From Pseudomonadota bacterium (GTDB lineage Bacteria > Pseudomonadota > Gammaproteobacteria > Xanthomonadales > SZUA-38), in contig JBCCVP010000010.1 of NCBI GenBank assembly GCA_039195135.1, positions 1,215-65,214 of the forward strand: a DNA stretch of 64,000 nucleotides. The letters run 5' to 3'. This document shows positions 1-64,000 of the stretch, in pieces. The notes below the pieces were generated by a model that was given only the letters and a program-made list of their open reading frames with translations, ran no database searches and was not told the origin of the DNA. Position 1 is the first letter of the stretch. The number at the start of each line of letters is the position of its first letter. A program made the translations under genes and the position numbers.

Positions 1-553
1 TCCCCAGCGGGGTGCTGATGGACACGAGCGGGCTGCGCCGCAGGTCCTGAGCGAGCAGCCACGGCGCGCCGTAAGACATCCAGTCCAGTTCGCTCTCGCC
101 GGTTTCGTTGGCAAAGAAAAACGCCAGCAAGCTGTTGTGGGCGCCGTCGGTGGGCACCTCCACCACCTCGACGGTACCGTCTTCCGCCTCGACCTCAACC
201 GATTGCGTCAGCGCCATTGCCGGCGCTGCGGGCGGAGCCGAGCTCACGGCGCGCTGCCCGCCCATCACCAGCGCGACGGTGGCTGCGGCAAGATTGAGGG
301 CAACAAAAGCAGCCTGAAAACGAGTCCAGCGATCTTTTCCCGGGGCGCCGTGACCCCAGGCGACAACGGCTACCGTCGGCAGCATGGCGATCATGCCGAT
401 GAACACGTAGGACGTAAGATTCTCCGGCAGGGCAAAGCGCTCGATGACCCAATCACCGATCTCCACCGCCATCCAGGTGGCCGCGACGTAAAAGCCGAGG
501 ATCTGCGGCACCCGTCGGCGCCATAACTCGCTGAAAAATGAGGGTTCTGACAT
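1..553 (-). CDS. Membrane-anchored TolB-N/TPR-type protein, N-terminal part only (runs off the window start)
   Basis: Not in the ORF track. Manual translation from ATG at 553 gives MSEPSFFSELWRRRVPQILGFYVAATWMAVEIGDW..., then about 3 hydrophobic helices and FFFANETGESELDWMSYG, open to position 1. The 'FFxELxRRxV' start is typical of this gammaproteobacterial family. Confidence 0.75.
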   Translation of the reverse strand, partial: MSEPSFFSELWRRRVPQILGFYVAATWMAVEIGDWVIERFALPENLTSYVFIGMIAMLPTVAVVAWGHGAPGKDRWTRFQAAFVALNLAAATVALVMGGQRAVSSAPPAAPAMALTQSVEVEAEDGTVEVVEVPTDGAHNSLLAFFFANETGESELDWMSYGAPWLLAQDLRRSPLVSISTPLG

Positions 554-679
554 GTCGCCTGCCCAATTTTGACCCGTCACAATACCGGCACCCGTCGGCC
601 GCTTCAACGGCCGAAAGTGCTGTTATCTGGAGGCTAGCGGTGGTGCTGTGGGGTCCGTGTGAAGTCGCCGGGGCGGCGG

Positions 680-1624
680 TCAGGCCCGCTCGGCGGCGGC
701 GGCGTATTCCGCCTCAAGCTGCGCCACGATGGCCCCCGCCGGCTCCCGCCGGGTGACCGATCCGACGCCGTGGCCAGCGGACCAGACGTCCCGCCATGCC
801 TTTATCTTGTCCTGGGAAGCGGACAGATCGAAGCCGCTGCCGCTGCCCGGGTTGTCCGGGTCCACCCCCATCTTCTCGAGGCTGGCCCGCAGGTAATACG
901 CCAGGGCCCCACTGATGCGATCGGTGGCCACCAGATCGTCCGGCGTGGCGGCCACCACCATATCGCGGTATTCATCGCTCGCCAGGCTCTCATCCGCCAC
1001 AATGAATCGGGTGCCAAGATAAGCCAGGTCCGCGCCGGCCACCTCCGCCGCGCGGATGCCGGCACCGTTGCCAATGCCGCCGGCGAGCACCACGATGCCG
1101 TCAAAAAACTCCCGCACCGCGGTCACAAATGCCAGGCCGTTGAGCGAGCCGGTGTGGCCGCCGGCGCCGGCGCTGACCAGCGCCAGTCCGTCGACGCCCC
1201 GGGCGACGGCTTTGCGCGCCAGAGGAATGGTGCTCACGTCGGCGATCACGATGCCGCCGTAGCTGTGCACCGTGTCCAGCACCGGCGCCGGCCCGCCCAG
1301 CGCGGTGATCACCACCTCGGGCTGATATTTTGCGATCAGCGCAATCTCGGCCTCCAGCCGGTCGTAGGTGCGGTGGGTCGTGAGGTTGGCAGCAAATGGC
1401 GCAGCTTTGGGATTGGCGGTGATCTGCTCGGTGAGCGTCGCCAGCCAGGTCTCGAGCGTTTCGAGGGTGCGCGCGTTGGGAAAGGGAAAGGCGCCGATCA
1501 CTCCGGCGCGGCAGGCCGCCGCCACCAGCTCGGGACCGGACACCAGAAACATGGGCGCGCAGATGGCCGGCACGCTCAGGCGGCTGCGGAGGTTGGCGAG
1601 CTTCTCGCCCGGGGTGGGGCTCAC
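680..1624 (-). CDS. Nitronate monooxygenase-family FMN oxidoreductase
   Basis: APMFLVSGPELV N-terminus, GAGGHTG, LAGGI and YLGTRFI motifs. The start overlaps the stop of the upstream dioxygenase. Confidence 0.9.
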   Translation of the reverse strand: MSPTPGEKLANLRSRLSVPAICAPMFLVSGPELVAAACRAGVIGAFPFPNARTLETLETWLATLTEQITANPKAAPFAANLTTHRTYDRLEAEIALIAKYQPEVVITALGGPAPVLDTVHSYGGIVIADVSTIPLARKAVARGVDGLALVSAGAGGHTGSLNGLAFVTAVREFFDGIVVLAGGIGNGAGIRAAEVAGADLAYLGTRFIVADESLASDEYRDMVVAATPDDLVATDRISGALAYYLRASLEKMGVDPDNPGSGSGFDLSASQDKIKAWRDVWSAGHGVGSVTRREPAGAIVAQLEAEYAAAAERA

Positions 1625-3048
1625 GCGCTGCGCATCTGCGTGGTTTTGGCCCAGGTACCGTGAAATCCAAGCGGCACGCGCTGCGGCAGATGAACCTGCG
1701 CCAGCGGTCCGGCTGCCAGATCCGCCGCGTCCATCACCCAGAGGCTGGCGGTATCTTCCAGCACGTTGCTGACAATGGTGACCACATAGCCGTCGTCTTC
1801 GCCGGCGGCATCCACCCGGGGCGCAAACGCGGGCTCCGAGCCAAAGCAGTTGGCCGGAAACTTCAGCGTGCTGGCGGCGCCGCGTTCGTAGTCGTACTTC
1901 ATGATGCCGTCGAACACCTGCGTGGAGGTATCCGGGATGGTGGCGAGGTACGCGTAGCGGCTGGGCCGGCCCGTGACGTCCAGATTGATGGTGGGAAACT
2001 CGCCAATGGCGTCGTCCACCGGCCCTTCCGAGGTGGCGCCGGTTTTGAGATTCATGCGCCAGCAGTAAAGGTGGGCCCGCAGGGCCAGCACGTCCACCAT
2101 GCCGGCGTAGGGTCCAAAGCGATGATCCAGCGGCCGCCCGTTGTCCAGGAAGCGACAGCAGTGGAGTACGAGCTCATCGCCTTCTTCCCAGGCGTTCACC
2201 ACGTGATAGATGTAACACGGCTCAAACTCAAACCAGCGCACGTCCTCGTCGGAGCCGCCCCGGGGGACTACTCCGAAACGGGTGGCGAGCTTGGGATCAA
2301 AGTGAATGTTCCAGCTGTGGTTGGCCAACGCACCCTCGGTGAGCACGACGGGCAGATCCATCAGCACGGCGTAGTTTTCCGTAATCGCCATGTCGTGGGG
2401 CAGCCGGGGGCCGGGCAGGGCAATCTCGGTAAAGTGGGTGAGCTCATTGTCCGCTGACACCTCGCCGTAGCTGTAACGCGGCTCATAGAGCTGGTAGTCA
2501 AAAAACAGAAATTCCCCCGTCGCCGGGTCCACCTTGGAGTGGGCGGAGACGTTGCCCGGCAGTCGCCCGGAAAAGGTCTCGGTGCGGACCGTTTCCAGCG
2601 TGCGGGGATCCAGCCGCACCGGCTGCCCGCTCACGTACCACAGGGCCAGAAGCTGGCCGTTGTGGATGATCACGTCGGTATTAGCCGTGTCCTTATAAAA
2701 GGTAGGCGTGGTGTCGGCCACCGCCGGGCGCATGATGCCGCCTTTGGTCAGTTCGCCCGCCTCGTCGGCCTTGAAGTCCGCCGAGCGCACGTAGCGATTG
2801 CGGTATTCGGCCTCGCCGTTGTCCAGCGAAACCGCGTGCAGCATACCGTCGCCGTCAAACCAGTGATGCAGGTCCAGCGGCGCGCTGCGGGGATTGGGGC
2901 CGTTGCGGTAGTAGGCGCCGCTCACGTCCGTCGGCAGCTCGCCGGTGACCGGAAGCTTGCCGGCGGCCACCTCCCGGTGGACCGGTCGATAGGGGCCGTG
3001 AAGATAGGGGTTTAGCTCATTGAGCTGCGGTTCGCTGGATTGCGCCAT
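1621..3048 (-). CDS. Carotenoid oxygenase / lignostilbene dioxygenase family (RPE65-like) enzyme
   Basis: YYRNGPNP, HWFDGDGM and GSEPAF motifs. Four Fe-ligand histidines in SAHSK, LPHD, YIYH and GFHG. Confidence 0.93.
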   Translation of the reverse strand: MAQSSEPQLNELNPYLHGPYRPVHREVAAGKLPVTGELPTDVSGAYYRNGPNPRSAPLDLHHWFDGDGMLHAVSLDNGEAEYRNRYVRSADFKADEAGELTKGGIMRPAVADTTPTFYKDTANTDVIIHNGQLLALWYVSGQPVRLDPRTLETVRTETFSGRLPGNVSAHSKVDPATGEFLFFDYQLYEPRYSYGEVSADNELTHFTEIALPGPRLPHDMAITENYAVLMDLPVVLTEGALANHSWNIHFDPKLATRFGVVPRGGSDEDVRWFEFEPCYIYHVVNAWEEGDELVLHCCRFLDNGRPLDHRFGPYAGMVDVLALRAHLYCWRMNLKTGATSEGPVDDAIGEFPTINLDVTGRPSRYAYLATIPDTSTQVFDGIMKYDYERGAASTLKFPANCFGSEPAFAPRVDAAGEDDGYVVTIVSNVLEDTASLWVMDAADLAAGPLAQVHLPQRVPLGFHGTWAKTTQMRSA

Positions 3049-3130
3049 GAGTAATACCAGTGGCCGAAAGCGGGCAACAGCAATAACCTATCCCATCGAG
3101 CTGGGAAATCCCAGATAACCGGATCCGGAT

Positions 3131-4357
3131 ATGGCAGATGCTCTGATTTTTGATGCGGTGCGCACCCCCCGGGGCAGGGGACTTAAGCCTCGGGATGAAA
3201 AACCTGGTGGCGCGCTGTACCCCGTTCTCCCCCAGGACCTGGTGGGCACGCTGGTGGATGCCCTGCGGGAGCGGCTCGGCGCCGCCGCGGTGAACTCGGC
3301 CCGCCGTCTGCTGCTGGGCTGCGTGGGGCAGGTGGGCGACCAGGGGGGGCACGTAGCGCTGGCATCGCGGATTGCGGCGGGACTGCCGGACGCCGTGGTG
3401 CCCAAGTCGATCAACAACTTCTGCGTTTCCGGACTGTCGACCGTGATCGAGGCGGCGCACTGGGTGCAGGCGGACGAGCAGGGCCTTTGCCTGGCCGGCG
3501 GCGTGGAGATGATGTCCCGCGTGCCGTTTCTGGCGGACCGCGCCACCTGGAACACGGATCCTGAGTTGATCCAGCGCATGGGTTGGCTTGCGCCCGTGCT
3601 CGGCGCGGAGCTGGTGGCAACGCGGGAGGGTTTTACCGGGCCGGAGCTTGATGCGCTGGTGCTGCGGTCTCATCAGCGGGCCAGCGCCGCCTGGGAGGCT
3701 GGGCACTACAAGCGCAGCGTGATCCCGGTGAAGGATGCCGAAGGGGAGGTACTGCTCGAGCGCGATGAGTGGATCAGGCCCAACCTTACGGCCGAAGCTT
3801 TGGCCGCGATGGCACCGGCGTTTGCTGACCTGGGCGCGAGCGGCCAGGACGCGCTGGCGCTGCAGGCGTTTCCGGATCTTGCGACCGTAGAACATGTACA
3901 CACGCTGGCTCATTGTCCTGGCATCTCTGACGGCGCCGCGCTGGTGGTGGTGGGGAGTGAGGAGGCGGGCCGGGCGGCGGGGCTGCGTCCCCGGGCTCGC
4001 ATCCGCGCGGTGGCGGAGGCCGCCGGCGACGCCTCGCTCCAGTTTGGGGCTGGCCTTAAGGCGATGGATCAGGTGCTAGAACGATCTGGGGCGTCGCTGA
4101 ACGACATGGACCTGGTGGAGTTCATGGAGGCTTTCGCCGCCCCGGCGCTCTGGTTCGAGCGCCGCTACGAACCGGACCTTGCGCGCGTCAACGTCAACGG
4201 CGGCCACCTGGCCATGGGCCACCCCATGGGTGCCACCGGCGCGATCCTGCTCACCACGCTTCTGGACGAACTGGACCGCCGTGACGCCGAGACCGGCCTG
4301 GTTGTCACCCTCGCCGGCGGCGGCCTCGGCGCCGCCCTGCTCATAGAAAGAGTCTGA
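3131..4357 (+). CDS. Thiolase (acetyl-CoA C-acyltransferase) family protein with an atypical active site
   Basis: DAVRTPRG, NNFCVSGL, GGVEMMSR and NVNGGHLAMGHPMGATG motifs. NEAF reads MEAF and the C-terminal CxGGG reads LAGGG. Confidence 0.9.
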   Translation: MADALIFDAVRTPRGRGLKPRDEKPGGALYPVLPQDLVGTLVDALRERLGAAAVNSARRLLLGCVGQVGDQGGHVALASRIAAGLPDAVVPKSINNFCVSGLSTVIEAAHWVQADEQGLCLAGGVEMMSRVPFLADRATWNTDPELIQRMGWLAPVLGAELVATREGFTGPELDALVLRSHQRASAAWEAGHYKRSVIPVKDAEGEVLLERDEWIRPNLTAEALAAMAPAFADLGASGQDALALQAFPDLATVEHVHTLAHCPGISDGAALVVVGSEEAGRAAGLRPRARIRAVAEAAGDASLQFGAGLKAMDQVLERSGASLNDMDLVEFMEAFAAPALWFERRYEPDLARVNVNGGHLAMGHPMGATGAILLTTLLDELDRRDAETGLVVTLAGGGLGAALLIERV

Positions 4358-4364
4358 TCGAGCG

Positions 4365-4387
4365 TTAGACCCCAAGCGGGTCTGACC
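4365..4387. repeat. REP-like palindrome, single copy between convergent genes
   Basis: ttagaccccaagcgggtctgacc; its 21-bp core is identical to the right arm of the 31959-32145 element. Confidence 0.75.
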
Positions 4388-4399
4388 GAGGGCAGGTGC

Positions 4400-6094
4400 C
4401 TACCCCTGGGCCACCATGTCCGCAAGCGCCGACCGCACCACCTTATTCATGGCGTTGCGCGGCAAAGCCTCCAGCACGACCAGCCGCTCCGGCCACTTGA
4501 ACTTGGCCATCTGCCGCTCCTGGAAATGGGCAACCAGCCCCTCCAGCGTGATCGACGCCTCGGGCACTGGCACCACCACCGCACACACCTTCTCCCCCAG
4601 CGTGGCGTCCTCATAAGCACACACCGCGCCTTCCGCAATCTGCGGGTGCGACTGAATCACCTCATCCAACTCCTCCGGCGAGATCTTCACCCCGCCGCGC
4701 ACGATGATGTCTTTACAGCGCCCGACAAACCGGTAGTACTGATTCTCCGGCCCCACAATTTCAAACAGATCGCCGGTGCGAAAAAAACCGTTTTCAAACG
4801 CCTCCGCGTTGTCCTCCGGACTCTCAAAGTAACCGTCAAAGACGCTGGGTCCGGCAATCAACAGCTCTCCGGATTTCCCAGGCTCGGTGATCGGATCGCG
4901 GGACTCCAGATCCACCAGCTCCGTCCGCTGCCGCTGCCCGGCGCGGTTTTTCCAGGAAAACTCCGGCCGCCCAAACCGCGGAAAGTAAAGCGCCCGCTCC
5001 CGCGGATCCGGCACGTCAGCCGGATTGCTGATCATGGCGGCCCCTTCGTTTGATCCATACAGGTTGATGATGTCGATGCCTGTGTGGGTTTTGAATCCGG
5101 CGACCATGTCCGGCGCCAGCGGCGCGCTTCCGGAGCCAATGGTCTTGAGTGAAGAAAGGTCAAACGGCGCCAGCAGCTCGTCCCGGCGCTGCAGCAGCAG
5201 GTTAAGCACCGCCGGCGGCGCCACGGTGTAGACCACCTTTTCCTGCGCGATCTGCTTCAGAAAAACCATCGGGTCAAACGGATGGTGCAGCACCAGCGTG
5301 CCGCGAATCTTGAGCCAGTAGTAAAGAAACCCACCGAGCGCCGCCATGTTGACGAAAGGAAACGGACACAGCATCACGTCGCCGTCCGAAAGGCCGATCG
5401 CATCCTCGCTGGCCAGGGTGGAAGACAGCCAGTGGTTGTGGCTCCGGGGCACCCCTTTAGGACGACCGGTGGTGCCGGAGGTCCAGCAGATGGTGTAAAT
5501 GTCGTTAGCCGACTGGGTCAGCGACGCGAGGTACTCATCAGCGCCGTCGGGATCTGCGGAAAGTTCCTGACCGTCTTTTGTCAGCCGACAGGATGCTGCG
5601 CTCAGGTCAAAATCGAGCCGCTGGGTCTGCGTCGGCAAAGCAGCATGATTGGATTCGGCGAAGCTTGCTTCACCCAGGCTGGGGCAGGTGATGTACGCCT
5701 TGGGCCTGACCGTCTCCCCCACATGGCGCAGTTCGTGCTCCCGGTATTGGACGGCAACGGGGCTGACCACCAGGCCGAGTTGCGCCGCCGCGAGGTACGT
5801 CAGAATGATCTCAACCGTATTGGGCAGCTGCACCACAACCCGGTCGCCCTGCCGCAGCCCGGCGGCATACAGCTGCCGCGCCAGCAGCGCACAGGCCTCG
5901 TCGAGCTCAGCGTAGGTGAGGCGCTGGGGTGGTCCTCCGGTCAGCGCTTCCCGGTTTGCCGGATCCGCGAGCGCAACCGCGTCGGTTGCCTTTTGGACCG
6001 TCGATGTAAAAAGAGAACTGAGCGTTTCCGTTCCCCACCAGCCGGCGGATTCAAACTCAGCAACGCGATCAGGGTTTGCGGTCAATCGATGCAT
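4400..6094 (-). CDS. Class I adenylate-forming enzyme (acyl/aryl-CoA ligase)
   Basis: WTSGTTGRPKG P-loop, YGSNE, FRTGDL, GRCKDIIVRGG and LPRNAMNKV. Confidence 0.92.
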   Translation of the reverse strand: MHRLTANPDRVAEFESAGWWGTETLSSLFTSTVQKATDAVALADPANREALTGGPPQRLTYAELDEACALLARQLYAAGLRQGDRVVVQLPNTVEIILTYLAAAQLGLVVSPVAVQYREHELRHVGETVRPKAYITCPSLGEASFAESNHAALPTQTQRLDFDLSAASCRLTKDGQELSADPDGADEYLASLTQSANDIYTICWTSGTTGRPKGVPRSHNHWLSSTLASEDAIGLSDGDVMLCPFPFVNMAALGGFLYYWLKIRGTLVLHHPFDPMVFLKQIAQEKVVYTVAPPAVLNLLLQRRDELLAPFDLSSLKTIGSGSAPLAPDMVAGFKTHTGIDIINLYGSNEGAAMISNPADVPDPRERALYFPRFGRPEFSWKNRAGQRQRTELVDLESRDPITEPGKSGELLIAGPSVFDGYFESPEDNAEAFENGFFRTGDLFEIVGPENQYYRFVGRCKDIIVRGGVKISPEELDEVIQSHPQIAEGAVCAYEDATLGEKVCAVVVPVPEASITLEGLVAHFQERQMAKFKWPERLVVLEALPRNAMNKVVRSALADMVAQG

Positions 6095-6144
6095 GGCTCA
6101 GCCCAGGCCTTTTCACGAGCCCAGATCTTAACCGAATGATCGAG

Positions 6145-6221
6145 TGGTGCCCCGACCAGGAGTCGAACCTGGGACCTACGGCTTAGGAGGCCGTCGCTCT
6201 ATCCAGCTGAGCTACCGGGGC
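6145..6221 (-). tRNA. tRNA-Arg (anticodon CCT)
   Basis: Reverse complement is GCCCCGGTAGCTCAGCTGGATAGAGCGACGGCCTCCTAAGCCGTAGGTCCCAGGTTCGACTCCTGGTCGGGGCACCA: 77 nt, with D-loop, anticodon loop CTCCTAA, GTTCGA T-loop and encoded CCA. Confidence 0.97.
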
Positions 6222-6295
6222 TTGCGAGGCACAATCTTACGACGAATTGGCGCGGCGTGCCGTGGAGCGATGCCTGTGAAAGACTAACCTGGAGC

Positions 6296-7198
6296 CTAGT
6301 CACTCGAGTGTGTTCGCCGATCGAAGTATTGGGCACAAAAGTCTATAAACTCACGGACTCGTGGCGTCGTATGTCTACTCTGGGGATAGACCGCAAACAA
6401 CCCGATACTGCTTTCAACCTGTCCTGAAAGCACCTCCACGAGCTCGCCGCTGTCGAGTTGGTCAAGCACGAAAAACTCCGGAAGGATGGTGAGCCCCAGA
6501 CCTTGCACGGCGAGGTCTCGAGCGATCTCTCCATTGTTGACAGTGACGTTTCCGGACACCGCGATCTTCTGACGCTTTCCATCGCGTTTCATAGGCCAAC
6601 GGTTGGCAAAGCTGGCGACCGTATCAACAATGCAGTTGTGGTCTTTCAACTGACCAATCGTCATCGGAGTTCCCTCAGATGCCAGGTAGCGCGGGCTTGC
6701 AACAACGATAAGTCTGAATTGCCCCAGACCGCGGGCGATATGGGAAGAATCGGGCAGGTCGCCAACCCGAAGAGCCAGGTCGTAGCCCTCATCGATCAGA
6801 TCAACGAATCGATCGACGGCGAACAACTCAACGTCGATGCGTGGGAAGGCCAGCAAAAACTCTGGTAGCACTCGCCGGATGCATTCTTTTGCCAGGAAAA
6901 CTGGCGCCGTCAGTCGGAGCGTACCGACGGGTTGAGACAAAGTCTCATTGGCCGTGCTCTTAAGTTGCTCGACGTCCCGCAATACCCTCTGGCATTCGGA
7001 CAGGTAGTACGCTCCTTCTTCCGTCAACGAAACACTGCGCGTGGTTCGCTGAAGCAGACCGATCCCCAGCCAGCCTTCCAGTTCGATCACCTGTCGGCTG
7101 ACCGATGAGGTCGACAGTCCGAGAGACCGAGCCGCTGGCGCAAATCCGCGGCGCCGGACCACCTCCCGGAATGCGGTCATGGATTTGATGACATCCAA
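6296..7198 (-). CDS. LysR-family transcriptional regulator (CrgA/DmlR-like)
   Basis: N-terminal HTH FAPAARSLGLSTSSVSRQVIELE, then LLQRTTRSVSLTEEG and VDLIDEGYDLALR. Divergent from the SBP gene. Confidence 0.95.
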   Translation of the reverse strand: MDVIKSMTAFREVVRRRGFAPAARSLGLSTSSVSRQVIELEGWLGIGLLQRTTRSVSLTEEGAYYLSECQRVLRDVEQLKSTANETLSQPVGTLRLTAPVFLAKECIRRVLPEFLLAFPRIDVELFAVDRFVDLIDEGYDLALRVGDLPDSSHIARGLGQFRLIVVASPRYLASEGTPMTIGQLKDHNCIVDTVASFANRWPMKRDGKRQKIAVSGNVTVNNGEIARDLAVQGLGLTILPEFFVLDQLDSGELVEVLSGQVESSIGLFAVYPQSRHTTPRVREFIDFCAQYFDRRTHSSD

Positions 7199-7201
7199 TT
7201 T

Positions 7202-7224
7202 ATTGTCCCTTTTTTCGGGATAGT
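7202..7224. promoter_or_regulatory. Putative LysR-binding dyad
   Basis: Imperfect inverted repeat ATTGTCCC-N7-GGGATAGT directly upstream of the lysR start in the divergent region. Confidence 0.5.
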
Positions 7225-7348
7225 GATTTTCATATTAGACCCATTATCGTGCCTGAATCCACGATCTATAGTGGCATCGTGTCAGAGGATTCACCCACTG
7301 GCCGCCGCGGAAGCGCGGCCGACCTAGCGGTAACGGGAGCGACTCATC

Positions 7349-8446
7349 ATGAAAAAAACTCTTTTGGCTTTTCTGGCTATCGGTGTGATCTGCAGCACTG
7401 CTGTGGCTACCGAAATCGAAACCAAGTCACTCGATGAGCTTTACGCTGACGCGCTCGCAGAGGGCGGCAACTTTGTCCTGCGGGCGGGCGGTGATAAGGC
7501 CGACCAGATTGACTACTACTTCGACAGATTCAAGGCGCGTTTTCCGAAGCTGAAGGTTGTGCACAGCGTCGATGTGAGTCTCAATCACGCGCCGCGCTAC
7601 GACAACGCAAGAGCCGCCGGCGGAGAAACCGGAATTCCCGACGTCATCCAGTTTCAGACCCTGCACGACTTTGACTACTACGCCGACCGGGGGTTACTCG
7701 AACCCTACAAACCCAAAAACTGGGACAAGGTCTTCCCCGACCACAAGGATCCCCACGGGCGCTGGACCAGTGTCTACGGCGTCACCTTCAGTAACTACGT
7801 CAACATCGACATGGTCGATGATGCGCCGAGGGATGCGCTGGACTACCTGGATCCGAAGCTCAAGGGAAAAATCATCCTGACCTATCCCCACGACGATGAT
7901 GCGGTTTTGTATCAGTTTTGGAATCTGAAGGAAAAATACGGGTGGGAGTATCTGGAGCGGCTGCTGGAAAACGAACCGGTGTGGGTGCGAGGGACGGCCA
8001 TGCCCTACATCGCTATCAACAACGGCTGGTATGCCGCGAGCTTCACGACGTTTTGGGCTTTTGAGTCAGGGCCTGCCAGCAAGACGCAGTTTCTGCTGCC
8101 GGAAGAAGACTTCTTTCTGACCTGGTTTCAAACCGCAGCCATCCCGACGCAGGCTAAGCACAAAGCGGCCGCAAAGCTCTATCTCAATTGGATGCTCTCA
8201 GACGAAATGCAGAGCACATGGGTGCAGTTTCCGGTTCGCTTCGACATTGAAGCTCCGGCCGGTTATCAGTCCGTCCTACACCACAACACCTCTCCTGGGG
8301 ACTTTCGGCGTTTCATGATGAAGCGCGCGACGTTGGAACGATTTCGTCTCCAGATGCGCCAGCTAATCGGCGAAGCCCAGGGACCAACACCGGTCGACCT
8401 CAACTACGGCACAAGGCCAGGGCCGGCAAGCGCGGCCGATCAATAG
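7349..8446 (+). CDS. Periplasmic substrate-binding protein (Fe3+/thiamine/polyamine-type, PBP2 fold), orphan
   Basis: Sec signal peptide MKKTLLAFLAIG..., ELYADALAEGG, LDPKLKGKIILTYP and HKAAAKLYLNWMLSDEMQ. No adjacent permease or ATPase. Confidence 0.85.
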   Translation: MKKTLLAFLAIGVICSTAVATEIETKSLDELYADALAEGGNFVLRAGGDKADQIDYYFDRFKARFPKLKVVHSVDVSLNHAPRYDNARAAGGETGIPDVIQFQTLHDFDYYADRGLLEPYKPKNWDKVFPDHKDPHGRWTSVYGVTFSNYVNIDMVDDAPRDALDYLDPKLKGKIILTYPHDDDAVLYQFWNLKEKYGWEYLERLLENEPVWVRGTAMPYIAINNGWYAASFTTFWAFESGPASKTQFLLPEEDFFLTWFQTAAIPTQAKHKAAAKLYLNWMLSDEMQSTWVQFPVRFDIEAPAGYQSVLHHNTSPGDFRRFMMKRATLERFRLQMRQLIGEAQGPTPVDLNYGTRPGPASAADQ

Positions 8447-8512
8447 CCCGGGCGGTACGGGACCAATACCGGCGCGATTTACAGATCCGAATTGGATATC
8501 CAGGAGACATCG

Positions 8513-8989
8513 ATGCCACGCAAGCTAAACCTGAAACATCGACCAGGCAGCAGGCCAAAAACGACCAACCAACTTCCCCACTCGCAACTTGACCAGCATG
8601 GACCCGACTCGGTGATCGATAAGCTCCACGATTGGGCGTTTTCCCTGTCGGGCGTGGAGAATCGGAGCAGTCGCATATCTGTTCCGGGTGCCCGTGCTTT
8701 GGTGATGCACGCGAGCATCGAGTGCAATCAGGATGCGTTTATGATCGATCGGGAGTTTGCGCATATTCATCCGCATCCGGACAGCGGAAGTATGCACGTC
8801 ATGCTTGACCCCGAAGACGCGTCGGAAGTTGCTGACAAAGGCTGGGGTGAGGACCATTACCTCGTCACAGCAGGACGGCTTCCCAAGGGGCTTGTGATGG
8901 TCTTTTCTCCTCGTGATGATGTCGAGCTGGATACGATCAAGCAGATCGTCAGGCGTTCTTACAACTACGCTGTGGAAAGACGCGATTAG
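8513..8989 (+). CDS. DUF5519 / 'luciferase'-domain family protein
   Basis: SD AGGAG at 8502 before the ATG at 8513. EFAHIHP..GSMH, GWGEDH and VFSPRDDVEL motifs. Confidence 0.75.
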   Translation: MPRKLNLKHRPGSRPKTTNQLPHSQLDQHGPDSVIDKLHDWAFSLSGVENRSSRISVPGARALVMHASIECNQDAFMIDREFAHIHPHPDSGSMHVMLDPEDASEVADKGWGEDHYLVTAGRLPKGLVMVFSPRDDVELDTIKQIVRRSYNYAVERRD

Positions 8990-9036
8990 AAACTGCGGCA
9001 AACGATTGAGCGTTCGTATCCTGGTCTGGCCGCTTT

Positions 9037-9117
9037 AGCCCCAACATCGTCGTGATTCCAGGCACAACCTCCGTCGCCCACCTGGAACAAAACGTTCGAG
9101 CCTGGGATCACATTTAG
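9037..9117 (+). pseudogene. C-terminal remnant of an aldo/keto reductase
   Basis: Intergenic frame reads SPNIVVIPGTTSVAHLEQNVRAWDHI*, matching the AKR C-terminal SPNxxxIPGTxSxxHLxEN motif. In-frame stop at 9007-9009 and no plausible start. Confidence 0.65.
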
Positions 9118-9148
9118 CCAAGGCCCGCGGGATCGGTACACTTTGCCG

Positions 9149-9883
9149 ATGGAGACAACGCATACCGAAGAAAAGGATGGCGCCGTGGGCCGGGTTGTTG
9201 GCCTCTGGCGCTATCCCGTTAAATCCATGGGCGCCGAGCCGCTGGAGCAGGTCGAGGTGTCCTGGCATGGCCTGGTGGGGGACCGGCGCTGGGCGTTTGT
9301 CAGGCCCAACTCAGCGCGCAGCGGTTTTCCCTGGTTCACGATTCGCCAGCGGACCGATATGAGTCGCTACGTGCCGTCGTTTATCGATCCGCAAAAGCCG
9401 GACACTTCACGCACCGTGGTGACCACGCCGGGCGGCAGTGTTTATGACATTGCCGATGAGGCGCTTGGGCAGGAGCTCAGCGAAAACGGCGTGCGTTTGA
9501 TCAAACAGAGCCGGGGTGTTTTCGACACGTTTCCCCTATCTCTGATCACAACGCAGACCGTCGCCCGGCTGGGCGAAATGGTTGGTCAGTCGCTCGACGT
9601 GCAGCGCTTTCGCCCAAACATCCTCGTGGAAGCGGCCGAAGACACGCCGTTCATTGAAGACACCTGGGTGGGTCACACGCTGCGGCTGGGGGATGTGCGC
9701 ATGCGGGTGGACCAGCGGGATGGACGCTGCGTGGTGATCACCGTTGACCCCGATACCGGCGAGCGAAGCCCGGAGATTCTGCGGACCGTCGAGAGCCAGC
9801 GCGAGGGTTGCCTCGGCGTCTACGGCAGCACCGTGACCCCCGGTCACGTGCGGCTGAACAGTTCGGTGGCTCTGGCAGACTAG
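9149..9883 (+). CDS. MOSC domain-containing protein
   Basis: LWRYPVKSM, GDRRWA, RFRPNI and RCVVITVDPDTG motifs. Confidence 0.92.
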   Translation: METTHTEEKDGAVGRVVGLWRYPVKSMGAEPLEQVEVSWHGLVGDRRWAFVRPNSARSGFPWFTIRQRTDMSRYVPSFIDPQKPDTSRTVVTTPGGSVYDIADEALGQELSENGVRLIKQSRGVFDTFPLSLITTQTVARLGEMVGQSLDVQRFRPNILVEAAEDTPFIEDTWVGHTLRLGDVRMRVDQRDGRCVVITVDPDTGERSPEILRTVESQREGCLGVYGSTVTPGHVRLNSSVALAD

Positions 9884-10704
9884 GGGAAAACCTGCGGCAG
9901 AATCTCGTCGTGCCGTGCCGGGGTTCCCGGCGCAAGGCGGATGGCGTCCTGTGTGATGGTCGGGTCAGCCCCCGGGTGCGGGTGCCAGACGGCGTCGTCG
10001 CCCAGCCAGCGGGTAGAGATGGCAGCGCGGCGCTCGGTTGCGGAGCTGTTGCCCGGCGCCCAGTGGAGCAGCCAGGCCGAGAACACCACGGCGTCGCCGG
10101 CTTTCATATCCCAGCCGATGATGTCGTGGGCCGGGCGGTTGCTTTCGATATCCGGCACCGGTTCCCCTTCCGCCTCGTTGATCCAGTCGGCCGGATGCTC
10201 CTCCCGTTTTCCGAACAGCTCCGGCAGGTAGTACTTTCCGTCGGCATGGGAGCCGCGCACAAACTCCATCGCGCTCTGTTCGATGGTGGCGTCGGTCAGC
10301 GCCAGCCAAACGGAACAGATCTGTTTGCCGAGAAACGGCCAATAGGGCACGTCCTGATGCCAGGGGGTGGCGGCGCTGGTGCCCGGTTCTTTAACCAGCA
10401 GGTGATCGAAATAGAAGCGAACCGCGGAGCTCCGCATGGCCTGCGCTGCCAGCTGGCCGACACCGGACTCAAACACAAAAGCTCGTATCTCGGCGTTTTG
10501 CCGCCACTGGTAGCGGTCGGTAAACAGGCGGTTGGTTTTGGCACCCGGATTGGCGTCGTTTACCCAGCGGCTGGGCTTTTCCATTTGGGCGTCGATCACG
10601 CGATGAATGCGGTCGACCCAAGCGGGATCTACCGCCTGGGGGATTCGGATAACGCCGTCTTTCTCAAAGCGACGGACTTCGCCTTCGGACAGTTTTCGGG
10701 TCAC
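9880..10704 (-). CDS. Phytanoyl-CoA dioxygenase (PhyH) family Fe/2OG enzyme
   Basis: TPWHQD, VWLALTD, GSH, LLHWAPGN and RRAAISTRW. Confidence 0.9.
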   Translation of the reverse strand: MTRKLSEGEVRRFEKDGVIRIPQAVDPAWVDRIHRVIDAQMEKPSRWVNDANPGAKTNRLFTDRYQWRQNAEIRAFVFESGVGQLAAQAMRSSAVRFYFDHLLVKEPGTSAATPWHQDVPYWPFLGKQICSVWLALTDATIEQSAMEFVRGSHADGKYYLPELFGKREEHPADWINEAEGEPVPDIESNRPAHDIIGWDMKAGDAVVFSAWLLHWAPGNSSATERRAAISTRWLGDDAVWHPHPGADPTITQDAIRLAPGTPARHDEILPQVFP

Positions 10705-10727
10705 GGTCCTGCCCCGTGATCGGATAC

Positions 10728-11708
10728 CTACTCTGTTTTAGCAGCATCCCTGGCACTTCCGCCAGCCTCGACGGCTCCGCCGGTGGGCGGCGCAATGGGC
10801 GAAACAAAGCCTTCGGGCTTGATCACAAACACTGATCTGGAGATGTCGTTGAGTACCACCTCCGCGGTGTTGCCGATCAACAGTCCCGGGATTCCGGAGC
10901 GGGCCATGGTGGCCATGACGAGGGTCTGAACCTCCAGGCGGTCAGCCTGTGCAGGGATCACGACTTCCGGCATTCCCCGCTCGAGATGAAGATGCATTTG
11001 ACCGGCCCGCTCGACAAACGGGGCGGTTATGCGTTCCAGCGCCTCCCGGTGCCGCTGCTCGACCGCTTCGATCACCGCCGGGTCCTGGGGTACCGGCAAC
11101 CGCATCCAGCTCAAGTTTCGGCTGAGCCTTTCGCTGGCCGGTGACCAGGCGTTCAGCACGTGCAGCGGCTCGCCCATAAAACGCGCCAGATCTGCGGCGG
11201 TGCGCAGTATCTCTTCGTTCAATCGCTGCTCCGCCTCGCCCTTCACCACCGGATCGATGGCAGCCATGATGCCGCCGACCGCCGGTCGGTCCGGATCAAC
11301 GATCCACACCGGGCAGGGACACTTGCGGAGCAGATGCAAGGCGGTGCTGCCAAAAATGAGGTGTCTGCCTACGTCCATACCACGAGCGGTTTTGATCACC
11401 AGATCGTGCTGATGTTCGTAAACGTGGTGGATGATCGCGAGGAAGGTTTTGCCAAAGCGAAGCTGCGCCTTCGCGTTTAGCCCTTCGGTTGCCAGCTCCG
11501 CTTCCAGGCGATGAAGATGGCTCTCGATTTCTTGCGTCAGCTCGGGCAAAAATTCCCGGCTGGTTTCGAGGTCCAGCTCATCTTCCTGAGGCCACAGGAC
11601 GGTGATTGAGGCCCCGTTTTGATGAGCGATGGCTGCAGCCTGGGAAAGGGCTGGGTCGTTGCGGTCAATGGTGCGCGGGACGACCAGGATATTGCGAAAT
11701 GTGTTCAC
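10728..11708 (-). CDS. Universal stress protein with tandem Usp domains (UspE-like)
   Basis: FRNILVV, IFGSTALHLLRKCPCPVWIV and GLLIGNTAEVVL. Confidence 0.9.
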   Translation of the reverse strand: MNTFRNILVVPRTIDRNDPALSQAAAIAHQNGASITVLWPQEDELDLETSREFLPELTQEIESHLHRLEAELATEGLNAKAQLRFGKTFLAIIHHVYEHQHDLVIKTARGMDVGRHLIFGSTALHLLRKCPCPVWIVDPDRPAVGGIMAAIDPVVKGEAEQRLNEEILRTAADLARFMGEPLHVLNAWSPASERLSRNLSWMRLPVPQDPAVIEAVEQRHREALERITAPFVERAGQMHLHLERGMPEVVIPAQADRLEVQTLVMATMARSGIPGLLIGNTAEVVLNDISRSVFVIKPEGFVSPIAPPTGGAVEAGGSARDAAKTE

Positions 11709-11877
11709 TCGGTTACCTGTTTCCTAGTGGAGTTACGGACAGGAGCTATCCGCCGACTCATGCGCTCTCATAGTCTGGCAACCTCCGATTATTCGAGATA
11801 ATCATCAACAGAAGATGAAGGCAAATTTCACACAGGCTTAACGCAGCCAGGAGACAGTCGCAGGTGTCAACCTGGGT

Positions 11878-12837
11878 CTACAGCGGGGTGCAGGCCGGCG
11901 GCGCGCCTTTTTGCAGGCCGCCCGTCTGCTGCTCGAAACCGTTCGCAAAGATTACGCCGCTCGGCAGCAGCGCCACGTCGCAGGGTGTGGTTTCGTTTTG
12001 CTCGAGATCAAACTGGATTTCCTGCGTCTCATAGCCATCGCGAATGACGCTGGCGGTGCCGCCGGAAATCACCGTGGCGAGGCCCGAAAAACTACCGCTG
12101 CCCGGCGCGCTGTAGGCGGTGAGGCCGACGTTGCTGCCGATCACCGCCGCCAGTGGGATAGGCTGACTGGACAGGGCGTCGGTGATGGTGCCCGCCAGCG
12201 TCCCGCCCTGGAAGCCAATCCCGGGACCAATCTGGAGGCCGAAGCCGGCATCCTGCGGCAGGCAGTAGAGCTCCCGGTCGTCAATATCGCCACCGTTGAT
12301 AAAGAGCATTTCGTTACGGCACTGAGTGATCTGGATGGCGTAGTCCGCCTCGGCGCGGAAGAAAAAGGAAATTGGCAGAGAAGTTTCTTCGATGCAGCCC
12401 TGTTCGATCGGCTCCAGCGATCCGGGCGCCCCTTCGGGCGGGCCGATCTCGACCAGGCCCGCGCGCTGGATCTCATAGAAGCGATAGAACAGGCCGGCGC
12501 CCTCAAACGGTTCGGCGGTAGTCATCAATATGCCGTCTCCCGGCGAGGTACTCGGAAAGGTGAATTCGTAGACGGCGCCATCGTTGGGAAAATCAAAGCC
12601 GCGAAAGAAAAACCACTCCTCATCGTCCGCCGAGTCGAAATTGAGCGGCAACGCCTCCTGATAGGGCGTGATGGGTGTTGCTTCGGCAAAGCTGTTGTTC
12701 GGCTCAAAGGCATCTGGCGCCGGCGGGGTGACGCCGTCGCAGAAATCTGCGTCGGTACCGGCTCCGGCAGAGGCGGCGGCGGCAGCCAGGCCGGCGATGG
12801 CGAACCAGGTTTGGGTTCGCAGAACAGGGCGGGACAT
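11878..12837 (-). CDS. Secreted hypothetical protein (DxFEPN module, carboxypeptidase-regulatory-like domain, IFANGFE motif)
   Basis: Signal peptide, PDAFEPNNSFAEAT..DDEEWF, GTLAGTITDALSSQPI and near-terminal VIFANGFE. Confidence 0.75.
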   Translation of the reverse strand: MSRPVLRTQTWFAIAGLAAAAASAGAGTDADFCDGVTPPAPDAFEPNNSFAEATPITPYQEALPLNFDSADDEEWFFFRGFDFPNDGAVYEFTFPSTSPGDGILMTTAEPFEGAGLFYRFYEIQRAGLVEIGPPEGAPGSLEPIEQGCIEETSLPISFFFRAEADYAIQITQCRNEMLFINGGDIDDRELYCLPQDAGFGLQIGPGIGFQGGTLAGTITDALSSQPIPLAAVIGSNVGLTAYSAPGSGSFSGLATVISGGTASVIRDGYETQEIQFDLEQNETTPCDVALLPSGVIFANGFEQQTGGLQKGAPPACTPL

Positions 12838-12896
12838 GCAGGATCCTTGAGCGTCGATGTGTGCTGCTCAGTTTAGCGTCTGTTGCGGCTGATACT

Positions 12897-14243
12897 TCAT
12901 GGTTCAAAACTGTCCGCAAAAAGCTTACCCCGCGGCGTGGCCTCAAGATCCAGAACCAGGGGCTCAAACGCCGGCGGCTGCGCGCTGATCACCGCTTCCT
13001 GGATTTCAAAGTCTGGAGACTCGATCGACAGCGCGTGCTCGATGTTGGCCGTGAGTACCAGCTGGTATTCCCCATCCGCCGGATCCGAGAAGCTGCTCTC
13101 ACCGTTGCTGCTGCGGAGAAACGCGCCCACCGGAGCGCCGGTGCTGGCCGTGGAAACCCGGCCGGTCAGTGTATTGATCTGGGCTGTGGAGAAATCCCGG
13201 AACCGTGTCACCGTCAGGTCGAACTGGTAGCGCAGGGGGGCGGTGCCGTCGCACCGCACGATGCGGTAGAGCACCAGGTCCCGCAGCGCGATGTCATCGA
13301 TGCTGGTCTCGGAAATGTTGCCGCCGGGACCTGTGCAGTCGCCATAGCGCACCAGGGGAGTCGCGCCGGGATCGGTAAAACGGCTACCGGAATGACCCTC
13401 TACGCGCACGTGAAAGGTGGGGTCATCGCTCGTGATCGCGATAGAAAAATCCCGGTTGGCCCGATGATTGTGATAGACCCAGTCTTCGTCCTGGCCGTTG
13501 TGGAACGTGTGCTGCTGGGTGTAACGCACGCCGGCCTGACTGCGATAAAGATCCAGTGTGCTGGCGGTGTTTGGCGCATCGTCAGCCTCGAACTGGTCCA
13601 GCGGCAGGTTCTGGCGTTCGGCGGTGCCGGTAAACACCCTTGAGAAAAACTCATTCCCGTCCTGCGGGTCCGTGAGTTCGCGAAAAGAAACCTGGGCGAA
13701 GGGGGTAGCGGACCAGACGCCAAAAAAGGAGACCAGCTCCGCGTCCGGTGGCCGACTTTCCAGTGGGCCGTAGTCGATGGTGTCGATCACGTCGCCAACC
13801 GGGCAATCTGCGCCCGCGGAAAACGTGCTTGCGCAAAGGGTCACGCGAAAGTCTGAGTCGATGGCAAACCCGTTGCGGTTCGGATGGCCGGCGCCGGCCT
13901 CCTCCAATTGGATCCCCAGACTGGTAACCGGGCTGGCCACCTGCAGGTCGAACGACTCCTGCCCGTTGATTGCCAATTCGAACGGGTCCGGCAGCCCGAC
14001 GGTCCACGCGGCAAAATTCAGGGTAGAGGGCGGCAGAGCAAGAAATGTGATGGTCCCCACCGTTTGCGTGGCCGCGGAACCGGGACCGTCGGGCAGGGGC
14101 CCGGTCACGTCCGAGGCGCCGGTGGCCGCCACAAACTCCGCCTGGTCAAAGTACACAAACGTTGTGGGTTCAAACTGCGCGATGGCGACGCCGGTGGGCA
14201 ATCCCAGGAGAGCAGGTAGCAGCGTCATCAGCGGGCCTTTCAT
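12897..14243 (-). CDS. Secreted hypothetical protein (DxFExD module, carboxypeptidase-regulatory-like domain, terminal LFADSFEP)
   Basis: Signal peptide, DQFEADD..QDEDWV, LTGRVSTASTGAPV, ending KLFADSFEP*. Confidence 0.75.
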   Translation of the reverse strand: MKGPLMTLLPALLGLPTGVAIAQFEPTTFVYFDQAEFVAATGASDVTGPLPDGPGSAATQTVGTITFLALPPSTLNFAAWTVGLPDPFELAINGQESFDLQVASPVTSLGIQLEEAGAGHPNRNGFAIDSDFRVTLCASTFSAGADCPVGDVIDTIDYGPLESRPPDAELVSFFGVWSATPFAQVSFRELTDPQDGNEFFSRVFTGTAERQNLPLDQFEADDAPNTASTLDLYRSQAGVRYTQQHTFHNGQDEDWVYHNHRANRDFSIAITSDDPTFHVRVEGHSGSRFTDPGATPLVRYGDCTGPGGNISETSIDDIALRDLVLYRIVRCDGTAPLRYQFDLTVTRFRDFSTAQINTLTGRVSTASTGAPVGAFLRSSNGESSFSDPADGEYQLVLTANIEHALSIESPDFEIQEAVISAQPPAFEPLVLDLEATPRGKLFADSFEP

Positions 14244-14374
14244 GCCCCCATGCTAGAGCACGCGTCACAGCCCGCCAAGCCAACGGCCGGGCCGGCTATC
14301 GGGCGCCCGGTAGCAGCCTTGCCACCCCTCAACCCTTTGATAAGCTGATGGTGAAACGGCTCGGTATACCTGTT

Positions 14375-14680
14375 ATGACTTATTTGCCTTTGTATCTGGC
14401 GACACTGATCTCATCCGCCGCAGCGCCGGCGAAAAGTGACGTGAATGACGCTGTAAAAATGCCGGCTCCAGACTCGAGCCGCTGGATCGTCCTGTCCCTG
14501 GAAGGCAAAACGCCGGCGCAGGCCAAATCCCAGGCCGTTGCCGCCGCCAGGGTGCAGGTCAAACCGGCGCCGGCGTCGCCGCCGCTGGTGGCCACGATCA
14601 CGCCGGAGGGCGCGGTGGTGCTGCATCACGGCGACGCCCAGGTCGAAGCTCAGATCAAACCTGACGTGAAGCCCGAATGA
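14375..14680 (+). CDS. Small exported protein resembling the post-PEP-CTERM-1 type, coupled to the downstream peptidase
   Basis: In-frame ATG at 14375, hydrophobic N-terminus and C-terminal PPLVATITPEGAVVLHH. Stop overlaps the next start (ATGA). Confidence 0.55.
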   Translation: MTYLPLYLATLISSAAAPAKSDVNDAVKMPAPDSSRWIVLSLEGKTPAQAKSQAVAAARVQVKPAPASPPLVATITPEGAVVLHHGDAQVEAQIKPDVKPE

Positions 14681-16908
14681 GGCGCTGGTTTGCCGCTGCG
14701 GCGCTGACGCTTCCCGCGCTGGTTGCCGCGCAGACCGCGGTGTCGCCCCAGGGCAGTGTCGATATCAACCTGCCGACGGTGGCCGCCGGCAGCGTGGGGA
14801 TCGACCCGGCCTTTGTGCTGGATGTGCCGGCCGGTACACGATCCTTGCGCATCGAGCTGGATGGCCTGGGTAATCCCCGGGACCTGGACCTGTTTCTTCG
14901 CATCGGCAGCCCGTTTCCCGACGACATCAACACCTTCAACGACTTCAGCAACTCGGCGGATTTTGTCTCCCAGAGCCTGTTTGAGAACGAGTCGATCACG
15001 CTGGGCGAATACTCCCGACCGGACCTGGCGGGGCAGCGCATATTCATCGGCTTTGCCGCGTTTGAAGGTGCCGCCAGCGCGGCCCGGCTGACGGTGGATG
15101 CCTCCCCCCAGCCCGTGGACCAAGTGCCGATTGTGATCGACTTCGACAACACGCCCAACACGCCCAACTGCGATACCTCACCGTGGAACGACACCACCGC
15201 CTTTAGCCCGGTCGGTGGCAACAATGCCACCACACTCGGCGAAGCCCGCCGCAACGCCATGCGGGAGGCGGCCCGGTTGCTTTCCCAGGAGCTTTACGGG
15301 CCGGTGATGGTCACCATTCAGGCCTGCTGGGATAACCTTGGCGGTTCAGCCAACTCGGCCGTTCTTGCCGGAGCGCGCGGCAATCAGCTGGTCGCGAACA
15401 CACCGGGGCTGCCGGACAATCTGTTTTTCATCCAGGCGGCGGTCACCCGCCGGGCCGGCACCTCCCTCAGTGGCCTGCTGGGTGGTGACCAAACCGGGAC
15501 ACCGGACATTTTCATCGAGTTCAACGCCGACATCGACGGCAGTACGGCCCTGGGCAGCCGCGTGTTTTACTACGGCTTGAACGGGGCCGGGAACACGAAC
15601 AATGACTCCGACTTTGTTTCCGTCGCCCTGCACGAAATCACCCACGGCATGGGGTTTGTCTCCACCATTAATGGGGACGGTAGCCTGACGGGCAGCCTGC
15701 CGGACGTGTTTACCGCCAACCTGATCGACAACCGCAACGGCGAGGCCATCTCCCTCATCGACTCAACCGTCGGAGACGATCAGCGCCTGGACACGATCAC
15801 CTCCGTCAGCGGTCTTCAGTGGTCCGGACCGGAGTCTTCGATCTCCGAGCGTAATCTGCAGGCCACCAGTAGCGATGCCTACGTGGTCATGAATGCGCCG
15901 CTGACCTATCAGCCCGGCTCGTCCGTTTCCCACGTTGCGCAAAACTACTGCGAGCTGATGACCGCCAACACCTCCGTCTGCGTCGACTCGCCGTTCCGGC
16001 AGCTTGCGCTGTCGCGCCCCATGCTCAACGAGGTGGGCTGGGCGCCCGGGCCAGACCGGCCGGTCTATGTCGGCCTGATGTTTGACCGGTCCCGCAACGG
16101 TCACGGCTTTGAGCTCACGCTGGGCGGCCAGGACGCGGACGGCAACGACGTTTACGTGCTCACCTTTTACTCGTTCGAAACGCTGGGCCGCGCCCCGGAG
16201 TGGTTCCAGGCGATTGGCACGGTGGAGAACGGCGTCTTTTCCGGCCAGCGCAATGCAGACCGGATCGGATTTGCCCAGTTCCTGTTTGACGATGCCCGCA
16301 CCCCTCCGCAGCAGGCCAACCCGGACGAGCCGGGCCAGGTGGTGCTGAACTTCAACCGGCCGGAAACCCTGGCGGCCTGCAACGATGGGGTGGACCGCAG
16401 CGGCGTGGCCAATCTGGCGGTGCTGCAGTTTGTACTCAGCGGCCAGGTGGACGAATGGTGCGTGGAGGCGCTGACGCTGCTGAGCAGCCGGCCGGCCAGC
16501 GACTTTGGGGGCCTGTGGTTTGCCGGTCAGGAAGATCAGGGCTGGGGTTTTACGCTTGAGAACATCGATAACGGCGATGCCACCACCACCTTGTTTGTGC
16601 TGCTCTACGTGTACGCAGCCGACGGTACCCCGGTCTGGTTTTTTGGCCTGGAGACGTTTTCCAGCCTGGCCGGACCGCTGGAGTTTGAGATGTTCCAGCG
16701 CACCGGATTTCCCCGGCTGGCGGTCAACGGCAACCTGGAGGACGAGGTGGCTGGAAGCATGAGTCTCACGCTCGCCCAGCCTTCCATGGACCTAAGCGCC
16801 GGCAATCGCGCCACCGTCAACGTGACCTATCAGGGCGCGGAGGGCGGCGACTGGGTACGGGCCGACGTGCCGATTCAGCGCCTGTCGCTCGAGCGGACCG
16901 ATCGTTGA
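14677..16908 (+). CDS. Secreted zinc metallopeptidase-like protein (PPC-like domain, HEXXH domain, two C-terminal repeats)
   Basis: Signal peptide, DLDLFLRIG (PPC-like), PVGGNNATTLGEARRNA, VALHEITHGMGF and GSSVSH. C-terminal repeats GLMFDRSRNGHGF and GLWFAGQEDQGWGF. Confidence 0.78.
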   Translation: MRRWFAAAALTLPALVAAQTAVSPQGSVDINLPTVAAGSVGIDPAFVLDVPAGTRSLRIELDGLGNPRDLDLFLRIGSPFPDDINTFNDFSNSADFVSQSLFENESITLGEYSRPDLAGQRIFIGFAAFEGAASAARLTVDASPQPVDQVPIVIDFDNTPNTPNCDTSPWNDTTAFSPVGGNNATTLGEARRNAMREAARLLSQELYGPVMVTIQACWDNLGGSANSAVLAGARGNQLVANTPGLPDNLFFIQAAVTRRAGTSLSGLLGGDQTGTPDIFIEFNADIDGSTALGSRVFYYGLNGAGNTNNDSDFVSVALHEITHGMGFVSTINGDGSLTGSLPDVFTANLIDNRNGEAISLIDSTVGDDQRLDTITSVSGLQWSGPESSISERNLQATSSDAYVVMNAPLTYQPGSSVSHVAQNYCELMTANTSVCVDSPFRQLALSRPMLNEVGWAPGPDRPVYVGLMFDRSRNGHGFELTLGGQDADGNDVYVLTFYSFETLGRAPEWFQAIGTVENGVFSGQRNADRIGFAQFLFDDARTPPQQANPDEPGQVVLNFNRPETLAACNDGVDRSGVANLAVLQFVLSGQVDEWCVEALTLLSSRPASDFGGLWFAGQEDQGWGFTLENIDNGDATTTLFVLLYVYAADGTPVWFFGLETFSSLAGPLEFEMFQRTGFPRLAVNGNLEDEVAGSMSLTLAQPSMDLSAGNRATVNVTYQGAEGGDWVRADVPIQRLSLERTDR

Positions 16909-16998
16909 CCGGGCTTAATGGTCAGAACTCCGTTAGCTTTTCATCAGGACCTTTTGTGGCACAGCGCCTAGACTTCAGACTGCAGTGAGCGGCGAGGA

Positions 16999-17301
16999 AT
17001 GGATCTCATGAAATACCGACAAGTCTGTCTCTGCGTTACGGCCATCCTGATCGCGGCGGCAGTAGCCGGCCCCGGCGCGGCGCAGCAGTCGAGCGGCGGC
17101 GAGTTCACCATCACCCGCAGCGTGATTGCCGGCGGCGGCGGCAATCAGTCCGGTGGCGAATTTGCCGTGACCGGCGTTACCGGTCAGGCGGCGGTGGGGC
17201 AGTCCGAGGGCGGCGAGTTTTCCCTCAAGGGCGGTTTTTTCGCCAGCGACGTGCAGCCCTTGAGCGGCGAAATCTTCCTGGACGGTTTCGAGGCACGCTG
17301 A
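16999..17301 (+). CDS. Small secreted Gly-rich protein with three GGEF repeats and terminal IFLDGFEAR
   Basis: SD GAGGA, signal peptide, SGGEF/SGGEF/EGGEF, ending EIFLDGFEAR*. Confidence 0.8.
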   Translation: MDLMKYRQVCLCVTAILIAAAVAGPGAAQQSSGGEFTITRSVIAGGGGNQSGGEFAVTGVTGQAAVGQSEGGEFSLKGGFFASDVQPLSGEIFLDGFEAR

Positions 17302-17330
17302 CCCACCCAGGGCTCCGTGACGCCTGTCCC

Positions 17331-18254
17331 TTGACGAACCGGATGGCTCACCCCAATCTCTTGGAAATGACCAAGCTATCCGCTTTACTGCTCCTTTTGG
17401 CCCTTCCGGGGCTCGCTGCCGCTGACGTGCCGGCCGCGCCCCCGCTGGATCAGGGCACCCGCGACTACGTTCGATTCAAAGAAGCGGGCGGGCAGCCGGA
17501 CGCGCTGGAGGTATCTATCGTGGGGTTTGCCCCGGCCGCCGGCGGATCTGGACCGGAGTATCGGGTTGACCTGGTGAGCGCGGTGCACGTCGGTGACGAT
17601 TCCTACTACCAATACCTGAATGAGCGTCTGAAAAAGTACGACGTGGTGCTCTATGAGCTGGTAGCTCCCCAGGGTACTCGCGTGCCGAAGGGCGGTTTTG
17701 ATCCGGACCGGGAAAACAAAAGCTTCGCCGCCCGACTCCAGGGCGGCATGAAAGACGTGCTTGAGCTGAGCTACCAGCTGGAGCAGGTGGACTACTCGCC
17801 GAAGCACTTTGTCCACGCAGACCTAAGCCCGGAGGAGTTTGACGCCTCCATGAAGTCCCGCGGCGAGTCTTTCTTTCAGCTGCTGCTTAACGCCTGGCTG
17901 ACGGGTCTTGCCTATCCGCAGCAGTCGATGGCGGTGTCTGACTTTGATCTCATCGCGGCCCTTTTTTCTGACGACCGACCGCGCCGTCTCAAAATCCTGA
18001 TGGCGCGGCAGTTTCATCATATGGACCAGATGATGCGGCTGCTGGACGGTGGCGAACAGGGCTCCACCCTGATTTCCGTCCGCAATCAGCGTGCGTTGGA
18101 CGTGCTGCGGGAGCAGATCGGCAAAGGCCACCAGCGCATTGCGATCTTCTACGGCGCCGGCCACATGATGGATCTGGCGGATCGCCTGGAAACCGACTTT
18201 CAGCTGCGCGCGGTGGAACAAACCTGGGTGAACGCCTGGGATCTGAAACCCTAA
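17331..18254 (+). CDS. Exported TraB/GumN (Tiki)-superfamily-like protein
   Basis: Signal peptide (true start probably 17343 or 17367). AVHVG, VLYELV, VRNQ and FYGAGHM follow the TraB-like metal-ligand pattern. Confidence 0.6.
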   Translation: MTNRMAHPNLLEMTKLSALLLLLALPGLAAADVPAAPPLDQGTRDYVRFKEAGGQPDALEVSIVGFAPAAGGSGPEYRVDLVSAVHVGDDSYYQYLNERLKKYDVVLYELVAPQGTRVPKGGFDPDRENKSFAARLQGGMKDVLELSYQLEQVDYSPKHFVHADLSPEEFDASMKSRGESFFQLLLNAWLTGLAYPQQSMAVSDFDLIAALFSDDRPRRLKILMARQFHHMDQMMRLLDGGEQGSTLISVRNQRALDVLREQIGKGHQRIAIFYGAGHMMDLADRLETDFQLRAVEQTWVNAWDLKP

Positions 18255-18398
18255 ATCCGTTTCACGGCGCGTGGACATACGTATAGACGCGCTCCACATC
18301 CATAACACTACCTCTTGATTCAAGTATCTCCAGACTCCCTGTCCCTGCGATCGAGGGTTTAGCCCTGGCCGCGTTCATTTTTCTTTTGGAGAGGCTTC

Positions 18399-19520
18399 AT
18401 GAAGAATCGTTTGATCACCGCCAGCCTGCTGGCGCTGGCCACCACGCTGCCCGCTCAGGCACAGGTGCGGGCCGTCGTTGGGCACTTTGCCCCGTTTGCA
18501 GACACGCTGGAAGGCACCGCGGTGGATATCGCCGTGAACGGTACCGTGGCACTGGAAGGTGTGCAGTACGGTCAGTTCACCGACTACCTCGAGCTTGGCC
18601 CCGCCGGCAACTATCTGGTTGAGATTACTCCGGTTGGCGCCACCGACCCGGCCATCACCTTTGAAGGTGATCTGGCCGACGGCGACTTCACCTTGCTGGC
18701 CGGCGGCGACGCCACCCGGCAGCCGCTGCAGCTGCTGGCGCTGGCGGACGACAACACCGCTCCTGCGGCCGGCAACATCCGCCTTCGCGTGGTCCACAAT
18801 GCCCCGTTTGCCGACACGCTGGAAGGCACCAACGTGTCCATCCGCACCGGCGGCGGCGACGTGGTCGCCGGCCTGAACCCGGTGCCCTTTGGCGTGGCCA
18901 GCGGATACCTCGAGCTGCCCGCCGGCACCTACGATCTGAAAGTGGCCTCTCCCGACGGCAGCGCCAACTTCATCGACCCGCTGCCGGTGGACCTGGCGGA
19001 CGGCACCATCGTGACGGTGGTTGCCACCGGCAACGGCGTTGAGCAGCCGCTGAGCATCTTCGCTCTGCCGGTGGGCGAACTCCCGACCCGCGTGCCGGTG
19101 GATTCCACCGCCACGGGTCTGTTTGCTGATCCAAACGCGCTGGGGCAAGGTGCCCAGGTGCAGGCCTACCCGCGCCAGAACCGCGTGCTGGGTTTTGTGT
19201 ACACCTTCGACACGGCCGGCCAGGAGCAGGCGTGGTATCACTTCGATTCCTGCAACTCCGCACCGGGTGAAGACGCGTGCGCTACGCCTGGCGGTTTTGA
19301 CGGGGTGACCGCTGACGTGACCATCTACCGGTCCACCGGCGGTGTGTTCAACGCGCCCGACGCCACCACGCTGATCCAGGAAGGCACCGGCACCATCACC
19401 TTCACCGGGTGTGACAGCTTTGATCTGGTCGGCGACTTCGGTAACGGCGAAGGCACGGTCACACTGGCTTACGATCGCCTCGGTGACCGGCTGGCCTGCA
19501 CCTCCGCGCTGGCCGAGTAA
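18399..19520 (+). CDS. Secreted DUF4397 domain protein with a C-terminal GLFADP..GQG module
   Basis: SD GGAGAGG, signal peptide, tandem repeats HFAPFADTLEGTAVDI and HNAPFADTLEGTNVSI, and YLELPAGTYDL. Confidence 0.85.
   Translation: MKNRLITASLLALATTLPAQAQVRAVVGHFAPFADTLEGTAVDIAVNGTVALEGVQYGQFTDYLELGPAGNYLVEITPVGATDPAITFEGDLADGDFTLLAGGDATRQPLQLLALADDNTAPAAGNIRLRVVHNAPFADTLEGTNVSIRTGGGDVVAGLNPVPFGVASGYLELPAGTYDLKVASPDGSANFIDPLPVDLADGTIVTVVATGNGVEQPLSIFALPVGELPTRVPVDSTATGLFADPNALGQGAQVQAYPRQNRVLGFVYTFDTAGQEQAWYHFDSCNSAPGEDACATPGGFDGVTADVTIYRSTGGVFNAPDATTLIQEGTGTITFTGCDSFDLVGDFGNGEGTVTLAYDRLGDRLACTSALAE
18489..18830 (+). repeat. Intragenic 30-bp direct repeat (18489-18518 and 18801-18830)
   Basis: gccccgtttgc[a/c]gacacgctggaaggcacc, 29/30 identical; marks the domain duplication. 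Confidence 0.8.
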
Positions 19521-19557
19521 TCGTTAGAAACGGGTCCGTAGGACTCGTTGCAAGACT

Positions 19558-19580
19558 GGGTCAGACCTCGCGTCTGGCCC
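19558..19580. repeat. Degenerate REP-like palindrome
   Basis: gggtcagacctcgcgtctggccc. Confidence 0.65.
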
Positions 19581-19635
19581 GCACAAAGAGCTGGCGGCCC
19601 CGGGCAACGGGCATCGGATCGCCGCCTTACCATGA

Positions 19636-19665
19636 GGGTCAGACCTCCGGGTCTGGCCTTTTTTT
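19636..19665 (+). terminator. REP-derived hairpin with T-tract, probable intrinsic terminator
   Basis: gggtcagacc-tccg-ggtctggcct followed by a run of Ts, downstream of the DUF4397 gene and between convergent genes. Confidence 0.7.
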
Positions 19666-19683
19666 GTGCGTTATTGGGCTGGC

Positions 19684-20349
19684 TTACCCCTGACCGTCCA
19701 GTCGTTTCTGGTAGTCGCGGACGTAATCAGGGGTGGGTCGATCGCAGATCTCGTCGGCAGCCGGTTGGCCGGCCCGCATCGCCAGGGGAATCACGCCGGC
19801 CCACACCGGCCAGGTCAGGTCCTTCTCCAGGTCCTCCGGCGGGCCCTGGCGCACTTTGACACTCGCCTCGTCAAGGTCCATCGCAAGCACGTGTGTAGCC
19901 CCAAGCTCACGATCGGTGGGTAACCGGGCCTCCGCCCAGCGCCCGGGAATCAGATGCTCGGTCAGGCGCTTGAGCGCATCCCGCTTGTCTTCAGGGTCGG
20001 TCACCGGCTGCGCCATCCCCAGCGCCACCAGCGACCGGTAGTTCATGGAGGACTCAAACACGGAGCGGGCCAGCACCAGGCCGTCGCTATGGGTGACGGT
20101 GATGCAAACCGGGGTCCCCTCCGCCATGGCATTGAGGGTGCGCGAGGCGATGGAGCCGTGCACCAGCAGCTGATTTTCCCGCCGGGCGAGGGCGGTGGGC
20201 ACCACCAGGGGTTGCCCGGATTCAAGCGTGATGCCCACGTGGGCAATGAGGGCCTGGTCGATGATGGACCAGGCCAGCGAGCGATCGTAGCTGGCGCGAT
20301 CCGGGATGCGTTTCAGCGTGGTTTGCGGCGTCTGTTTCAGCTCGGCCAT
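19684..20349 (-). CDS. Pyridoxamine 5'-phosphate oxidase-like (NimA-type) flavin-binding protein
   Basis: RASYDR, VHGSIASR, DGLVLARSVFESSMNYRS, KVRQGPP and WAGVIPL. SD GGGAG before the ATG at 20349. Confidence 0.9.
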   Translation of the reverse strand: MAELKQTPQTTLKRIPDRASYDRSLAWSIIDQALIAHVGITLESGQPLVVPTALARRENQLLVHGSIASRTLNAMAEGTPVCITVTHSDGLVLARSVFESSMNYRSLVALGMAQPVTDPEDKRDALKRLTEHLIPGRWAEARLPTDRELGATHVLAMDLDEASVKVRQGPPEDLEKDLTWPVWAGVIPLAMRAGQPAADEICDRPTPDYVRDYQKRLDGQG

Positions 20350-20442
20350 GCCGGCTCCCTTCGGCAATCAGGTCGCCAGCAGATTACCGCCCGGGAGCGG
20401 GGGAGAAACAGCTACAGTTTGGCCTTTTTTTGACCGATCTAA

Positions 20443-20471
20443 TTGACTTGCTTGGAGCAAGCAAATATAAG
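20443..20471 (+). promoter_or_regulatory. Sigma70-type promoter with an embedded palindromic operator (probable TetR site)
   Basis: TTGACT(20443)-N17-TATAAG(20466), with the perfect dyad TTGCTTG-GAG-CAAGCAA at 20448-20464. Confidence 0.8.
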
Positions 20472-20477
20472 TAGGTC

Positions 20478-21272
20478 ATGCCAGAGGTGATTGATCAAAT
20501 GGGCCGGTCTGTCCAGGTCCCGGCGCGACCCCACCGCCTCGTGTCGCTGGTGCCGTCGCAAACCGAACTGCTGTTCTCGCTGGGCCTTCAGGACCGGCTG
20601 GCGGGCCTCACCCGCTACTGCCTGCATCCCGAGCAGGCGCGCAGTCAGGTGTCGGTGATCGGCGGCACCAAGCGCATCAAGCCGGAGAAGGTGGCCGCCG
20701 TGCAGCCGGATCTCATCATCGGCAACAAGGAAGAAAACGACCGGGAGTCCATTGCGGCGCTGGAGGGGTCCTGCGCCACCTGGATGAGTGACATCGAAAC
20801 CTTTGCCGACGCCCTGGACATGATCCGCTGCGTCGGGGAGCTGACCCAGACCGACGCCGCGGCGCGGGAACTGGTTGCCCACATTCAGGCAGCCTGGAAG
20901 GATCTGCCGGACGCCGGCGGGCAGTCGGTGGCTTACCTGATCTGGCAAAAGCCCCACATGGCTGTCGGCAGCCAGACGTTTATCCACAGCGTTTTTGAGC
21001 AACTCAATCTCAGGAACGTTTTTGCCGACCGGCCGCGCTATCCGGAGATCACGCTTGAGGAGCTGCGGGAACGCAAGCCCGATTGGGTACTGCTCAGCTC
21101 TGAGCCATTTCCCTTTACCGATCGGCATGTTGATGAGTTTCGCGAGGCGCTGCCCGGCAGTTCCACCACGCTGGTGGATGGGGAGATGTTCTCCTGGTAC
21201 GGCAGCCGGCTGGCGCTGGCGCCGGACTACTTTCACGAGCTGCTGCCCACGCTGCTGCGCAGGGCTGCCTGA
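20478..21272 (+). CDS. BtuF-like helical-backbone (cobalamin-binding family) protein, no signal peptide
   Basis: DQMGRSV, RLVSLVPSQTELL, GGTK, NKEEN, LSSEPFPF and DGEMFSWYGSR. Confidence 0.85.
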   Translation: MPEVIDQMGRSVQVPARPHRLVSLVPSQTELLFSLGLQDRLAGLTRYCLHPEQARSQVSVIGGTKRIKPEKVAAVQPDLIIGNKEENDRESIAALEGSCATWMSDIETFADALDMIRCVGELTQTDAAARELVAHIQAAWKDLPDAGGQSVAYLIWQKPHMAVGSQTFIHSVFEQLNLRNVFADRPRYPEITLEELRERKPDWVLLSSEPFPFTDRHVDEFREALPGSSTTLVDGEMFSWYGSRLALAPDYFHELLPTLLRRAA

Positions 21273-21886
21273 TGTCCGAACTGGCTCGTAAAACCCACGC
21301 GGAGCGCACCGATCTGTCCGACCGGCTGATGCTGGACGCGGCAATCTCCATGATCGTGGAACGGGGCACCGACCGCACCACCCTGAAAGAGGTGGGCGAA
21401 CATGCCGGCTACAGCCGCGGCCTTGCCGGCTATCGCTTTGGCTCCAAGGCAGGCCTATTTGAGGCAATAGTCCGCTCGGTGGGAGAAAAGTGGCTCGCAG
21501 AACTCAAGCGCGTGACGCAGGGCAAATGTGGCCTCGCCGCGATCAACGCGGCGGTGGATGAACACTGCCGGGTCTGCCTCGAGGCTTCTGACACGGTGCG
21601 GGCTTTCTACATTCTCTGGTTTGAGTCGATTGGCGTGCAGTCGCCGGTGAAGGCCGTGATCCACGGCATTCATGAACGGCGGCGGCGGGACGTTATTCAA
21701 TGGGTGGAGCAGTCCGACTACGCCGGGCCCGCCACCGCGGCGGCCATCGCGGATCAGTTCAACGCGGCGGTCCTGGGCATCGTTTACTACTGGCTGGCCA
21801 ACCCGGATAACCGCCGCAGCACCATCGCTCAGCACAACGAACTCAAGGCCAACATGGCCCTCTACTTTGCAGGAGACAGCGCATGA
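21272..21886 (+). CDS. TetR/AcrR-family transcriptional regulator
   Basis: [30 protein letters not shown]. Translationally coupled on both sides. Confidence 0.92.
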
Positions 21887-24800
21887 GTCAGGCGACCGCG
21901 CTTACCCCGGAAACTGCAGCGGCGCAGACGCCGCTGCGCTTTGTGACTGCCGCCAGCCTGTTTGACGGGCATGACGCATCCATCAACATCATGCGACGGA
22001 TCCTGCAGGGTTCCGGCGCCGAGGTGATCCACCTGGCCCACAACCGGTCGGTGCACGAGGTGGTGCAGGCGGCGCTGCAGGAGGACGTACACGGCATTGC
22101 CATCAGCTCCTACCAGGGTGGCCATGTGGAGTACTTCAAATATCTCGTTGACCAGCTGAAAGAAAACGGCGCGGAGCACATTCAGGTGTTCGGCGGCGGC
22201 GGCGGGGTCATCGTGTATGACGAGATCAAGGAGCTGGAGGCCTACGGTGTCACGCGGATTTATTCGCCTCACACCGGCCAGCAGCTCGGTCTGCAGGGCA
22301 TGATCGACGATATGCTGAAGCACTGCCGGGAGGTCAGCAACGCGCCGGCGTTCAAGCCGCTCAGCGAAACAGACCTGTCTGATCCGGTGGCGCTGGCCCG
22401 GGCCATCAGCAAAGCGGAACTGGGCGCGCTGACCTCGGCGGATGAAAAGCTGCTGGCCGCCGGGAACGGCGGCTGCCCGGTGCTGGGTATCACCGGTACC
22501 GGCGGCGCCGGCAAGTCCTCGTTTACCGACGAACTGGTGCGTCGTTTCCGGCTGGACAGCGGTGATGACGTAAAAATTGCGGTGATCGCGATTGATCCGA
22601 CACGTCGCAAAACCGGCGGTGCCCTGCTCGGCGACCGGATCCGCATGAACGCCATCTACCATCCCAACGTTTTCATGCGGTCTCTCGCCACCCGGGGGGC
22701 CACCGGCGAGGTGCCGGAGCAGCTGCGCAGCGTGATTGCGCTTGCGCAGCGGGCGGGCTACGACCTGGTGGTGGTGGAAACGCCGGGCATTGGCCAGGGC
22801 GACGCCGGCATCGTGCCCTACGTGGACGCTTCGCTATACGTCATGACGCCGGAGTTCGGCGCCCAGAGTCAGCTCGAGAAAATCGATATGCTCGACTACG
22901 CTGACGCGGTGGTGATCAACAAGTTTGATCGCAAAGGCAGCGACGACGCCTGGCGCGACGTCTGCAAGCAGGTGCAGCGCAACCAGGAAGCGTTCAGCAC
23001 GCCGCCGGATCAGATGCCCGTGTTTGGGTCGATCGCTTCCCGCTTTAACGATGATGGCGTAACCGCCGCCTACCAGCATCTGCTGGGGGTCCTGCGGTAC
23101 AAGGGCCTGCGCGACTATGCGTCGCTGCTGCCGGCGGCCGGCGTGCGTGTCTCGTCAGAAAAAACCATCATCGTGCCGGCCCAGCGCCAGCGCTATCTCG
23201 CCGAGATCGCCGAGACGGTGCGCACTTACCACGCCCAGACCCAGGCCCAGGCACAGCTGGCCCGGGAGCGCCAGCAGCTGCAGGCCGCGGTCCGCCTGCT
23301 GGGGGACGAGTCGCCGGACGCGATTGGCGGTCTGATCGAGGACCGGGCCCTGGCGCCGGACAATCAGAAACTTCTTGATGTGTGGCCAGCGACGGCCGAG
23401 GCCTACGCTGCCGACGAACTGGAGCAGAACGGCCGCAGCACTAAACTGGTAACGCAGAGCCTTTCCGGCAGCCGCATCCCGCGCGTCTCGCTGCCCCGGT
23501 ACTCCGACGCCGGCGATTTGCTGAGCTGGCTCCGGGAAGAGAACCTGCCTGGGTTCTTCCCCTATACCGCCGGCGTGTTTCCTTTCAAGCGCGAGGGCGA
23601 AGATCCGGCCCGTATGTTTGCCGGGGAAGGGGACCCGTTCCGCACCAACCGCCGCTTTAAGAAACTGTCGGAGCACTCCACCGCCAAGCGCCTGTCCACT
23701 GCCTTTGACTCGGTCACGCTCTATGGCTGGGACCCGGATACTCGGCCCGATATCTACGGCAAGATCGGTAACTCCGGCGTGTCCATCGCCACGCTGGACG
23801 ACATGAAAGCGCTGTTTGACGGGTTTGATCTCTGCGATCCGCTCACCTCCGTGTCCATGACCATCAACGGTCCGGCGCCGACCATTCTGGCGATGTTCCT
23901 CAACACCGCCATTGACCAGCAGCTGGAGAAATTTTCCAAGGACAACGGTCGGGCGCCGAGCGATGAGGAGGCACAGACGGTGCGCGCGGATGCGCTCAAG
24001 GCGGTGCGGGGCACCGTGCAGGCCGATATTCTCAAAGAGGATCAGGGGCAGAACACCTGCATCTTCTCCACCGAATTCAGTCTGCGGATGATGGGTGACA
24101 TCCAGCAGTACTTTATTGATCACCAGGTGCGGAATTTTTACTCCGTATCCATTTCCGGCTATCACATCGCCGAAGCTGGAGCGAATCCCATCACCCAGCT
24201 TGCGCTGACCCTGTCCAACGGTTTTACCTTCGTTGAGACCTACCTTGCCCGGGGGATGCACATCGACGATTTTGCGCCGAACCTGTCTTTCTTCTTTTCC
24301 AACGGTATGGACCCGGAGTACACCGTGATGGGGCGCGTGGCGCGGCGCATCTGGGCCGTGGCGATGAAAGAAAAATATGGCGCCAACGCCCGCAGCCAGA
24401 AGCTGAAGTATCACATCCAGACCTCCGGCCGCTCGCTTCACGCGCAGGAGATGAACTTCAACGACATCCGCACCACGCTGCAGGCGCTGATTGCGGTCTA
24501 CGACAACTGCAACAGCCTGCACACCAACGCGTTTGATGAAGCCATTACCACGCCGACAGAATCATCCGTGCGGCGGGCGCTGGCCATTCAGCTCATCATC
24601 GCCCGGGAGTTCGGTCTGGCGAAAAATGAAAATCCCAATCAGGGCGCATTCATCATTGAGGAGCTGACCGACCTGGTGGAGGAGGCCGTGCTAAGAGAGT
24701 TTGAGCGGATCTCCGAACGGGGTGGGGTGCTGGGGGCCATGGAGACGGGCTACCAGCGTGGGCGGATACAGGAAGAGTCGCTGCTCTATGAGCACAAGAA

Positions 24801-25104
24801 GCACGACGGCAGTCTGCCGATCATCGGCGTGAATACCTTCCTGCCGGATGAGCCGGAGGAGAACCCGATCATCGAGCTGGCCCGCTCCACGGAAGACGAA
24901 AAGCAGCGGCAGATTGACCGGCTGCAGGACTTTCAGGAGCGCCACGGCGACGAGAGCGAAGCCGCCTTGGAAGGGGTCCGCCAGGCGGTCATCAACGGCG
25001 AGAACGCCTTCGACGAGCTCATGGCCGCCGTCCGCTGCTGCTCCCTAGGCCAGATCACCGAAACCCTGTTCACCGTCGGCGGCCAATACCGCCGCTCCAT
25101 GTAA
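21883..25104 (+). CDS. icmF: Fused isobutyryl-CoA mutase/GTPase IcmF (B12-dependent)
   Basis: B12-binding FDGHDASIN, MeaB-like GTGGAGKSS and NKFD, then mutase domain with [17 protein letters not shown] and [10 protein letters not shown]. Confidence 0.95.
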
Positions 25105-25170
25105 AAACAGCGGCGAGCAGACCGGGGTCAGGTATGACCTTGCCGTAATGCTGGGTCACCCGATGAAATG

Positions 25171-28100
25171 TCAGTCGCGCTCGATGCGGTAGCGCACGGC
25201 GGCTTTGCTTTCGTCGCCGAGCTCGGTCTCGGCGGTCCAGGTGTCGGAAATGCGGTAGCGCAGGCGGATCAGGCGGATCGGCTCCAGCAGGTCAACGGTG
25301 TAGCCCACGTACAGCCGGGGCGAAATCTGTTTGCCGATAGCCAGCGCCAGGCCCCCAAGCTCCTGGGTGAGCGACACCTGGGGCAGCACGCCGCCATCGC
25401 CGACCCCCCGCAGCCGCCGGTTACCCTGGGTCAGCGCCAGGCTGAGGGCTGCCGCCGCCAGCTGGTCTGACTGGTTTTCATCCAACCCCCCGCTGGCCCG
25501 CTGGCCAAGCACAAGCAGGGCGAGCTGATCGGATTCGTTCATGGGTGGTTCGGATTCGAGTACCGCGGACAGGTTCGACGTGCGGCCGGTGACCCGCACG
25601 CCGACCCGGGTGTCGCCGACCTCCCGGTAAGCAAACAGGTCGATGCTTGGGTCGTTCAGCGGTGTTTCGGTGTAGACGAGCTGCCCCCGCTCAATCGTGA
25701 GCTGCTGACCAAACGCCCCGTAGGTGCCGGTGAGCCGCAGCTCGCCGCTGCCCAGCATCGGCTGCCCCGGCCGCTGGCGAACCCGCAGGGTGCCGTCGAG
25801 CTCTCCCTTCAGACCAAACCCCGTGACCGGAATCGCCTGCTCAAAAATCACCCGCACGTCGAGGCTGGTGTCGGTCCGGGTCGGTCGGGGCGTCTGTTCC
25901 GGGTCGTCCACAATGACCACGTCCGGACTTGCCTGCACGCCGCTTGCCGTTGAGGTGAGGGCGAGCAGCCCCCGGTTGACCACCACGTCGCCGGTCACCA
26001 TCAGGGTCTGGGCCGACGCAAGCAGTTGGAGGTCCGGACTCGCTACAAGGCTCAATGCATCGCTGTCGCTGAGCAGCAGTTCGCTGCCTTCCAGCCGGCC
26101 GGCCACCTCTAGCGGTGCGGCAACCGACGCGGTGCCGGAGATTCGTGCCTCGCCCTGGCCGGAGCTGATCCGACCGGAAAACTCCCCCGCGCCGGCTTCC
26201 GGCAGCTCCAGCTCAAAGTTGATCACGGGCTCGATGTTCAGCGTGGGCACGCCCACCGCCGCATCGTCCAGCCGGAACGTGCCGGTCACCTGCGGCGCGG
26301 TCAGCGCGCCGCGGGCGGTCAGGTCCGCCCGGGCTGAGCCGCGGGAGATATTCAGACTGTTGGTGAGTGCAGAATAGGCGCTTAAGTCTTCGGCCAGCAC
26401 CGTAGCCGCCAGGTCGATACCGGGCGATCCCAGCAGGTCGACCAACTCGCCGCTGGCCGCCAACTTGCCCTCCGGAAGCTGCGCCTGCGCTGTAAGCTCA
26501 GCCCGGTCAAAGGAACCGTCAACGGAAACGGACAGCTGCTGAACCCGCTGGGGATCCTGTGCACCTCCCGGCAGCGCCAGCGAGTGCAAGAACACAGATC
26601 CGGCCAGCGAATCGTCCGCTGCGTTGCGCGTCGCCGTGATTTCTCCTTTGAGTGGCCCCGAGAACTCAAGCCCCGCCGGCGCATCCGGCCACCATGGGCG
26701 CCAGGCCAGGTCCTCGGAGCGGGGCACATCCACCTCGCCGGTGAAGGCCCAGGCGCCCGGGCTGCGCCGCGCGCTGAAGCAGGCGGACAGGCCGGCGCCC
26801 TGCAGGCAGCTGCGAGGGATCGTCAGCGAGTCCGAGCTCAAATCACCGCTCCACGGCGCGGTGCCGCGCAGCGGTGCGGTGTTGGTCGGGGTCAGCTCGA
26901 GCTCCAGGCCGGCATAGCTGTACTCCCCGTCCACCCAGCGACCGCGTCCCTCGACGCTGGCCATGCCCCGTTGGCTCTCCACCATGCCCGAAAAGGTGTG
27001 CTCCCCGGGTGAGCCCTGAACGTCCAGCGTCATACCCTCGATCAGTTCTGCCCCAACCCGGGCATCGCCGGCGCTCGCCTTCAATTCGTCAGGGCCTAAC
27101 TGCAGGTCCAGCCGAGCCACGGATGTGTTCTGATACTCAAGATCGACGGCCGACAACTCACCCAGGACAGCGTGCAGACCAGTCACCGGAATTTGCGGGT
27201 TCAGGCTCAGCTCCCCTTTTACCGCGCCGGCAAGATCAGGCCAGAACGCGCTCAGGCTCGCCACGTCGAGATCCGCGAGAAGCTCCGACGGTGATTTTAG
27301 ATCCAGCGCCACGCGGTTGTCGGCGCCGGCGCTCAGCGTCAGCAGCGCCGACTGCGGTGCAGCGCCGGCAAGCACCACGTGCCCGTCCATGGCCAATTCG
27401 GAGCCCGCGGTTTGCAGTGAGGTCTCCACCCGGGTTTCGGCAACGCCATCGTTAAGCGCCGAGCGCGATCTCAGTTCTCCAGCAAGGGTGTCGTCGAGCC
27501 GCGGATCGATCAGCGCCAGGGGAAACGACACAAGAGTCAGATCCAGGTCAGCCTGCAGCTCGTCCAGCGCGATGATGCCGCCGCCGCTGAGCGACACGCC
27601 GGCACCTTCAACGCTTAGCTGCCGCAGGTCCAGCTGCCTGAAACCCTGGAGCTGCAGCCGACTTTGCAGGGCAAGCGGTTCCGCTGGCGCCCGGCCGTCG
27701 AGCTGCGCCGTCAGGTCCGCAGTCAGGGTCGCGTCCAGGGCGGTAAACGGTCCCGCAGCGGTCAGGGTGCCAGTCGCGGTCTGGTGGTCGGCGGCCACCT
27801 CAAACGTGATCTCGCCCGCCAGCAGTTCGCTCGCGCTGAGTCGCGCATTGACGTTTGTCGTAAGGCCGGGCGTGCTGGCTGCCGCCGCAACGGCCCAGTG
27901 AGGTGCCTCCCAGCGCAGCTCCAGCGGGTCCACCGTCAGCTGTTTTGGCCCCTGCCGTCCACGCAGCGAGCCGCTGGAGGCGAGCAGGTTCCCCTGCAGG
28001 CGCAGAGCGGCGGACTCATCCTCGGCGCTGAGTTCCAGACTGAGGTCGTGCTCGAAGGGCGGCTCCGGAGCCAACGTCCCTGAGGTGCGGAGTTGACGTT

Positions 28101-28629
28101 CGTCGATCGTCACCTCGCCCCGGATGATGCGCCAGAGATCCCGCCCCAGGTCCAGCGACAGGGCAATGCTCTTAGCCTGAAAGGGTGTGCCGTCGCCGGC
28201 ATGGACGGCCAGTGACGCTATGCTGCCCTGGGTCAGGGTCGCGGTGAACGGTAGTGCCAGAGACTCCGGCGGCGCTGCGGGAGGCGGTCCGGCCGGCTCC
28301 TCTGCCGGCGGAAGCTTAACCACTACCTCTCCGGCCGCTAGCTGCTGAATCTCCACCACCTTCCCCAGCAGCTGACCAGGCGACCAGTCCAGCGACAATT
28401 CGCTGGCGGTAAGTTCCACGCCCGCGGCGCGCAGCTCCAGATCCGAGACGCGAAGGCGGTTGAGCCGGCCATCCAGGGTTGCGTAGCTCAACTCAACGCC
28501 GGCGAGCTGGCGGGCGGCGGTAACCAGGAGCGAAAGGCCGGGGCGGGTATAGGCGAGGAACACCATCAGGAGCAGCAACAGCGCCGCGAATGCGCCGACG
28601 CCAAGGACCAGGCGGCGGATTTTTCTCAC
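25171..28629 (-). CDS. tamB: Translocation and assembly module protein TamB
   Basis: N-terminal membrane anchor, long beta-rich body, C-terminal DUF490-like YGAFGQQLTIERG and GKQISPRLYVGY. Overlaps the tamA stop. Confidence 0.9.
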   Translation of the reverse strand: MRKIRRLVLGVGAFAALLLLLMVFLAYTRPGLSLLVTAARQLAGVELSYATLDGRLNRLRVSDLELRAAGVELTASELSLDWSPGQLLGKVVEIQQLAAGEVVVKLPPAEEPAGPPPAAPPESLALPFTATLTQGSIASLAVHAGDGTPFQAKSIALSLDLGRDLWRIIRGEVTIDERQLRTSGTLAPEPPFEHDLSLELSAEDESAALRLQGNLLASSGSLRGRQGPKQLTVDPLELRWEAPHWAVAAAASTPGLTTNVNARLSASELLAGEITFEVAADHQTATGTLTAAGPFTALDATLTADLTAQLDGRAPAEPLALQSRLQLQGFRQLDLRQLSVEGAGVSLSGGGIIALDELQADLDLTLVSFPLALIDPRLDDTLAGELRSRSALNDGVAETRVETSLQTAGSELAMDGHVVLAGAAPQSALLTLSAGADNRVALDLKSPSELLADLDVASLSAFWPDLAGAVKGELSLNPQIPVTGLHAVLGELSAVDLEYQNTSVARLDLQLGPDELKASAGDARVGAELIEGMTLDVQGSPGEHTFSGMVESQRGMASVEGRGRWVDGEYSYAGLELELTPTNTAPLRGTAPWSGDLSSDSLTIPRSCLQGAGLSACFSARRSPGAWAFTGEVDVPRSEDLAWRPWWPDAPAGLEFSGPLKGEITATRNAADDSLAGSVFLHSLALPGGAQDPQRVQQLSVSVDGSFDRAELTAQAQLPEGKLAASGELVDLLGSPGIDLAATVLAEDLSAYSALTNSLNISRGSARADLTARGALTAPQVTGTFRLDDAAVGVPTLNIEPVINFELELPEAGAGEFSGRISSGQGEARISGTASVAAPLEVAGRLEGSELLLSDSDALSLVASPDLQLLASAQTLMVTGDVVVNRGLLALTSTASGVQASPDVVIVDDPEQTPRPTRTDTSLDVRVIFEQAIPVTGFGLKGELDGTLRVRQRPGQPMLGSGELRLTGTYGAFGQQLTIERGQLVYTETPLNDPSIDLFAYREVGDTRVGVRVTGRTSNLSAVLESEPPMNESDQLALLVLGQRASGGLDENQSDQLAAAALSLALTQGNRRLRGVGDGGVLPQVSLTQELGGLALAIGKQISPRLYVGYTVDLLEPIRLIRLRYRISDTWTAETELGDESKAAVRYRIERD

Positions 28630-30347
28630 AGGTCCGGCCCGGCGGTGAAGTGCAATCGAAGCCCGTCGTCTTCCTCGTCCGACAGGGGGTAAGCCAGGTC
28701 CAGCCGCAGCGGCCCGATCGGCGTCAGCCAGCGCACGCCCAGGCCGGCCGCGTAGGCCACGTCGTCGGCGCCGGGGCCAAACGCGTTGCCCGCGTCCACA
28801 AACGCCGCCCAGCGGAACTTGCCTCGAAGCGGGCCGTCGATCTCCGCGCTGGCCACGCCCAGGTAGCGGCCCCCGCGAGGATCGCCGTTGGCATCGACCG
28901 GTCCCAGCGCTTCAAAGTCGAAGCCCCGAACGCTTTGGTCCCCACCGGCAAAAAACCGCAGCGAGGCCGGCACCTGACCGAATTCGCTGGCCCAGAGCGC
29001 GCCGGCCTCACCGCGCAGCAGCAGGCGGTAGTGGTCGCCCAGACTCATGATCAGCTTGGCATTGACATCGAGCCGCGCCAGGTTCGTATCCGACGCCACC
29101 GCTTCCGCGCCAACCTGGGCGATAGCGCTGGCGCGCCAGCCGTGCCGGGGAACCTCGCTCGCGGTGTCACCGGCGGTTCGCGACAGCTCAAAACTCCCGA
29201 GCAGGAGTGACACCGATTCATCCTCCTGGCCCACCTGGAAGTCTTCGAACAGATAAGTCAGACCATCGACCCGGCGCCAGGGCCCAAGCCGGGACAGGCG
29301 GCTGACGCCAAGCTGCACCGTATCCCGATCCGCGCTGTCGGTTTCCTCGTCGACGTAGTTCAGGGTGATCGCCAGCGACCGGTCCAGGTCGCTGGGGGAA
29401 GGGATATCCAGCCGGGCAGCGGCCAGGGAGCGGCGGCTGGCCAGCTCCAGCTGGAGCCGGCCCTGATAGCCCTGGCTGTTGAGCCAGCGCCGTTCGGCGC
29501 CGGCCTCCACGCCGGGGCCGGCATCGGTGGCGTAGAGCAGGCCCGCCTGATAAGCCGAGCGTTTGCGCGGCGTCAGCCGCACCTCCACCGGCACCTCGGC
29601 CTGCGCCGAATCCGGTTCCCCCAGCACCACCTCCACCGCTGCGAAATAGCCACTGCTGCGGAGGTTTTCGCTCAGCGTTTGCAGTTTCGTCTGGGAGAAA
29701 ACCTCTCCTGACTTTAGATTGATGTACCGCTTTAGAAACTGCTGGTCCAGCGGGCTGTCGCTCAGGCGCACCTCGCTGATGCGAAACGGCGGGCCCGGGT
29801 CCCAGCGAAGCTTAATCTCCGCTCGCCGCTCGCGCCGGTGCACCCGCACCTCGGCATGGGTCAGGCGAGCGTTCAGATGGCCTCGGTTGAGCAGCCAGGT
29901 CTGAAAGTCCTGCTTTGCGCGCTCGTACTTCTGATGGTCCAGCACGTCGCCGGGCACGAAGGGAAATCGTTTCGCCGGCGAAAGCGCCGGGTCCGAGAAT
30001 CCTACATCGATAGCGGTCACCCGAACCGGTTCGCCCGGCAGCAGGTCAACGCTCACGGCTCCGTCGGTCACATCGATCGTCAATTGAGCCTCGTAGTAAC
30101 CGAACGGCTGCAGCGCTTTGGGGCCCTCGCTCACCAACCGGCGCAGCCAGAAGTCCAGCGCCCGTTCATCGGTGAGGGAGCGGATCCGGGCCGCAGGAGT
30201 TGTCGCCGCCAAGGCTTCGCGCTGCGCGGAGGTTCCACCGCTTACTGTGAGTTCTAACGCCTCGCGGGCCGGACTCAGCAGCAACGACAGGGCAAGAAAT
30301 GCCCAGCGCACCGTCGTTCCCACATCCGTGTTGGTCTTATCGCCCAT
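28626..30347 (-). CDS. tamA: Autotransporter assembly outer-membrane protein TamA (Omp85 family)
   Basis: POTRA-like region ALQPFGYY, RFFAGGDQSVRGF, FVDAGNAF and TPIGPLRLDLA. Start uncertain (30347 or 30389). Confidence 0.92.
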   Translation of the reverse strand: MGDKTNTDVGTTVRWAFLALSLLLSPAREALELTVSGGTSAQREALAATTPAARIRSLTDERALDFWLRRLVSEGPKALQPFGYYEAQLTIDVTDGAVSVDLLPGEPVRVTAIDVGFSDPALSPAKRFPFVPGDVLDHQKYERAKQDFQTWLLNRGHLNARLTHAEVRVHRRERRAEIKLRWDPGPPFRISEVRLSDSPLDQQFLKRYINLKSGEVFSQTKLQTLSENLRSSGYFAAVEVVLGEPDSAQAEVPVEVRLTPRKRSAYQAGLLYATDAGPGVEAGAERRWLNSQGYQGRLQLELASRRSLAAARLDIPSPSDLDRSLAITLNYVDEETDSADRDTVQLGVSRLSRLGPWRRVDGLTYLFEDFQVGQEDESVSLLLGSFELSRTAGDTASEVPRHGWRASAIAQVGAEAVASDTNLARLDVNAKLIMSLGDHYRLLLRGEAGALWASEFGQVPASLRFFAGGDQSVRGFDFEALGPVDANGDPRGGRYLGVASAEIDGPLRGKFRWAAFVDAGNAFGPGADDVAYAAGLGVRWLTPIGPLRLDLAYPLSDEEDDGLRLHFTAGPDL

Positions 30348-30448
30348 GACTTTAGGTCTGACTGCCGGAAAGGCTGAAGGTGCCTGCATTCGTCGCTATT
30401 CGCCGGTCGAATTCGGCTAAACTTTCCGCCTCAATCAGGAACGCCAGC

Positions 30449-30931
30449 ATGCCATCATTTGACGTTGTATCGGAAGTTGATCATCACGAACTCACCAACG
30501 CGGTGGACCAGGCCAACCGGGAGGTGAGCACGCGCTTCGACTTCAAAGGCTCAGGTGCCCGCTTCGAACTGAAAGAGAACGTGATTGAGCTCACCGCCCA
30601 GGCGGAGTTTCAGCTGCAGCAGATGCTCGACATGCTGTACGGCAAGCTCGCCAAGCGGGGCATCGATACGGCTGCGCTGGAGCTGTCGGAGCCCATCGAA
30701 ATGGCCAAGACGGCCACCCAGACGGCTACGGTGCGCGAAGGTATCGATACGCCGCTGGCCAAGAAGATGGTCAAGCTGATCAAAGACGCCAAGCTCAAGG
30801 TGCAGACCCAGATCCAGGGAGATCAGCTGCGGGTGACGGGCAAGAAGCGGGACGACCTGCAGACGGTGATCGGCATGCTGCGGGAAGCGGACCTTGAGAT
30901 GCCGCTGCAATACAAGAACTTCCGGGACTGA
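30449..30931 (+). CDS. yajQ: YajQ-family nucleotide-binding protein
   Basis: [34 protein letters not shown] and NFRD*. Confidence 0.96.
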
Positions 30932-30933
30932 TC

Positions 30934-31944
30934 GTGCGGGCGGTCGGCTATAAAGAGAAGGGTCCGGTTTCGGTCGCGGACGCGCTAGTGGACTTCGAGC
31001 TGCCGGAGCCCGTACCGGGGCCCCGGGATCTGCTTGTCGAGGTAAAGGGGGTGTCCGTCAATCCGGTGGACATCAAGGTCCGGGCCCGCTTTGAGCCCGA
31101 GGACACACCGCGGATTCTGGGATTCGATGCCGCCGGCGTTGTCAAAGCTGTCGGGTCGGCGGTCGAGGGTTTTGCGCCCGGCGATGAAGTGTTCTACGCC
31201 GGCGATCTCAACCGGCCGGGCAGCAATGCCGAATGCCAGCTGGTGGATGAACGCATTGTCGGTCGCAAACCGGCCTCGCTGGGCTTTGCCGAAGCTGCGG
31301 GTCACCCGCTCACCTCAATCACCGCCTGGGAGATGCTGTTTGACTGTTTCGGCCTGCGGGAGGGCGAGGGTGCCGGCGATGCGCTGCTGGTGGTGGGTGG
31401 CGCCGGCGGCGTGGGCTCGATCCTGATTCAGCTGGCCAAGCAGCTCACCGGTCTTAAGGTGATCGCCACCGCTTCGCGACCGGACACGCAGGCCTGGGTG
31501 AAAAAAATGGGTGCGGATGAGGTGGTCAACCATCACCAGCCGCTGGACCAGGAGCTGGCGTCGCTTGGCGTGGCGCCCCGCTACGTGGCGGCACTGACCC
31601 ATACGGACCGGCACTTTGCGGCGATCACCGAGGCGATTGCGCCGCGCGGCCACATCGCCCTGATCGATGATCCCCCGGAACTCAACATTCTCCCGCTCAA
31701 ACCCAAAGCGGTCAGCGTCAGCTGGGAGTTTATGTTCACGCGGCCCATGTTCGCTACGGCTGACATCTCGGTGCAGCAGGCGCTGCTCAACCGCGTGGCG
31801 GCGCTGCTTGATGCGGGGCAGCTCCAGTCGATTGTCCAGCGTCAGGACGGCGCGCTAAACGCCAGCCGCCTGCAGGCCGCCCACGAGTTTCAGGCCAGCG
31901 GCACCGCCATCGGCAAAACGGTCCTTGACGGCCTAAGCGCCTGA
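30934..31944 (+). CDS. Zinc-type alcohol dehydrogenase-like (MDR/quinone reductase) protein
   Basis: [32 protein letters not shown] and WEFMFTR. Confidence 0.92.
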
Positions 31945-31958
31945 AAGAGGCCCGGGAT

Positions 31959-32145
31959 GGGTCAGACCCACTTGGGGTCTGACCCCCGAAAATGGCACGT
32001 CTCGCGGTCGAGCGCGAAAGCGAAGTTTCCGACGGATATCGTTCGAGCGTTGCTTTTGGCGATCAACATCCGTCGGAAACTAAACAGCAACGCTAGTTCT
32101 CTACCGCGGCACTTTCCAGGGTCAGACCCCAAGCGGGTCTGACCC
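31959..32145. mobile_element. REPIN/MITE-like element: two inverted REP palindromes enclosing a 14-bp inverted repeat
   Basis: Left arm gggtcagacccacttggggtctgaccc is the reverse complement (1 mismatch) of right arm gggtcagaccccaagcgggtctgaccc. Inner perfect IR at 32024-32037 and 32068-32081. Confidence 0.7.
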
Positions 32146-32191
32146 GGAGTCCTCCCAGCGCTTTACCCCGGCGGCCACTTGACTATCCTTA

Positions 32192-32214
32192 GTGTACTAG
32201 TATACATAGTACAC
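32192..32214. promoter_or_regulatory. YtrA/GntR-type operator
   Basis: Perfect dyad GTGTACTA-N7-TAGTACAC ending 2 nt before the gntR ATG. TTGACT at 32179. Confidence 0.8.
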
Positions 32215-32216
32215 CT

Positions 32217-32618
32217 ATGTTGCCGTTTTCGGTTTTGTTCAAACCCGGTGTGCCGGCCCACACCCAGGTCGCCTACGCCGCCCGCAAGGCCATCGTGGCC
32301 GGGCACCTGAAGCCTGGCGATCGATTTCCCTCGGTGCGGGTGCTCAGCCAGGAACTCAAAATCAATCCGAACACCGCGCACAAGGTCGTGGCCCGGCTGG
32401 TGGAAGAGGGGCTGCTGGAGGTGCGCCCTGGCGTTGGAACCCTGGTCAGCAGCAGCACCCAGGTCAGCGAGGCTGAACGGCAGAAATTACTGGGAGACCC
32501 GCTGGAGCAGGTGGTGGTAGCGGCGCGACAGATGAACCTGTCGCTGGATGAGGTGCAGGCGGCGCTTACCCGGCACTGGTCGCGGCTCGATCCGGACACG
32601 AAAAGCAAAGGAGATTGA
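32217..32618 (+). CDS. GntR-family regulator (YtrA subfamily)
   Basis: GDRFPSVRVLSQELKINPNTAHK..RPGVGT; short length, upstream of an ABC ATPase. Confidence 0.93.
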   Translation: MLPFSVLFKPGVPAHTQVAYAARKAIVAGHLKPGDRFPSVRVLSQELKINPNTAHKVVARLVEEGLLEVRPGVGTLVSSSTQVSEAERQKLLGDPLEQVVVAARQMNLSLDEVQAALTRHWSRLDPDTKSKGD

Positions 32619-32621
32619 CCT

Positions 32622-33548
32622 ATGGCAGATCTGGCCATCACAACCCAGGGGCTGACCCGGCGTTTCGGACACCTGACGGCGCTGGAAAATCTCGACCTCA
32701 GCGTAAAGAGGGGTAGCTTCTGCGCCCTCCTGGGACCCAACGGCGCAGGCAAGTCCACCACCTTTCGTCTGCTTCTGGGCCTGCTGCGGCCAACGGAGGG
32801 TGAGGGCCAGATCTTGGGTACCGGTTTGACATCGATCCGGTCTGAGCTGTTCCAGCAGGTCGCCTACCTGGCTGACCAGCCGCAGCTCCCCCGCCACGTC
32901 AGCGCCCGCGGATATCTGGCCTACGTTCGGCCGTTTTACCGCTCCTGGGATGCGGCGCTGGAGCAGCAGCTTTGTGAGGAACTGGCGGTGCCGGTGGACC
33001 GGCGTATCGCCACCTTGTCGCGAGGCAACCGGCAGAAGGTGGCTCTGATCTCCTGCCTGGCCTTCCGCCCCCGGCTGCTGCTGCTCGATGAGCCGTTCGC
33101 CGGCATTGACGTTGCGGTGCGGGACCAGATTGTCGACAGCGTCCTCGCCGGCGCCGGTGATCGGGCGATGACGGTGCTGCTGGCGTCCCACGACCTGGAC
33201 GAGATTGAGCGGCTGGTTGATCAGGTTGTGATGCTGCGAGAAGGCCGGTGTTGTCTGCAGGAACCCACCGATCAGCTGCTCAATCGCTTTCGCCGCGTCT
33301 TCGTCCAGCTACGCGAACCGGCGGCAACCACCCCGGCAAACCCGTCGTTCTCGGAAGACTGGATTCAGTGGCGCCAGGATGGCGCCCGGCTGGAACTGGT
33401 GCATAGCCACTTCGACCCGGCCCGCACGGAGCGGGATCTGCGCCAGCAGCTGCCAAACCTTGAGGCGCTGTCGACCGCTCCCATGTCGCTGCGGGACGTG
33501 ATTGCGGCGGTATCTAGCCCCACCCGGAGACCGGCGCCGTGTCCCTGA
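32622..33548 (+). CDS. ABC transporter ATP-binding protein (exporter type)
   Basis: Walker A GPNGAGKST, signature LSRGNRQK, Walker B LLLLDEP and SH switch. Confidence 0.95.
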   Translation: MADLAITTQGLTRRFGHLTALENLDLSVKRGSFCALLGPNGAGKSTTFRLLLGLLRPTEGEGQILGTGLTSIRSELFQQVAYLADQPQLPRHVSARGYLAYVRPFYRSWDAALEQQLCEELAVPVDRRIATLSRGNRQKVALISCLAFRPRLLLLDEPFAGIDVAVRDQIVDSVLAGAGDRAMTVLLASHDLDEIERLVDQVVMLREGRCCLQEPTDQLLNRFRRVFVQLREPAATTPANPSFSEDWIQWRQDGARLELVHSHFDPARTERDLRQQLPNLEALSTAPMSLRDVIAAVSSPTRRPAPCP

Positions 33549-34984
33549 TGGTGCACCAGCTGCGCTGGGATCTGCGCGCCGTCTGGCCGGCCGGGCTGGT
33601 GATGCTCACGCTGCTGCTGGCAAAGATCTGGGCACTGATATCGGCCGATGACGGTCGCCGGTCTGACCTGCTCAGCGTCGCTCAGGCAGATACCTATGTG
33701 ATTGCTGCGGCATGGCTGGTGATCGCGCTGTGGCAGCCGATGCGCCCCAATGCGGGCCGGGAGCCGGATTGGCGCATTCGGCCTCTACCCCGCACCACCA
33801 TTGCTCTGGCCAAGCTGCTGCTCATGCTGTTGGCGATTGTGTTCCCGGTGCACCTGGCGGAGCTGTGGCTGCTGCGGCAGCTCGGATTCGCGCTGCCGCC
33901 CGGCGAGTGGATCTACGGCGTGGCGGGCTCGGTCGGCCTGATCTGCGGCCTGTCCGGCATCGCCCTGCTGGTGCGGCGACCGGCGGATCTGATCGGCGTG
34001 CTGGTGACGGCTGGAGTGCTGATTGCCACGGAAACGATGCTGGCCGGATTCCTGATCAGAACGGGTGAGCCACTGCCGCCGGAGATCCGCGGGCTGCGGG
34101 CACTCACGCTGGTCGTCACGGCGCTGGTCGTCGGCTACGGCCGGCTGCACAACCGGTCCCAGACCTGGCTGTGGATCGCCTTCGTTGCCGGCCTTATCGT
34201 CTATCTGGGCCTGCGGTTGCTGCCGGCGGCGCCGTCGGGGCTGACCGTCGAGGCGTCGGTGCGGGCGAAAACGCCGGTGCTGCACCGTCTCTCTATCCAA
34301 CTGCCGCTGGAGCTGCGACTCGACCCGCCGGGCGCCTATCGGGTGAGCAGTGGCGACAATCCGCTGCTGCTTGACGGCGTACCGGCGAAGCCGATCGGCT
34401 CCCAGAGCGCTTTTTTCGGCGACATCACCGCGTCCCTGGGGCCGGAATACCGCCCGACCGGGCCGGCGCGGAACAGCCTTCGACTGCTGTTTTCTGTGCC
34501 CCCCGGTGAACTACAGGCCGGCCCGGTTACCTATCGCGATTCGCTTCGGATTACATCGCGGTCTCTGTCCGTTGCCGGGCAGGTACCGCTCAAAGAAGGC
34601 GCGGGCCTGCGGACGGGGCGGGCGCACCTTGCGGTGCAGGAAATCAATCTGGGCGAGGGTGGTCTTGAGCTGGTCGTTCGCGTTGACCAGGTCCACACCA
34701 ACCTGCTGTCGCCGCATGCGTGGCGTTTTGCGCTGATCCATCCGGCGCGGCGGGAGGTTGTGCGCCGCCACAGCACCACCCGAGACTGGACCAGCCAACT
34801 GCTGGTGACCCGCTGGCATTCCCGGTCGACCCAGGTGCTGCGGATCGGCCAGGATCAGATGCCGATTGCGTTGGAGCGGTGGCTTGAAGGAGCAGAGCTC
34901 GTTCTGGTGTCGGTAGAGTCCCAGGCATCCCGGCTGGTGCCGGTATCGGTCGACGCTTTCCTCGACCCGGCCGGTGCGCCATGA
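33539..34984 (+). CDS. Putative ABC exporter permease with a large extracytoplasmic C-terminal domain
   Basis: Multiple N-terminal TM helices with a WRIRP motif; coupled to the ATPase gene. Confidence 0.7.
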   Translation: MSLMVHQLRWDLRAVWPAGLVMLTLLLAKIWALISADDGRRSDLLSVAQADTYVIAAAWLVIALWQPMRPNAGREPDWRIRPLPRTTIALAKLLLMLLAIVFPVHLAELWLLRQLGFALPPGEWIYGVAGSVGLICGLSGIALLVRRPADLIGVLVTAGVLIATETMLAGFLIRTGEPLPPEIRGLRALTLVVTALVVGYGRLHNRSQTWLWIAFVAGLIVYLGLRLLPAAPSGLTVEASVRAKTPVLHRLSIQLPLELRLDPPGAYRVSSGDNPLLLDGVPAKPIGSQSAFFGDITASLGPEYRPTGPARNSLRLLFSVPPGELQAGPVTYRDSLRITSRSLSVAGQVPLKEGAGLRTGRAHLAVQEINLGEGGLELVVRVDQVHTNLLSPHAWRFALIHPARREVVRRHSTTRDWTSQLLVTRWHSRSTQVLRIGQDQMPIALERWLEGAELVLVSVESQASRLVPVSVDAFLDPAGAP

Positions 34985-36495
34985 ATCCGGTCGGTTGGAT
35001 CATGGGGTGGACCGCCCGCCGGCTGCGCTGGCTGGTGATCGGATGGTGGCTTTTCCTGGCGCTTAAAGTTGCCGTTTTTCCGCTGATCCTGGCTCAGGAT
35101 GGCGCGGCCAGGGGCTTCTTGCTGGCAACTTTGAGAAACGACCTCTGGGTAGTCCTGGGCATCTGGCTGCTCACCGCGGCACTGGTGGCGGATCAGCCGC
35201 TGGGCCGGCCAGACGCCGACTGGCGCACGCGTCCGATGACATGGCACCACGTCTTCCTGGCCGACCTTGCGCTGCTCGGCGGCGGGGTTTGGCTGCCGGT
35301 GCTGGTGGCTCAGGGTCTCGCGCTGATGCGGCTCGATCTGTCCGGGCACGAGGTGGTCGGGCCGCTGGCCTGGTGTGCGCTGGATACCGCGATGCTGGTG
35401 GCCGTCGCCTGGCTGCTGGCGAGCGTAACGCGAGGGATTGGCCAATTTGTGATCACGGCGCTGGCCCTGGCGGCGCTTTCGTCGCTGGCGAGCAACGTGG
35501 TTGTCGAATGGGTCCTGGAATGGCGCGGCAACAGCTTTCAGGATCCGCCGGCGGTGCAGGTCACGCTCGGCCTGGGGCTGATCACGATGGCCGTCGCGCT
35601 GGTGGCCTACCTGGCAGGAACGGCTCGCCTGGGCCAGGTTCGGCTGCTTACCGCGCTGCTCTGGCTGTTGGTGGTGGCGGCGCCGCTGCTGACGCTGCCG
35701 CAGGCAGACTGGCGGCCCGGAGCCGCGGAGTTTCGGGACGTGGCAGCAAAGGTGCAGGTGCGCGAGGCGTCCCGGGCGGCCGGGTTTGGCTGGTCTTACG
35801 AGGACTTTGCCGAGCGCAAACCCGTGCTGGTACCGCTCACTGCGGAACTTCCCTCGGGGTATGCGCTGCAGGGGGCGAGGCTGTCTGGCGAGTGGACCAC
35901 CCAAGCCGGAGCAACGTTGCGGCACCGCGGACGTGCGGACCTGTGGATCGAAGGCGGTCGACCGGCCGGCAACGTGCGGCTGGTGCCGCTGCTGGCGATG
36001 CCTCCGGATACCTACGAGCGCAACCGGGATCAGTCCGGCGAGTATCGGGGCCGCCTGCTGTACCACCTGTCGCGGCAGCGGGAAATTGCTACGGCGCCGC
36101 TGGCGCCGGGTGCGGTGCTTCGCCTGCCGAACGGGGTGCTGCGTATCGAAAGCCTGCACCGGTCGGCCGGACGGGTCGATCTCCGGGTGAAGATCCAGCT
36201 GGTGGAGTCCACCACCGCGCCGCAGCTGAACGATCTTGTGATGATGCGCCGGTCGGAAGCCGGCGAGCTGCAGCACTTCGCCAGCCAAAGAATTGCCGTG
36301 TCTTACCTGCGGCTGATTGGTCGTCGTCCGCAGATCTGGGCCGGTCACTTCACGCTGGGCAGTGAGCTGCTCGCCGCTGACGAGGCTTTGGGGCAACTCG
36401 TGGTGCTGGAGCGGCAGGTATCGCCCGCGTATCGCACTTCGTTTGTGATCGAGTCGCTGATTCCCGACGACTACCCCGAACCACCGACCGGCTAG
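34981..36495 (+). CDS. Putative ABC exporter permease, paralog of the upstream gene
   Basis: Same architecture with a WRTRP motif; start overlaps the upstream stop. Confidence 0.7.
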   Translation: MNPVGWIMGWTARRLRWLVIGWWLFLALKVAVFPLILAQDGAARGFLLATLRNDLWVVLGIWLLTAALVADQPLGRPDADWRTRPMTWHHVFLADLALLGGGVWLPVLVAQGLALMRLDLSGHEVVGPLAWCALDTAMLVAVAWLLASVTRGIGQFVITALALAALSSLASNVVVEWVLEWRGNSFQDPPAVQVTLGLGLITMAVALVAYLAGTARLGQVRLLTALLWLLVVAAPLLTLPQADWRPGAAEFRDVAAKVQVREASRAAGFGWSYEDFAERKPVLVPLTAELPSGYALQGARLSGEWTTQAGATLRHRGRADLWIEGGRPAGNVRLVPLLAMPPDTYERNRDQSGEYRGRLLYHLSRQREIATAPLAPGAVLRLPNGVLRIESLHRSAGRVDLRVKIQLVESTTAPQLNDLVMMRRSEAGELQHFASQRIAVSYLRLIGRRPQIWAGHFTLGSELLAADEALGQLVVLERQVSPAYRTSFVIESLIPDDYPEPPTG

Positions 36496-36507
36496 CTCGG
36501 CGGGCGG

Positions 36508-37101
36508 CTATTTCAGGGTCAGAAAGCCGTTCAGCGTGGTGCGGTAGTAGCTGCCGGCGTCATCCCGATATACCGCCGGCGTGATGCGGTGGTTCAGGTA
36601 CGCCGGCAGCAGCACCAGCCGGTTGTTCTTCGGCCCGACGGTCAGGTTGAGGTCTTCAACGATCAGGTCCCCGTCGGTGAACAGCTCCGGCTGGGGATTG
36701 ATGTAAAGAATCCAGGACATGAAAATCTGCGTCCAGTGCACGCCGTCCCCCGTGTCGGTGTGGGTGCGGTAGTCCGTATCGCTGCGCATTTCCGTCAGCG
36801 CCGTGGTGAACTTGTGCTGCTTGTTGACCAGCGTGTAGCTCAGGTCATGAATCTGCTCACAGGTCTCCAGCACCTTCGGCCCGTAGAGTTTCTCTGGCAG
36901 CACCTGCAGGATGTAGGAGCGTTTTCGATCCTGATATAGCTCGTCCAGGATCGTGCGGTAGAGCACCACGTCGCTGCCGTGATAGGTCGGGACGATGTAC
37001 TGGCGGAGGTGGGCTATCTCCTGCGAGACGAGGTCGTATTCCCGCGGCTCAAAGACGTTTTCGACGACCAGGACGCGGCCGCCCAGAATATGCGTTTCCA
37101 T
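36508..37101 (-). CDS. 2OG-Fe(II) oxygenase family protein (prolyl hydroxylase-like)
   Basis: HTD motif, ILYIN, DGDL, NRLVL, distal His (NHRI) and YRTT. Confidence 0.75.
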   Translation of the reverse strand: METHILGGRVLVVENVFEPREYDLVSQEIAHLRQYIVPTYHGSDVVLYRTILDELYQDRKRSYILQVLPEKLYGPKVLETCEQIHDLSYTLVNKQHKFTTALTEMRSDTDYRTHTDTGDGVHWTQIFMSWILYINPQPELFTDGDLIVEDLNLTVGPKNNRLVLLPAYLNHRITPAVYRDDAGSYYRTTLNGFLTLK

Positions 37102-37110
37102 GGCGCGAAC

Positions 37111-38535
37111 TTAACCCCTGGCGGGGCTGGCCTCAACCGGGACCGGCCGCTGGGAACCGGCGAAGGCGGCAATCAGCGCCACCACAAAAGGCACCAGCCG
37201 CTCGGCGATGTCCCCGGGAGTGTTGGGCAAGCTGTACAGCACCGCGGTAAGACCAAAACCCAGCACCATGGCGCTCAGCGCGCCGGGTCCGGTCACGCGG
37301 CGTCCCAGCAGCATCACGATCAATATGGGTCCAAACGCTGCGCCCAGCCCATTCCAGGCGAACAGCACGCGGGAGAAGATGGAGGCGGGCAGGTAGCTGG
37401 CCAGCAGCGCCGAAGCGGCGCACAGGGCCGCCATCACGATGCGGGCAACGGTAAGCGATTGCCGGGGAAAGCGCCGGGACAGCCCCAGGTCGTGGGCCAC
37501 CGCCGAGGCCGCCACCAGCAGCTGGCTGTCGGCGGTGGACATGATGGCGGACAGCACGGCGGCGGTGATCACGGCTCCCACCACCACCGGAAACAGGTCG
37601 TTGGTCAGGGTAAAAAACAGCGACTCGCCGTCGGCAGCCTCCGGCATGAGCAGCCGGCCACACCAGCCCAGCGTCAGCATGCCGGCCAGCACCACCACAA
37701 ACCAGCCCACCGACATCACTCGGGCACGGCGCAGGGCGGTTTCGTCTTTCAGGGCCATAAACCGGTTCAGCAGCTGTGGTTGGCCGAAGGTCCCCAGCCC
37801 CACAAGCATCATGCCGGCGGCAAAACCAACGGCGAACAGCCCCGCGAAGCCCCCGCCGGCACCGGGGCCCATCCCGGGCAGGGCCCGGAACAGTTCGGCC
37901 GGTCCGCCGACCGCCAGTACCGCCGCCACCGGCAGGATCACGGCGGCGGCACACATCAGCAGCCCCTGCAGCGCATCCGTCACGCTCACCGCCCAGAATC
38001 CGCCCAGCAGCGTGTAGACCAGCACAATAGCTGCGCCCAGCCACAGCGCGTGGTCCCGGTTCATGTCGAAATTGGCTGTGAACGTATTGCCGGCGCCCTG
38101 AAACTGCGCGGCCACGTAGAACACAAAGCAGAACAACACAATCACCGAGGCCACCGCTGCCACCAGTGGCTTCCAACCGCCTTCGCAGTCCCCGGCCAGC
38201 ACATCGGTGAGGGTCAGCGCCGCCCCGTTGCGGGTGCGCGCCATCAACCGTGGCGCAAGCCAGAACCAGCACACGATGTGCGCCGTCACGATGCCCGGCA
38301 GCAGCCAGACAGCGCCCAGGCCCAGGGTGAACGCAGCGCCGCTGACGCCCAGCAGCGTCCAGGCGGACGAGCTGCTGGCGGCGTAGCTGATGGCGGCGAC
38401 AAAAGCGCCCAGCTGCTGCCCGCCAAGAAAATAGTCTTCGGTGGTCCGGGTCCTGCGCTGGGCCCAGAGGCCAATGCCTAGCAGGACCACTTTGTACCCC
38501 ACCAAAGTGAGCAGCACGATGGTACTTCTTTCCAA
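37111..38535 (-). CDS. Sodium/proline-type solute symporter (SSS family)
   Basis: DYFLGG, ASSSSAWTLLG, GGFWAVSVTD, FGQPQ and AIMSTADSQLL. Confidence 0.9.
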   Translation of the reverse strand: MERSTIVLLTLVGYKVVLLGIGLWAQRRTRTTEDYFLGGQQLGAFVAAISYAASSSSAWTLLGVSGAAFTLGLGAVWLLPGIVTAHIVCWFWLAPRLMARTRNGAALTLTDVLAGDCEGGWKPLVAAVASVIVLFCFVFYVAAQFQGAGNTFTANFDMNRDHALWLGAAIVLVYTLLGGFWAVSVTDALQGLLMCAAAVILPVAAVLAVGGPAELFRALPGMGPGAGGGFAGLFAVGFAAGMMLVGLGTFGQPQLLNRFMALKDETALRRARVMSVGWFVVVLAGMLTLGWCGRLLMPEAADGESLFFTLTNDLFPVVVGAVITAAVLSAIMSTADSQLLVAASAVAHDLGLSRRFPRQSLTVARIVMAALCAASALLASYLPASIFSRVLFAWNGLGAAFGPILIVMLLGRRVTGPGALSAMVLGFGLTAVLYSLPNTPGDIAERLVPFVVALIAAFAGSQRPVPVEASPARG

Positions 38536-38618
38536 GTCAAAACCTCTTCGCGATGAGCTTAAGCTGCGCCGACGACGCGCTGCGATAGAATACCCGCATC
38601 ACACCCGGGGAATCTCCC

Positions 38619-39353
38619 ATGCCCAAAAAAATCTGGGCCATTGCGGCCTTTCTGCTTGGACTTTTTGCGGCGGTATTCATGACGCTTCAGGGTCCGGGCT
38701 ACAAGATGGGCTGGTGGGAAGTGGGGTTTGTTTTTTTCAAAGCCCTCCCGGCGGTGGTCTACACCGGTCTCGCGGCGGCGGTGCTGGGCCTCATTGCCCT
38801 GATCGTGCGCTGGCGCACGGGCGCCGGTTCGGCGGTGCTGGCGGTGCTGGGTATCGTGCTGGCGCTGGGCGCCGCCAGCGTGCCGGTGGCGATCAGATCC
38901 AAAGCAGAGTCGCTCCCGCTGATCCACGACATCACCACCGACATCAACAACCCGCCGGCTTTTGTCGACGCGATCGCGGTGCGCGCCGATGCGCCCAACC
39001 CGCCGGACTACGCGGGCGCCGAGATTGCCGCGCAGCAGCGCGAAGCCTACCCGGATATTCAAACCATTCGCGTGCGCGAAGCTGCCGACACGGTGTTTGA
39101 AGCGGCCCGGGCGGTGGTGGAGGAGCTGGGCTGGGAGCCGATTGCGGCGAGCCCTGCGGACGGCCGCATCGAGGCTACCGAGGTGACCCCCTGGTTTGGT
39201 TTCTCCGATGACGTGGTGATCCGCATTGCGCCGGGCAGCGGGGTGACGCTGGTGGACGTGCGCTCAAAGTCCCGCGTGGGGCTCAGCGATCTGGGGGTAA
39301 ACGCCGATCGCATCCGCCGCTTCCGCGACGCGCTGCTCAAACGCCTGACCTGA
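38619..39353 (+). CDS. DUF1499 domain membrane protein
   Basis: Three TM helices, then IHDITTD, FGFSDDVVIRI and RSKSRVGLSDLGVNADRI. Confidence 0.9.
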   Translation: MPKKIWAIAAFLLGLFAAVFMTLQGPGYKMGWWEVGFVFFKALPAVVYTGLAAAVLGLIALIVRWRTGAGSAVLAVLGIVLALGAASVPVAIRSKAESLPLIHDITTDINNPPAFVDAIAVRADAPNPPDYAGAEIAAQQREAYPDIQTIRVREAADTVFEAARAVVEELGWEPIAASPADGRIEATEVTPWFGFSDDVVIRIAPGSGVTLVDVRSKSRVGLSDLGVNADRIRRFRDALLKRLT

Positions 39354-39367
39354 AGCCTGACGGGCCG

Positions 39368-42046
39368 CTAGGCGGCGATCTCGCAGGCGTTGGCCATGGC
39401 GTCCATCAGGGCGCGGTCGCCTTGCAGCGGACGGCTGATGGCATAACCCTGCACGTAGTCGCAGCCCAGCTTGCGCAGCGCCGCCACCTCCTCGGGCGTT
39501 TCCGCACCTTCCGCCACGGTTTCCATTTTGAGGTTGCGGGCCAGGTCCACCACCGCCCGCACAAAACCCTGCTGGGACTTGTTGCTGTCCACCGAGGTCA
39601 CAAACGAGCGGTCGATCTTGATACACGTGATCGGAAACTGCTGCAGGTAGCTCAGGGATGAGTAGCCGGTGCCGAAATCGTCCAGGGCCAGCGGGATACC
39701 CATGCTGCGCAGGGACTTAAGCTCCCGGGCAATTTTCTCCGCATCGTCCAGAAATACCGATTCGGTGATTTCGATTTCGATGGCCGAAGGGTCAATGCCG
39801 TAGCTGGCGCAGGTGTCCAGCACCAGTGAGGTCATGTCGCCGCTCAGCAGCTGGCGGCCCGATATATTGACCGCCAGGCGCTTCGGCCGCAGGTTTTTGG
39901 GCAGCGCCGATAGCGTACGGCAAGCTTCCCGCAGCACCCAGTTGCCCATCTCCACAATCAGCCCATGCTGCTCGGCTACGGGAATAAACTCGGCCGGCGA
40001 TACGCCGGATCCCGGCCACCGCAGCAGCGTCTCGGCACCATCGATTTTGCCGGTTTTGAGATTCAGCTGGGGCTGAAATGCCAGCGCGAGTTCGTTGTTG
40101 GCGATGGCGTCCCGCAGCCGATTGAAAATCTCCATGCGCCGCGCCACGTCGTCATTGATCTGCTGGGTGAAGAATGTCACCTTGCCCCGGCCCCGCTCTT
40201 TTGACTTGTACATGGCTGCGTCGGCGTTGCGTAGCAGCTCGCCTGCGGTCTCGCCGTCAGCGGGATACATGGCGATGCCGATACTCGCGTTGGGGTGGAT
40301 GCTGTTGTCATCCAGATCGATGGTCCGGGACAGGGACTCAAGAATGGACTCAGCCCGGCTGCTGGCCACCTCCGGCGTCGCACAGTCGTCCAGCATCAGC
40401 ACAAACTCGTCGCCGCCGAGGCGGGCCGCTGTGTCACTGCGGCGCACGTGGTTCACCAGCCGCTGGGACATTTTCTGAAGCATCTGGTCGCCGACCGAAT
40501 GGCCGAGCGAGTCGTTGACCAGCTTGAAGTTATCAAGGTCGATAAACAGCAGGGCGAAGGGCTGATCGAGGCCCCGGCGCCGCTGGCAGGCGGTGCGCAG
40601 GCGATCCTCCAGCAGCTGCCGATTGGGCAGGCCGGTGAGGGAATCGTAGTTTGCCTGCTGGAACAGCGTCTTTTCCTTTTCCGCCGCCGACAGGGCCACC
40701 GCCAGCCGGTCCCGCAGCTCCACCAGCTGGGAGCGGATGCTCAAGGAGTAGAGCTCCCGCTCGTCCACCCCCGCGGCGATAAACCCCATGTTCTGACCGT
40801 GCCAATCCACCGCGGTGATGATGCCGGCGGTGGCGCCAAGATCACGCATCGACTGCGTGTGAGGCCAGCGCGGCTCAACCACTACCGGCAGGCTGGCGGT
40901 TCTCAGCAGGTCCTGATCCAGCTCGCCAATCGGCTGCCGCCGCAGGGGCGAAATATAACCGTCGCTGGCCCGCGTGGACTGGGAGAGCATCATGCCGGGA
41001 TCAGACTTGTCGATCACGGCAACACAGAGATAGTCCGCGTCAATAAAGAGAAACGCCCGCCCCAGAATCAGATTGAGAATGGTCTCCACGCTTTCTGACT
41101 GCAGGATGAGGCGGTCGATTTCCGCATTGATGCGAAAGCGGCCCATTTCCATGTCCAGCTTGCCCATCATGGCGTTGAAGCTGGACCCGAGTTCAAAAAA
41201 CTCATCGCGGGTGTTGGTGACGGCAACCGGCTCGGAAAAGTCCGATTCCCCGGCCCGGTGCATGGCATCCATCAGCTTCTGCAGTGGCGCCAGCAGGCGG
41301 CGCAGGGTGACCACGGCGATCATCACCGCCACGATCAGCGCCAGCACCATCAGCGTCGGCAGGAAACCGCGCATGGCGGCGGCGCCGACAAAGTAGTCCA
41401 CCGGCCGGTGGGCGATGATGTGCCAGTTTTCGCCGCTGACCCGCGAAGAAAGAGGCAGTTCCCACTGGGCGACGTTGATTTTGGTTCCATCAAGGTTGAT
41501 CTGCTGCGTGTGCTGAGCGGTGGGTTCAAGATCAACCCGATCCAGCACCCGCCGGGAATTCACCGCCGGATCTACCGGATTGTTGCAGTAAATGACGGCC
41601 CCGCTGGTCAATGTGCGTACGCAAAACCCGGTGCGCGGGGGCAGGGCGGAGGTGGCGGCAAACAGCCAGGCGAGATCCAGGCGCACGGCGGTTTCCTTCT
41701 GGGCGCCGACCGTGCGCAGCCGGATACCGGAGTCGGTGGCCAGCACCTGCACGGCGACCTGCTCTTCGCTGAACGCTCCCTCGGGCATATCCCTGCCCGC
41801 CTTCGAATCGTCCGCGGCCGAGGACTCCACCACCAGCGCCTGGGCAATTTCCTCCAGCCGGTCGATGGCGAGCTGACCCTGCGCCAGCAGCGCGTCTTCC
41901 AGCTGTTGCTGGTCCTGCGCGCGGATAATCGAGGCGTAGTGACCCAGGGTGTAGACGGCAATGGTAGCCACCGGCACGGCAGCCACGACAAAAAACGCCA
42001 GGAACAGGCGTCGGCCCAAACGTGTTGGCAAGCTTGCCCGCAGCAC
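39368..42046 (-). CDS. Membrane-bound HAMP-GGDEF-EAL diguanylate cyclase/phosphodiesterase
   Basis: Two TM helices, HAMP, DSLTGLPNR, RRSD I-site with RLGGDEF, ETLLRW and DDFGTGYSSL. Confidence 0.93.
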   Translation of the reverse strand: MLRASLPTRLGRRLFLAFFVVAAVPVATIAVYTLGHYASIIRAQDQQQLEDALLAQGQLAIDRLEEIAQALVVESSAADDSKAGRDMPEGAFSEEQVAVQVLATDSGIRLRTVGAQKETAVRLDLAWLFAATSALPPRTGFCVRTLTSGAVIYCNNPVDPAVNSRRVLDRVDLEPTAQHTQQINLDGTKINVAQWELPLSSRVSGENWHIIAHRPVDYFVGAAAMRGFLPTLMVLALIVAVMIAVVTLRRLLAPLQKLMDAMHRAGESDFSEPVAVTNTRDEFFELGSSFNAMMGKLDMEMGRFRINAEIDRLILQSESVETILNLILGRAFLFIDADYLCVAVIDKSDPGMMLSQSTRASDGYISPLRRQPIGELDQDLLRTASLPVVVEPRWPHTQSMRDLGATAGIITAVDWHGQNMGFIAAGVDERELYSLSIRSQLVELRDRLAVALSAAEKEKTLFQQANYDSLTGLPNRQLLEDRLRTACQRRRGLDQPFALLFIDLDNFKLVNDSLGHSVGDQMLQKMSQRLVNHVRRSDTAARLGGDEFVLMLDDCATPEVASSRAESILESLSRTIDLDDNSIHPNASIGIAMYPADGETAGELLRNADAAMYKSKERGRGKVTFFTQQINDDVARRMEIFNRLRDAIANNELALAFQPQLNLKTGKIDGAETLLRWPGSGVSPAEFIPVAEQHGLIVEMGNWVLREACRTLSALPKNLRPKRLAVNISGRQLLSGDMTSLVLDTCASYGIDPSAIEIEITESVFLDDAEKIARELKSLRSMGIPLALDDFGTGYSSLSYLQQFPITCIKIDRSFVTSVDSNKSQQGFVRAVVDLARNLKMETVAEGAETPEEVAALRKLGCDYVQGYAISRPLQGDRALMDAMANACEIAA

Positions 42047-42247
42047 GTCAGCAGTTCCGGTGTCTCGCTGCGTGGCCCCGCGGGAGCCGTGCGATCAGGG
42101 TTCGCGGTCCTTGTTGCATCCCCAGTTTCCAATCCGTGGCAGCTTTGACTATGCCACGGGGCGGGGCCTAATCCGGGTGTCCTGTTACCAAATTTACGAT
42201 CTGTTGCAACGGTTTACAGATCGGTTTGGAACCACTTTGGGGGCTGT

Positions 42248-43141
42248 TCAGGGATTCTCGGCCGCCACCAGGGCCAGCAAACGACCGCTGGCGCTGGCGG
42301 CCAGCCGGCTGATCGCACCGAGTTTGAACGGTGCAAGATCAATCACCAGCCGCCAGCTTGAGCGGTCCGGTTCCCAGACGTGGACCTCGGTGCCGCTGGC
42401 CATCCAAAGGCTGCCGTTGCCGTCCACGGCAAAGTCTTCCCGCTCTGGCAGCACCGGGGCAATCATGCGCGACGCATCGATCGCGTAGTCATAGCTTTTG
42501 ATGACCCAGCGCCGGGGATCTGCACCCTTGTCCACGTAGGCCACCTGGGTGGTGCCGGGCACCGAGACCAGCGCCCGACCGATATTTTCTGCAATCGGAA
42601 CGGGAACCCCGGCGGGGCCGGCCAGCTGCAGCGTCGGCGGCTCTCCGAGCACAAACAGCAGCGCAATGCGAGGCGCGGCCCAGGCGTGGTAGCCCACCGG
42701 CTCGATGTTTTCGAAAATCACCGACGGTTCCTGACCGTCCAGGGGCACGCGCCACAGCCGCTGGCGCTGGTCACCTTCCACCCGCACCACCGACAGCGCG
42801 TTCTGCCGCGGCAGCAGGGTGGGGGAGTAGTCGCTTTCCACCGAATCGAGCACCACCTTGGTTTCGGCTGACTCAAGCTCGTAGCGCATGATGTTGGCGC
42901 GGCTGCCACGAATCCGGGTGAAGAACACCGCGTCTTCTTCGCGGCTGAAATGGGGCTGGTTGTCGTAACCTGGCGTATCGGTGATGCGCACCAGTTCCGT
43001 GCGGCCGTCCGCGAGTGCTTCGAGATTGAGCAGATAGATATCGGTGGCGGTCTGCGCCTGGGCCTCGCCGGCAAGGGTCAGCGAAATCAGGGTGAGCAGC
43101 AGGGCCGAAAGCTGGGTCAGGCAGCGAACACCTGAGGTCAT
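42248..43141 (-). CDS. Exported TolB/PD40-like beta-propeller protein
   Basis: Signal peptide, GYDNQPHFS, DYSPT and PVGYHAW. Coupled to the rnd stop. Confidence 0.75.
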   Translation of the reverse strand: MTSGVRCLTQLSALLLTLISLTLAGEAQAQTATDIYLLNLEALADGRTELVRITDTPGYDNQPHFSREEDAVFFTRIRGSRANIMRYELESAETKVVLDSVESDYSPTLLPRQNALSVVRVEGDQRQRLWRVPLDGQEPSVIFENIEPVGYHAWAAPRIALLFVLGEPPTLQLAGPAGVPVPIAENIGRALVSVPGTTQVAYVDKGADPRRWVIKSYDYAIDASRMIAPVLPEREDFAVDGNGSLWMASGTEVHVWEPDRSSWRLVIDLAPFKLGAISRLAASASGRLLALVAAENP

Positions 43142-44274
43142 AAAGCATTCTCCGTGAGCAGCGGTTCAAACAGCGGCGCCAGCCTCCGGTAGCGCCAGCC
43201 ATCCAGCCTGGGCGACGGTCGGCCCTGCTGCAGCAGCGTGAGCAGCTCCCGCTTGCCGCACAGCACCTCTGGCGCAATGCCCAGCCGGGTCGCCTCCTCG
43301 GCAATCACGTCGCGCAGAGCCTTGATCAGCGTTTTGTGCGTCCGGTCCAGGGGCTCCGGCGGCGCTGCGGGAGGCTCCGCTTCCCGGGCCGCTGCCACCG
43401 TGGCCACGATGCCGCGGCTCCAGCGGGCGATGCTTCGCTTGTGCCGCAGATCCAGTGCCAGTAGCGCTTCTTTGTCCGACGGCAATTCCCGGGAAATCTT
43501 AAGCAGATCGTCGTCCAGCGCGATGTGGTTGCGCGGGCGATCCCGTTCCCGGGCCGTGTTTTCGCGCCAGCCCAGCAGTTGGCGCAGCGCCGATCGCTGT
43601 GCCGCCTTGAGCTTCCAGGCGTATTTGAAGCGGCGGTACTGCTCGTCCAGCAGCGCGTTCAGCGGGGTGCGGGACACCAGGTGATCGCAGTCTTCCTGCA
43701 CCCACGCGAGGCGCTCGAGCGAGGCAAGCCGCTCGCTCAGCTGGCTGTGCAGCGCCTCCAGATGGACCACGTCCAGCGCCGCGTAGCGGATCTGAGCGTC
43801 GCTCAGCGGCCGCTTCGTCCAGTCGGAGCGGGTCACGTCTTTCTCAATTTCAATGCCGCACAGCGTGTCCACCAGCGCCTGATAGCTGAGGCTGGGGCCT
43901 AGGCCGCAGAGGGCGGCGGCGACCTGCGTATCAAAAAAGCCCTGGAGCGTTTCGTCCCCCAGGCGGTTGAAGATCTCCACGTCCTCCGATCCGCTGTGGA
44001 TGATCTTGATCGGGGTTTGCGCGGCCAGGATCTGGCTGAACGGGGCATAGTCCCGCACCGTTGGCGCATCCACAAACCAGACCCGGTCCTCCGCACCGAC
44101 CTGGATCAGGCCCAGCCGGGCGTGAAAAGTTCGGGTGCGGACAAATTCGGTATCCAGGCCGATGGCGGGCAGGGTCGCCCAGTACCGGCAGGCTTCGGCG
44201 AGCGCTGCGTCGTCGCTGAGCCAGTGTACGTCAGGTGCAGACAGGGCGGTCTCGGGCGGTGGGAAAAGCGCCAT
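43138..44274 (-). CDS. rnd: Ribonuclease D
   Basis: LDTEFVRTRTF, HSGSED, FDTQVAA, SDWTKRPLS, YAALDV and an HRDC region. Start approximate. Confidence 0.93.
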   Translation of the reverse strand: MALFPPPETALSAPDVHWLSDDAALAEACRYWATLPAIGLDTEFVRTRTFHARLGLIQVGAEDRVWFVDAPTVRDYAPFSQILAAQTPIKIIHSGSEDVEIFNRLGDETLQGFFDTQVAAALCGLGPSLSYQALVDTLCGIEIEKDVTRSDWTKRPLSDAQIRYAALDVVHLEALHSQLSERLASLERLAWVQEDCDHLVSRTPLNALLDEQYRRFKYAWKLKAAQRSALRQLLGWRENTARERDRPRNHIALDDDLLKISRELPSDKEALLALDLRHKRSIARWSRGIVATVAAAREAEPPAAPPEPLDRTHKTLIKALRDVIAEEATRLGIAPEVLCGKRELLTLLQQGRPSPRLDGWRYRRLAPLFEPLLTENAL

Positions 44275-44344
44275 AATACCCGAATTGGACAGGGTCCGGG
44301 CGAGGCCCCGGACATGGCCGGAGCCACTTGCGTCGGGCAGGGTC

Positions 44345-46309
44345 ATGACCTATTTTCGGGGGGTTGCTGAGGACGCAGCTGTCCACCAATTCATGGATCA
44401 GACCCCCACACTCCAGGACGTTTCCTACAAAAAGCTCCGCCTCGTCGTGCTCCTTGCCGGCGTGGCGCTGCTGGCTGTGGGCGTCATTGCGCTGCGGCGG
44501 CCGGCGGATGCGCCGGCGCCGACGCCGGTGGACGGGACGCAGGTGGCGGATGCGGGGCCGGAGCAGGACCCGCTGCCCGTCGGGCCGGACGAATTTGACC
44601 CCGCCGCCTGGCGCTCGGGAAATAATCCCTCCACGCAAACCGTGGCCGACGTGGAGCAGGAACTGGCGCTGGCGGACGCCGCCCTCGAAGCGGGACAGCT
44701 GGTTGGCGACGGTGACGACAATGCGCTGGCTCGCTACGCCGCGATTGTGCGCGCCAACCCCGACCACATCGCGGCCCAGGAGGGGCTGGACGCGGTGGTG
44801 GCGCGGCTCCTGCCGCAGCTGGAGCAGCACACCCGGCAGCGGCAGATTCGCGCCGGTACGGCCCTGTATCAGGCGCTGCGCCGCGCTGGCGTTGACGATC
44901 CGGCGCTGACGTCGCTTGGTGATCGGCTGGAAACGCTGGAAAAAAGTGCCGAGCTGGTGGCCATGGCGGACGCGGACATTCAGGCCGGGCGGTTGATTAC
45001 GCCAGCCGGCCGCAGCGCCCTGGATCGGCTGCGCCGGGCCGCCGCGATGGATCCCAGCAGCGTGGCCCTCACGGACCGGCTGGTGGCCCTGGAGCGGCGC
45101 CTGGTGGACGAAGCGCTGGCAGCGGCCCGGGGGATGAACTTTGCCCGGGCCCAGAATCTCATTGAAGCGGCAGGCCGGGCCCGGGGCGGCTCCTCCGCCG
45201 TCAGCTTTGCCGCTCAGCAGATTCGCGAGTTTCGCGAGGCGCAGATCGATCAGACCATGGCGGAGGCGCGACTGGCGATGCGCGACAGCCGGTTTGGCGC
45301 CGCGGAACAGGCGATTGAAGCGGTGCGCGGCCTGGGGGGAGAGAGTGACCTCATCGCAGGCCTCGACGAGGAGCTGCGGCTTAGCCGCATCTATAACGTG
45401 TTCCGGCCCGGAGAGACGTTTCAGGATAGCCTGGCCGACGGCGGCGACGGACCGGTCATGGTGGTGATTCCCCACGGGTCCTTCCGGATGGGGGCCGACG
45501 TATCCGACAGCGACCGGCGCACCTTTGAGCTGCCGGTGCACCGAGTCACCTTTCAGCGCGGTTTCGCCCTGGGCCAGCATGAGGTCAGCGTGGAGCAGTT
45601 TGCCCGGTTCATCGCCGATTCGGGCTACGAGACTACGGCGGAAAGTGAAGGCCTGTCGTACGCCTACAGCGAAACCACCGGCCGCGTGGGGCGGCGTCGC
45701 AACACCACCTGGCGCAACAGCTACAACGGCCGCGATGCGGACCCGGCGGATCCGGTGCTGCACGTGAGCTGGCGCGACGCCCGGGCCTACGCGGCCTGGC
45801 TGTCGGAACAGACCGGTCGCTCCTACCGCCTGCCGACGGAGGCGGAGTTTGAATACGCCGCGCGCGGCGGGCGCCAGTCGCGCTACTGGTGGGGTAGCGG
45901 CGCGCCGACGCGGGCGGTGGAAAACCTCACCGGCGAGGGAGATCTGTCCGCGCGCCGGCGCAGCTGGAGCGCATCCTTCGAGGGGTATAAAGACGGATTC
46001 TGGGGGCCAGCGCCGGTGGCCAGCCTGAGCACAAACCCCTACGGGCTGCATGACATGGCGGGGAACGTGATGGAGTGGGTGGCGGACTGCTGGCACGACA
46101 GCTACGTGCGCGCGCCGAACGACGGTTCGGCGTGGGTAAATCGGGGCTGTGAGCAGCGGGTGGTCCGCGGCGCCTTCTGGGGCGGTCCGCCGGAATCGGC
46201 CCGGGTGAGCGGGCGCCTGGGATTTGCTACCGCCACCCGAGGGGCGGCGATCGGTTTTCGGGTGGCGCGGGATCTGGTGGTGCCGCCGGCGCAGGTCGCA
46301 AACCGCTAG
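44345..46309 (+). CDS. Membrane-anchored SUMF1/FGE-sulfatase domain protein with an N-terminal helical repeat region
   Basis: TM anchor, GSFRMG, RLPTEAEFEYAAR, GLHDMAGNVMEW and IGFRVAR. Start at 44345 or 44393. Confidence 0.88.
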   Translation: MTYFRGVAEDAAVHQFMDQTPTLQDVSYKKLRLVVLLAGVALLAVGVIALRRPADAPAPTPVDGTQVADAGPEQDPLPVGPDEFDPAAWRSGNNPSTQTVADVEQELALADAALEAGQLVGDGDDNALARYAAIVRANPDHIAAQEGLDAVVARLLPQLEQHTRQRQIRAGTALYQALRRAGVDDPALTSLGDRLETLEKSAELVAMADADIQAGRLITPAGRSALDRLRRAAAMDPSSVALTDRLVALERRLVDEALAAARGMNFARAQNLIEAAGRARGGSSAVSFAAQQIREFREAQIDQTMAEARLAMRDSRFGAAEQAIEAVRGLGGESDLIAGLDEELRLSRIYNVFRPGETFQDSLADGGDGPVMVVIPHGSFRMGADVSDSDRRTFELPVHRVTFQRGFALGQHEVSVEQFARFIADSGYETTAESEGLSYAYSETTGRVGRRRNTTWRNSYNGRDADPADPVLHVSWRDARAYAAWLSEQTGRSYRLPTEAEFEYAARGGRQSRYWWGSGAPTRAVENLTGEGDLSARRRSWSASFEGYKDGFWGPAPVASLSTNPYGLHDMAGNVMEWVADCWHDSYVRAPNDGSAWVNRGCEQRVVRGAFWGGPPESARVSGRLGFATATRGAAIGFRVARDLVVPPAQVANR

Positions 46310-46380
46310 CGCCGGACCCGTGCCTGGCTCAAAACTGAGCCGGGCGCCAATGCCTGGCGCTCCGGACTAGATCGCGCCGG

Positions 46381-46719
46381 TCAGTTGCCGGCGCAGTTGG
46401 CGCCCGACAGACACTTCTGAGGTCCGAACCGCCGGTAATATTCTTCCTGGGTCCGTTCCGCGATCTTCTTTTCTTCTTCCGAGGTATAGCAAAGGCGCGT
46501 CACCATATGGGTGCCGGTGATCCGGATCCGCTGGCAGCGCACGTTTTTCTTCTCGCGAATGTCCAGTTCCCCACCCGCTTCGTCCACCATGGCCAGCACC
46601 TGGTCCGAAACGATGGTTTTTTCACCCTCGTTCATCGGCCGCTCGTGTTTGGCCATGCAGGCAGTCAGCGCCGCAGCGGCAAGTATCGTCATCGCTCTGG
46701 TGATTGGTTTGGGATTCAT
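46381..46719 (-). CDS. Small lipoprotein of unknown function
   Basis: Lipobox ALTAC, CxxxxxTGxxxxxxxC motif and two more C-terminal Cys. Confidence 0.7.
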   Translation of the reverse strand: MNPKPITRAMTILAAAALTACMAKHERPMNEGEKTIVSDQVLAMVDEAGGELDIREKKNVRCQRIRITGTHMVTRLCYTSEEEKKIAERTQEEYYRRFGPQKCLSGANCAGN

Positions 46720-46866
46720 CGATTGGCACTCTCTCAGGTTCTTCCCGTCAATAAGGCTCATAGAAGTCCGGGAGGGCGCGCAGTCGTCGGTGCAGAACAC
46801 AGCGGCAGCGAGTAAAGTGGCCCGGACTCCCCGGGACCCCTCCCTACGAGCATTTTCGTAAGACTA

Positions 46867-47706
46867 GTGGATAACCGCAATTTGAGCAACAAACCGCCGT
46901 CTGCTGAGCAGGTCGCCGCCTTTCACGAGCAGGGCTGGGCGATTCTGCCGGGTTTTGCCGACGCTGCCGCGCTTGGCGAGCTGCGCGAGCAGATGGGTAA
47001 GCTGCTGGGGGCTTTTGAGCCCAGCGACCACCCGAGCCTGTTTCACGCCAACAACGGCGCCAGCAGCGACGCCTACTTTCTTGAGTCCGGCAACCAGATT
47101 CGCTTTTTCCTCGAGCCGGACGCGGTGGATGCCAAGGGCCAACTGACGGTCGCCCGGGAGCAGTCGGTGAACAAGGCGGGCCATGCGCTGCACACCCTGG
47201 ACCCGGTGTTTCGCCGGTTCTGCGCGTCTTCGCACCTTAAGCAGGTAGCCGCCGCCTTCGGCCAGCGCGAACCCCGAGCACTGCAGAGCATGTACCTGTT
47301 CAAACAGCCGCGCATCGGCGCGGACGTGGCGCTGCATCAGGACGCCACTTTTCTGTATACCGATCCGGTGAGCGTGCTTGGGCTGTGGCTGGCGCTTGAT
47401 GACGCGGATGAGTCCAACGGCTGCCTCTGGGCGCTGCCGGGAGGGCACCGGCTGGGACTGAAAAGGCGCCTGCGCCGTGACGGGGCCGCCAGCACGCGGA
47501 TGGAGATTCTCGACCCGACGCCGTTTCCCGAAAGGGGCCTGACGCCGCTGCCGGTCACCGCCGGTTCGCTGGTGGTGCTGCACGGTCTGCTGCCGCACCT
47601 GAGCCGGCCGAACCGCTCCGGTCGGCCCCGGCATGCCTTCAGCGTGCACTACATTGACGAGGCCTGCCGCTATCCGGAAGACAACTGGCTGCGGCCGACG
47701 GGCTGA
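46867..47706 (+). CDS. Phytanoyl-CoA dioxygenase family protein (PHYHD1-like)
   Basis: NKAGHALH, QSMYLFKQPRIG, HQD, LPHLS and RHAFSVH. Confidence 0.92.
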   Translation: MDNRNLSNKPPSAEQVAAFHEQGWAILPGFADAAALGELREQMGKLLGAFEPSDHPSLFHANNGASSDAYFLESGNQIRFFLEPDAVDAKGQLTVAREQSVNKAGHALHTLDPVFRRFCASSHLKQVAAAFGQREPRALQSMYLFKQPRIGADVALHQDATFLYTDPVSVLGLWLALDDADESNGCLWALPGGHRLGLKRRLRRDGAASTRMEILDPTPFPERGLTPLPVTAGSLVVLHGLLPHLSRPNRSGRPRHAFSVHYIDEACRYPEDNWLRPTG

Positions 47707-47730
47707 GAGCCCGTCGACCCGGTGATCTGA

Positions 47731-49164
47731 TCAGGCCACCTGCGGCACAAATACCGCCTTGACCTCTAGGAATTCCCGCAGGCCGTGTTCTCCCCATTCG
47801 CGCCCGTTGCCGGACTGCTTGTAGCCGCCAAACGGCGCGCCGAAGTCGCCTTGAGATCCGTTAATGTGAATATTGCCGGCCCGCAGCCGGGCGGCGACAC
47901 GCATGGCCCGGTCCGTGTCGCTGGAGCTCACGTAGCCGGACAGGCCGTAGGGCGTATCGTTCGCCAGGGCAACCGCCTCGTCCTCATCGCGGTAGGGGAT
48001 GATGCTGAGCACCGGCCCGAAGATCTCCTCCCGGGCGATGGTCATATCGTTGCGCACGCGGCCGAATACAGTGGGCTTGACGTAGTAGCCCTGGTCGAGG
48101 CCGTCCGGGCGTCCGGTGCCGCCGCAGGCCAGCTGCGCGCCCTCGTCAATCCCCTGCTGAATCAGAGACTGAATCTTGTCCCACTGGACCTGGCTGACAA
48201 CCGGTCCCAGGGTGGTGCCTTGCGCCGTTGGATCACCCGGGCGCGCCCGCTCCGCTGCCTGGCAGGCGATGGCTACCGCCTCATCATGCAGCGCCTCGGG
48301 CACCAGCATGCGGCTTGGCGCGTTGCAGTTCTGGCCGCTGTTGAGCAGCATTCTTCCCATGCCGTCGCCCACGGCCTGCTTCAGGTCCGCGTCGTCGAGA
48401 ATGATATTGGCCGACTTTCCGCCCAGTTCCTGAGACACCCGCTTGACCGTCGCCGCTGCGCTCTGGGCCACCGCCACGCCGGCGCGGGTGGAACCGGTAA
48501 AGGACATCATGTCCACATCGGGATGGGTGGACAGGGGCGCTCCCGCGCCGGGACCGTCGCCGTTGACGAGATTGAACACGCCGGCGGGCACGCCGGCTTC
48601 GTGCAGGATCTCGGTGATGATGATGGCGTTGAGCGGCGCCACCTCACTGGGTTTTAGCACCATGGTGCAGCCCGCGGCCAGCGCCGGCGCAACCTTGGCT
48701 CCGATCTGGTTGACCGGCCAGTTCCAGGGCGTAATCAGGCCGCAGATGCCGATCGGCTCCTGGCGCAGCACGTAGCCACCGCTGCTGTGCTCTTCAAACG
48801 CGTAGGACTTAAGCACGTCCGCCATGTGGCCGAAGTGGCCGTAGCCCGATCCGGCCTGCGCCCGCTCGGCCAGCTTTTGCGGGGCGCCCATTTCCTGACT
48901 GAGCACGGCGGCGATATCGCCAAAGCGCTTTTTGTATTCGGCCTTGATCGATGCAAGGAGCTCCTGGCGCTCGGCCGGCGTGGTCACGCTGTAGCTTTCA
49001 AACGCCGCCTTGGCAGCGGCTACGGCGCGATCGATATCCTCCGCCTGACCGGCGGCCACCGAGGCAAAGGCAGCCTCCGTGTGAGGATTGATAACGTCGA
49101 TGGTCTGGGAGCTGCTGGGTTCGACCCAGGCGCCGTTGATGTAAAACTTGAGATGTTGTTGCAT
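47731..49164 (-). CDS. Aldehyde dehydrogenase
   Basis: ITPWNWP, KPSE, FTGS, ELGGKS, GQNC and EEIFGP. Confidence 0.96.
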   Translation of the reverse strand: MQQHLKFYINGAWVEPSSSQTIDVINPHTEAAFASVAAGQAEDIDRAVAAAKAAFESYSVTTPAERQELLASIKAEYKKRFGDIAAVLSQEMGAPQKLAERAQAGSGYGHFGHMADVLKSYAFEEHSSGGYVLRQEPIGICGLITPWNWPVNQIGAKVAPALAAGCTMVLKPSEVAPLNAIIITEILHEAGVPAGVFNLVNGDGPGAGAPLSTHPDVDMMSFTGSTRAGVAVAQSAAATVKRVSQELGGKSANIILDDADLKQAVGDGMGRMLLNSGQNCNAPSRMLVPEALHDEAVAIACQAAERARPGDPTAQGTTLGPVVSQVQWDKIQSLIQQGIDEGAQLACGGTGRPDGLDQGYYVKPTVFGRVRNDMTIAREEIFGPVLSIIPYRDEDEAVALANDTPYGLSGYVSSSDTDRAMRVAARLRAGNIHINGSQGDFGAPFGGYKQSGNGREWGEHGLREFLEVKAVFVPQVA

Positions 49165-49296
49165 GGGAGTGGATTTCCTGAGAGCCGCTGTCGCTATTTT
49201 AGCCGCTTCGGTGTCCCGCCGGGGGGTGCTGTGACGCCCGCCGGCCGCTCAGTTAAACTGCCCGCCGAAACGGCCGCTACCTGAGTTACCTGAGCC

Positions 49297-50178
49297 TTGA
49301 CCAAACCCTCCCGCGCCCGCGCCGTAGCCCTGGTGCTGCTGGCCGGCGTGTTCCTGAGCACCGCCGGCATCGGCGTGCGGCTGGCCGATGACGCCGCGGC
49401 GCTGCAGATCGTTTTTTACCGTTCCCTCGGTATGGCGACTTTCCTGCTTGGCCTGCTTTTCTGGCGTTACCGCCAGACGCCGGCCCGCATTGTTCAGATC
49501 GGAGGGCGCAGCGGCGTTGCGGCGGCGCTTTGTTTTGCCGGCGCGTCCATCGCGATCATCTTTGCCCTGATCCACACGAGCGTTGCCAACGCCATGTTCA
49601 TCGTCTCCCTGGCACCGTTTTTCACCGCGGTGCTCGGCTGGCTGATTCTCTCCGAGCGGGTTCACCTCGGCACCTGGATCGCCATGGGCGTGGCCGCGGT
49701 GGGGGTGCTCGTGATGGTGGAGGGCGGGGTCAGCGGCGATGGTCTGCTCGGCATGGCGTATGCCCTCGCCATGGCCCTGTGCTACGCCGGGTTCAGCGTC
49801 GCGATCCGGGCCGGCCGGGGCGGCGATATGCTGCCGGCGATCTGCGTGTCCGGCTTTGGCCTGGCGCTGGTGCTGATCCCGTTTCTCGACACGTTTACCC
49901 TGCCGGCCCGGGATCTCGCGATCTGCCTGGGGCTGGGGGTTTTTCAGGTGGGTTTGGGCGGCACCCTGCTGACCTACGGCGCCCGCGGTCTGCCGGCGGC
50001 GCAGGTGAACTTTCTCGCCATGGCTGAGGTGATCCTCAGTCCTCTCTGGGTATGGCTGATCATCAACGAACAGCCGAGCTCTGCCACGCTGCTGGGCGGC
50101 GCCATCATTCTCTGCGCCATCAGCTACCAGGCGCTGCAGCCGGCCGGCGAGACGGCCCCAGGGGTCGCAGACCCCTAG
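49297..50178 (+). CDS. DMT/EamA-family transporter
   Basis: About 10 TM helices in two EamA repeats (LGWLILSER, WLIINEQP). Confidence 0.9.
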   Translation: MTKPSRARAVALVLLAGVFLSTAGIGVRLADDAAALQIVFYRSLGMATFLLGLLFWRYRQTPARIVQIGGRSGVAAALCFAGASIAIIFALIHTSVANAMFIVSLAPFFTAVLGWLILSERVHLGTWIAMGVAAVGVLVMVEGGVSGDGLLGMAYALAMALCYAGFSVAIRAGRGGDMLPAICVSGFGLALVLIPFLDTFTLPARDLAICLGLGVFQVGLGGTLLTYGARGLPAAQVNFLAMAEVILSPLWVWLIINEQPSSATLLGGAIILCAISYQALQPAGETAPGVADP

Positions 50179-51014
50179 TCCTCCGGGTCGCCGGTGATGT
50201 CCTCGTCATCGAGCCGATGGCCCCATTGCTGTTTGGCGGCAAGGTAGCGCTGATTCCAGGGATCAACGCCGAACACGTGCTTGACCGCGGTCACCCGGGT
50301 CAGGCCCCGGGATTTCAGGTCGGCAATTTTTTTCGGATTGTTGGTCAGCAGCCGAAAGGGTCTGTCGCCGACAAAGTAGTGCAGCAGGGTGGCGGCATCG
50401 GAGTAGTCCCGGGAGTCGTCCGGCAGCCCCAGCATGCGGTTGGCGCCGTAGGTATCCTCGCCGCTGTCCTGCAGCAGGTACGTCGCCGCTTTCGCCCACA
50501 GACCGATGCCCCGGCCCTCATGGCCGGCCATGTAGATGAGCATGCCGCCATCGTCGTCGGCCACGATTCGGTCGAGGGCGCCTTCGAGCTGCGGCCCGCA
50601 CTCACAGCGGCGGGAGCCAAAAACGTCGCCGGTCAGGCAGCTGGAGTGAATCCGGACCAGCGGCGACTGCCACGTGTCTTGATCCCCCACGACCATGACG
50701 CTGTTGACCGCCATGGATGAGACCAGCGTGCTGAACAGCTGCTGGCCGCCGTGTTCCCGAAGCTCTGCCGCCAGCTCCTCCACCTTCGACAGCTCGGTGC
50801 TGCGCACGCTGGCGTACCAGTTAACCGTGGCGGCGCGGGTTTGCTCGCCGCCGCGGCCCAGGGGCAGCGGAATCGGGCCCATGAGGTTGACCACCGTTTC
50901 ACCGGCGGCGACCGGCGCATCCGGCGAGGTTTCCTGACCGTCCGGCAACAGCCGCCGCAGGTGTCCCTCTGCGATCAGGCGTTCTCGAACCGTGGGATCG
51001 AGATAGGTGAACAT
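50175..51014 (-). CDS. ribA: GTP cyclohydrolase II (RibA family) with an N-terminal extension
   Basis: VRIHSSCLTGDVFGSRRCECG (Zn-binding Cys), EGRGIGL, LLTNNPKK and YLAAK..GH. Confidence 0.88.
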   Translation of the reverse strand: MFTYLDPTVRERLIAEGHLRRLLPDGQETSPDAPVAAGETVVNLMGPIPLPLGRGGEQTRAATVNWYASVRSTELSKVEELAAELREHGGQQLFSTLVSSMAVNSVMVVGDQDTWQSPLVRIHSSCLTGDVFGSRRCECGPQLEGALDRIVADDDGGMLIYMAGHEGRGIGLWAKAATYLLQDSGEDTYGANRMLGLPDDSRDYSDAATLLHYFVGDRPFRLLTNNPKKIADLKSRGLTRVTAVKHVFGVDPWNQRYLAAKQQWGHRLDDEDITGDPED

Positions 51015-51016
51015 GG

Positions 51017-52155
51017 TTAGGTTTTACCGCGGAGTTTGCGCAGTTTCGCCAGAAAACCCTGGGCGTCGGCGAGGTTAGCGATGGCGGTTGCCGGGTCCAG
51101 GCCGAATTCGCCATCCGGCAGGGCCCGGTGGATGGTCTTCGGGTCCTTCGATGGGTCCTGGTTGTAGCTGAGGAGATCGAGCGCCTGCGGTGGCTCTATC
51201 TTCTGCTGCTTTTCATCCAGCATCAGCAGCAGCCGCGGCTGGGTGCGGTTTTTGACGTTCTGGGCCTGCACTACGCCAATTTCGCCGCTGTCCAGCTCCA
51301 CCAGTGACCCGTTCGGATAAAGCCCGATCACGCGCACAAACTCTTCCACAACCTGGTCGTGAAACCGTCGATCCCGCTCCTGGTTCAGCGCGTCGATGGC
51401 CTCGGTGGAGGTCACCACCACGTCGCTGTAGGGCTTGATGCTGGTCATGGTGTCGTACCAGTCCACGATACCCACCAGCCGGGCCAGCATCGGGATCTGG
51501 TCTGCCTTGAGGCCGTTGGGGTAGCCGCTGCCGTCGAACCGCTCGTGGTGCGTACGGACAATTTCTGCAATCTCGGCATCCAGGTCCGGCTGTCGCGCCA
51601 CCAGTTCCGCGCCGGTGTTGACAAAGGTGTGGATGCGGGTAATTTCCTCTTCGGTCAACGGACCGGGTTTTTCCAGCAGGTGCCGCGGCAGCTTGGCTTT
51701 GCCGATCTGGCACAGCAGGCCGCTCCAGGCCAGCCGTTTGAGCTGCACCTCGGAAAGCCCCATGCCCCGGCCCAGCACCGCGGCCAGCACGGACGTGCGC
51801 AGCAGGTGGCCGTTCAGAAAAGACTGCGGCTCCAGCAGGTGCGTCATCCAGACCATGGGGTCGGGATGGCGGATGATGCTCGCTACCACCTCCTCCAGCG
51901 GCTCGGCCACGGCGACCGTATTCAGTGGCCGGCCGACGCGCACGTCGTCGATCATTTGCCGGCCGGCGTCGCGGAATCTGCCAAAACACTGGCGGGCCCG
52001 CTTGAGTTCCGCGTCGAAGCTGCCGGGTTCGGGATAGTGATCGGGATTGGTCGCCAGACGGCTGCTCTCCGCCGCATCCTCGTGTCCGGGGGTCAGAATC
52101 TCGCGCTTCTGCAGCTGGAATTCGCCGGTCCTGGCCGGCGTCTGGTCGTCGCCGC

Positions 52156-52159
<4 letters not shown>
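51017..52159 (-). CDS. HD-GYP domain protein with a degenerate HD motif
   Basis: [11 protein letters not shown] and [12 protein letters not shown] are present; the HD position reads LLCQIGK. Confidence 0.88.
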
Positions 52160-54921
<2,762 letters not shown>

Positions 54922-55074
54922 CGTCCTGAGCGAGCGGCGGCATTAAGGCGGGCCCACATAATTATCCGGGCGCAGCGGCGCCAGGATCGCCAGCCGCCGA
55001 AGGTGAAATTTGTTCAAAGCTTCACGGGTCCTACTGCTAGACTCTGCGCGCAAATCCACCGGGACCGCTCCGCT

Positions 55075-57543
55075 ATGCTGCAACGCTTCACTCTGGCTTT
55101 TATGCTTTGCCTCATCTGCACCGCCGGCATCGCCGCTGTGCGTCAGACCAAAGGCGATTTCGAAGACCGCTTCCGGCAGCTGGACGAGGTGCTGCCCACG
55201 CCGAACGCCTACCGCAACGCCGCGGGTGAGCCGGGCCATGAATATTGGCAGCAGCAGGTGGACTACCGCATCGCGGTGGCACTTGACGAAGCCCGCCGGC
55301 GCCTGTCGGGCACCGCCGAGATTACCTATCACAACCGGTCCCCGGACACGCTGCGCTACCTGTGGCTGCAGCTTGACCAGAACATTTTCCGTCCGGATTC
55401 GCTGGCCGAACGCAGCAATGCGTTTGCCGCCCCGGGTCGCCGGGGACCCCCGGTGCGGGATGCCAAGGAGGGTAACCCGGCCGGGCTGAGCCTCGGCGAA
55501 CTGCGGCGTCAGCATTTTCTGGCGGATAACGAGCCGGGCTACGACATCAGCCGGGTGTCCAGCGACGGCCAACCCCTGCGCCATACCATCGTCGGCACGC
55601 TGATGCGGGTCGATCTGAAGCAGCCGCTGGCGCCGGAAAACGCCACGACCTTTACCGTCGAGTTTGCCTACAACATGGTGGAAGAGGACGCGGTTTCGGC
55701 CCGCGCCGGCTACGAGCACTTTCCGGACGACGAGCGGGAAGGGGGCAACGACATTTTTCTGGTGGCCCAGTGGTTCCCGCGGCTGGCGGCGTATACCGAT
55801 TACGAAGGCTGGACCAACAAAGAGTTTCTGGGCCGCGGCGAGTTCACCCTCGAATTTGGCAACTACGACGTCAGCATCACCGTGCCGGCGGATCACATCG
55901 TGTCCAGCACCGGCGTGCTCACCAACCCCGGCGACGTGCTCACGGCCACGCAGCGCGAGCGGCTGGAGGAGGCGCGCAGCGCCGACCGGCCGGTCTTTGT
56001 TGTCACCGCCGAGGAAGCGCTTCAGAACGAGCGCGAGGGCACGGAGGAAACGCAAACCTGGCGGTTTACGGCGGACAACGTGCGGGATTTTGCCTGGGCG
56101 TCATCGCGGAAATTTATCTGGGACGCGCAGGGTTATCAGCAAGGTGGCGACGTGCAGCCAGAGGTGCTGGCCATGTCGTTCTATCCCAAAGAAGGCGAAC
56201 CCCTGTGGTCCAAATACTCGACCGCGGCGGTCATCCACACCATGAAGGTGTACTCGCGGTTTTCGTTTGATTACCCGTACCCCACGGCGCAGTCGGTCAA
56301 TGGGCCCGTCGGCGGCATGGAATATCCCATGATCACCTTCAACGGACCCCGCACCGACCTGCAGGACGACGGCCGGCGCACCTATCCGCTCTCGGAAAAG
56401 CGCTTTCTGGTGGGTGTGATCATCCACGAGATTGGCCATGTGTACTTCCCCATGACGGTCAACTCCGATGAGCGCCAGTGGACCTGGATCGATGAGGGCA
56501 TCAACAGTTTCCTGGACGGGATTGCCGGGCGCGAGTGGGACCCGAACATTCCCTGGGGCGTCGAGCCCCGGGACATCCTCGAATACATGACCTCGGACAA
56601 GCAGGTGCCGATCATGACCCAGTCCGACAGCGTGCTGGATCTGGGCCCCAATGCCTATCACAAGCCCAACGTGGCCCTGAACATTCTGCGCGAGACGATT
56701 CTGGGCCGGGAACTGTTCGATTTTGCGTTTAAAGAGTTCTCCCGTCGCTGGCGCTTCAAGCGGCCAACGCCGGCAGACTTTTTCCGCACCATGGAGGAGG
56801 CCAGCGGCGTTGATCTGGACTGGTTCTGGCGGGGTTGGTTCTACACCACCGATCACGTGGATATCTCGCTGGATCGGGTGTACAAGATGCGCCTGGACAC
56901 GATGAATCCGGATATCGATTTCTCCCGCCGGCGCCAGGAGGAAGCGGACGAACCCCCGTCCGTGTTCGTGCAGCGCAACGAGGCGGAAGGTCGCAGCACC
57001 TGGGTGGAAGACAACCCCGACATTCGCGACTTCTACGACGAAAACGATGAGTTCACGGTGACCAACGAGGACCGCAACGCCTATCTCGCCATGCTGGCGG
57101 AGCTTGAGCCCTGGGAAATGGAGGCGCTGACCCGGGCGGTGCGGGAAGACCGGCAGTACTACGTGCTGGAGTTTTCCAACCTCGGTGGGCTGGTGATGCC
57201 GATCATCCTTAAGCTCACCTACGCCGACGGCAGCACCGAGCGGCGGGAGCTGCCGGCGGAGATCTGGCGCCGCACCCCCCACGCGGTGAAGAAACTGATC
57301 GTCACGGACCGGGAGATCACGCAGGTGCAGGTGGATCCGCTGTGGGAGACTGCCGACGCCGATGTCGAGAACAATTACTATCCGCGGCGGATTGTGCCGT
57401 CGCGCATCGAGGCCTATAAGCGGGAAGAGCGCACCGAGCCGGTCTACCGCGAGGTTATGCGGGATCTGAACGCGCCGCTTAAGGACCCGCGAGCTGAGGA
57501 GGCTGCAGAAGAAGCCATCGAAGGGACTGAGCAAACGCCGTGA
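55075..57543 (+). CDS. Secreted M1-family metalloaminopeptidase
   Basis: Signal peptide, GGMEYP and HEIGH-X18-E (WIDEG). Confidence 0.92.
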   Translation: MLQRFTLAFMLCLICTAGIAAVRQTKGDFEDRFRQLDEVLPTPNAYRNAAGEPGHEYWQQQVDYRIAVALDEARRRLSGTAEITYHNRSPDTLRYLWLQLDQNIFRPDSLAERSNAFAAPGRRGPPVRDAKEGNPAGLSLGELRRQHFLADNEPGYDISRVSSDGQPLRHTIVGTLMRVDLKQPLAPENATTFTVEFAYNMVEEDAVSARAGYEHFPDDEREGGNDIFLVAQWFPRLAAYTDYEGWTNKEFLGRGEFTLEFGNYDVSITVPADHIVSSTGVLTNPGDVLTATQRERLEEARSADRPVFVVTAEEALQNEREGTEETQTWRFTADNVRDFAWASSRKFIWDAQGYQQGGDVQPEVLAMSFYPKEGEPLWSKYSTAAVIHTMKVYSRFSFDYPYPTAQSVNGPVGGMEYPMITFNGPRTDLQDDGRRTYPLSEKRFLVGVIIHEIGHVYFPMTVNSDERQWTWIDEGINSFLDGIAGREWDPNIPWGVEPRDILEYMTSDKQVPIMTQSDSVLDLGPNAYHKPNVALNILRETILGRELFDFAFKEFSRRWRFKRPTPADFFRTMEEASGVDLDWFWRGWFYTTDHVDISLDRVYKMRLDTMNPDIDFSRRRQEEADEPPSVFVQRNEAEGRSTWVEDNPDIRDFYDENDEFTVTNEDRNAYLAMLAELEPWEMEALTRAVREDRQYYVLEFSNLGGLVMPIILKLTYADGSTERRELPAEIWRRTPHAVKKLIVTDREITQVQVDPLWETADADVENNYYPRRIVPSRIEAYKREERTEPVYREVMRDLNAPLKDPRAEEAAEEAIEGTEQTP

Positions 57544-58034
57544 TCCGGTACGTCCGGTTTGCGCTGCTGGCCGCCGGGCTGCTTGCTGCGGCCGCCGCCG
57601 GGGCCCACGAGTCTCCTCAGGTGCTGAGCACGGTGGAGACCAACCCCCGCACGGGTCAGCTTGAGGTGATTCACCGCTTTGGACTGCACGACGTGGAGCA
57701 CGCGGTGCGGCGCTTCGACTGGGGGTCTACCGACGTCCTGGCCAACGCCCGGGACCGGCAGCGATTCAGCGCCTACGTGCAGGATCGCTTCAGCCTGCGT
57801 ATCGACGGGGAGCCGGTGCCCCTGGCACTGGTGGGGCAGGAGCTGGAAGGTCGGTATCTGTGGGTTTACCAGGAGGCGGGTCAGCCGGGCCCGGCGCAAT
57901 CCGTGAAGGTGATCAATCGGGTGCTTTCGGAGCCGCCGCGGCATCACCTTGTGAAGGTACAGCTTCAGAGTCTAGAGGGATCCCTCGTATTTGAGCCCGG
58001 CGTGACGGAACTGACGCTCGACCAGGCGCGGTGA
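57540..58034 (+). CDS. DUF6702-like exported protein
   Basis: Signal peptide followed by His (AH), EVIHRF..HDVEHA and WVYQE; coupled to the M1 gene. Confidence 0.7.
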   Translation: MIRYVRFALLAAGLLAAAAAGAHESPQVLSTVETNPRTGQLEVIHRFGLHDVEHAVRRFDWGSTDVLANARDRQRFSAYVQDRFSLRIDGEPVPLALVGQELEGRYLWVYQEAGQPGPAQSVKVINRVLSEPPRHHLVKVQLQSLEGSLVFEPGVTELTLDQAR

Positions 58035-58291
58035 AGGAACGCTGGTCCGTCTACATGATCGAAGCGTCCGACGGGCGCATCTATACCGGCATCAGCACCG
58101 ACCCGGAGCGGCGGCTGGCGGAGCACGCGGCCGGCGGGGCTCGCGCGGCGCGGTTTTTCCGCGGCCGCAAACCGCGCCGCATCATCTTTCTGGAGTCAGG
58201 CCACAACCGATCCAGCGCGCTGCGCCGGGAGGCCCAGATCAAAAGCTTAAGCCGAGCGGAAAAGCAGGCGCTGGTGACGCAGTCGGACTAG
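58031..58291 (+). CDS. GIY-YIG nuclease family protein (UPF0213/YhbQ-like)
   Basis: SVY..IYTGISTDPERRLAEH and ALRREAQIK. Confidence 0.9.
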   Translation: MKERWSVYMIEASDGRIYTGISTDPERRLAEHAAGGARAARFFRGRKPRRIIFLESGHNRSSALRREAQIKSLSRAEKQALVTQSD

Positions 58292-58310
58292 ATTAATCCG
58301 GCGCCGGACT

Positions 58311-59231
58311 TCAGTCGGAACGGTTGAGAAAGCCTGGCCGCCAGGTCGCCGTCAGCCGCGCGCTGAGGTAGTCATCACTTTCCGCCGTGGCCCCTGGGCC
58401 GCGCACCACGTCCAGCGGCGTGTAGTCCACCGCGAAGCTGAAGCGCAGGTTTGGATGGCTCTGAAAGGCCAGGCCCGCGCTGCCGCTGCGCAGCACGCCG
58501 GAGGTGACGAGGCGGGTGCGGTCGATCACGCCGAACGTGCGGGCGTTCACCTGCACCTCCGGCCGGACGCGGGTGTAGGACCAGGCTGCGAAGGGCTCCC
58601 AGCGGCCGGCCCGGTAGGCCACGTTCAGCTCCAGGCCGACGTAATCCAGCTCCGCTTCGTCATCCGAAGGTGCCTCGCAGCCGAAGGGGTTCAGGGTCAG
58701 GTCATCACCCGCGGCCACCGTCGCCCGGCTGCAGGTGATGTCGCCCCGTACCCGCCCGCTCTGCGCAAAAAGCCTTGCGCCGGCGCGCCAGCGGTCTCCG
58801 CGCCAAAGGCTGCGACCCAGGGCGGCGCCGTAAAAGCCGTCGGGCCTGGCCCCGTCGATGCTGATCGGAGGCGTGTAGGCCAGCTCCAGGAGAAAGCTGC
58901 CGGGCAGCCCAATGCCCAGGCGGCCTCGCCCGAATACGGGCGATTTGTTCAGGTCTTCCAGCTTGCTGCCGTTAAAGCCAACCGCCGTGTCTTCTTCATC
59001 GATTCGCGGGATGTGCGCAAGCTCCATGGTAAACGCCATATCCCAGGGCTTAAGGTCCGAGTCGTTGCCCAGGCCGTGAAAAAGCGTTGCGGCGGTCATG
59101 TAGGACATGGCCCAGGATTCCGGGCGGTCCAGTGCCAGCTCCTGGCGCCCCTCGATCACCGGCTGGGCCCCGGCCGCCGGCGCAAGCACGGCGAAAGTCA
59201 ACAGGTGAAGTAGCGTGCGGCGTAGGTCCAT
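58311..59231 (-). CDS. Exported hypothetical protein, probable outer-membrane beta-barrel
   Basis: Signal peptide, alternating amphipathic beta segments and one Cys pair. Confidence 0.6.
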   Translation of the reverse strand: MDLRRTLLHLLTFAVLAPAAGAQPVIEGRQELALDRPESWAMSYMTAATLFHGLGNDSDLKPWDMAFTMELAHIPRIDEEDTAVGFNGSKLEDLNKSPVFGRGRLGIGLPGSFLLELAYTPPISIDGARPDGFYGAALGRSLWRGDRWRAGARLFAQSGRVRGDITCSRATVAAGDDLTLNPFGCEAPSDDEAELDYVGLELNVAYRAGRWEPFAAWSYTRVRPEVQVNARTFGVIDRTRLVTSGVLRSGSAGLAFQSHPNLRFSFAVDYTPLDVVRGPGATAESDDYLSARLTATWRPGFLNRSD

Positions 59232-59434
59232 CCCTGGTCCTCAAATACAGGCAGTCCGGGGACCGTAGCACCGGCGGCCGACGCCGGATGTGTGCTGTTT
59301 CACAGCCTGCGTCGGCGGCCGAAGTGGCCGTTCTTGTGACGCAGTTCACACTCTTCAATCCGGTTAACAAAGCGTCACAAACAAATGCCGGTCAGATGTG
59401 CATACTACAGCCCTGCCTACTCGGGGGAGTTGGT

Positions 59435-62308
59435 GTGAGCCAGGAACAGGGACGGAGCCTCTTGGGGCTCAAGTCGCCACGGATGGCGACGGTTCTGCCG
59501 GCACTTCTTGCCGCATTGTTGATGTGCGCCTCGGTTGAGGCGCAGCAGGCCTTAGTCGACCGATTCAAACCAGACCTTGCGGTTTACCCGCAGTACTTCT
59601 CCATCGCCCAGGCGAGCGACGGCATCGTCTACCTCGGGCATGACGGCCAGGTGCTGCGCTTTGACGGCGTCCGCTGGACGGCGATCTCGCTCGGCGAACC
59701 CGGGCCGGTGCGTTCGCTGGAGCGGGGACCGGACGGACGCATCTGGGTCGGCGGCACCAACCGCTTCGGATTCCTTAGAGGTCGCGCCGACGGCAGCGAC
59801 GAGTTTGTCGATCTGACCCATCGCTTTGGCCTTGAGCAGCGGGCTTTCGGCGACGTGTGGAATATTTTGATCACCTCCAGCCGGGTCTACGTAGTGGCCC
59901 TGCGGGACCTGTTTGCCTTCAATCCGGAAGGGGAACCCTACGGCCACTGGCAGCATGACGGACGCTTCGGCGCCATCGCCCAGATCGACGGTGAGGTCTG
60001 GGTTCAGTGGCGGGGCGAAGGGCTCAAGCGGCTGAATCGGGACGGCGAGTTCCGCCCGGTTCCCGGCGGTGAGATTTTTGACCGCAGCCTGGTGCGCAAC
60101 CTCCTCCCGGTGCAGCCCGGCCTGAGCCTCATTCACGATCGCAGCCAGGGACTGTATCTCTGGCCATCCCGGGGACGCCCGACGCTCATCGAAGGGCTGA
60201 GCGAAGCTGATCTTCCCCAGCTGACCGACGCCCGCGTGATCAATCCCACGACGGTGGTCTTTGGCGGCGCTGACGGCGTGCTGCGCGTGCTTGACCTCAA
60301 CGAACCCCGCTTTGACCGGGTGACGGTGGCTCCCGGATTTCTTTCGGGCCTTGCCATTGCCGGTGACGGGGCGGTGCTGGTTTCAAGCGATCGCGGTGCC
60401 CTGCGGGTGCCCTGGCCGGCCGACTGGGTGCGCTACGACGGTCAGATTCGCGGCAGCGTTCTCAACATCCGCATGCTCGATGATCGTCTTTATCTGCTGT
60501 CCGGCTCGGGCGTTTACGCCGCGGACCTGCAACATGGGCAGCCGGAACTGCCGTTCGAACGACTGGACTGGGCAATTGGTGAGGCCTGGAACCTCATCCG
60601 CACCGAGGCGGGTCTGGTCCTGGCGGATTCCCACGGACTGCGCCTGGCGGAACAGCCGGGGAGCCCGCGGGTGGGTCCGGATGATCTGTATCCAAGAGCG
60701 CTGCTGATCAATCCCGATCAGTCCCGCTGGCTGTGGACCGGCAACGAACACGGCCTGGCTTTGTTTGAACAGACCGCAACGGGGCTCAAGCTGGTGCATC
60801 GCGTCGAAGAGATGGGGTTTCGGGTGACCACGTTGGCGGCCCGGGATCGCCAGTCCGTCTGGGTCGGCGCCCAGGACCACGGCCTGTTCAGCGCCCGGGT
60901 TTCGAAGGACAGTGATCCGCGCATCGTACTCACGCGGGTGCTGCCGGAGTCCGGCATCACCTACGGCGAGTCGAACCCCGGCGCGGCGGTCAGCGACACC
61001 AGTCTCGGTGTGCTGGTCAGCACGGCCAGCGGCATCTTCCGGGTAGAGGGGAATCGGCTGGTGGCCGATTCGCTGGGGGGGCTCGGGAGCCTGCGCTCCG
61101 ACGGCGAAATCCTGAATTTTGTCGACGGCACCGGCGGGTCTCTGTGGGCGCAGAGTTTTGGTCGACTATACCGCCGCCACGGCGGCTTCTGGCAGGTGCA
61201 GGACCTCCTGCGGCTGGATGACGGTGCGGTGGACGCGGTGGCCGCCGCCCCCGGCGATTCGCTGTGGCTCGGCGGCACCAGCGCGCTGTTTCGCTATTCG
61301 CCAAAAGCGGTCGGCGGCGAAGCTGAGTCGCGGCTGGGACTGGCCAGTCTCTCGCTGACGGCCAGCGGCGCGCCGCAGTCGCGTGTTCCCCTGGGCGCCC
61401 CGCAGGAGGTGCTTGGAAACCGTGCGGCGATTCACGCCGAACTGCTCCTGACGGACCTCAAGCACGCGGCCTCCGCACAGTTCCGGACCCGGCTGGAAGG
61501 CCTGGAGGCGGAGTGGACCCCCTGGAGCACCAGCGCCCGGGTAAGCTATCCGAATCTACCGGCGGGCAGCTACGTGCTGCACGCCGAAGCGCGGTCCGGT
61601 GCCGGCCAGTCCTACGCCATGTCGTCGCAGCGCCTGACCGTCACGCCGCACTTTCATCAGACCCGGGGTTTCGCGGTGGCGCTGGCGGCAGTGGTTGTCG
61701 TGCTCGCGGTATTTCTGATCACCCACTGGCAGCGGCGCAAGGTGCAGCGGCTGGCGGCGCGGAATCAGGAGCTGGACGAACTGGTGCGGGACCGAACGCG
61801 GGAGCTCCGCCGGGCCAACGAGCGGCTCAAGCAGCAGGCGGAGAAGGATGCGCTCACGGGCGTTGGCAACCGGCGCCTGTTTAATCAGAGCCTGACGCAT
61901 AATTTTTCGGTGGCGCGGGTGGATGAAAATGATCTGTCTCTGCTGCTGCTGGACGTGGATCATTTCAAGCAATACAACGATACGCAGGGACATCAGCGCG
62001 GTGACCGGCTCCTGCGAAGACTGGCGGACCTGCTCACGGCCCACGTGCGGGACGACACCGTGGTGGCCCGCTACGGCGGGGAAGAGTTTGCCGTCATTGT
62101 GCCGCGCTGTGATGCGCTCTCGGCGGCACGGCTGGCGCGGCGCCTGGTGCGGCAGGTGGAGCTGGAGCTGGACGTGACCATCAGCATCGGCGTTGCCGCC
62201 TTTGACCCGGACCGGGACCTGACGGCGGACATCCTGGTGCGCCGGGCCGATGAAGCGCTGTACAGCGCCAAAGACCAGGGCCGCAATCGGTTCGTGCTGG
62301 CGGCCTGA
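59435..62308 (+). CDS. Diguanylate cyclase with a periplasmic beta-propeller/Y_Y_Y ligand-binding sensor
   Basis: Propeller repeats (DGRIWVG, DSLWLG), YPNLPAGSYVL, TM helix, coiled coil, DALTG and RYGGEEF. SD GGGGAG before the in-frame GTG at 59435. Confidence 0.9.
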   Translation: MSQEQGRSLLGLKSPRMATVLPALLAALLMCASVEAQQALVDRFKPDLAVYPQYFSIAQASDGIVYLGHDGQVLRFDGVRWTAISLGEPGPVRSLERGPDGRIWVGGTNRFGFLRGRADGSDEFVDLTHRFGLEQRAFGDVWNILITSSRVYVVALRDLFAFNPEGEPYGHWQHDGRFGAIAQIDGEVWVQWRGEGLKRLNRDGEFRPVPGGEIFDRSLVRNLLPVQPGLSLIHDRSQGLYLWPSRGRPTLIEGLSEADLPQLTDARVINPTTVVFGGADGVLRVLDLNEPRFDRVTVAPGFLSGLAIAGDGAVLVSSDRGALRVPWPADWVRYDGQIRGSVLNIRMLDDRLYLLSGSGVYAADLQHGQPELPFERLDWAIGEAWNLIRTEAGLVLADSHGLRLAEQPGSPRVGPDDLYPRALLINPDQSRWLWTGNEHGLALFEQTATGLKLVHRVEEMGFRVTTLAARDRQSVWVGAQDHGLFSARVSKDSDPRIVLTRVLPESGITYGESNPGAAVSDTSLGVLVSTASGIFRVEGNRLVADSLGGLGSLRSDGEILNFVDGTGGSLWAQSFGRLYRRHGGFWQVQDLLRLDDGAVDAVAAAPGDSLWLGGTSALFRYSPKAVGGEAESRLGLASLSLTASGAPQSRVPLGAPQEVLGNRAAIHAELLLTDLKHAASAQFRTRLEGLEAEWTPWSTSARVSYPNLPAGSYVLHAEARSGAGQSYAMSSQRLTVTPHFHQTRGFAVALAAVVVVLAVFLITHWQRRKVQRLAARNQELDELVRDRTRELRRANERLKQQAEKDALTGVGNRRLFNQSLTHNFSVARVDENDLSLLLLDVDHFKQYNDTQGHQRGDRLLRRLADLLTAHVRDDTVVARYGGEEFAVIVPRCDALSAARLARRLVRQVELELDVTISIGVAAFDPDRDLTADILVRRADEALYSAKDQGRNRFVLAA

Positions 62309-62323
62309 GTCACTCCTGAGTCA

Positions 62324-62353
62324 TTGACGACCCGAAGGGCTGGGCGCTATCTT
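62324..62353 (+). promoter_or_regulatory. Putative sigma70 promoter of the DUF6580 operon
   Basis: TTGACG-N18-TATCTT, preceded by two TGAGTCA direct repeats at 62306 and 62317. Confidence 0.5.
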
Positions 62354-62391
62354 GAGGGCCTGTTCTTCGCCCGCCAAACCAGCTGGGATCT

Positions 62392-62961
62392 TTGACCATG
62401 ACCACGCCGCCCACCCAATCCTCACGCCTGTCCCAAGCATGGCAGGTCGTCAAGGAACGGCCGGAGCTGTGGTTCATCCTCCTGCTGATTGTTTTTGCGC
62501 GCCTGGTGCCGCATCCGTGGAACGTAACGCCGATTGGCGCCACCGCCGTATTTGCCGGAGCCTGGCTCAATCCCCGCTGGTCGTGGGCGGTGGCGCTTGT
62601 GCCGCTGGCCATTGGCGATCTCCTGATCGGGGGCTACAACTGGGTGGCCATGCTGTTTGTGTACCTGGGCTTTGCCGGCACCGCGCTCGCGGGCTACGGC
62701 TGGCTGGGCCGCCGCCGCACCCTCGCCCGGGGCGCCGGCGCGGTGGTGAGTGGATCGCTGTTCTTTTTTCTGTCCTCAAATTTCGGCGTCTGGGCGGCAG
62801 GCTACTATCCGCCCACCTGGGCTGGTCTCGTGGAGTGCTACGTCAAGGGGCTGCCCTATCTCAGCAACACGCTGGCCGGCGACGCGGTTTACACCGCGCT
62901 GTTCTTCGGCGTGTTCTACGCCGTCCGCCAGGCGACAAATCGGCCCGCGGCCAGCGCCTGA
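62392..62961 (+). CDS. DUF6580-family putative transport protein (ECF S-component/BtuM-like)
   Basis: RLVPHPWNVTPIGA, FFLSSNFGVW and GLVECYVKGLPY; about 6 TM helices in 189 aa. Confidence 0.8.
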   Translation: MTMTTPPTQSSRLSQAWQVVKERPELWFILLLIVFARLVPHPWNVTPIGATAVFAGAWLNPRWSWAVALVPLAIGDLLIGGYNWVAMLFVYLGFAGTALAGYGWLGRRRTLARGAGAVVSGSLFFFLSSNFGVWAAGYYPPTWAGLVECYVKGLPYLSNTLAGDAVYTALFFGVFYAVRQATNRPAASA

Positions 62962-63000
62962 CCGGACGCCCCGGCCCGGGACCCGGCACAGCTTCGACCC

Positions 63001-63915
63001 GTGCGAATCGTAACGCTGCTCCCCAGCGCCACCGACCTGGTGCTTGCCCTCGGTCAGGGCGACAACCTGGTTGGCATCTCCCACAGCTGCGACGGACCTG
63101 CGCTCCTTGACGGTCTACCCCGCCTCACGAGCACCTCGGTGCCCCAGGGTGACAGTCAAGTCATCGATGATTACGTGCGGGACCACCTTGAGACCCACAG
63201 CGCGCTTTATCAGCTGGACCTTGAGGGCCTGGAGGCGGCAAAACCCGATGTGGTGCTCTCCCAGGGCCTCTGTGAGGTTTGTGCGGTGGCCACCGGCGAC
63301 GTCGTGGAAGCGGTGCAGGGCCTTTCCAGTCGGCCGCAGCTGGTCGACCTCAACCCATTCCGGCTGGAAGACATCTTTGATGACCTCGCGAAGCTTGGGG
63401 AAGTGCTGGGCTGTGCTGACCATGCCGCCGCAGTGGTCCAGACGCTTAAGTTGCGAGTGCAACGCGTTGCGGCCATCACAAAGGATCTGCCGCGCCGTCG
63501 GGTTGCCTTTCTGGAGTGGCTGATGCCGCTGTTTAACGGGGGTCACTGGAACCCGGAGCTGGTGCAGCTGGCCGGCGGGGAGGACCTGACCGGTAGCCTG
63601 GGGCAACCTTCCTCGACCCTGTCGTGGGAGCAGCTGGAGGCCGCAGATGCCGAGCTGCTGCTGGTGGCCTGCTGCGGCTACCGTGTGCCCCGCACCCGGG
63701 AGGATCTTGAAGCGCTCGGTCGGGAGGCGCGCTGGAACCAGCTGCGCGCGGTGCGCGATGGGCAGGTGTTCATGGCTGACGGTCAGGCCTACTTTGCCCG
63801 GCCCGGCCCAAGCGTCGTGGAGGCACTGGAACGCCTGGCGGCGACCCTGCATCCCGATCATTTCTCAGCAGAGCCGTTTGAGCGCTTTGCCGGCGCGGGC
63901 GCTATCGCTACCTGA
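63001..63915 (+). CDS. Cobalamin-binding-family (BtuF-like) protein, Cys-rich, no signal peptide
   Basis: Starts directly at MRIVTLLPSAT, then GISHSCD, QGLCEVCAV, GGHWNPE, ACCG and YFARPGP. Confidence 0.85.
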   Translation: MRIVTLLPSATDLVLALGQGDNLVGISHSCDGPALLDGLPRLTSTSVPQGDSQVIDDYVRDHLETHSALYQLDLEGLEAAKPDVVLSQGLCEVCAVATGDVVEAVQGLSSRPQLVDLNPFRLEDIFDDLAKLGEVLGCADHAAAVVQTLKLRVQRVAAITKDLPRRRVAFLEWLMPLFNGGHWNPELVQLAGGEDLTGSLGQPSSTLSWEQLEAADAELLLVACCGYRVPRTREDLEALGREARWNQLRAVRDGQVFMADGQAYFARPGPSVVEALERLAATLHPDHFSAEPFERFAGAGAIAT

Positions 63916-64000
63916 GACACAGCCGATCGCCGGCGCGAGCGATGCCGAAACCCGCCCAGGCTTTGCAGCGCATGTTTTCATCACCCGGACAGCTTAGCGC

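Follow-up and report, generated by a model that had tools for sequence, protein, structure and literature searches.

A portable seven-residue tag on exported proteins that co-occurs with an exosortase-H-associated gene

The window, by which we mean the whole 64,000-nucleotide stretch of DNA analyzed here, encodes three exported proteins that carry the same seven-residue tag, with the consensus [LIV]-F-x-[DNS]-[GS]-F-E, at the C-terminus or close to it. All three were recovered as open reading frames with signal-peptide-like N-termini, as the preliminary description had proposed, and they lie among untagged exported neighbors as follows.

11878..12837, minus strand: 319-aa exported protein with a signal-peptide-like N-terminus
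11932..11955, minus strand: sub-terminal tag copy VIFANGFE of the 319-aa protein, 17 residues ahead of the stop
12897..14243, minus strand: 448-aa exported protein ending LFADSFEP and stop, with a signal-peptide-like N-terminus
12903..12923, minus strand: tag copy LFADSFE of the 448-aa protein, followed by P and stop
14677..16908, plus strand: untagged neighbor, a 743-aa exported metalloprotease-like protein (NF038122, E 5.9e-10, below cut-off)
16999..17301, plus strand: 100-aa exported protein ending IFLDGFEAR and stop, with a signal-peptide-like N-terminus
17272..17298, plus strand: tag copy IFLDGFE plus AR of the 100-aa protein
18399..19520, plus strand: untagged neighbor, an exported DUF4397 protein

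The metalloprotease-like neighbor is, as far as the evidence goes, context and not part of the tag system. Elsewhere in the genome (C1:13802-17170) a DUF4397 domain follows an internal tag.

The 319-aa protein, for which no Pfam or NCBIfam family was found, has a conserved 17-residue extension after GFE, ending CTPL in the window copy and C-T-[LP]-L in all four members of its family; a CARDB domain present in three 440-aa homologues is missing from the window copy. The 448-aa protein belongs to a small family of four members, each ending in [LM]F[AS]D[GS]FE, and this tail is kept in 4/4 orthologues at 43-51% identity while the preceding 20 residues diverge. The 100-aa protein, with its signal peptide, three SGGxFx[LIV] repeats, linker and tag, has a sub-threshold match to NF058579 (PamT); counting it, the genome has four such tagged paralogues (on C10, C8, C17 and C41). 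As machinery it was discarded, with four paralogues here and none in the 2.4-Mb genome G018. That it is unlike the other two proteins apart from the motif holds. The preliminary description had left room for an existing profile of the motif, and none came to light, since with E allowed up to 10 no Pfam or NCBIfam model matches the full tagged proteins of the window or their tails, taken as 40 and as 100 aa.

The tag closes about 120 open reading frames of the 5.5-Mb genome, compared with 3-7 matches for permuted motifs. When the entire genome was scanned in six frames over stop-to-stop frames of 60 aa or more, F.[DN][GS]FE occurred 119 times, and 97 of these matches lay no more than 12 residues from the stop, although the last 18 aa hold only 12.4% of residues; the reversed motif gave 7 matches and each of four permutations 3, with at most one near the stop. 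A stricter definition gave 120 tagged genes. With the tag removed, the C-terminal 150 aa of these 120 proteins fell into 77 BLAST components (56 of them singletons), so that the tag follows at least 77 unrelated C-terminal contexts. This modularity bears on one alternative, in which the motif would be a structural strand integral to the preceding domain, or a cap that aids its folding or stability, with no sorting role. Hydrophobic positions do alternate just upstream of the tag, and a D/N-G pair favors a tight turn. Yet such a role is hard to reconcile with the number of unrelated contexts, with copies at mature N-termini and in linkers, and with the way tag presence tracks specific genes across genomes (see below). 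An AlphaFold2 model of the 448-aa protein also leaves the tail unstructured (pLDDT about 30); with just four sequences in the alignment, this is weak evidence. The integral strand, which the preliminary description had named among the findings that would overturn its reading, appears very improbable.

An export bias of the tagged genes was evident with both of our own signal-peptide heuristics, applied to our own gene calls: the strict version accepted 62/114 tagged versus 695/4253 untagged genes, and the permissive one 99/114 versus 1963/4253. The enrichment at C-termini of exported proteins for which a proteome scan had been suggested is therefore borne out. Most tagged proteins are hydrolases, adhesin-like repeat proteins or unknowns, and the tagged cargo of G018 comprises typical secreted enzymes (three subtilases, an M28 peptidase, a nuclease/phosphatase and others). 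No transmembrane helix or basic tail stands behind the tag, as had been noticed in the window; a free end directly follows the motif in 38 of 130 copies, and otherwise up to 12, mostly polar, residues trail it. The tag had also been pictured as a portable terminal element. It is portable across many unrelated domains but not always terminal, for some 12 copies are internal and six proteins have it directly behind the signal peptide, so a free C-terminus is not required. Among 350 neighbors of tagged genes in the same genome only large paralogous families came up, such as TonB receptors, ECF sigma factors and kinases. Searches of the literature on C-terminal sorting, on Lysobacter/Xanthomonadales and on exosortase H, supplementary files excepted, brought up no description of the tag.

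Two genes of the exosortase H system were located in the genome.

C69:20144-20779: XrtH_assoc, the 'exosortase H-associated membrane protein' (NF041730 / PF28117); profile match 20183-20731, E 7.6e-46
G000:C4:60394-60855: XrtH (TIGR04177); E 6.2e-58, over cut-off

We sampled 251 genomes of the order, counting hits with a DNA pattern that recognizes only Gly at the fourth position and calling genomes with 8 or more motif hits tag-positive. The phylogenetic profile of motif-rich genomes, proposed in the preliminary description, yielded a co-occurring gene: NF041730 is present in 152 of the 155 tag-positive genomes of the order, kin genomes that are not independent, so that Fisher p-values overstate the case. 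The three exceptions are 70%, 87% and 71% complete. NF041730 is lacking in 58 genomes, and in 55 of these the count does not exceed 5 hits, which is background level. NF041730 is not sufficient for the tag; 41 of the 193 NF041730-positive genomes of the order have fewer than 8 hits. Within family f2 the sole NF041730-positive genome of 33 (G438) is also the sole tag-rich one, with 68 hits versus 0-5, and in family f12 eight of nine NF041730-positive genomes have 17-57 hits, compared with 4 or fewer in all 23 negatives. As controls, four other conserved exported proteins of unknown function were profiled, and none of them was absent from the whole set of four tag-negative genomes. The distribution of XrtH follows that of XrtH_assoc and the two are inseparable, except that XrtH was not found in the tag-rich G034 or in G342.

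Outside the order, the tag-positive genomes G343 and G342 have NF041730, and in a sample of 300 genomes from the class the only real tag-positive found, G211, belongs to the 11 that are NF041730-positive. XrtH also occurs in three Thermoanaerobaculia genomes whose tags are of the long form (...GFESGDTSAWSxxVP), and in one member of that group (G341), where the locus was read, a weak XrtH_assoc-like gene lies beside XrtH. Four genomes of the class sample (G140, G322, G130 and G058) have both XrtH and XrtH_assoc and no tags. Two genomes changed class: G009 could not serve as tag-negative, since it has 42 motif copies (none with a stop directly behind), and in the apparent tag-positive outlier G275 all ten fetched matches look like chance or housekeeping genes.

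The same distribution could arise if the tag were a real sorting or docking signal served by a different reader, the match with XrtH reflecting shared ancestry or lifestyle and joint loss in streamlined or host-associated clades. The losses are indeed few and clade-structured, falling mainly in f2 and part of f12, and the tag-poor NF041730-positive genomes of the order, the XrtH-positive, tag-free genomes elsewhere in the class and the small number of candidate genes profiled (about 10 in all) point in the same direction. Against this stand the sharp contrasts within f2 and f12, the failure of any control gene to share the pattern, and the recurrence of the link in G211 and Thermoanaerobaculia. 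On balance we regard a different reader as unlikely, though far from negligible.

Other candidate partners followed the tag less closely. Of 41 relatives, 29 have Peptidase_C25 and eight tag-positive ones do not; it is missing from families f5 and f6, including the complete tag-positive G018 and the tag-rich G029, and present in the tag-poor G020. Peptidase_C13 was found in 22 of 41 and is missing from five tag-positive families (f3, f6, f7, f8 and f9), with none found in the tag-rich G022 and G033. These distributions weigh against the proposal that a cysteine peptidase of clan CD, either C25 (gingipain/PorU-like) or C13 (legumain/GPI8-like), uses the tag as its site of cleavage or transpeptidation, cutting after D/N/S and releasing [GS]-F-E-x(0-4). 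The residue pattern (D/N/S at P1, a small P1' and an aromatic P2') presumably resembles legumain-type sites, and the genome does encode C25 and C13 domains, with an internal tag immediately ahead of the protease domain in one C25 protein. Peptidase cleavage as an obligate step is nevertheless largely refuted, and we consider the proposal as a whole exceedingly improbable.

GspD scored over cut-off in 40 of the 41 relatives, including every tag-positive one, and does not therefore discriminate tag-positive from tag-negative genomes. The finding is relevant to the alternative that a core part of the T2SS (type II secretion system), for instance the PDZ region of GspC, reads the tag directly with the XrtH system uninvolved. 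In favor of this, every tag-positive relative has a T2SS, the GspC of G018 is of the TIGR01713 type and, in Vibrio, the EpsC PDZ domain is reported to be needed for VesB secretion (PMC12369372). However, GspD is over cut-off in the tag-negative G026, G035 and G036 too, genomes of family f8 are tagged with only one GspD-type secretin, and the N-terminal and internal copies speak against recognition of a free C-terminus; direct reading by the core apparatus is accordingly improbable.

A conserved IPTL-CTERM protein of ~300 aa (DUF4394/DUF6923-like) was detected in 36 of the 41 relatives, and the same four tag-negative genomes lack it. Such a protein might form an XrtH-anchored surface layer onto which the tag docks secreted proteins, in the manner of dockerin and cohesin or of an S-layer, in which case the tag would not be a secretion signal. 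Copies at either terminus would suit a docking peptide, and the Methylomirabilis S-layer protein carries an IPTL-CTERM domain (PMC8671808). With this query, however, the protein was not found in the tag-rich G022, nor in G343, G342 and G211, which rules it out as a universal receptor and leaves docking onto such a layer rather improbable. C25, C13, GspD and the conserved IPTL-CTERM protein all fail as obligate partners.

In this order XrtH_assoc lies between purL and gspE, the first gene of an Xps-type T2SS operon, and XrtH is unlinked to it. The purL - XrtH_assoc - gspE order was seen by tblastn in all 11 genomes checked (our own, G018, G025, G031, G034, G343, G438, G347, G388, G475 and G344), and in G018 XrtH_assoc and gspE share 4 bp, with gspF, xpsH/I/J, L, M, N and D coming next. 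In other lineages, including that of G211 with its long-form tag, XrtH_assoc adjoins XrtH and not the T2SS, and in G342 an ABC transporter follows it. XrtH_assoc is a four-helix inner-membrane protein, and its confident model (pLDDT 93) has a three-stranded sheet between helices that we infer to face the periplasm; when the model was searched against the PDB with Foldseek, nothing matched down to the E threshold of 0.001. A co-fold of XrtH_assoc and the C-terminal 45 residues of the 448-aa protein scored 0.00 in a run with no controls and counts neither way.

From genome sequence, our preferred reading, held tentatively and with confidence somewhat short of even, is that the motif is a modular sorting or recognition tag linked with the XrtH/T2SS pathway, XrtH_assoc being its candidate reader. 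The co-occurrence would then be functional, the tag belonging to the XrtH pathway as wired in this order. The tag, which has no transmembrane segment, would be read after Sec export into the periplasm, where XrtH_assoc, as the likeliest reader, may bind the exposed tag directly, possibly by strand addition, and pass the cargo either to the T2SS, as its probable exit route, or to XrtH-dependent surface retention. A more specific version, which we think possible but doubtful, makes the tag a short linear T2SS export or sorting signal, with XrtH_assoc a dedicated inner-membrane adaptor providing in trans the kind of membrane anchor found in cis on classical exosortase cargo. The interpretation first put forward for the window is partly supported, in the portability of the tag and its enrichment on exported proteins rather than in the putative secretion, anchoring or strand-complementation role. 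Where it knew of no characterized machinery, the field has now narrowed to one candidate, an exosortase-H accessory protein heading a T2SS operon.

To our knowledge no portable linear signal is known for T2SS cargo, which is why cargo recognition by this system is a long-standing question; exosortase-type hand-over of proteins across the outer membrane is a second question that is touched. What is new here is the co-occurrence of the tag with NF041730, which gives the first testable candidate reader, a single gene for a seven-residue tag on 2-3% of the proteome. Were the adaptor version correct, the tag would rank as the first linear signal that is portable, linked to the T2SS and assigned a reader, and would explain how more than 100 enzymes per genome are routed to the outside or the surface in one order. 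Together with this candidate, cultured tag carriers (Dokdonella fugitiva, Pseudofulvimonas gallinarii and Tahibacter soli) make both questions directly testable. The tag would also offer a compact handle for annotating the secretomes of Lysobacterales-type bacteria, and possibly for secretion engineering.

Compared with known systems, the tag shares with PEP-CTERM/exosortase A and LPXTG/sortase its portability across many unrelated exported proteins of one genome, but has no transmembrane segment or basic tail and is not always terminal. The tripartite arrangement of motif, transmembrane helix and basic cluster common to PEP-, IPTL-, GlyGly- and MYXO-CTERM and LPXTG is absent from it, and no curated sorting-domain model in NCBIfam or Pfam matched tagged proteins or tails at E up to 10. 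The CTD of the type IX system with PorU/PorV is likewise a C-terminal signal without a transmembrane segment on Sec-exported cargo, for which crossing of the outer membrane is proposed in the case of the GFE tag. The CTD, however, folds as a domain of some 70-100 aa, whereas the GFE signal spans 7-9 residues, its tails match no CTD (Por_Secre_tail-type) or other family and stand in 77 components, and the PorU-type C25 family does not track it; the preliminary description had already pointed to the difference in length. Type I signals are expected on proteins without an N-terminal signal peptide, unlike the signal-peptide-enriched GFE-tagged genes. For the tagged proteins as putative T2SS cargo, GspD is over cut-off in all tag-positive relatives and the types of cargo would fit. 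GlyGly-CTERM/rhombosortase and MYXO-CTERM/myxosortase cargo is reported to leave via the T2SS (PMC6219818, PMC13393428 and PMC11980579). There, too, one terminal tag serves many Sec-exported enzymes, and the T2SS route and dedicated membrane partner of those systems have proposed counterparts for GFE. Those tags are tripartite, membrane-anchored and cut by an intramembrane protease, whereas the GFE tag is 7-9 residues long, soluble, sometimes N-terminal and shows no sign of cleavage. The closest comparison is with exosortase H itself, a system that the literature on exosortase H and IPTL-CTERM leaves uncharacterized. The genome has XrtH, XrtH_assoc and two IPTL-CTERM-like proteins (g3353 and g4014, neither with GFE), and the tag is confined, as far as sampled, to genomes with this system. 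Canonical cargo, whose IPTL-CTERM sorting domain we take to be TIGR04174, has an IPTL motif, a transmembrane helix and a basic cluster; the GFE tag has none of these, no tagged protein carries an IPTLxxWG-type motif with a transmembrane anchor, and tagged proteins outnumber canonical cargo by about 120 to 2. Finally, XrtH_assoc is catalogued as a partner of XrtH with IPTL-CTERM cargo, whereas in this order it stands apart from XrtH, at the head of the T2SS operon.

Three ORFs had been put forward as exported proteins sharing a short motif at or near the C-terminus (the GFE tag, here [LIV]-F-x-[DNS]-[GS]-F-E), and all three are borne out in place, each with a signal-peptide-like N-terminal segment. 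They are given here with an untagged gene that tagged genes flank.

11878-12837 (-), 319-aa ORF, VIFANGFE 17 residues before the stop
12897-14243 (-), 448-aa ORF, terminates LFADSFEP
14677-16908 (+), untagged 743-aa exported protein
16999-17301 (+), 100-aa ORF, terminates IFLDGFEAR

For none of the three tagged proteins did Pfam or NCBIfam yield an above-threshold family, and their 40- and 100-aa tails gave zero NCBIfam matches at E values up to 10. In the family of the 448-aa protein the tail is retained in all four members at 43-51% identity and the 20 residues before it drift; in an AF2 model, itself poor (mean pLDDT 61, 4 sequences), residues 439-448 are unstructured with a pLDDT of about 30. 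The 319-aa protein has an extension 3' of the motif (...KGxPxAC-T-[LP]-L-stop), ending in a Cys-x-x-x box and kept in 4/4 family members. Three 440-aa homologues have a CARDB domain between body and tag that is lost from the window copy. The 743-aa protein contains an HExxH-like HEITHG and scores below threshold against the NF038122 metalloprotease family (E 5.9e-10; 39.6 bits, cut-off 80). The 100-aa protein belongs to a set of four paralogues in the genome containing the window (own genome, G000; C-numbers are its contigs), all of them exported mini-proteins about 95-100 aa long in which three SGGxYxL repeats that end in GGFW/F are followed by a short linker and the tag. They match the CPR pilus protein PamT weakly and below threshold (NF058579, E 3e-6), and are absent from G018, a complete tag-positive relative.

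Mini-protein paralogues
Window, 16999-17301 (+)
G000, C8:26903-27193
G000, C17:33-320
G000, C41, about 14925-15212

Across the own assembly (5.48 Mb, 305 contigs), a six-frame scan of stop-to-stop ORFs of at least 60 aa found F.[DN][GS]FE 119 times, with 87 copies separated from the stop by 0-5 residues and 10 by 6-12, the last 18 aa making up only 12.4% of residues. The reversed motif gave 7 matches and one-residue variants (Y for F, D or Q for E, A for G/S) gave 1-10, none of them near a stop; four permutations gave 3 each. The consensus of 130 terminal copies is (P/S/G)-(D)-x-[L47 I36 V35]-F-[A52 S19 R14]-[D69 N26 S25]-[G73 S54]-F-E128, followed by no residue in 38, one in 23, two in 26, three in 15 and more in the rest. 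On a home-made gene call of 4561 genes, the stricter pattern marks 120 genes encoding 61 to 4540 aa; the looser one admits a few false positives, such as the end of a TonB receptor.

The suggestion that a proteome scan would find the motif enriched among exported proteins holds. With tagged genes restricted to the 114 with a complete N-terminus, a strict signal-peptide rule was positive in 62/114 tagged versus 695/4253 untagged genes and a permissive one in 99/114 versus 1963/4253, both rules being home-made heuristics rather than SignalP; several of the 15 tagged genes missed by the permissive rule have obvious signal peptides by eye. Once the tag is excised, the final 150 residues of all 120 tagged proteins fall into 77 separate BLAST components, 56 of them singletons, and the tag is therefore not the terminus of one shared domain. 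We conclude with high confidence that the GFE tag is real, modular and linked to export.

Placement is not confined to the extreme C-terminus. The tag lies 1-4 residues downstream of the cleavage site predicted for the signal peptide in six proteins of the own genome, two of them DUF1800 proteins (the same placement recurs on DUF1800 in the relatives G009 and G018), and between domains in about 12 further proteins, with internal copies upstream of an OmpA-like domain, a DUF4397 domain, a Peptidase_C25 domain and an Lcl_C-like region. Together with the conserved extension of the 319-aa protein, these copies indicate that the tag does not need a free carboxylate directly behind GFE. The DUF1800 proteins tagged at the mature N-terminus pair with Tat-signal DUF1501-like partners, 2-4 genes or fewer from C-terminally tagged genes in both genomes. 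In the 1290-aa protein the internal tag lies about 50 residues upstream of the Peptidase_C25 domain (residues 940-1287, E 1e-55).

DUF1800/DUF1501-like pairs and internally tagged protein
G000, C39:23026-26134, pair
G000, C6:18063-21216, pair
G000, C174:2810-5930, pair
G018, 1673538-1676715, pair
G018, 1965388-1968676, pair
G000, C91:13016-16888, 1290-aa protein, LFQSSFE at about residue 887

Of 41 relatives within the order, 35 carry the exact DNA-level pattern F-x-[DN]-G-F-E-stop, in up to 65 copies (backwards control, 0-1). G009 is positive under a looser, stop-free pattern: each of its 42 copies either runs on for 1-8 residues past the motif or is placed N-terminally. This pattern gives 0-1 matches in G015, G026 and G035, and G036 scored 0. 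None of the genomes outside the order in a class-wide sample of 300 exceeds 2 exact matches. IFADGFE-stop is carried by Dokdonella (including D. fugitiva), Rudaea, Aquimonas, Tahibacter soli, Pseudofulvimonas gallinarii and Marinicella, and by MAGs of Ahniellaceae, Wenzhouxiangellaceae and Lysobacteraceae. Long forms exist: IFADGFESGDTSAWSxxVP-stop in 8/10 fetched loci of G211, from the class sample, and the 20-residue IFADGFEWGSTKFW-stop in Thermoanaerobaculia, where an N-terminal copy occurs too. The literature searched, supplementary files lying outside the search, held no published account of the tag.

As to a protein recognising the tag, no specific candidate emerged from the gene neighbours of tagged genes in the own genome. 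Among the families profiled in the 41 relatives, Peptidase_C25 is rejected because it is missing from the tag-positive families f5 and f6, including the complete G018, and Peptidase_C13 because it is missing from five tag-positive families; GspD is no discriminator because it is above cut-off in 40/41 (all but G015). A single conserved IPTL-CTERM protein (carrying the sorting domain of exosortase H, XrtH) is missing from tag-negative G015, G026, G036 and G035 and also from tag-rich G022, and it was dropped as a universal partner because it was not found in G343, G342 and G211. Intersecting the own proteome with that of G018, chosen as the smallest complete tag-positive genome (2,441,650 bp, with tags at about 21 C-termini and 2 N-termini), left 1035 good pairs, 153 of which have few TM helices and a hydrophobic stretch at the N-terminus. 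Pfam annotation covered 143 of these, 10 genes spanning two fetched stretches being left out; among the 11 shared exported proteins to which it assigned no family is NF041730, 'exosortase H-associated membrane protein' (XrtH_assoc; E 1.4e-42).

A phylogenetic profile had been proposed as a way to genes co-occurring with the tag. NF041730 does track it, but XrtH_assoc-positive, tag-poor genomes exist. Only 5/41 relatives lack NF041730, namely the tag-negative G015, G026, G036 and G035 plus G010 (70% complete), an absence pattern shared by 0/4 other conserved exported unknowns; the four tag-negative genomes also lack XrtH (TIGR04177), as does tag-rich G034.

NF041730 in 251 genomes of the order
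At least 8 motif matches: present 152, absent 3 (70%, 87%, 71% complete)
Fewer than 8 motif matches: present 41, absent 55

All 55 complete-enough negatives have at most 5 matches, and Fisher p-values for this association are overstated because related genomes are not independent. Within family f2, NF041730 occurs in 1/33 genomes, the sole tag-rich member G438 (68 matches versus 0-5 in the others), and in f12 nine positives have 0, 17, 19, 25, 25, 40, 41, 51 and 57 matches and 23 negatives at most 4. XrtH was found in G438, G388, G347, G486 and G351. Outside the order, G343 (26 exact matches) and G342 (5) carry NF041730, as do 11/300 genomes of the class sample, including G211, its only real tag-positive; these tallies take in G078, G334 and G180, flagged as unpublished, none of which matters individually. 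XrtH is above cut-off in three Thermoanaerobaculia genomes, and in G341, the only one whose locus was examined closely, it adjoins a weak XrtH_assoc-like gene. XrtH and XrtH_assoc are present and tags absent in G140, G322, G130 and G058. The XrtH system looks necessary but not sufficient for the tag in the sampled genomes.

In G018, purL is followed by an Xps-type type II secretion operon with XrtH_assoc at its head (XrtH_assoc, gspE, gspF, xpsH, xpsI, xpsJ, PilM/PilN-like L, xpsM, xpsN, gspD), in which XrtH_assoc overlaps gspE by 4 bp. The purL - XrtH_assoc - gspE arrangement was found in 11/11 genomes checked, and in every relative the NF041730 match is 9-11 kb from a GspD match on the same contig. 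XrtH is unlinked to it here (own genome, C4:60394; G018, 26.5 kb), unlike in other Gammaproteobacteria and Thermoanaerobaculia, where XrtH_assoc is directly 3' of XrtH. In both genomes an aroB-like gene precedes XrtH and an NAD-dependent epimerase/dehydratase-family gene follows, hinting that the XrtH pathway may include a sugar-linked step. IPTL-CTERM-like proteins number only 2 in the own genome, compared with about 120 that bear the GFE tag. Two genes without a family close the G018 operon directly after gspD, and an Ig-repeat lipoprotein with no above-threshold family directly follows pilQ in both genomes (39% identity).

Loci (L-numbers are G018 sequence stretches)
G000, C4:60388-61775, XrtH/epimerase
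G018, 26009-27901, XrtH/epimerase
G018, L095:8320-8727, 136-aa gene
G018, L095:8753-10348, 532-aa gene
G018, L103:11382-14150, lipoprotein of about 920-1000 aa, Ig-like repeats
G000, C78:9820-12831, the same lipoprotein

The AF2 model of XrtH_assoc is confident (pLDDT 93, pTM 0.87, 48 sequences), with helices 14-34, 36-54, 102-112, 117-150, 152-162 and 166-192 and strands 61-65, 68-75 and 88-94 between the second and third helices. Basic stretches follow helix 102-112 (RRRIR) and the last helix (NRR); from the positive-inside rule we infer four TM passes, which would place the sheet in the periplasm. Foldseek against the PDB returned no match at E 0.001 or better.

Pfam families were assigned to 13/18 tagged G018 proteins, comprising three Peptidase_S8, Peptidase_M28, GSDH, Exo_endo_phos, SpoIID, CCP_MauG, an InhA-like MAM region, two DUF5122 propellers, PKD and Flg_new_2. 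Cargo of this type is of the kinds usually exported by type II secretion systems (T2SSs). The tag correlates strongly with the XrtH system, and the operon context is suggestive; we hold this tie with moderate confidence. That XrtH_assoc, the candidate reader, recognises the tag directly, with the T2SS as the route, is a hypothesis of low confidence. The closest characterised parallels are the GlyGly-CTERM/rhombosortase and MYXO-CTERM/myxosortase systems, whose cargo is reported to leave via the T2SS and whose tags bring their own TM anchor and undergo cleavage.
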